Shown piece by piece: positions 1-64,000 of a DNA stretch of 64,000 bases; the stretch's first letter is position 1, and each line of letters opens with the position of its first letter. Position numbers and translations under genes: made by a program. The notes under the pieces were generated by a model. It did not search any database. It worked only from the letters and a program-made list of their open reading frames with translations, and was not told where the DNA came from. This DNA comes from Mytilus trossulus (lineage: Eukaryota), in NCBI RefSeq assembly GCF_036588685.1, contig NC_086379.1, forward strand, positions 24,118,001-24,182,000. Direction: 5' to 3'.

Positions 1-12890: not shown

Positions 12891-14661
12891 GGAATCTCAA
12901 TATGTGGACTCCATTTTACATTTTCTGAGGATTAAAATTCAACTTTGAAATATATTTGATTGTTAGGTAAAATTATTTACCATATCCAGCCATAAATGCA
13001 TACGGACGAATCAGCATGTCACCGTCACCTACAAATTTCTAAAAATCTATAACATAATGCCACTTACAGATTTAACCTTATTTCAAAATTTTAAGATACT
13101 TGAAAATATTCCTGTGCAAGAACTTCAAAGTTTGTTGTTACTGTCTCGAAAACAATACACTTTAAATACAGTTAATTAAAAGCATAACAAATGTTTAAGC
13201 ACACTCCATATGCTTACATATATGTTTTATCAATGATTCGGATATCTGATGTTTGCAAAAAAATATATACCATCTTATATTTGTCCCACACAACGCGTTG
13301 TGAGGAATTTAAAAATATGAGGTATCCACTCGTGTCTCTTTGTGTCTTTACGTCCATGCATGTCTGACGGTATAAGCACCCTCATACATGTGAACAATTC
13401 TTCTCAAAATTGTATGAAATTTATATTAATATAATATAACAGCAATGATTTACCAATGTATGAAAAACAAAGTTGTTGAGCTATCTTATGTTTGGTTGCT
13501 CCCTTCCGAGAACATTGAAATGTTATTTCCTTATGGAAATCAAAATGCAGTTGATAACATTAAAAATCATACAGGATAATGTGACAAACTTTTATATTTT
13601 AGAGGTTCTAGGTATCACTATCCAATTATCTACGCACAAAAGTTTCTTACCGCCTGTTACATAATCTTGTAGAAGATACTCCTGCTTAGATTTTGCATCA
13701 CTGAAATATTCATATGTTGTGTGATTTTTGCAGGAGGTAACATTATCTACTCGAATAACATATTTTCTGTTTCTATCATCAATTTGAAGTATCTGTCTAG
13801 TTGGTTTTATACCAGGGTCAAGGCCAGAAGTAGAGAAACGCCCACCTTCCGGGTTACCTCTCAGTCGATCGTATCCTAATCCAAGTAATTTTGAATCGTC
13901 TAAAGTATTACAGGAACAAATCGGTAGAAACAGACTTAAGGTTGTGAATATCAAAAACATTGTCTGCAGTAAATACAATTATAGAAATAATGAAAATGAT
14001 TAAAATGAGATAAATGTTATGAATTATTGTCCTAATTTAGTTGCAAATCTTACAAAAAAAATACAATTGATAATTCCAGTTGATTAAGTATTTATATGTA
14101 ATAATGATATCTTTCTATTGAGTAATCAATACTTTTTTGTAAAGTGTGTTTTTCATGGGTGTTTTGTGTGATGTTGTTCAAATTTTAAGGGTTTTTTTTG
14201 CGTGGTGTTGCTTAAACGTATAGAGTTTTCAGTGATGTGTTTGCCCGACTGAAAGAGAAGCGAAAAATATCAGAGCGGACATACAAATTCAAAAGTCAGA
14301 AATGAACTTACAAGTCTAAAAAAGAAGAAGACAAACAGACAAACAAAACTCTCCAGAAATTGGGGTTGAACGCAAGTGCCTCGGTAGGTTATGCAGATCC
14401 TTCACAACATGTAGCACCCGTCGGTTTTATTTTACAATATTAAATTATTTTGGTGATTCTAGTGTATTTTTTTTTCATTGTGTTTTGGTAATGTGTTTTT
14501 TCTGTTTTCAATATGATATGTCTAAAAGCGTCCTTGGTGCATTGGTTCTAGTGTTACGTCATGAAAATGAGTGAACTTTATTGTTCTTGGAAGAAAATCA
14601 GTCAATAAAAGGCACAATAATTAAAAGATCATTTACAGACAAAACTTGAAGCTGAACTCAC

Positions 14662-14793
14662 CTTGTCTTCTCGAAGTGCGTCTGAACTAAAGAAAACAGA
14701 CCCAGTATTTAATAAACACAGATAATAAAGAGGATTTTCCATACACTATACCTTCACCTTCAGTAGTGTATGATTATAGATACAATGTTACCG
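14662..14793 (-). promoter_or_regulatory. Probable first exon and upstream motif of apextrin-like A
   Basis: AAG|gtgagt donor at 14656-14661; ATG at 14740-14742 in frame with the next exon; motif shared with B at 14777-14793. Confidence 0.5.
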
Positions 14794-17700
14794 ACTTTTA
14801 ACGGACTCAAGTATGGAGTTGAATATGATTTTTAAGCATAAAACTTTCTTTCTTGGCTGCTTTCAGACAACGATATATGATTTGTTTTATAACAAAGTAT
14901 ATTCCCTGTGTTTACAGGTACTAACATCAGTAGTTGCTTAACATATCTGAAATTGAAAGTCCCCGTTCGAACACAAAAAAACGTTATCAAATTTACACGG
15001 TTGAAAATAAGACTTGAAAAATAGGCTAACGTTTTGATATGTCATATGCAAATATAGGCCTCGTATCATGATGTATTTTTCTTAAAAGCAAATTTTAATA
15101 AAAAGAGGCTGATCATTTTTTTCCCCGAATTGTCACTAGAGAGTAAATATTGTGAAGTTGACGAAACCTAGTGGAACTTGAACATCACAGAACCTTATGT
15201 ATAATGATAAACTGTTACTATATTTCAACAAATTTGCAAAACAATAAAATTCAAATGGTATAATGCCCTTGACATTGTTGTTTAACATTTTAATACTAAT
15301 CTAGATGTGTGGAAAATGACATTTTTCAAATTTTGATGCACATCATTCAATTTGATTGGTGATACATGTAAATTAACTTGGTTGCAGACAGGTTAATAAA
15401 ATCATGGCGTTTTTCCATTGTTATATGATAATGTAAAACAAAATTCAATATTGAACAAGTAAATGAAGAAAAAAACAGGTCATTAATTACATACGTATGA
15501 ATCGCTTTTCTATATCTACCATCACTCTAAACGGTAAAAACCTATGTTTAAACAGTGTCTGATAATTATACATAAAACTAAAAAAAAAAAGGAAACTACA
15601 CAGAGGCTTGCTTTGTTTTCCAAAAAAATGAAAATATATCAAATGGAATGGTGATAGTCAGTTAAGTACTGTGATGTCGTTTATATATATGGCATTCATT
15701 TTCTTTTTTTGAAGTATCCATATAACAATTGCACCTGCATATTGAATATATGTATGTCAGATGGCTGATACCGATGACAATTGATATATTTCCCAATTAT
15801 ATAGACTCTAGCCAGAACTCGATTTTGTGTTTACAATCGAAGTTGCGCCCCCTGAGAATAAATTGTTTTGTTGTGAATCGTACTGTTCATCTTTAGTCAT
15901 GGTGCTTGTCGAAAGTTGAAATAACTTTGACTTTTCATGTTCTTTTGAATTTGCGAAATAAGCAACTATAGCATTCTATGGAAAATGGAAGTATGATTTT
16001 CTCAAATGACGATAATACTTTCATTTTCTAAGTTTACCACTTTCAATGAAAAAAAAATAAAGACTAGTTATTAGTCCAACGTTGACCCTATTTCGCCAGT
16101 CTTGTGTACACGAAAGGCCAACATAAAGACGAGAAGATGTAAAATTAACTTCTTCCGAAGGAGATTAGAAACATAACAAAAAAGATTCGAACGGAATAGC
16201 AGATGTACTCGTTCAAACAAAAGTGTGCTACTTAGGGTTCAATAGCAAAGACTTGAAGTAAAAAATATATGTGCATTCAAAGCTAATTGAATACAAGTCA
16301 TCAACAATGTTGGCGGTCTCAAATTTCCGTTATTTATTTGCCAGTTATTGATACTGTAGCTGCTTTGGTATAAATGTGCTCCTGTTTTGTCTTTATAAGA
16401 CTTAGTCCAAAAAGAAAACGAAATATGAGGGCTGTTATCATGGTTACTGTAAATTCAAAAATTATTGTGATGTTATTATTATTGCTAAAAATGCGAAAGG
16501 TTATAATTGCAATAATTCAAACTCGCGATTCGACATTTTTATATGAAATCAACAGAATTTTTCTCTACATCTCAAATATTAAATTTGCATTTTAGTCTAA
16601 AATGACAAAATCGTGATAAGAAATGAACGCAAAATTTTCTGAATTTACAGTATTTGGATTCTTGAATTGCACAAAAAATTAAATTTATCAAGCGTTTCAG
16701 AATTGTATTAATGTTATTGTCAAATGTACGAGAGAATATAATGTGGACCCTTAAGGGAAAAACGAACACTGTATTGTTTTGTAGATATAATGTAATAAAC
16801 ATGTCAAAATGTACCAGAATGTACATGTAGACCTAAAATTGCAATTTTTCACAACGTTTTTGAATTAAAACAAATATCAGATCAGGCTATACACAGAAAC
16901 ATCTTTTACACAGGTTAAAATGTTTGTAAATCTATCTTTTTTGTCAGTTTTTCTGTTTTGCAGTTGGTTTAAAGTATGATGCCCGATGCAAACATGTAGA
17001 CCAAAGTTCAAAATATAAAAACTGGTGTCTGATAGACTTATGTATCATAAACATCCCAGGGGCATTATTCGGTGGCGAAAAGAAACGAACCTCACGACTA
17101 CGGTGCATTTTAATGTTGAACCTAGATAACAAACCGAATTTCAATAAGTACAAGTAGCTTTATATACATTTTTATTGGTTTTGGCTTGAATGCCAAATAA
17201 CATAGAAACAGTGTTTCCGACTTTACGAGGAGAACATTAAGGAATTAAAATGTTGGTGTTTTTTTTTGGTAAAATACATTCGTTAATATTATAAAATTTT
17301 CATTTTCTGTATTAATATGAAAATATGAAAAGTCTTACATTAATCACTTTCTACTCTCGACATTTGCTGGTGCTTTATGACTATGGTTCAGAATGTATCA
17401 AGCGAGGAATTGAAAATCTTTGGCTATATATCATAGTACAGCATCATTGACCGATGCGAGTCATTACTTTAAACAGCAATATAGATCAGATGCACCACGA
17501 CGATCGGATGCTTTCAATAAGCTTCAATTATGTGATCATAATAAGAGTAATGATGTTGACTAGATAGGGGTCTTATCCCAACTGTGTAAGGATATATTAT
17601 AGTGTTCCCAATGTAAGCAAAAGTAACTAAACAAAATATTCCTTTTTGACAGGATACAATTGTTTTGTCTATAAAAAAAAGGCGCCGATGTTAAAGTTAA

Positions 17701-19734
17701 GCATATCCTCCAATTAAAGATGCTAAACCGGTGATATGGCCACAGTGTATATATTCTGCAATGACGAATTGTCTTGCGAGTCTAATTATTCTGGATAAGA
17801 GTACGCTATTTTAACATTCGACCATTAGTTCTTTGCAATCGCCCTGCAAGTTGAATGGTCAAAGACGGACATTTCTTATCTTAATATTCACCGGCTTGGT
17901 AGTTTCCACAGCCTGTCGTGTTTCTTAACCTCTATCGGGAAACTTCGGGCCGATGGCGGTCTTCGCGATTTATTGGTTGATTTCGGTGTGTATGCTGAAA
18001 ATACAGCTGAACTTAATATGTTGATATAAAACAGTGTCAGAGGGTCTAAACTTGTTTTTGAAGCGCTACTAGTTTGAATGCTAGTCATTTTTTTTTTAAA
18101 TAGATAAAGGTGTTCAAATTGTTATTAAATATCCATAGCAATTTTGTATGGAAAATAGAGGTTGTCCTTTGATCTTGATTTCTGCAAACTTCACCATATT
18201 TTAAGCTCTAACAACCAAAAAAATTAAAGTACACTTATGTCGATTCCAATGATATAGCTGTGTACTATTTTGGACAATCCATTTAAAAAAAATGTTCATT
18301 GTAATCACGGGGCTATAACCAGTGGATAAAAAGTGTTACTACTAGCTAACACTATCAAACGTTTTGAGTACCCCAATTTAGGTGTTTCTTTAAGCTAGTA
18401 CTCATTTAAAAAAAATGTATTGATATAACAGAATTGTTTGAGATGCCATTAAATGTATTATGAAATAATACATTTTGATTTATACGGAAAAGAACATTTT
18501 TGCGATAAATACCATGTATACATAATAATAGCATATTAGTGGCAAGGCTACCAAACCCGCTATCATTTTTGGCTCATATCTAAGCACAACTATATGTCCT
18601 CCTTCGTCTATAAAATATTAGAAACAGTGGCATCGGGTCATTAAAGACGATCTGTCTGCCTACTGTTAACATTGGTGAAAACGTGAAAAATATGATGAAA
18701 AATCTTAACACAGTTATTTAAATAAAATTATGAATACTGGTAATATTCGTGTATGTGAAGTTAGCAGTCGGTTCGTTATTCGATATTCGGTATTCAGTAT
18801 CCAAACGGCTGGTTTTCAAATTTATTTGAAAATCATTAAAAAATGTAATATTTGATAACATTTAAAGCAAGATCTTCTTAGTTGGAGCGAAAAGATACGA
18901 AGGAAATCGTTTATGGCAACTTCAAGTTGTCCTCGATTATAAACCCTCATCAATGCTTATGTGTAAGTTGCTTATTTGTCTTTATGATATATAGGTTTTT
19001 ATCATTAAAACGACATCAAAAATATTATTTTATATCTAATATTTCTTAAAACAATAACAAAAACAGATCATTTTAGAAACATATATACTTATAAATATAA
19101 ATAAATATGGACAACCCAAAAAACATAAATATATAGTGTTAACCTACCTGAGATCACTTAAATGACGGTCAGACCTCCCTGTTTTTAAAATCACTCTTTC
19201 TTATGCAGAGGACTGGCAAATTAGTTGATGCTATTATGATAATTTTTAATTGAATTGAAGTGTACTACGAATCAAGATAGTCATAGCAAAAAAGTATACT
19301 GATGTTTCACCCCGGTGTTTGAAGCTCCCGAATGTAGTTATCAATGTTGTCTGCTCTATGGTCTGGTTATTGTCTCTATGACATAATCCCCATTTTCATT
19401 CTCAAAGTAATTACAATTTTAAATTGCATAATTACCGTTAATTATTAGTATTAGACACGAAAGTAAAGAGGAACCTTATATAATAATTGTTATGCGTGAT
19501 TATTTAAAAAAAACACAATAGAAAATGAACTTATACATGTTATATGGCTAAAAATTGTAACGATATGTTCCAAGATTATTTTAAAAGGCATCGGACACGG
19601 GATACCAAGTTAACATATTTAAAACTAAACTGCAAGCAATGAAGCTTTTTATTTTCAATCTTTGGACATTTAGTAGCTGATTATTTTCGATACAAAATAA
19701 ATCGACAACCTTTGATATGTTGTTATCAAAAAGT

Positions 19735-20300
19735 AAGTCCCTAATCAAATGGTTAAATCAAAAGCTCAAATACATCAAACGAATGGACAACAACTGCCAT
19801 ATTTCTGACTTGGTACAGTCACTTTCCCATGTAGAAAATGATGGATTTAACCTGGGTTTAAAGCTAGCTAAGCCTCTCATTTTAATGGCAGTCACATTAA
19901 ATTCCATTATATTGACAACGATGTGAGAACAAAACAAACAGATATATTGAGTAAAATATCAAAAGTAGGGGTACATCAGTCAACATTGTGCTATAATCCT
20001 AAACACTACAGAGGGAAACAAATATGTAACAAAGAAGCACAAAATGGCATATAGACATAGCATATTAGTAAACATTAAAGCAAAAATACACTAATTTATC
20101 ATGATAGTACAATAACAGAATGACAGAATATACAGATGTACAGAGCCACGTCATAAATGTATCAAAGAAACATAAAAAAGGCATATAGACAAAGCACATT
20201 AGCAAAACTGAAAGACAAGAACACGAGTTATAGCATAGAACAATAACACAATGAAGGGATGTACAAGTACAAAGCCACGTCACATATATATCAATACATG
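19735..20300. repeat. Interspersed repeat with an internal ~134-bp tandem duplication; related to inverted copies at 34215-34520 and 39045-39360
   Basis: ggcatatagac at 20046 and 20180; shared ctgacttggtaca...aacctgg core. Confidence 0.6.
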
Positions 20301-20522
20301 TAAATAATGGCAACTAAGTATCGATTTTTAGATATTATAATTCACTTAGATCTAGTGATCGAGCCATATTGAATTCAAAAAGGGACTGTTATATAAATGA
20401 ATATTCGTTCAAAAGTCATAACTTAAACTATTTTCTAAAAATGACGACCATGATAAAATAAGAATACATATAAACGTGAATGAGCGATCATATGGAATGA
20501 AATAAACGGTACCAATTTTCTT

Positions 20523-20566
20523 GCACCAGATGCGCATTTCGACAATACATGTCTCTTCATTGATGC
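20523..20566 (-). ncRNA. Hammerhead copy with core mutation C3>A
   Basis: AUGAAGA instead of CUGAAGA; otherwise identical to 20875-20918. Confidence 0.8.
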
Positions 20567-20874
20567 TCGTGGCCAAAACATTTGAAATCCAAAGCTTATA
20601 TAAAAGATGAAGAGCTATAATCCAAAAGGTCCAAAAAGTATAGCCAAATCCGTGAAGGTAATCAGAGCCTTGCATGAGGGAGATACGTTCCTTAATTTAT
20701 AATAATTTATAATATTTTGTAACAGCAAATTTTAATAACACTAAAAAATCCGTATTTTCATGCCAGTACCGAAGTACTGGCTACTGGGCTGGTGCTACCC
20801 TCGGGGACTAATAGTCCACCAGCAGAGGCATCGACCCAGTGTATGAAATAAAATTACGGTACCAATATTTTCTT

Positions 20875-20918
20875 GCACCAGATGCGCATTTCGACAATAC
20901 ATGTCTCTTCAGTGATGC
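20875..20918 (-). ncRNA. Minimal type I hammerhead ribozyme, core intact
   Basis: GCAUCA-CUGAAGA-GACA uguau UGUC-GAAA-UGCGC-AUC^UGGUGC. Confidence 0.88.
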
Positions 20919-21095
20919 TCGTGAGAAATGCACATAATATATGATGAATGCACATAAGATATGATAAATATTTGTATGGATTACCTTACTGATATGATGA
21001 ACAAACGTATTCCAAAAAGTAAAACATATAGTAAGAAAAAAGGGAAAAACGACACTTGTGCAAAAAATAATTTTTAATTAACAACAATTTGGTAA

Positions 21096-21101
21096 TTTAT
21101 T
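21096..21101 (-). promoter_or_regulatory. Polyadenylation signal AATAAA of apextrin-like B
   Basis: AATAAA about 40 nt after the stop codon. Confidence 0.55.
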
Positions 21102-21139
21102 CGTACACTGTAAATGTGTGTTATTGGTGCCATAACAGT

Positions 21140-21395
21140 TTATCCAAAGACATAAGAACCTTGACGATCAATCTCGTAGTAACAAAAATATAAAGTGTGA
21201 TCTTTGTTACAGCCAGTGTCGTATGGATGATCTCCATGACAACTGTCTTTGTTGCTATCCTTTTCGTCATTAAAATGAAAATATTCTTCACTAACAACCA
21301 TGCCATGGACTTGCTGACATCCGCTGGTGTATCTCATTAAATAAAAAGGTTTGTCTATAGGTAGATAAATCTTGTCGGCGGTATGCCCATCATTT
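21140..21395 (-). CDS. Apextrin-like B, terminal ApeC exon
   Basis: NDGHTADKIYLPIDKPFYLMRYTSGCQQVHGM...LYFCYYEIDRQGSYVFG*; cag| acceptor. Confidence 0.9.
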
Positions 21396-24300
21396 CTGTA
21401 AATAATATTTAATCAAAACAATTTAACATTTATCATCGTATTTATTTATATAATTTTTAGGAACTAGACAATTGACATTTGCGTATTCATAATCAGCGAA
21501 TGTATACAGCGAGAGTAACCAATTAATACACCCTTCAAATGTGAAAATGTGAAAAAAAATTAATACACCTCAAAAAACATCCTGCTAACTGACACCAGTA
21601 ATAGTTACAAACAAAAACAATTTAAAATACAAAGAAATACATATTATGTTATAACAAACCATTGTATTTTTTTTTTGCATGTTTCAAAAAATCTTTGAAT
21701 AATCTAACTCTTGTAATCTTTTACCTGCAGCAGAAATAGATATCTGTGTCAGAACCATATGTTCCGTATGGTAAGATACCATTTACTGCGTTACCATTAC
21801 CGGAATTCTCATCATCCCAGTGAATATAGCCTTCATCAAAACCTTTGAATAGAAATAATTATATTGTATCATCTGTATTTATTTAAAAATATAACTTAAA
21901 TCTTGAACTTAGTCACAATGTATCTGACAATCTCTGCCATAAACAATAATACAGAATAAATTAGAATAAATGACCCTAATAATTATTCAAGTGCTATTTT
22001 ATCTTTCATAACGACTATTAGATGATACAGCTTGTATGTGGGTGAAAAATGCCAGAACCACATCAGTATCTACCAGAGATTAGGCACACGGCCTGGGAAA
22101 ATGGTTGCTCACTGTGATATCGTTGGATATATAGACAGCATTAAATGGTCCTTGATAACATTTCTTATTCCCTTCGTAATAAGATGGCACGTCAAGTGAC
22201 TCAATGAATGTTTTTGGTATCAACAAAGAGGGTTAATTTCACAACGTGTAATGCCCATAAATGTCAGAATTGAAATGTCTTAAGCTTGAATGTTATGTGG
22301 AACACAATTAAACTTTGAACCCTATGAGAAAGACATAGAAAGAGTTTAGAAAACCTCTTATGTGGCAAAACCTATATACAAACTAATATAATATTAACAC
22401 AAATTAAACAATTACTGTCCACACTGATCTGTTTCCATACAATATAGAGCTCTAGCTAAATTGCATCGAGACTACAACTGATGAGACCAAATTAAACAAA
22501 ATCAAAAACGATTAAGAACCACCTATTAAATTAAACATCTGATATTTAATAACAGTTACACACGTGAAATCAATTTAACAAACATAACATAGTGAGAACC
22601 ACTAACGGAACAGTCACAGCTTGTCCTTGCTCAATCTCAGGTTTCTGTGTAATTTTCAGGTATTGTTGTTACCGTTACTATATTTTTACAGTTTTCATTG
22701 CATTACTAAGTTTATGTTGTCCCTTTGATACTTTCTCTTTCTTTTCATACACTGTTCATTGTTTTTTTTCTTTCTAACCAATACTGCAATGTGATGTGAT
22801 CGTCTGACAGGAGCAGACAAGAAGGCGAAGGATATCAACCAAACAAGATGTACGCATACTTAATATATAATGTGCTGCTGTTATGGTTCATATCAATTTG
22901 TTTATGTTCATTATTGTATTTAGTATTATATTATAGATTGAAGTTAGTGTCATTAATCAGTAAATGTGAGAAACAGAATAGAAACATAAGATTTTATAGA
23001 GTAAAACCAGTGCCCAGCATATAACTATATGAAACAAATGTGTATTGTTTTATTGACCGTCATGGTACTTCACTATACTGCACTGTCTCAAGGTAATGGT
23101 AAAATATATTCTAAACAGAAAGTAAACTAATTTACAGAATTGTATGTGTTTGGTGTTCGTGAGACTGTGTTTTTTGCCAATCAGATCCATAAATATGCTT
23201 TTAAGGTCCCGAACTCTTTCTGCCATTAAAAAATCTGGACGAATTTTGTAAAAAAAGCCTTAAATTGTTAATACAAAACTCGATGAAACCAGTACTTTAT
23301 AAAAACTGTATTTGATGTGAAATATCAGAAAAAATGCATCGTCTGTCTTAACAACTGTGTAACATTTAAACTAGTAAGTTGGGAAGACATAAATAAAACT
23401 CAAATATGTTCTGAATATGATAAAGAGCATCTTCTGTAAAACTAAAATGTTCAGTTGTGAACACTGATCATTGAAGATTTCGGATATTAAATTTTTGTGA
23501 AACCGTCAATTGATCGCGCGGTTAATACAGGGAGCAATGAAGGATTTTGCACAACAAAAATAAGTCATTGAAATCCAAAACGTCACTACAGACATGTACA
23601 TAGCAAACTAGTTCGAGTATTAAATACAGTGAGATGGTGCTAAAGAAATATCGCAGTTAAAATATAAAAACAATTGGAAACCAAAAATCGTCTTTCTTGT
23701 GGCTAATTTGTATGATGAGTTTCCGGCGTAAAACTGAAATTTGAATCACAAAACAACATAACTGTAAATGTTATTGAACTTAACGAATGATTGGATTATA
23801 CGTGTCTTGACTGTTTTTTGCCAAAAACTGTGATTTATTAATATTGCAGTACAGTTACTAGTCACCTGCTAAAATGGCATTTGGTGCCTATCAAAAAACC
23901 TTAAAATATATATTTGCCGAAAGTACTGATGTTGTTGAGGAAAAAACTTAAAGCTTTTATGATTTGCTCAACACTAGCGCTTTATACAATAGGACATTTG
24001 TGCCTTTACATTATTTGCTTTTTATGACTTTCCTCCTATTAAATTCGGGCTTTGGACCGTTAGGTTTGACCTTGCAGTGTAAAACTTATTATTTCATACC
24101 ACATTAAAATTGTTATATGTAGAAATTATAAAGACACAAAGACACGTATAGCCATTGCATGTCTGTTTTTGGTATTTGATACTGAGGGAATGCAAACATT
24201 TACCCTTGTACTCTGTCCTGACTGGTAAGTTGCATACATTTCAAATAAGTACTATGCTATTTCTCTTTCTCTATTTCAACTTTTGACTGAGATCCCTGTT

Positions 24301-27300
24301 TGTTAATAAAACAAACTTAACATGTTTAAATGCAATTAACCGACTTTTGTTCAATAACAAAAATCCATCATGACATTTATATCTTCTTATTTATTTACCA
24401 GTCTAAATTGAAAACAACGTTCAATCCTATGATTGCGTTGGATGAAACCCGTAATTTTCTACATGTGCTCGTAAAACAAATTTCCCGGTAGAGGGGTCCA
24501 GATACAGCACAAACATTTTCAAATAGACTAAAAAATAAAGGAATCGGTATACTTTAACAAAATGCATTTGACTAACAGGTCGAACAATTGATGTTCTTAA
24601 ACCCTGCGGACTATTGCCAAATAAAATTGATCATAATACATAATAAGAACCTCCAATTAATCAGAAAAGAAAAAGATGTGTCCATCATATGATTATTTTG
24701 TTTATAACTTTCTATGGAACGAAAGGATTTGAAAATATATAAACTATGATTTTATTGTTCGTATAGAACTTCTGAGTACCATTGACATCATATTAACACG
24801 ACATTGTTTGCTGCTTTGTCGGCCGGGCGACTACAAAACGCTTCTGTGTTTTGTTTGGCTACGTTTCGCTAGTGTTTACTTTACGCAACTTTTAATAAAT
24901 GCAGGAATATTGTAATTGTTCAAACCATATTACGTACTTGTAGGACATGATCCATACTTCAGAATACAGTAATTTCCAGCGGGCCAATTCCTGCTGTACA
25001 CACCTGTATTTCCGGACGTCTGTGTGCAGAAGTAAAATTTGGAGTTTTGTTTAATATGTGTTTCACCTAATAAAATAGACCATTAAAATATATAAAATAA
25101 ACATATATTACGTTAATAATTTATACACTTTCCTGCAAATGACATGGTTATATCCACTTGATGGTCTTATCATTAAGCATTTTTACTTGGACTCTGCTGT
25201 ACCTCGTCTGACCATAACTTCCTATTAGTTGTTTTTTACTTATACAAAAAGTATTTTCCTATGAAACTGCTGACCCAATAAATAACAAAATAAGTAAGCA
25301 CTATCTTGTGTGGTATATAGTTTAAAATAAGTCTCTGATGATCCCCAGGACTAAACACTATGACCACGTAGGCAAACACTTAATCATAGTGGTAAACTAC
25401 AACTTGTATTAATAGTTTGAAAACCATAATACATAGGGAAAATCTGACACGAGCTTAAAGGTTCAGAACCTTGTCGACCAACATTGTCAGATTGCACTGT
25501 TTAAGAGTTATTTCCTTTGATTGGCGATTTTTACAAAAATCATAATGTGTAATTTGCCAATTGTTAAAAAAAACTATTATGTAAATACATCCAATATGAC
25601 CAGCAACACGATTTCTACTAATGAATCAATTGCCGAAAAAGTCTGTAGACTACTTACAAATGTATATGAGTTTTTTTTTCTTTTAAATAATGGTATGTAT
25701 ACCCTTTTAATGTGTTGGGCCAACAATAGAATTATAAAAAGACATTGTAAACCAAACAAAAGGTATGAGCAGAAAAAAATCTGCAAGTCGGTCAATTAAG
25801 TCGATATTTTCAGTAAACTTTATGCAAGGGCAATTTCCATTTCTGGGCTTTTGGCAAATGTTTTATACAATCAATTAAGAGACCAATAAATGAAGCTAAT
25901 GGTAGTATACCGCTGTTCAATAGACATCAATCGATTTAACTGAAACAAATCCGTGTCACAAACCAAAAGTGAGAGAAACACATCAACTACATGACTTGTT
26001 ATAAAAATAATTATTTTCTGTGACTGTATCTTACATTAATTTGTAGGATCCTTTACTATAGATAATTGAGCTGATCTGTAATAATAACATCTTCATGCCT
26101 TATATATCATGTACTGTAGTACGACGCTAGATTAAAACTGACGAGGAAAGGTAACACACGGCCACCGAAAGCTTTATTTTTGTAGAGCCCAGGTGGAAGT
26201 GTGGTTTAGCGGGACGGCTGCAGTGCAGGCGATTTGGTGTCACGATATCACAGTAGCATGGGTTCAAATCCCGGCGAGGGAAGAACCAACAATTTGCGAA
26301 AGCAAATTTACAGATCTAACATTTTTGGGTTGATGTTTAGACGAGTTGTATATACATTATGTACACAGCTATGTATCATCATCATTGATGGCGATCCAAT
26401 GGATAAATCTGTTGTAGAGTTGTCACTGACTCAGACGTACTTACACTACAAAAAGTCAAAAAGTCTGAAAAGACCAGTTTTTGTCTGAATTTGCATGAAT
26501 TTTTACTCGACATTCTTAATTTGTCTGAATAATTAAAAAAAATTATTGACTTAGAGTATGAATTTGTCTAATAAGGTTTTTAATTTTTCTTGACAAGTGT
26601 CTTGATAGTATGAACATTGTCATAAAATTTCTCGACACTTCCTGTATCATCTAATAATAGTCTGGATTAGTCTCGACCAATTCTTGACAGTCTTAAATTT
26701 GTCTCAATCTGTCTTGACGTATTCTTGACATTCTTAATAATGTCTGAATAATTCTTGACATTCTTAATAATGTCTGAATAATGTGAATATGTCTCGACAC
26801 ATTCTTGACAGTCTTAAATATGTCTTGACACTATCTCAGCATAAATTCCGAAAATTTTTTTTAGATCTATATTATGCATGCCTGTTTTAGATCCATTTCA
26901 TAAGAACAATGATTTCTATAGAAAGGGGACCCATTATAAGTACATTTTTTTATTATTCCTGGAGTAGATAATACTTTTCTTTTAATCTTTGGGTAATATT
27001 CATTTTTTTTATGTTGAAATAATTAACTCCATAATTTTGATGCAGAAAATAAAATTTAATTTCATTTTTTTTCATCAAAATAATGATTTTTATCTTGAAC
27101 AAACTGTTTAAATTGTAGTGATATGGTCAGTCAACTGATAAGTTGTATAACTTATTACAGGTACAGCAGTAATTTGAAAGTTGCGTGTACTCTAGGGTGT
27201 GGAATACCTTAATTTTATGGGGAACATCCTGTCCATGTGTAATACTTCTAACAGATGACATTACAAAAAAGTTTCTTCTGTTAAATGAAGGATTTGTATA

Positions 27301-30300
27301 TCATCATAATATGCTATTTATATAAACCACTTTGTGGTACAATAACATTTTACAATATAAACATTGAATATTAGGAACGTAGAATGAAATATGTCTACAG
27401 TATGATTGGTTTTAAATATTTTATTTATAAGATTTAGGAATCCAAATTTGTAATAATTTAAAAACCCATTTTAAATTGTTTTATATCAACACATTTCATA
27501 GACATATTTGCATTTGTAAAATCATATTTAAATACCCAAATTTTAAATTATTTTACATGCCCAACTTTTGTTTTTGAAGTGTGACTTGAAACAACAGTAT
27601 ATTATATAAAGAGAAATAAAGGTTAAAGTTATATCATGAATATTGGTCATGATTTGTAAAACTCAGAACTGTCAAGTCAATTTGAGACACAATTCAAAAT
27701 GTTAAGAATATGTCAAGCCATACTGAGAAAAAATAAGAATATCGAGAACATGTCGAGAAATTTTAAGACAGTATTCAAATGTCAAGTATTTGTCAAGAAA
27801 TTTTAAGACCATATTGAAGATATGTCAAGAACATTTCATACAAATTTGATATAAATGAGAATTTGTCAAGAAAAATTAAGACACAAGTCCTACTTTTGGA
27901 GAATGTCAAGTAAAAATTCATGCAAATCAAGACAAAAACTGGTCTTTTCAGACTTTTATACTTTTGTAGTAATATATATATAATATATACGAGTCTAAAT
28001 TGAAAACTACGTTCAAATCTATGATTGCGTAGGATGAAAACCGCAATTTTTATACGTGTGCATGTAAAACAAATTTCGTTGTAGAAGGGTCTAAAAAGAG
28101 CACAAACAACATTTTCAAAAAGACCAAAAAAGTAAAAAAGTATATTTAAACAAAACGCATTTGACCAACAGGTCGAATAACTGATGTTCTTAAACCCTGT
28201 TGACTGCAATTGGCGATTGCCAAATAAAATTGATCACTAGATGTAACAATATGGATCTTAATATAAATTTAATACTAAAAAGAAAAATAATAACTTGTGA
28301 CCACGATGTTATGCCACAAACATACGGTGTCAATATTATTTTAGTACACCAGATCCGGATTTCGACAATAAATGTCTTTTCAGTGATGTTAGGGATCAAA
28401 ACGGTATTTGGAAGGGCATATAAAAAGTACCCTCAATTTTAGAAAAAGTACCCTCATTTTTAGATAAATTTGAATTTTGAGAGTCAATATAGGATGAACG
28501 GATCATATAAACCGGAGGGAAAATATGATACAAGCCCAAGCGAAAAATTAAACGAGTATAAATTGAAAACTACGTTCAAACCTATGATAGCGTAGGATAA
28601 AAAACGCATTTTTTATACGTGTGCATGTAAAACAAATTTCGTTGTAGAAGGGTCTAAAACAGCACACACAACATTTTCATAAGACCAAAAAAGTGAAAAA
28701 GTATATTTAAACAAAACTCATTAGACCAACAGGTCGAACAACTGATGTTCTTAAACCCTTCTGAGTGCCATTGGCGATTGCCAAATAAAATTGATCACTA
28801 GATGTAACAAAATGGATCTTAATATAAATTTATTACTAAACAGAAAAAAAATAATTTGTGGCCACGATGTTATGCCACAAAAATACGGTTTCAATATTTT
28901 TTTAATACAGGGGTAAATTCAGTAAAAAAATATACGTCATCAGGGACCGCCCATTTAGGGGAGAGCTTTCTGTATAACACTGAAGTTATATGCTCTTCTG
29001 ATTGGCAGATATTTTTGTAATAAATATTTTTAGTAGATGGATCAAAACTAGAGTTGAAAAAAAAAATATATGCTGAATGTACTATTTTTTTCCCCTTACA
29101 GGGTTGAAAAGTAATGGGGGTCAGTATAGGAATTCAGTGCGAATCTACATTGTTTGTAAACAAGGCCATGTGAATGCCCAAAAATGTCGCATGACCCGAT
29201 GTTTTTATTGTTGCAAAAGAAAGGGCTACATTTGTACTTTCATGAATGATATATGAAAGATTTAAAGTTCTAAAGGTAAATCAGGTATAAATTTATTTCC
29301 ACACATATATTAGCATTAAAGTCAATGGGAGATTTTTTTATTGAATTTACCCCTATAGGAAAATATGCACTTTTTCACTGTACTTGTCCAAGGCCACACA
29401 ATAATCACAAAACTCATTTCCTGTAAATGTTAATGTAATGGAAGGATTTTGAAACCATTTAAAGCGGTTTTTTACACAAATTTCTATCTTTAACTGCGGC
29501 TACCCAGGATGCAATCAGTGTACTGTGAGAGAAGCATGAAGTATAATGTAAAAATCAGTTTTTGTTTCCAGATTGAAAGAAACAATAGAAGTTACACTTG
29601 ATAGTTATGATATCAATGAAAGGCATGCATATTCTCCCCATTTACATCACATTTCTCCTCATAATGTATAAATCATACTAGGAAAAAAATCGATAACCTA
29701 TTTACACCACTGGGTCGATGCCACTGCTGGTGGACGTTTCGTCCCCGAGGGTATCACCAGCCCAGTAGTCAACACTTCGGTGTTGACATGAATATCAATA
29801 ATGAGGTCATTTTAATAAATTTCCTGTTATAAAACTTTGAATTTTCGAAAAACTAAGGATTCTCTTATCCCAGACATAGATTACCTTAGCCGTATTTGGC
29901 ACAACTTTTGGAATTTTGGATCCTCAATGCTCTTCCACTTTGTACTTGTTTGGCTTAATAAATATTTTGATATGAGCGTCACTGATGAGTCTTATGTAGA
30001 CGAAACGCGCGTCTGGCGTACTAAATTATAATCCTGGAACTATTTACCTCTCTTTGACATATTGTTTTTTTAGCTGTGTTCCCCATGTTAAGTTGTAGAA
30101 CAAGTGGTAAATAAGCACTTTTCTAGTATTTTAACACTCGAATAATCTGACCGCATGAAGGTATTCATTTATTTTTACACATGGCCTTGGGTTTCTTTAT
30201 TTAAATAACATACCAGAAAAGTTTTCATGATTCATGTATTTCCGTAGTCCCAAAAGCCTTAAAGACTTGCTGGTGAGAGCTGATTTATCCTCTCAAGCAG

Positions 30301-33300
30301 GCTCTTCATCTATGGGCTCATGCAATGGTTGCGGAAACAAACGATGTCTGACTTGCAAACAAACACTGGATACCCAGACTTTTAACAGTCACTACACTGG
30401 CACAGAATACACCATATTTTGCAATGTTAATTGCAAGACTTCAAATGTTGGGTATCTCTTACAGTGTAAACGTGGTAAACAGTATGTTGGCGAGTCAGGA
30501 CAGCCGTTTCACAAACGAATGAACGGCCATCGTAGCGACTACCAATGCAAGCCAGACCTTCCTCTCAGTCGACATTTGAGATCCCCTGGAGGCAGATATC
30601 AATCGACTGACCATTGATATCATTGACTACAACTGTGCTTGGTCTAAGGAGGATAGACTTGCTCGGGAAATATTTTGGATAAGAAAATTAATAACTTTGG
30701 CACTAAATGGGATAAATGAAAACATGTAGTTCGACTCCGTGTAGTGCTTCATATTTGGGTTATATTACTTATTATTACAGTCTCTGTTTCTTTTTCTTAA
30801 CCGTATTCATTTATTAAATAAATTTGTTGAAGATACCAATTTAAATTGCTTATTTTGTTGAGGGATGTATAAGAACCAAGCAACGTTCTTCTAGTTATAC
30901 TTAGTCAAAAATAATTATTACATTTTAACAGCCGTTTGTTCACGATGTTTAAATATTCAGACTCTGTTGTAGCTACTTTACTCTGTCAATTTTAAAATTA
31001 AGATAGTTCAGTGCTGTCTATTTGGTAATTTTACAGACGTTATCATGCTTATACATGTTATACCATCATAATTGTCGTTCCCGATAAAGTTTTAGAATTG
31101 TGCTGGTTCAAATCGCACATCATTATTTGTATTTAAAGCATATATATATATGTGTGTGAGCTCTCTGTTGTAATAAGCCATATAACCTATGTCATGATTA
31201 ACAATTTTTTAGAATGATGCAAGCGTCTTAACTGATGTTCGGTTAGACTTTTTTATTGTATAAATTTAAAGATTTAGTAAAGGTTTAATCTAAGAAGACT
31301 TAAAGGTGATTCATTTAACATCAGAATCTGACTGACGAAGGATATCTGTTATCCGAAATATTTCTAAATACATTTACAGTTACCTTTTTTTTATGTTTGG
31401 AATTGTTGTGTACACTTTTTTAGGCATTTCTATATATATATGTCTAAATTGAAAACTACGTTCAAACCTATGATTGCGTTGGATAAAAACCATATATATA
31501 TCTATATACAGATCCTTATACATACATAGTTTGACCTACTCTGAATATGTGAAAATCCCATATTTGTAATTGGTAATTAATCTACACCAACATCAAAATG
31601 TGAAATATCAAATTATCTAGCAAGTGAGTTCTTTCGGTATTTAAACCAGCTCCCTTACCACAACAAAAATAGCTTATAGAAGTTTATTCCAATAAAGTAT
31701 ATCGATATACAAATAGTAGAATTAATCAGTGTTGGAGTTGACACATGAATTGCATTTTTGGATATTTTCGAAAATATAGACAATTGTTTGGTCGTCTCAA
31801 TTGTGTTGACATTTACAGTGTTTCGTCTTACTTGGCCTTTTCGCTTCTTTAATTCGATCGACACTGTCTTTTGTAGATGAAACATTCGTCTGCCGTATGA
31901 AATTGTAAAGTTTGTATCTATGATGAGTTTACTGATATTCTACAATCTACACCAAAATCATTGTGTCCTCTCAAGTGTTATGGACGTCATTTTATTTAAT
32001 CTAGTTCATATACCTCCTGGTTAGATAAATTGTGTTTAACATACACAATTAAATGAACTGTCTTTTTCAATATTTATTTACGCATACACTATTATTGTAT
32101 TATAATTGTATACTAACTTCTTTGTAACTTTGTATGTCTATGAGAATAAAATATTCGTATTCGTATTCGGTACGGTAAATTGCTTTTCCAAACTTAATAT
32201 TTAACAATTCTTATTCAGCGTATTAAATTTAAAGATTGAAACAATAACAACCTTGTTAAATGTCAAGAAACAAGTATCGACAGGATACTTTAGTACACCG
32301 AAACAAGTTTCAAAACTGCAAAACAATATATTTACCTATGTGCATGAATGTTCCTTTTTTTTTAGTTCTGTCCATGTTTTAAGATACATGTATTTTGACA
32401 ATTGATTTAGCTGTTGTCATTTACATTTTAGCTTTTCATGATTCAAAGATTTAAAAACAGAGACGAAAATATTTGAACCTTTTTATATGAGCGTCACTGG
32501 TGAGTTTTATGTAAACAAAACGCGCCACTGACTTATCAAATTATAAGCCTGGAACCTTAATTTTAAAATGTTTTTGAAAGCTTATTACCAGCTAAATGAT
32601 GCCCTAAAGACCATGAGTTAGCATCTGAATTGTCTTCGTTGTCATAAAATCTCCACCCTGTTTTAAACCAATGATTTGCATGAGGACATCCTGATACTGG
32701 TTGATATAATGAAAATGTTCCCATTGGCCACATTAATGGCACACTCAATACTTGCGTAATTTCTGAAAAGAAATTAAATTCTGAAAAAAACGTTAGATGG
32801 ATCCGCAAATTGTAATTTGATATCTACAAATCTTTGAACATAATGGTATCTTAAAGCTTGAATGTTTTATTCGAATTATTTTTACAATTTCAGCATTCTG
32901 TGTGATTGCTTATCGTAGAAGAGTAAGTAAAACCTTTATATGTCTGTGTTTTGTAGCTTTGCCATTTTGCCATTGACTTATAACCCACATTCTCTTATAT
33001 TTTGAACTGCTCTGATGCACCAATGCCCGCAATGACAACACAAGCGTCCTCTGAAAATGACAACCCTCTTTTGAAAAAAAACAAATAAACATTCAGATTT
33101 TCGGATTTTTTAGAATTTAATTAAACGAAAATATATTTGTTCATTGAATTAACTACGTGTTCTGAGACTCGACATATTAATTCATTGTCCTTTACTTTTG
33201 TTGTAATGCTTATAGGAGAGTTAGGCCGTAACAGTCACATTAGCCTTGAAAACCAAACGGAAAGGACGTTGAAAAAACTTAAACCCATCCTTTCCCACCC

Positions 33301-36300
33301 TAATAAATTTAATTTTATTTGCTGCTGGTCTATTTTTTTCATATGCTACAGTCTTCATACACATATCCGTCATAGTAACATGCTGAAGCAAAATTAAGTT
33401 GTGCCAAATACGGTTGAGGTAATCTGTGCCTTGAATGAGAAAATCCTTCGTTTTTCGAAAATTTCAAAGTGCACCGATGAGTCTTATGTAGACGAAACGT
33501 GCGTCTGGCGTATTAAATAATAATCTTGGTACCTTTGCTAACTATTTTGTAAAGAGGAAAATTATAAAAATGACCACATAATGGATGTTCCTGTCAACAC
33601 CGAAGTGCTGACTACTGGGCTTGCGATACCCTCCATCAGCAGTGGCATAAACCCAGTGGTGTAAATAACTGTAAAAAGTTATTAAAGCTACCAGGATTAT
33701 AATTTAGTTCGCCAGACGCGCGTTTAGTCTACATAAGACTCATAAGTGACGCTCATATCAAAATAATTCAAAGTTGAAGAGCATTGAGGATCCAAAATTT
33801 CCACAAAAAATGTGTCAAATACGGCTAAGGTAATCTAAGGTAACACGATGTTGTTGTGTTTGTTGTTGTTATTACTGTTGTTGTTGTTTGAAGAAATTTT
33901 GATTAAATGTTGACATGACAATTCAATATCCAAACAAAATCAGTGCTTGTAATTTTTTGTAGTGAAATACAAATCAAGTCATCATTGGTGTCTGTTCGTA
34001 AATTCTGATATTTTGGTAATTAAATGATACCTTTAATCAAATGATATATTGGGCACAGCTTTTTGGAACTTTGGTATTCGGTTTTCTTCAGCTGTGTGCT
34101 TTTTTTTTTGGCTTTCGAACTTTTTTCATCAGAGCGTCACTGGTTGGTCTTGTGTGGACGAAACGCGCGTCTGGCGTATTATATTTTAAACCTGGCACCT
34201 TTTGTTAGCTATTATTTGTGTGTTTCTCTGTCATTTATGTTCTCCCATTTATTTGTATGGTAGTCCTATCATGTAATGTTGTCATTTTAATGTGATATTT
34301 AACATTGGTGTAAAAGCTGGAGGTTTGGCATACCACAAAACCAGGTTCAATCAACCATTTTTTTTTTTTATCAAAATGCCATGTACCAAGTCAGGAAAAT
34401 GGCCATTGTTATATTATAGCTCGTTTCAGTGTGTGTTACATTTTAATATTGTGTGACCGTTGGGTCGTAGTTCTCTTCTTATATTTAATGTGTTTCCCTC
34501 AGTTTTAGTTTGTAATCACGCACTTTTTAAATGAACTATATATCGCTATTCGATAACATGTATCAGTATATACATATATACACAGTTATAGACTCTGATT
34601 GCTGTCATTTATATACCTCTTATATCTTTCGCCCCTGCCGATTAAAAGTTTTTTAAGATGAGTTTTCATAATACGGAAGATATTCTAGTTACCTGACGGT
34701 GTTGACATTATGCGATAGGTAGACGGGTATGTATGCATAGCTCTGCGCAGATTATGCTTTACCAGAGTAACTGCAAAAGTTCTGTTCATTAAAATGGGAC
34801 AAATGCTATCCCAATGCTGGATGCTGCCATATGTACCGAAATCGTCATGTAAGAATCGTGCAATGGACACCAAATGAAACTCAATGGGCTCAGATATACC
34901 CATTCTGCCAACATTCAGTTGTTTACGTTGGTTTCCGATTGTTAATGTTTTGAAATCTGATGTCGGTATGTTGGACATGTTAAGATAAGCCATAGTTCCG
35001 TCATCTTTTACAATTTCAACTTTCCATATAGGTGGATCGGTATATTTCTGAAAAAAATCATTCTGATTAATCATTTGTCATCATAATTATGGCCTAAAAC
35101 ATATTGAACCGCAATTCATTTTGTTATCAAATCCTGTCCCCCCAAAAAATATAAAATATTCTAGTACCAACCGTTTTCGATGTTTTCTCTAGTTTGGCAA
35201 ACAACGATATCACACAAATGATTTATTCCTAGTTTTAGATCAAGTACGTGTTTCTTCAAAATTTAATATTTAAATCTAAGCGTTGCTGCATGTAATCCGT
35301 GTTTATTTTCAACAAGCATCTTTTGTAAAAACATTATCAGAATTATTGAAAGTATATTGTGTGAAATCGGTTTCAATTAAAGTCATAAGAAACCTGAAAT
35401 TAAAAAAAATAATGCATATGTTTTTTATAACTCAATGGATAGTTTTCATTATAAAACTTATGTACATATACTTTTTTCTTTAGCAAATTCTTTAATTTGT
35501 TCATATTTATAAGAAGTTTACTTCTTTCCAGCAAGCAATTCCCCGACATATTTTCCGTATGCAAAGTGACCTCAGTGTGACCCATCTTGAAAAAACCGGT
35601 GATCGCAATACGCATGGATGTCCGTAAAAATAAACTATTATCTGATTGTACATGTTAATGCCCGAGTCACACTGTCCCGATTTTTATATACGATGGACAC
35701 CCGAATGCGAAAATTGTATATTCGTACGAAGTTGGTCCCGATCTCGTTAAAATACCAAAAAGTGACCGAAGCAAGTACGATGAATAACGAAGTCTATACG
35801 ATGGTGCCGAAATTATATACGATAGCAAAAGATGGACATATGAAGGTTAACCGAAGACGGGTATTTAAGCTTCATATCTCAGCCGAAGCCTACACGATTG
35901 ATCACGAAGGCTACACGATGGATTACGAAGGCTACACAATGGATCACGATGATAGCGCGATGGCCATACGATGTCTAAAAGACGTCGTGTAAGCTTACGA
36001 TGCATTTAAATTATATGTCGAAGGCATCACGCGTTTTAAAGACAATATTAAAGGTATTTCCAGTTACTGAATGTTTTGGTTGATTTCTAAAAAAAAATTA
36101 TGTATCAAATATGCATATTCATTTACCATTTTCTGCATGTGTCATATATAAATATAGTGTCCATATTTGTCCCCAATATGTTTCATACGAGGGGATGCCA
36201 CGCTCGGCATTGCTTTTTTTGAACTCTAAAATGTGTGCACTAGTCTGAATAATCACCCATAATTATGCCCATGTTTACTGATCTATCTTAAAGGTAAGGT

Positions 36301-39300
36301 AATGGGTTCGTTGATCCCTTTTATTCAAAAAGAGCTCTTTCCAGGAGAATATCATAATAACATAGACAAAAGGAAGGATGAGGGAAAGCAATAAATGCGG
36401 CAAAATATGAAATATAGACTACAAAATGGTTATGGAGTAAACATTCGTGTGACAACAACTCAGACGATACATTAAAAATCAGAATAATGAAGAAAAAGTT
36501 GGTTTCCCTATATACGTGTACCTGCAGTGTTGGTGTACGATGCGCGTTTATGATTTTCATTATGTTACTTGATATGAAAAAATGACAAAAAAAATATTTT
36601 ACTTGTAAAAGTAAATCCTGAGCCTGTAATAGCTGCTCTTTTTGTTCAATTTGAATTAACAGAAACAACGCTGTCGCCTTTCTTGTTCTCATAGAATCAT
36701 ATGATATGAGCTCAATGTTTTGTGAACGTCTTTCTTAACTGTCGTATTAGACTGACCAGTGCATATCGCGCATGGCACTTTAAATGTATTTTAGCGCTAA
36801 AATTAACTTACATTTATCTGGATTTATTGCCGTCGTAGTTCCATCTTGTCGCCTTCGTACTTTTATTCGATGGCAACACGACGGGATTACGAGGTATTCA
36901 CGAATTCGTGTTGCCATCGTAGGACCTTCGCGTAGCTTCGTGGTTCATTCGTGTAGACATCGTAATGTCAAAACTGCCCGATGGAAACGATGGAAACACG
37001 AATGCAATACGATGTTCAAAGATTCATTCCCGGTGACAATACGATGGCGAGGATGGTGATACGAACTCAATACGAACCCTCGACATCGGACGTACATTCG
37101 GGTTTTTTTTAACATGTTAAAAAATTTAGAACCCTTCCCGAAGTTTTCCCCGAAGGCCAGAAAAAGTGGCCGATAGTTCTACGATGGTTAAAGATTACAC
37201 TACGAATAGCCCGATCTGGACACGATCAGTCCCGATTTTAAAAATTTCCATAATCGTGTTGCCATCGGCGTAAAAATCTGGACAGTGTGACGCGTGCATT
37301 AACACGTACTCAATATCCATCCTTTTTGTTATTTGTTGACACAAAGGTGACAAACGTTAAACTTCGACTTCTAAACACGAACTTTAATTACCTGCCATAT
37401 TTTCATAACAACACTGACCGTTTGAAAAAAAAGTGACGATAATATGAAATTTATGCGAAAAAAATGATAAAATCGTGCACAAAAGACTAAGTTTATGATG
37501 TTTGTATGCATTGGTTTAAGAATTAGAATAACATTATTTTTCACCGGTCACTCGTTTATTACGACTTTAAACGAGGGAAATTTCTAGAATAGTTTTGTAT
37601 ACCTATATCATGTATATATAGTTACTGTTTTGTTTAGGACTGCTTTTTGATATTTTGCAGTACTGAAATACGTATGTTCAAAGTAATTTGAGACGAGTTT
37701 CTGATGATTACAATTTTAAGAAATGTATTGCACCAATTCATGGAAATATGCTCAGCTTAGTCCTTTGTACGATTTGGTTTTTTTGTATTTGCTACGAATT
37801 GATAATGTTAAATTGACACGTATATTTATAAAGAGTTGTCTTATTACAAAACAGCAAGCAGTCATTGGACGTATCGGTGTTATACACATTTGGAGAATAT
37901 GATATGTTGTTTAATTGACTTTTAAAAACTCATATTCGCTTCTTGATCTAACAGTATAATTGAATAGATTTTTTTGTCAAAAGTCAATGACATAAACCAA
38001 GTATCTAGATCTGTGAAAGCAAAGATCTGTTCTTTTATCTTAATTACGGAGAAAAAAGAAATTGAAAATTGAAAATTTGATAGATGTTTTGTGATTTTTT
38101 TGTAAAAGAGGGACGAAAGATACCAAAGGGACAGTCAAACTCATAAATCTGAAACAAACTGACAACGCCATGGCTGAAAATGAAAAAGACAAACAGAAAA
38201 ACAATAGTGCACATGACACAACATAGAAAACTAAAGAATAAACAACACGAACCCCTCCAAAAACTAGGAGTGATATCAGGTGCTCCGGAAGGGTAAAAAG
38301 ATCCTGGTCCACATGTGGCACCCGTCGTGTTGCTTATGTGATTACAAATCCGGTAAATAGTCTAATTCGGTAGGTCAAATTCATGAAAGGAAAGGGAATT
38401 GTAGTTACGACGTAAGGAACATATCCGATATCATTTGTGAAACGGTTATTCCATAACGATCAACCAACGCGTGATGGCGTCCGTAAAATTTACGAAGGGA
38501 TGATTTCAACTTCACCATTTGGAAATCTTGGTTTAATAGCTTCCTTGTGAGCAGTAACCCTCTATCAAGAAAATCGTGATAGGAAATGCAAGCACGGGAA
38601 TATCGTATCAATTGGGAGATATATACCCCGTATGCAGGTGCTGCTGGAATGTTGCTACTTCGAAATGGAAAGTTCACAATTGGAAAGCTGAAATTATCTC
38701 TTTTGTCGTAAAGTTTTGTTTTCAACCGACCGGCATTGTCAATTTCTAGATGTAAGTCAAGATATGTAGTATCCTTTATCTCCAGTTCGTTGGGATAGAT
38801 GCGTTACACATAGTCACCAACATTTGAATTGTTTAGTGAAAGAACATCATCTATATAGTGGAAAGTAGAGTTAAAGGATATTGCTAACTTCTTATCTTTC
38901 TTCCTAAGAAGTTCCTGCATGAAGTCAGCCTCATAATAATAAAGAAATAAGTCGGCAAGTAGAGGGGCACAGTTTGTTCCCATTGGAATGCCGACAGTCT
39001 GTTGAAAAACACGTCCTCCGAACGTAGCAAAATGTTTCCTTGTTTTGAGATTGCAACACAGTGATGACTGCTGTAAGCATATTTTGACTATTTTACCGAT
39101 TATGTCTGTTTTGTTCACACACCGTTGTAAATATAACAGAATTTCATGCGACTGTCATACAAGTCAGAGGTTCAGCGCTATAAAACCAGGTTCAATCCAC
39201 CGTTTTCTACATTTTAAAAGGCCTGAACCTTGTCGGGAATATGACAATTGTTACCATTTGTTTGATGTGTTTTGTCGTTTGATTTTGACATGCCATTTGA

Positions 39301-50904: not shown

Positions 50905-51530
50905 TGGCGAACCAAGATGTTATGCCACAAACATGAGGTGTTCGACAATAAATGTCCCTTCAGTGATGTTAGGAATCGAAACGGTATTTGGAAGGCCATA
51001 TAATTTACCCTCAATTTAAGATAGAATCTTGAATTTTAAGAGTCAATACAGGATGAACAGATCATATAAACCGGAGGGAAAATATGATACTAGCCCAAAC
51101 GAAGAAATATAAATAAGTCAATATTGAAAACTACGTTCAAATTAATTTCGTTGGATTAAAACCGCAATTGTTAACCCTGATGACTGCTATTGGCGTTTGC
51201 CAAAAAAAAAATTGATCACAAGATGTAACAAAATGGATTTTAATCTAAATTTAAAACTAATAGGAAAACAATAAACTTGTGGCCAATTTGTGTTGCCACA
51301 AACTTGAGTTGTCAATATTTTTGTACATCAGATCCGGATTTCGACAATAAATGTCTCTTCAGTGATGTTAGGGATCGAAACGGGATTTGGAAGGCCATAC
51401 AATTTACCCTCAATTTAAGATAGACTTTAAATTTTAAGAGTCAATATAGGATGAACGCATCATATAAACCATCGGGGAAATATGATACAAGCCCAAACGT
51501 AAAATATAAACAAGTCTAAATCGAAAACAA
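50905..51530 (-). mobile_element. Second retrozyme-like family, ~1.5 tandem units, directly 3' of the fucosyltransferase CDS
   Basis: Homologous to 27990-28905; hammerhead at 51325-51368 and a truncated one near 50941-50970 (399-nt spacing). Confidence 0.8.
51325..51368 (-). ncRNA. Minimal type I hammerhead ribozyme, core intact
   Basis: ACAUCA-CUGAAGA-GACA uuuau UGUC-GAAA-UCCGG-AUC^UGAUGU; helix I fully Watson-Crick. Confidence 0.88.
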
Positions 51531-51558
51531 TAGAAAAAAAAGCAGAAGACCATTTCAT

Positions 51559-52707
51559 TTAATTTTCTGTTTTTATCGTTATTTCATCATCAGACAAGCA
51601 CACATCTTTACGGTACCAGTCGTTATAATTTTTACCAGTCCATGTCAGGTTTCTCGTTTTATATGTATTCATTAATTCACATAAATCACACATTGCTCTC
51701 CAATAATTTTTTTCATTGTCTATATGATATTTATCAGTTTCTTTTAGATACGATATATATTCATTTTCATTTGATGCAAGTTTTAATAAATATTCGGCTA
51801 GATGTTTCGGACTGTCGAAATCAGAAACATCTATATAGGTTTTTGGAGGTAGAATCGATTTTACATTCGGAGCTGTTCTGGCTACATATATTGCATTACT
51901 ATTGTCTAGAAAGGTGTGGAAAACTTTCTCGGTTACATAATCTTTGCACAAACTATTTTCAAATCCTAAGTAAAATTTATAATTTTGAGACAAAAGTTCG
52001 TGACAGGCTGGCATACCTTCTACGGGACAAGGGGCTTTACCACATCGTCCATAAATATCAACACTAATATATTTTTCCATCTCCGAGACGTACTCGCGAC
52101 GTTTTGCCCCTGAGCCGCAATTGCTTACCGCCCAAGCAACCAATTTAGTTTTGTTTTTAAAAATCTCGTGGTAATTTTTATCTAAAGGCTGAGTCCTCCT
52201 AAAGGTTTCATAGTTCAACAGAATTTCACTGTCCTGTCTGTAAGTCATGCTCCAATCAAACTTCTTGTCCCACACGTGACTTAAATCTGAATCTGAAGCA
52301 GGGCTTTCAATATTGACAATCACCCAAATTTGACCATCTTTTTTTACTGGAACGTTGCTCCACATATCTCGATATGCAAATAAAACTGCTTCGCTGGTAT
52401 TAAGCTTTTTCTTGTCCTCAGTCAAAATACAATTTGTATATCTACACTCGGTGAAATTAAAACTTCCTTTGAAATAGGGTTGCTTTGCATACCACAGAAT
52501 ATGTATGTCTGGCTTAGTTTTGTTTTGGATTTTGGAAGTTGATGTAGCTTGTTCACTCATGTTACCTAATTCCACAAAGAATGATCTGAAATAAGATGTT
52601 GTTTGGGGATCTGGACGCAAAATCGTGATAATTTGCCTTTGTTCTAGCAGCACTAGTACTGCACCGATAAAAAATATGAAACAGTAAATAAAAAGTTTCT
52701 TCTTCAT
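51559..52707 (-). CDS. Alpha-(1,3)-fucosyltransferase (GT10), type II Golgi membrane protein, 382 aa, intronless CDS
   Basis: MKKK followed by a hydrophobic TM segment; NIESP, FDWSMTYRQDS, AWAVSNC, DIYGRCG, the alpha3-FucT motif YKFYLGFENSLCKDYVTEK, and CDLC; splice acceptor cag| at 52716-52718 just upstream of the ATG. Confidence 0.93.
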   Translation of the reverse strand: MKKKLFIYCFIFFIGAVLVLLEQRQIITILRPDPQTTSYFRSFFVELGNMSEQATSTSKIQNKTKPDIHILWYAKQPYFKGSFNFTECRYTNCILTEDKKKLNTSEAVLFAYRDMWSNVPVKKDGQIWVIVNIESPASDSDLSHVWDKKFDWSMTYRQDSEILLNYETFRRTQPLDKNYHEIFKNKTKLVAWAVSNCGSGAKRREYVSEMEKYISVDIYGRCGKAPCPVEGMPACHELLSQNYKFYLGFENSLCKDYVTEKVFHTFLDNSNAIYVARTAPNVKSILPPKTYIDVSDFDSPKHLAEYLLKLASNENEYISYLKETDKYHIDNEKNYWRAMCDLCELMNTYKTRNLTWTGKNYNDWYRKDVCLSDDEITIKTEN

Positions 52708-55097
52708 ATGAATACCTGCAACGTGAAAATAAGCTATTAATATACTTAGTATTTACATAAGAAATATGGTTCATGAAATTCGGAAAAGCCAGAAAATACA
52801 TGAATAGTGCTTTGAATGCATTATCTGTCCCTGAATATAAGTTTGGTAATGTTTAAAAGGCTACATGACTTTATTGGTTGTTTTTGGCTTTGTACTAGCT
52901 TTATTGACTGAGATTATCGATTCATTTTGCGTTTGTTTTTTTTGTGCTTCGTTTCTATTCGATGTGTAAATCTATCTCTAACTGATTTGAACGGTTTGTT
53001 CTTATGTTGTGCTTTTATGCCATTGTCCCAGATTCATGTGGGTGGTAAGTGCCCATAAACATGTGTGAGCCTGTGCATGTCACAGGTCGGAGGTCTGAAC
53101 GTCAGTATTTGTTGTTGCTTGGGGTCTGTATAATTTTATTGTTTCATTAATGTTTTGTCAAAAATCTGGGCAAACATATTTATGTTTAAATCGTTTAAAT
53201 CGTTTCACATTTTGTCAATTTGGTCCTTATAGACATATATTGTATAGGTTGCTCATTGTTGAAAGCCGAACAATGAGCTCATCATTTTGAGTAGTATGTT
53301 GAGTGTTTGTTTTATTAGCAATCATATCACATCTCATTGTATTAAATGCATAAAATTAGTTCCTCAAATTCTGTCAAATTTATGCATTCGCCTAACGATT
53401 TTGTTCTTAATTTCCATCGCATGATTAGCTTGATCTGTTTTAGAGTTTATCGAATTTAGTTAAGACAAAAAAAGAGCACGATCTATTTTTAGAATCCCTG
53501 GAAAAAAATGACCATTACTGCCTACATATATTTAATAAAGTCTACAAATCAGAGATGAAACACATTCCACTCCCATAACATTGAGAATTGAAATTGGAAT
53601 GTGTTTTTCCCGCTGCAAATGTTTGCACCTGTCCTAAGTCAGGAATCTGATGTACAGTAGTTGTCGTTTGTTTATGTAATATATACGTGTTTCTCGTTTC
53701 TCGTTTTGTTTATATAGATTAGACCGTTGGTTTTCCCGTTTGAATGGTTTTACACTAGTAATTTTGGGGCCCTTTATAGCTTTTTGTTCGGTGTGAGCCA
53801 AGGCTCCGTGTTGAAGGCCGTACTTTAACCTATAATGGTTTAATTTTTAAATTGTTATTTGGATGGAGAGTTGTCTCATTGGCACTCACACCACATCTTC
53901 CTATATCTACTTAGAGACAAAACTGCGACCAAAAGGGCCACCAAATAGTCTTCAGCACAGCGAGAAAAAAAATTACACACCCGGAGTCGGTCTTCAGTTG
54001 GCCAATAAACAATCATATGTACTGTTCGGTGAACTTCTCTTATCGCAAGCACTTTGCATGCAATAAGATATGAAAGTTTCTCTGCGCGACAAGCACATTA
54101 AATCCTCCCCTCAAGACCCTCCGATCTCTGATCCGTGGTGTGAACAATGCGATTTATGTTCTGGACAATGCATGGATCGTCATTTAATACTGCAACGGTT
54201 CAAATCACCCAGTAGATCATGTATGTAACATGAAACTGGTATAGAATAAAAAAAAAAAACATTCCAGCCGAACAAATGCACTCATTGTAAAATCATAGTT
54301 AATATTAGAATATTTTACAGAGTGTCATGGAACGGACAACGGTTTTAAGGTTAATGGTTATGTATGTAACACCCAAGTATACAACACAATCATATATTTG
54401 ATTTTTGAATTAACACGAATGTCAATTAAAACGTAAATAAACATACCTTAATTGGAATATGTGTGTTTTAAACTACACTCTATACTCATTCATACAAATA
54501 CAATGTTTTGTTTATTTATTTATAACTTTAATGTTAAAGGACACAAATTCTTCCTGTTAAAACTAGATATTTAAGCATTCCCCGGTACATTATGTTTTTC
54601 CTGGTATGTAAATGACATAATTATTATACTAAGTGCAGTTTAGCTTTGAGAGTTTAAATGTCATAATAGTATGACTTGTATAATTGTATTCATTCGTCCA
54701 AAATATTTAGTGATGTTGAAATTACTGAATACGCTGAACACGTATCTTTGTGGAGGAGGCATGTTTGCTTTCTTAATACACTGGTGAAAACAAATAACAT
54801 GATTATGTTTGCTTCTGTTGCTGTTTATAAAATTGATAATGCATTTCCTTGTAATGCATGTAATGCGGGCAAATGCAAAAATGGGTTGTTAACGTGTTTT
54901 ATGAGAATTTAAACCTCCATCATAAACCTAGTCAAATTGAATATGGATAAAACATACACTTGTCTCATTGGCACTCACACCACATCTTCCTATATCTATA
55001 TACATCAATACGCTAACTAAAACTCAGTTAAAAAGAAATCCTAGTCCGATGTTAGAAAGAGTAACCGAAGATAATAAACAAAAAGTACCATTTAAAC

Positions 55098-55240
55098 CAT
55101 CTTCGCTAGCCAAGGGTTACGGTCAACTCCCGCTCTCTTCATCTTCGCTAGCCAAGGGTTACGATTAACTCCCGCTCTCTTCACGAGAGGCTCTCTTCAC
55201 GAGAGCGGGAGTGGGTCGTAACCCTTGGCTAGCGAAGATG
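55098..55240. mobile_element. Tiny palindromic foldback element with a duplicated left arm
   Basis: catcttcgctagccaagggttacg..actcccgctctc twice, then its reverse complement; 7/9 flanking match catttaaac/cctttgaac. Confidence 0.8.
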
Positions 55241-55583
55241 CCTTTGAACTGGCAGTTACTGATCTCCTGAATTCAATAAATATAGAATATAAGTTCGAAA
55301 AACTCCTTTATATATGAAATTGTAGATCTAATGTATTTCATAACTTTTCAGTAAGCAAAAACAAAAATATAAAATTCTGACATGTCTCTGTGTAACATTT
55401 TCGAATATTCTTATAGCATATCTATCAATAATTTAGATATATAAGATAATAACCTATTAAACAGAAACCGATAGAAAAAGATCTAAAAAAAAATCATTTA
55501 TTTTAAATCATAAAATTGTTGAACGCTCGACCGAAACAAATGCGTGGTTTGATGATTTTAAAAACTTAATCAAAATTAAATTA

Positions 55584-55686
55584 TGTAAATTACAATATGA
55601 TACTATCATATATATTTGTAAATTACAATATGATATTATCATATATATTTGTAAATTACAATATGATACTATCATATATATTTGTA
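55584..55686. repeat. Minisatellite, 33 bp x 3
   Basis: tgtaaattacaatatgatactatcatatatatt; each unit contains the palindrome atatgata-c-tatcatat. Confidence 0.9.
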
Positions 55687-58029
55687 CATATGCATGAGTG
55701 ATCTGTAGCTAGATACAATCCGCTGGGAATCTACCTGTTAGATCGCGTGATACAAGTATCTAGAAAACATGATCACTAATATACTATTATCTTCCCTCGC
55801 TAGAAGGAAGTTGACATGCATAAATACATGTATCAACGACATTTATATTGTTTGCCTTATACAGTATATTTATTTGCAATATTGCATGTATTTTTAAATT
55901 TAAATTTGTCGACGGAGTCAAAAATCGGTTAAATGATAAATGTCTATTGTAAAACTGTTTGAATTGGTTCCTTGAGTTTCAGAGAAGAAGATTTTTGTAA
56001 AAGTTAACGATGACGGAAGACATACGCTAAGTGATGAGAAATGCTCTCTTGGCAATTTATACCAGACGAGCTAAAAATCAACAAACAAATGCATACAACA
56101 AAAAACATGTTGTAACTTTCAAAGTTAATTGGTCCAATACATCTGAAGCACGACGCCAGGTGCCGGTAAAGGCCTGACAACCGCTCTGGTAGAGGCCCCG
56201 TCCAGGAGGACCTAGGTACCAGGACATGGAGCCAATAGACGTCCCGGCGGATCGCTAGTTGGCATCGTTTATGGTCAGAACTACGACGGTATCTGATCGT
56301 CTTCGAACCTCTTGACTAATGAAAACATGCTTGGCAAATGCTTTCGCAGCTGCTGCCACTATCAATGTTTTTTTTTATATGAAAAACTTGAAGGAAAAAA
56401 AGAGAACTGTGAGTAGACAATTCCCTTCCTCCTGGTCCAAGTCTAGTCCTCTAATAACATTACTATTTTTACTATTTCTATTTTCTGTTCTGATATTTTT
56501 CTAATATCTATGTGCCACTCGAGGACTTCGCATTAAAACAAAATAAGAATAAAAGCATCAGTATAAAACGTTAAAAATTGAATAAGTCATCTGTTATAGG
56601 ACTAGGTTCAAGTCCAACCATGTTCGAGAAAAAGAGAATGATATTGTATTCCATCCAAGTCCGTTAAAGGTTTTGTTAGAAGTTTTCTTTGACGGTTGTC
56701 ACTTCAAACAATCCATTAAAAAAACTTTGATAGTGAAAACGGGTCTTAAAATGAGAAAAAAATAGACATACTTTGTACTAGTCTGAGATAACTCTGACGT
56801 CCAAACGGCTGAATGACGATTGGTTGCTTGATTGTTGAATGCATAACGTCCAGTGGCAAATATTCCATACTGGAGAGGTAAAGAGATCGCCATTGGAAAG
56901 TGTATAAGTTAACTTCAGTTTATACAGAAGTCAGTGGATTTGTAAAACTAATAGTTAGAACTATAAAGTAGTTCTGACGTCAGAGAAATGGGTTAATTAT
57001 AATGTCATACAAGTATACAAGATTTATTTTATAAACTGGTCTATCTAAGTACAATAATTATTTGAACATATTTGTATCACTCTATCATATGTTTCATAAA
57101 AATCGATATACATTACTTGAAGTTAAGCGTGTACTTAGGTGAGTATAAGGAATGTTTGGAAAATGTTTGTGTTTCTCTACGATAAAGGATAAAATGTCTT
57201 GCCCCATGACACGAATTGTTTTCGTTTCACATAAGATTTCAAATACCTAAAAGGTAATTTACTATAATTAAAATATATTCTAGGTTCTTTTCTTTTGAGA
57301 CACAAATAATAACAATGCATATATAAGATTAAAGTCAAAGTCAGCCTTTGTCCGCTTAAAAAAGATACATGTATATAGAAAGGGAGCTCCAAAACTTATT
57401 TATATTTTACTTATTTTTCCTTTTTTTTATTTAGGTCGTGTATAAATATACCCCATTAGATACGCTTTGGCCATATATCATGAAAGTCAAATTTACATGA
57501 AATATTTCTGACTGAACTTGCCCAATTCAATTTGTCGTTAGGTTTTGTTAAATGAACTGTTCAACGCGTCTTCATAACATGCTGTCAATATACAGTTATC
57601 AATAATATAACATTTCAAACCAAAACCGAATCATTTTTACATTTTAGGAGGATCTATATGGGGGTTTACAATATAGTGAATATTGGACCAATATTACAGA
57701 AAATGGGCAAAAAGATAAAGGGTAGAAATCATAGGCCAAAAATTAAAAAAATATACAGACTTATGGGCAGTTCGAACATAGAAAATATGGACAAAATGTA
57801 CTAAAAAAACCAAACATCTGATCTTAAAAATGTTGTTTATAAATAACATAATGCAGGACCCCTATTCAGGTCCTCATATACACGATATGAAATTTATATA
57901 AATTGAATTTGTTGTCCTAATATAATATTGCCGTTTTCAATTTCATTATGTCGTGTCGTTATCTCTTCAATTCAACCCAAGCGAAAATAAGATGTAAATA
58001 ATGACAAGTTATAACATTTTCTCTAAATT

Positions 58030-58280
58030 GATATAGGAAGATGTGGTGTGAGTGCCAATGAGACAACTCTCCATCCAAATAACAATTTAAAAAGTAAACC
58101 ATTATAGGTCAATGTACGGCCTTCAACACGGAGCCTTGGCTCACACCGAACAACAAGCTTTAAAGGGCCCCAAAATTACTAGTGTAAAACCATTCAAACG
58201 GGAAAACCAACGGTCTAATCTATATAAACAAAACGAGAAACGAGAAACACGTATATATTACATAAACAAACGACAACAAA
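58030..58280 (+). repeat. High-copy interspersed repeat (Helitron/HINE-like family); inverted copies at 53608-53910, 50020-50225 and 63500-63615, plus shorter ends elsewhere
   Basis: taggaagatgtggtgtgagtgccaatgagacaactctccatcc... recurs at least 8 times in the window. Confidence 0.8.
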
Positions 58281-61200
58281 TTGCATATTCTCAGTTTTAT
58301 AAGTAAAACCGTTTGATCAAGATAAAACCGTATTAATGTACCTAACGAAACCTCTTTCTTGTTAGTCACTTAAACACTAGCGACATGTAACAATGACTGA
58401 TTATATCAAAAGATAGGATATTACATGTTTTAAGTGTACATTTATCTCAAACTTCTTACGTTATCAGTGTTTTATTCAAATCAATATTTATGTTTTGTCA
58501 AAAAAGATAAAACTGTACTCGGATGTTCATTTCTGGTTTTTCAATTTTTATTTAAAAACTAAATTTAAAACCTTTTTTATTGTCATTATACAGTTTATAA
58601 CGATGTAATATATATTCCGTTTGAAATCGATCTTGTCCTGTTATGGTCATTGGTTATGAGGGGAACAAAGGAAAACAAATATTTAAAAATAATCTAAATA
58701 AAGAAATACTTAAGGAACTGAGGACAGGGGACTCTTGATTTCTTTATATAAGTATATAAATAGATTGTTTGCTTTTTTACTTATATATATACGTTTTATA
58801 GGTTATCCTGTGGTTTTGTTTTTGTCTTTTTTTGTGTACGTTTGAATTCATATACATATTGTTCATACGTTACCTTTATGTACAAAAAATGTATGTTTAT
58901 GTCACAAATCTTTTTTAAAATGATTTGTATGGCAATAAAATTAAAGTGAAGTTATTAAAAGTTATTTACAATGTAAAACAATACGTACTCTAGTCAATCT
59001 TATTTCTGTGACAATAAGTGTAATGAGGGATTACACGAATAGACATTTCATACACTAATTACTAAATGTAGGTCACATGGTTTACGGTTCCCATGCACCT
59101 GTGCGTAGGAACTATTTCATTTCAACTACTTCTTTTATTTCCTGAATGTTCTTTTTTGGCCGGTCCCGATTAGATGGTGTTACATCTTACAAAGTCTAGC
59201 CAAATTATTTTTGCAAAAGTAATTCCACTCAAACCGGTGCTAGGGCCTGTCATAAATATGTGGGGAGGTGAAAGTGAAAGTTTCTTTTGCTCATTGTTGA
59301 ACGACTTACTCTGACGCTGTTCCTTTGTTTATTGTGTGTTGTTTCAGCGGCTAGTCACATCTTTTTGACGATTATTAAGATAATAATACATGTAGCATTG
59401 ATGCATATTTGTCAATTATATAATAATATAACTGGTCTTCGCAATGTTAGGCGGTGTTGTCGTAGAAAAGTACGAGTTCCAGTCCTGTTTGGGAGGAATT
59501 TAAGAATCAGATTGACTATTTTTTTCTTAGGTTTATTTACTAGGCATTTAAGATATATGCATGTATATAAGACAGCAAATTATGAAAAGTGATTAATAAC
59601 GTCCAGCGGCAAATATATCATGCGCATCAAAGACGATAAATGATGATATTAAAGGGGCATTAACTGTCAAATTCGTGATCACCGATTTGACTCAAATTCT
59701 TGTATTTGATTTATTACAGTATATGTTCCTAACGGAATAAATGGTATATAATATGTGTTCCAACAGGAATAGGCATTATGACATTGTTTATAACAAAGTT
59801 AGGCGGAACAAATATACATTGACATTAAGACCAACAAGACTGATATATCCCACTTAACCCAGGCTCTTAAATTTAGCTTTGCTGTTTAAGATGCATTACA
59901 ATATACGTGTAAATAACTTTAGGTATACGAACCTGTTCCTGATATTTTCATAAATTTATGAATTATGAGTGACTACATAATGACAATTCTAATAGATTGG
60001 TGTGAATTTAAGTACTTTTAAAAGATATATTGACAAAAGGATTGCTCATCCGATATAGATAACCTTGCATTGCTTTTGGGTGTACAAGCATGAATAATCA
60101 ACGTATTGCAATTTGAAACCAGTTAAAATATTTATTTAAATTCAGCATTTAGCTCCTTTGTTTGGCCTACAAGACGCATATGTAGCTTTTTACCAATTGT
60201 TACTAATTTGTCTAATAAGTGATACGATAACAGAGTTAATTAACCATACCGCTTTCATAAATTTAAAATAAATTATCTAAACGGGAAAAAATATGATTTA
60301 TTAAATTCTCCCTCGCCCTGCTCGTCCGAATTTAAAGTATTTCTACTCTAAATTCAATTAGGCTTTAAACAAAACAAACACATAAATAGAGTTAGTTGCT
60401 CGCAGTAACATTATTATCTTCTCTTGCGATACAAATTTTATTTCACTCTATAATACAAGTTTCTTCGATACAAACAACATAATATAAATACATGTAATAA
60501 ACATAGCAGCCATTAATGTGACTAACTTCGTACTATACGACCTAACTGCGAGCACCTTCGATACTAATACATTTAAATGCCAAACTTTATATAGTACCCC
60601 ACCCGTAGAAACCGCCAAAACTTTTCTCGTGCTTTGTACACGTAACATCAGACTTTATAAATAGTACATACTCCTGCAGAACTAGTTCTAAAACTAGTTA
60701 CACTAATTCCCATCTATATATAATAACTACAAATACCTAAAGGGAAAACCCCAATTTCAAACGAAATGAAATATATAAAACCTTGGCCTGTGATAAAGGA
60801 AGTTTAAATATATGTGTCATTACTTTATAGCTTCAATTGATTGTACTTATCTCATAAAAACAGAAAATAGTTTTTAATTTTTATAACTAGACTGTAATAT
60901 ATTATGAACTAATTTGAAAATCAACAAAAGTCATAATATGACACTAGATTGAATTATTAAACATAAGTTAAATAAGAATAAAGAATGTGTACTACCTGTA
61001 AATTCGGACGAGATAAGTCCCTTATCTTATTTACAAATCACACCTACATACACACATTGCACATTTTACCTTAGGTTTTTGAAATATATATGTTTAAATC
61101 CTGTCCTTTTTTTCACCTGAGTGCACTAAAATTTTATCTAAAAGACTGTAATTAGACTGGAAAGATGACTGATATAGACTCTGCAAATAAAGTCAAGGAT

Positions 61201-61674
61201 CGTGTTATCCTTTTTGGTTAATAAACAAACTGTTTTGATGGGGAAGTAATTTTTTTTGGAAAAGGGGGTGTCAACAAAGAGAGAGCCAACTGGTTCAAGC
61301 ATATTGGCTTTGTTGCTTAAGGGTTTGGAAAAATCAAAAACGCATTTTTCTTACTTTTATTTTACATCACCTCTATTTTTAAAAGTTTCATATTTTTTTG
61401 TTTTATTGCAAACTACTAAAATAGTTTGTCACAGTGATATAAATTATAAGCGTGCTTAAACGTTTTGATAACATTTCGGCTTTTGACGAAGAATGAACTT
61501 TTTGGAAAAATTATAAATAACATGATACAAAAAAACTGCGATTTTAACTGATTTTGGCAAAATTTTCTAGTCACCGAAAACGGTATGCATGTAGCAGTAA
61601 CAGTTTTTAAAACAAAACATAACTTTTCTCAACAAACCATAAACTACTTTTATGTTAAAATTAAATCGTTTGCT

Positions 61675-62695
61675 TAATATCCTAACATAACTATACCATA
61701 ACAACCCCCAAAATACAAACAAAAAAACGTGTCTGGCGTACAAAATTATAAGCCTAGAATCTTTATCTAGCCAATTATCTGTTAGTTTAAACATATTGTA
61801 TTTGCATAAACACAAGTTGGATGAGACACAAGTCAAACAGACTTAGTAGTCTAATCCATTTAACATATTTTACAATAAAATATATGATATTAGAGCCTTC
61901 ATTTAAAGCATGTAAACATTACCTGTTTTTTCAACATTTCTATAAATTGTATCTTACTTACAAGAGGTAATCGCCAAAAAATACCGGTTAAGAGGTAAAC
62001 GACTTCTCAGAGCCGTAAGTTGGAACGGCTCTGAAAATTTGTTTATCTCTCAACCGGTTGTTTTGGCAAATATCTCTTGTAAGCATGATATATTTGTATA
62101 AAAATTCAAATGGTGCAGCAGATAATCAAAAAGAATACGTAAATACAAAAAAAACACCATAAAAACCAACAACAAAATAACCAAACCCACTGACTATAAA
62201 TGATTAACTATCTTAACAACAAACCTGTAAGAAACTTAATATTTTGATATATAATAGTATACTTTTAAAAATTGTGACTGTGATGAGATAATTGTCTCAT
62301 TGGTACTCATACCACATCTTCTTACATCTATTAAACACATATTTAAAGATTATTCATATTGCTACTAATTCAGTATTTTCACTGAGATTTTACGCTATTT
62401 AATCCTCAAAACAATTTTTTTGTACATGTTCTGAATTAACTTCTTTGCGTTGGAATTAAAAGTTATTAACGTTTCTTTAAGGATGTACTTTGGTGAAATA
62501 AAACATTATATAATATCCTAACATAACTATATCATAACAACAACAACAACAACAACAACAAAACAACACACACACACAAAAAACCGCGTCAAACGTACAC
62601 AATTATAAGCCTAGCATATATAAAGCCAATTATCTGTTAGTTTAAACATATCGTATTTGCATAAATCACAAGTTGGAGGAGACACAAGTCAAACA
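61675..62695. repeat. Diverged direct repeat (~165-185 bp, ~835 bp apart)
   Basis: taatatcctaacataactata...gagacacaagtcaaac at ~61675-61840 and ~62511-62695. Confidence 0.8.

Positions 62696-64000: not shown

Follow-up and report, generated by a model that had tools for sequence, protein, structure and literature searches.

Background

The element analysed here has its closest described counterpart in the non-LTR retrozyme of Mytilus galloprovincialis (Cervera and de la Pena 2020, PMC7229834), presented there as 350-390-nt repeats in tandem units with a type I hammerhead, about 5,000 motifs, an AT-rich composition, no open reading frame (ORF) and abundant RNA, with abundant circles. Both circular RNA and self-cleavage were demonstrated for that mussel family, the cleavage being slow, at about 0.1 per minute (PMC7229834). 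A second point of reference is provided by the Penelope-like elements, for one of which internal initiation on AT-rich targets has been demonstrated in vitro (PMC11167929); in the same paper, genomic copies of Poseidon_Ac are described as ending at a fixed internal site downstream of the hammerhead, at AT-rich targets. In Xenopus, vertebrate non-LTR retrozymes, described as Penelope derivatives, occur as monomers and arrays, are enriched between genes and avoid introns, their overlaps with exons falling mostly in 3' UTRs (bioRxiv 10.64898/2026.07.22.740005). The question at stake is whether such abundant hammerheads cut host pre-mRNA in vivo. The main text of the mussel study (PMC7229834) reports no test of orientation or intron position, the main text of the Xenopus study leaves strand and core intactness unanalysed, and a published strand test on retrozymes is absent from the literature matches listed here; the supplements of these papers might bear on the point.

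Here, we analyse a retrozyme copy in a 64,000-nt stretch of the Mytilus trossulus genome (contig NC_086379.1, positions 24,118,001 to 24,182,000, hereafter the window; coordinates below are those of the window), together with its relatives elsewhere in the genome. This copy is, very probably, a recent solo non-LTR retrozyme insertion behind the poly(A) signal of an apextrin gene, most likely without a role in that gene, and, taken singly, it is of little consequence.

Anatomy and mobilization of the retrozyme

The insertion occupies positions 20496..20923 of the minus strand (428 nt, or 1.2 units), as delimited by the points where matches to other genomic copies stop, 20496/20497 and 20923; its 5' end lies 43 nt before the proximal ribozyme cut and its 3' end 32 nt beyond the distal one. 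Position names in the ribozyme core, such as C3 and G8, follow the hammerhead numbering convention. The first-pass annotation of this DNA had proposed two hammerheads on the gene's strand, 352 nt apart, with an intact proximal core and a C3>A change in the distal one, and scoring of cores and stems bears out this arrangement in full. Both ribozymes are of type I. The proximal hammerhead (20874..20919, minus strand) has the full set of conserved core bases and three intact stems according to pattern scoring, and is predicted from its sequence to cut at 20881/20880; the distal one (20522..20567, minus strand), with C3>A at 20560, is predicted to be inactive, its cut site being 20529/20528. Cut site to cut site, the unit spans 352 nt (20529..20880, minus strand). 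Compared with one unit from an array, it shows 330 identities, 19 mismatches and 4 gaps, and its top identity among the units tested is 95.5%, arrays being 96-99% identical internally; because the unit has decayed from its nearest copies, one broken core out of two is the outcome to be expected. All the RNA contigs listed, which derive from other animals, have C at the position where the distal core of the window copy has A (20560).

In other respects, the window copy is typical of its subfamily, with a 3' end at +32 and a length of 1.2 units. The unit is AT-rich, below the 50% GC that delimits metazoan non-LTR retrozymes, and no ORF of 100 aa was found inside the element; units of 350-352 nt, well within the 150-450-nt range of short retrozyme units, occur both as arrays and as solo copies. 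Inspection by eye revealed no evident target-site duplication around 20496-20923. An active retrozyme locus, as defined in bioRxiv 10.64898/2026.07.22.740005, carries two intact hammerheads; with C3>A in the distal core, this one does not. A genome pattern search recovered 4,979 intact-pattern copies of the 350-nt subfamily and 33,740 intact-pattern matches over the 350-, 355- and 575-nt subfamilies, the reversed-pattern control yielding 0 in both cases, and the 350-nt unit itself gave 83 matches at 93-95% identity, many of them in tandem arrays, when 40 of 1512 candidates were scored. Within the window, hammerheads were found by pattern and nhmmer scans (0 hits in the reversed-sequence control); the sole hammerhead match in an Rfam scan of the window is the copy at about 29976 (RF00163, 33 bits, gathering score 34). 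At the level of the family, RNA contigs cover the unit in four of four sequencing runs, two recorded as RNA and two guessed to be, a coverage that circles and tandem transcripts would give alike. Unit length, the type I hammerhead, tandem and dispersed copies, copy number, AT-richness and the missing ORF thus uphold the retrozyme identity proposed from the letters alone, and the element matches the published description, as distinct from the clone sequences, of the already known mussel non-LTR retrozyme, of which the window copy is an ordinary member.

The ends of these elements speak to the way in which they move. Among 73 mapped elements of the 350-nt subfamily, drawn from the window and 60 further stretches, a few of them representing one duplicated block and all selected for an intact motif and hence unable to show ends before the cut, 68 end +28 to +40 past the cut site, and their 5' ends are scattered; among copies of the 355-nt subfamily that were not so selected, 43 of 92 have their end between +30 and +49. 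A fixed internal 3' end combined with variable 5' truncation is the signature of Penelope-type mobilization. In both subfamilies, the 3' end falls a few bases short of a GC-rich stem-loop, which the window copy has in common with the 355-nt subfamily (20783..20841, minus strand) and for which folding z is -2.7 and -3.0 in the two subfamilies. In the examined loci, 96 of 99 matches to this stem-loop lie within retrozymes and the other 3 in retrozyme fragments, with no Naiad start among them, and we consider the structure a candidate recognition element for the reverse transcriptase (RT). A second ribozyme on the strand opposite the stem-loop was also considered, and Rfam gave no match there. 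Since a linear monomer would stop at the cut, the template most likely extended through it, either as a circle or as an uncut multimer.

Under the preferred scenario, a Penelope-type RT would have been primed on AT-rich DNA, begun synthesis about 32 nt past the ribozyme cut, moved from there back over the cut site on a template of circular (or uncut multimeric) RNA and halted after 1.2 turns, which would account for two hammerheads one unit apart. The insertion would then have decayed to about 5% divergence from its nearest copies, with one core hit in the process.

Retrozymes behind genes

The gene upstream of the insertion is an intact apextrin-like gene (21140..48932, minus strand) of 9 coding exons and about 558 aa with an uninterrupted ORF. 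The protein has a signal-peptide-like start, ApeC matches in 4 of 8 exons scanned and a weak MACPF match (E=0.027, under the Pfam cut-off), and the last introns are spliced in RNA contigs from 3 of 4 runs. Its poly(A) signal, AATAAA at 21096..21101 (minus strand), is conserved in the paralogue. The predicted cut falls 259 nt beyond the stop codon (21142-21140) and 215 nt beyond the AATAAA (21101-21096), both distances being those originally given. The apextrin RNA contigs end at 21092, 21123 and 21154, assembled contigs being unable to show true ends, and among the pieces listed (from runs on other animals, with 402 further pieces outside the listing) none joins the apextrin UTR to the retrozyme. 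A short coding-like open stretch, 79% conserved in the paralogue, was also seen in the seventh apextrin intron (22050-22300).

The second intact gene in the window, a GT10 fucosyltransferase with a single-exon open frame (51559..52752, minus strand), is followed, beginning about 34 nt past its stop, by a retrozyme of the 575-nt subfamily (50913..51528, minus strand) that contains one intact hammerhead (51325-51368) and one broken hammerhead (50934-50970), both on the minus strand. The intact one, in sense orientation, has its predicted cut at 51331/51330, 228 nt 3' of the stop, and precedes the first AATAAA (+724 from the stop); the first ATTAAA is at +318. The observation that both intact genes carry a core-intact sense hammerhead at a similar distance past the stop (259 and 228 nt) therefore stands, but the two copies are unlike: the apextrin one belongs to the 350-nt subfamily and lies after its AATAAA, and the fucosyltransferase one belongs to the 575-nt subfamily and lies before the first AATAAA. 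Located upstream of the canonical signal, the fucosyltransferase copy could remove the tail of its mRNA, and if either of the two copies truly affects a host mRNA, this one is the better candidate. Elsewhere on this side of the window, 55098-55240 contains a GC-rich hairpin that is nearly perfect and has a partial third arm, for which all Rfam miRNA matches are far below the gathering scores.

It had been suggested that active ribozymes are tolerated or used past the coding sequence (CDS). We therefore turned to 88 other gene ends (29 ApeC, 29 GT10 and 30 C1q, three families with 129 kb of downstream DNA in total), where not a single intact sense hammerhead occurs within about 1.5 kb downstream: the 7 sense copies are all broken, and the 8 antisense hits include one fully intact and two core-intact ones. 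Over these ends, the chance expectation for intact sense copies in the first 500 nt is about 0.6, and accordingly, a tenfold enrichment behind stops is unlikely, a small one being still compatible with the data. The same contig contains a paralogous block of fucosyltransferase and apextrin genes (13900001-13930000), with exons 83-91% identical, that has no hammerhead in its introns or within 5 kb of either stop; its sole hammerhead is broken and lies 5.9 kb downstream. Thus, the 3' ribozyme is not conserved at the same place in paralogues, being missing from this block and, in 29 of 29 cases, from the other ApeC last exons, and the combination of 0 of 88 gene ends and a paralogous block that lacks both copies speaks against the proposed use past the CDS. 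The paralogous block is also more compact and nearly retrozyme-free.

Co-option could, in principle, take the form of a terminator resembling co-transcriptional cleavage (CoTC), with the proximal hammerhead cutting read-through RNA 215 nt past the AATAAA and releasing the transcript early. The placement and orientation of this hammerhead suit such a role, and an engineered hammerhead behind a poly(A) site indeed caused early transcript release in HeLa cells (PMC2288634), but the same engineered ribozyme left the termination profile and 3' processing unchanged (PMC2288634), implying that a cut behind the poly(A) site can be harmless. The published rate of the mussel ribozyme, about 0.1 per minute (PMC7229834), is a further difficulty, and so is the record of the locus, with a recent copy that is missing from the paralogue and finds no equivalent at the 88 other gene ends. 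The cleavage product, moreover, would bear a 5'-OH end, and such ends are poor Xrn2 substrates. Given the slow ribozyme, the recent origin and the lack of conservation, we regard a terminator function as very improbable.

Another form of use past the CDS would make the apextrin locus a source of retrozyme RNA, with read-through transcripts supplying monomers and circles. A full sense unit does lie behind a transcribed gene, and contig depth is far greater for the retrozyme (hundreds to over 1,000, all copies pooled) than for apextrin (9-26). The unit's own 3' hammerhead, though, is the one broken by C3>A, which makes the locus a poor source of circles: the 3' cut should fail, and simple monomer release should be blocked, unless the proximal core stands in for it through a swapped dimer. 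The C found at the 20560 position in all the listed RNA contigs points the same way, weakly, as these come from other animals, and thousands of intact tandem units exist elsewhere in the genome. We consider this second form of use very unlikely.

The preferred reading, a solo insertion without a role in the gene, has its own counter-evidence. An intact sense motif is expected within 500 nt behind a gene with a chance of about 0.65% (arrays counted uncollapsed), and the presence of such a copy, no more than 260 nt away, behind both intact genes of the window is an unlikely pair of events of roughly this frequency each. Two of two would be unusual had the pair been chosen beforehand; the window was picked after the fact. 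The window is also rich in hammerheads, with 11 hits in 64 kb, against 18 in 200 kb of evenly placed stretches. Landing behind an immune-type gene most likely reflects chance and not a working part of the gene, and the copy probably persists because a slow cut made beyond the poly(A) signal should spare the mRNA.

Introns, gene bodies and strand

The first-pass annotation had further proposed that active ribozymes are purged from pre-mRNA, on the strength of the hammerheads in the apextrin introns. In the intact gene, these comprise a sense copy of the 575-nt subfamily with a core broken by G8>A (28346..28389, minus strand), an intact antisense copy of the 355-nt subfamily (29975..30020, plus strand; intact by core scoring, and the one with the RF00163 match of 33 bits), four broken hammerheads between 32490 and 34178 (those at 32490, 33472 and 34133 antisense, that at 33710 sense) and a weak additional antisense one at 31864. 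A broken sense hammerhead at about 2207 sits not in this gene but in an upstream apextrin paralogue, the fourth exon of which is interrupted by a LINE. The earlier tally was thus right about the broken sense copies at 2207, 28346 and 33710 and the intact antisense one at 29975, and omitted the broken antisense copies at 32490, 33472 and 34133; with these included, intact cores in the introns of the intact gene number 0 of 2 in sense and 1 of 4 in antisense (Fisher p=1). The LINE (RVT_1, zf-RVT; 3603-10790) lies in antisense where exon 4 of the paralogue begins, and together with that exon is tandemly duplicated at 99-100% identity with a 3,604-nt period, reflecting either a recent duplication or an assembly artefact. 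Decayed fragments of Naiad-type Penelope elements are present in the introns of both apextrin copies (12213-12880, 38109-39154 and 46023-46260).

Beyond the window, purging is not absolute. At locus L241, an intact sense hammerhead lies inside a 1,082-nt GT-AG intron of a CoA-transferase gene, an intron spliced in 4 of 4 RNA runs (from animals that may lack the insertion), and at locus L220, another lies between two caspase exons; L224 and L247 are possible further intact sense intronic cases, and L196 has an antisense copy in a helicase gene. The L241 copy is a 140-nt retrozyme fragment nested in another repeat (L241:4911-5050), and its insertion seems to have replaced about 9 nt of target, with no duplication. 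For a broader view of orientation, we used a 5-mer strand score that, in leave-one-gene-out trials, was correct for 74 of 77 gene-body stretches. Sixty stretches were scored in this way, 54 of them drawn from the first 100 among the 4,979 matches (one long array excluded) and 6 from the similarity matches of the 350-nt unit; 2 with no fully intact motif were dropped. The remaining 58 intact loci divide into 26 sense-leaning, 31 antisense-leaning and one at zero (Wilcoxon p=0.25); where the score exceeds 5 units on both flanks, there are 5 sense and 10 antisense loci (p=0.30, with a post hoc threshold). None of the 58 loci has a sense-oriented last exon, confirmed by Pfam, in the 500 nt upstream, a result of low sensitivity given that most loci are unannotated and that the retrained exon finder was noisy (150 of 271 candidates were sent to Pfam and about 35 matched, many from transposons).

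A weak trend nevertheless runs in the direction proposed. Outside the window, copies near genes that were not selected for intactness have an intact core in 1 of 15 cases in sense and in 6 of 15 in antisense (p=0.08), a count that takes in the zone behind the stop; in the flanks only, the figures are 0 of 12 and 4 of 11 (p=0.04, with the data split post hoc). It is therefore plausible that intact sense copies are partially selected against, and such selection seemingly reaches behind the stop, an extension that appears to run opposite to the idea of tolerance past the CDS. Sense copies near genes being more often broken than antisense ones, placement may not be wholly neutral.

The body of conserved genes presents another facet of the problem. 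Inside 14 myosin genes and 7 dynein genes, all of known strand, we found 5 hammerhead loci in 732 kb (2 sense, 3 antisense), compared with 11 in 200 kb of evenly placed background (20 stretches), a difference significant both by length (p=7e-5) and by stretch (4 of 77 vs 7 of 20, p=0.001). Retrozymes are thus about 8-fold rarer within these gene bodies, in both orientations. The 3' ends of ribozyme-free Naiad elements, labelled by the DKA-type motif (PMC8557442), are similarly rare there (5 vs 9 loci, p=7e-4), and two other repeats are not depleted (ratios 0.72 and 0.60; p=0.34 and 0.36). Because ribozyme-free Naiad ends are about as rare, and the retrozymes are rare in both orientations, the scarcity requires neither a ribozyme nor sense orientation, and, within the limits of two motor-protein gene families and a small background, it more likely reflects the insertion sites of the Penelope-type machinery or regional tolerance than cleavage. 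In the stretches around intact retrozymes (L191-L250), other retrozymes and Naiad ends reach 14.8 and 8.7 loci per 100 kb, respectively, vs 5.5 and 4.5 in evenly placed DNA, and this clustering suggests shared insertion hot regions. One of the myosin genes harbors an intact, antisense seven-unit array of the 575-nt subfamily (L078:1215-4705).

Could selection on the ribozyme itself operate in addition to insertion preference, as its supplement and not its replacement? Under this possibility, intact sense hammerheads would be partly removed from all DNA transcribed by Pol II, introns and the read-through zone alike, and the two window copies would be young survivors. The excess of intact cores among antisense copies near genes (6 of 15 against 1 of 15) and the surplus of antisense over sense among intact loci clearly genic on both flanks (10 against 5, p=0.30) fit such a process, but the 58 intact loci show no significant bias, intact sense copies do occur in introns, and the total number of copies near genes is balanced between the strands (15 vs 15). 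We entertain this possibility tentatively, as one that may well prove incorrect. A joint reading, which we consider rather unlikely, would combine the two: elements mobilized by Penelope would keep out of conserved gene bodies in either orientation, and selection would additionally act against intact sense ribozymes wherever Pol II reads, behind the stop included, the survivors being young regulatory alleles. If this were the case, two layers of filtering would be recorded over some 34,000 mussel hammerheads, the fucosyltransferase mRNA would lose its tail to the copy behind the gene, cleavage by the apextrin copy would set read-through RNA free early, and ribozyme activity in vivo could be measured from strand bias alone.

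Relationship to known systems

Returning to our preferred explanation, a Penelope-type insertion that is most likely without a role in the apextrin gene, the systems to which this locus can be compared differ from it in instructive ways. Terminators based on co-transcriptional cleavage or engineered ribozymes share with the apextrin copy a cut downstream of the poly(A) signal (PMC2288634); those are engineered, fast ribozymes in human cells, and the window copy is unlikely to act in this way. The antisense bias of intronic transposons (PMC3517506) resembles the strand trend seen here in the general idea of selection against sense copies, which that work credits to termination signals, not self-cleavage. 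Poseidon_Ac shares the fixed internal end but is autonomous, with an RT and a GIY-YIG, and starts about 85-90 nt past the cut, as opposed to about 32 nt in the mussel retrozyme (PMC11167929). The depletion in mussel gene bodies is stronger than that described for Xenopus (bioRxiv 10.64898/2026.07.22.740005) and is also common to the ribozyme-free Naiads. Compared with the M. galloprovincialis retrozyme (PMC7229834), to which ours is likened by description and not by clone sequence, a third subfamily of 575 nt is added and about 33,700 motifs are counted. Several by-products of this analysis extend beyond the main texts of PMC7229834 and bioRxiv 10.64898/2026.07.22.740005: intact sense hammerheads can occupy spliced introns; the scarcity of retrozymes in conserved genes is strand-neutral and extends to Naiad elements, which have no ribozyme; and intact cores may be subject to a weak loss specific to the sense orientation.
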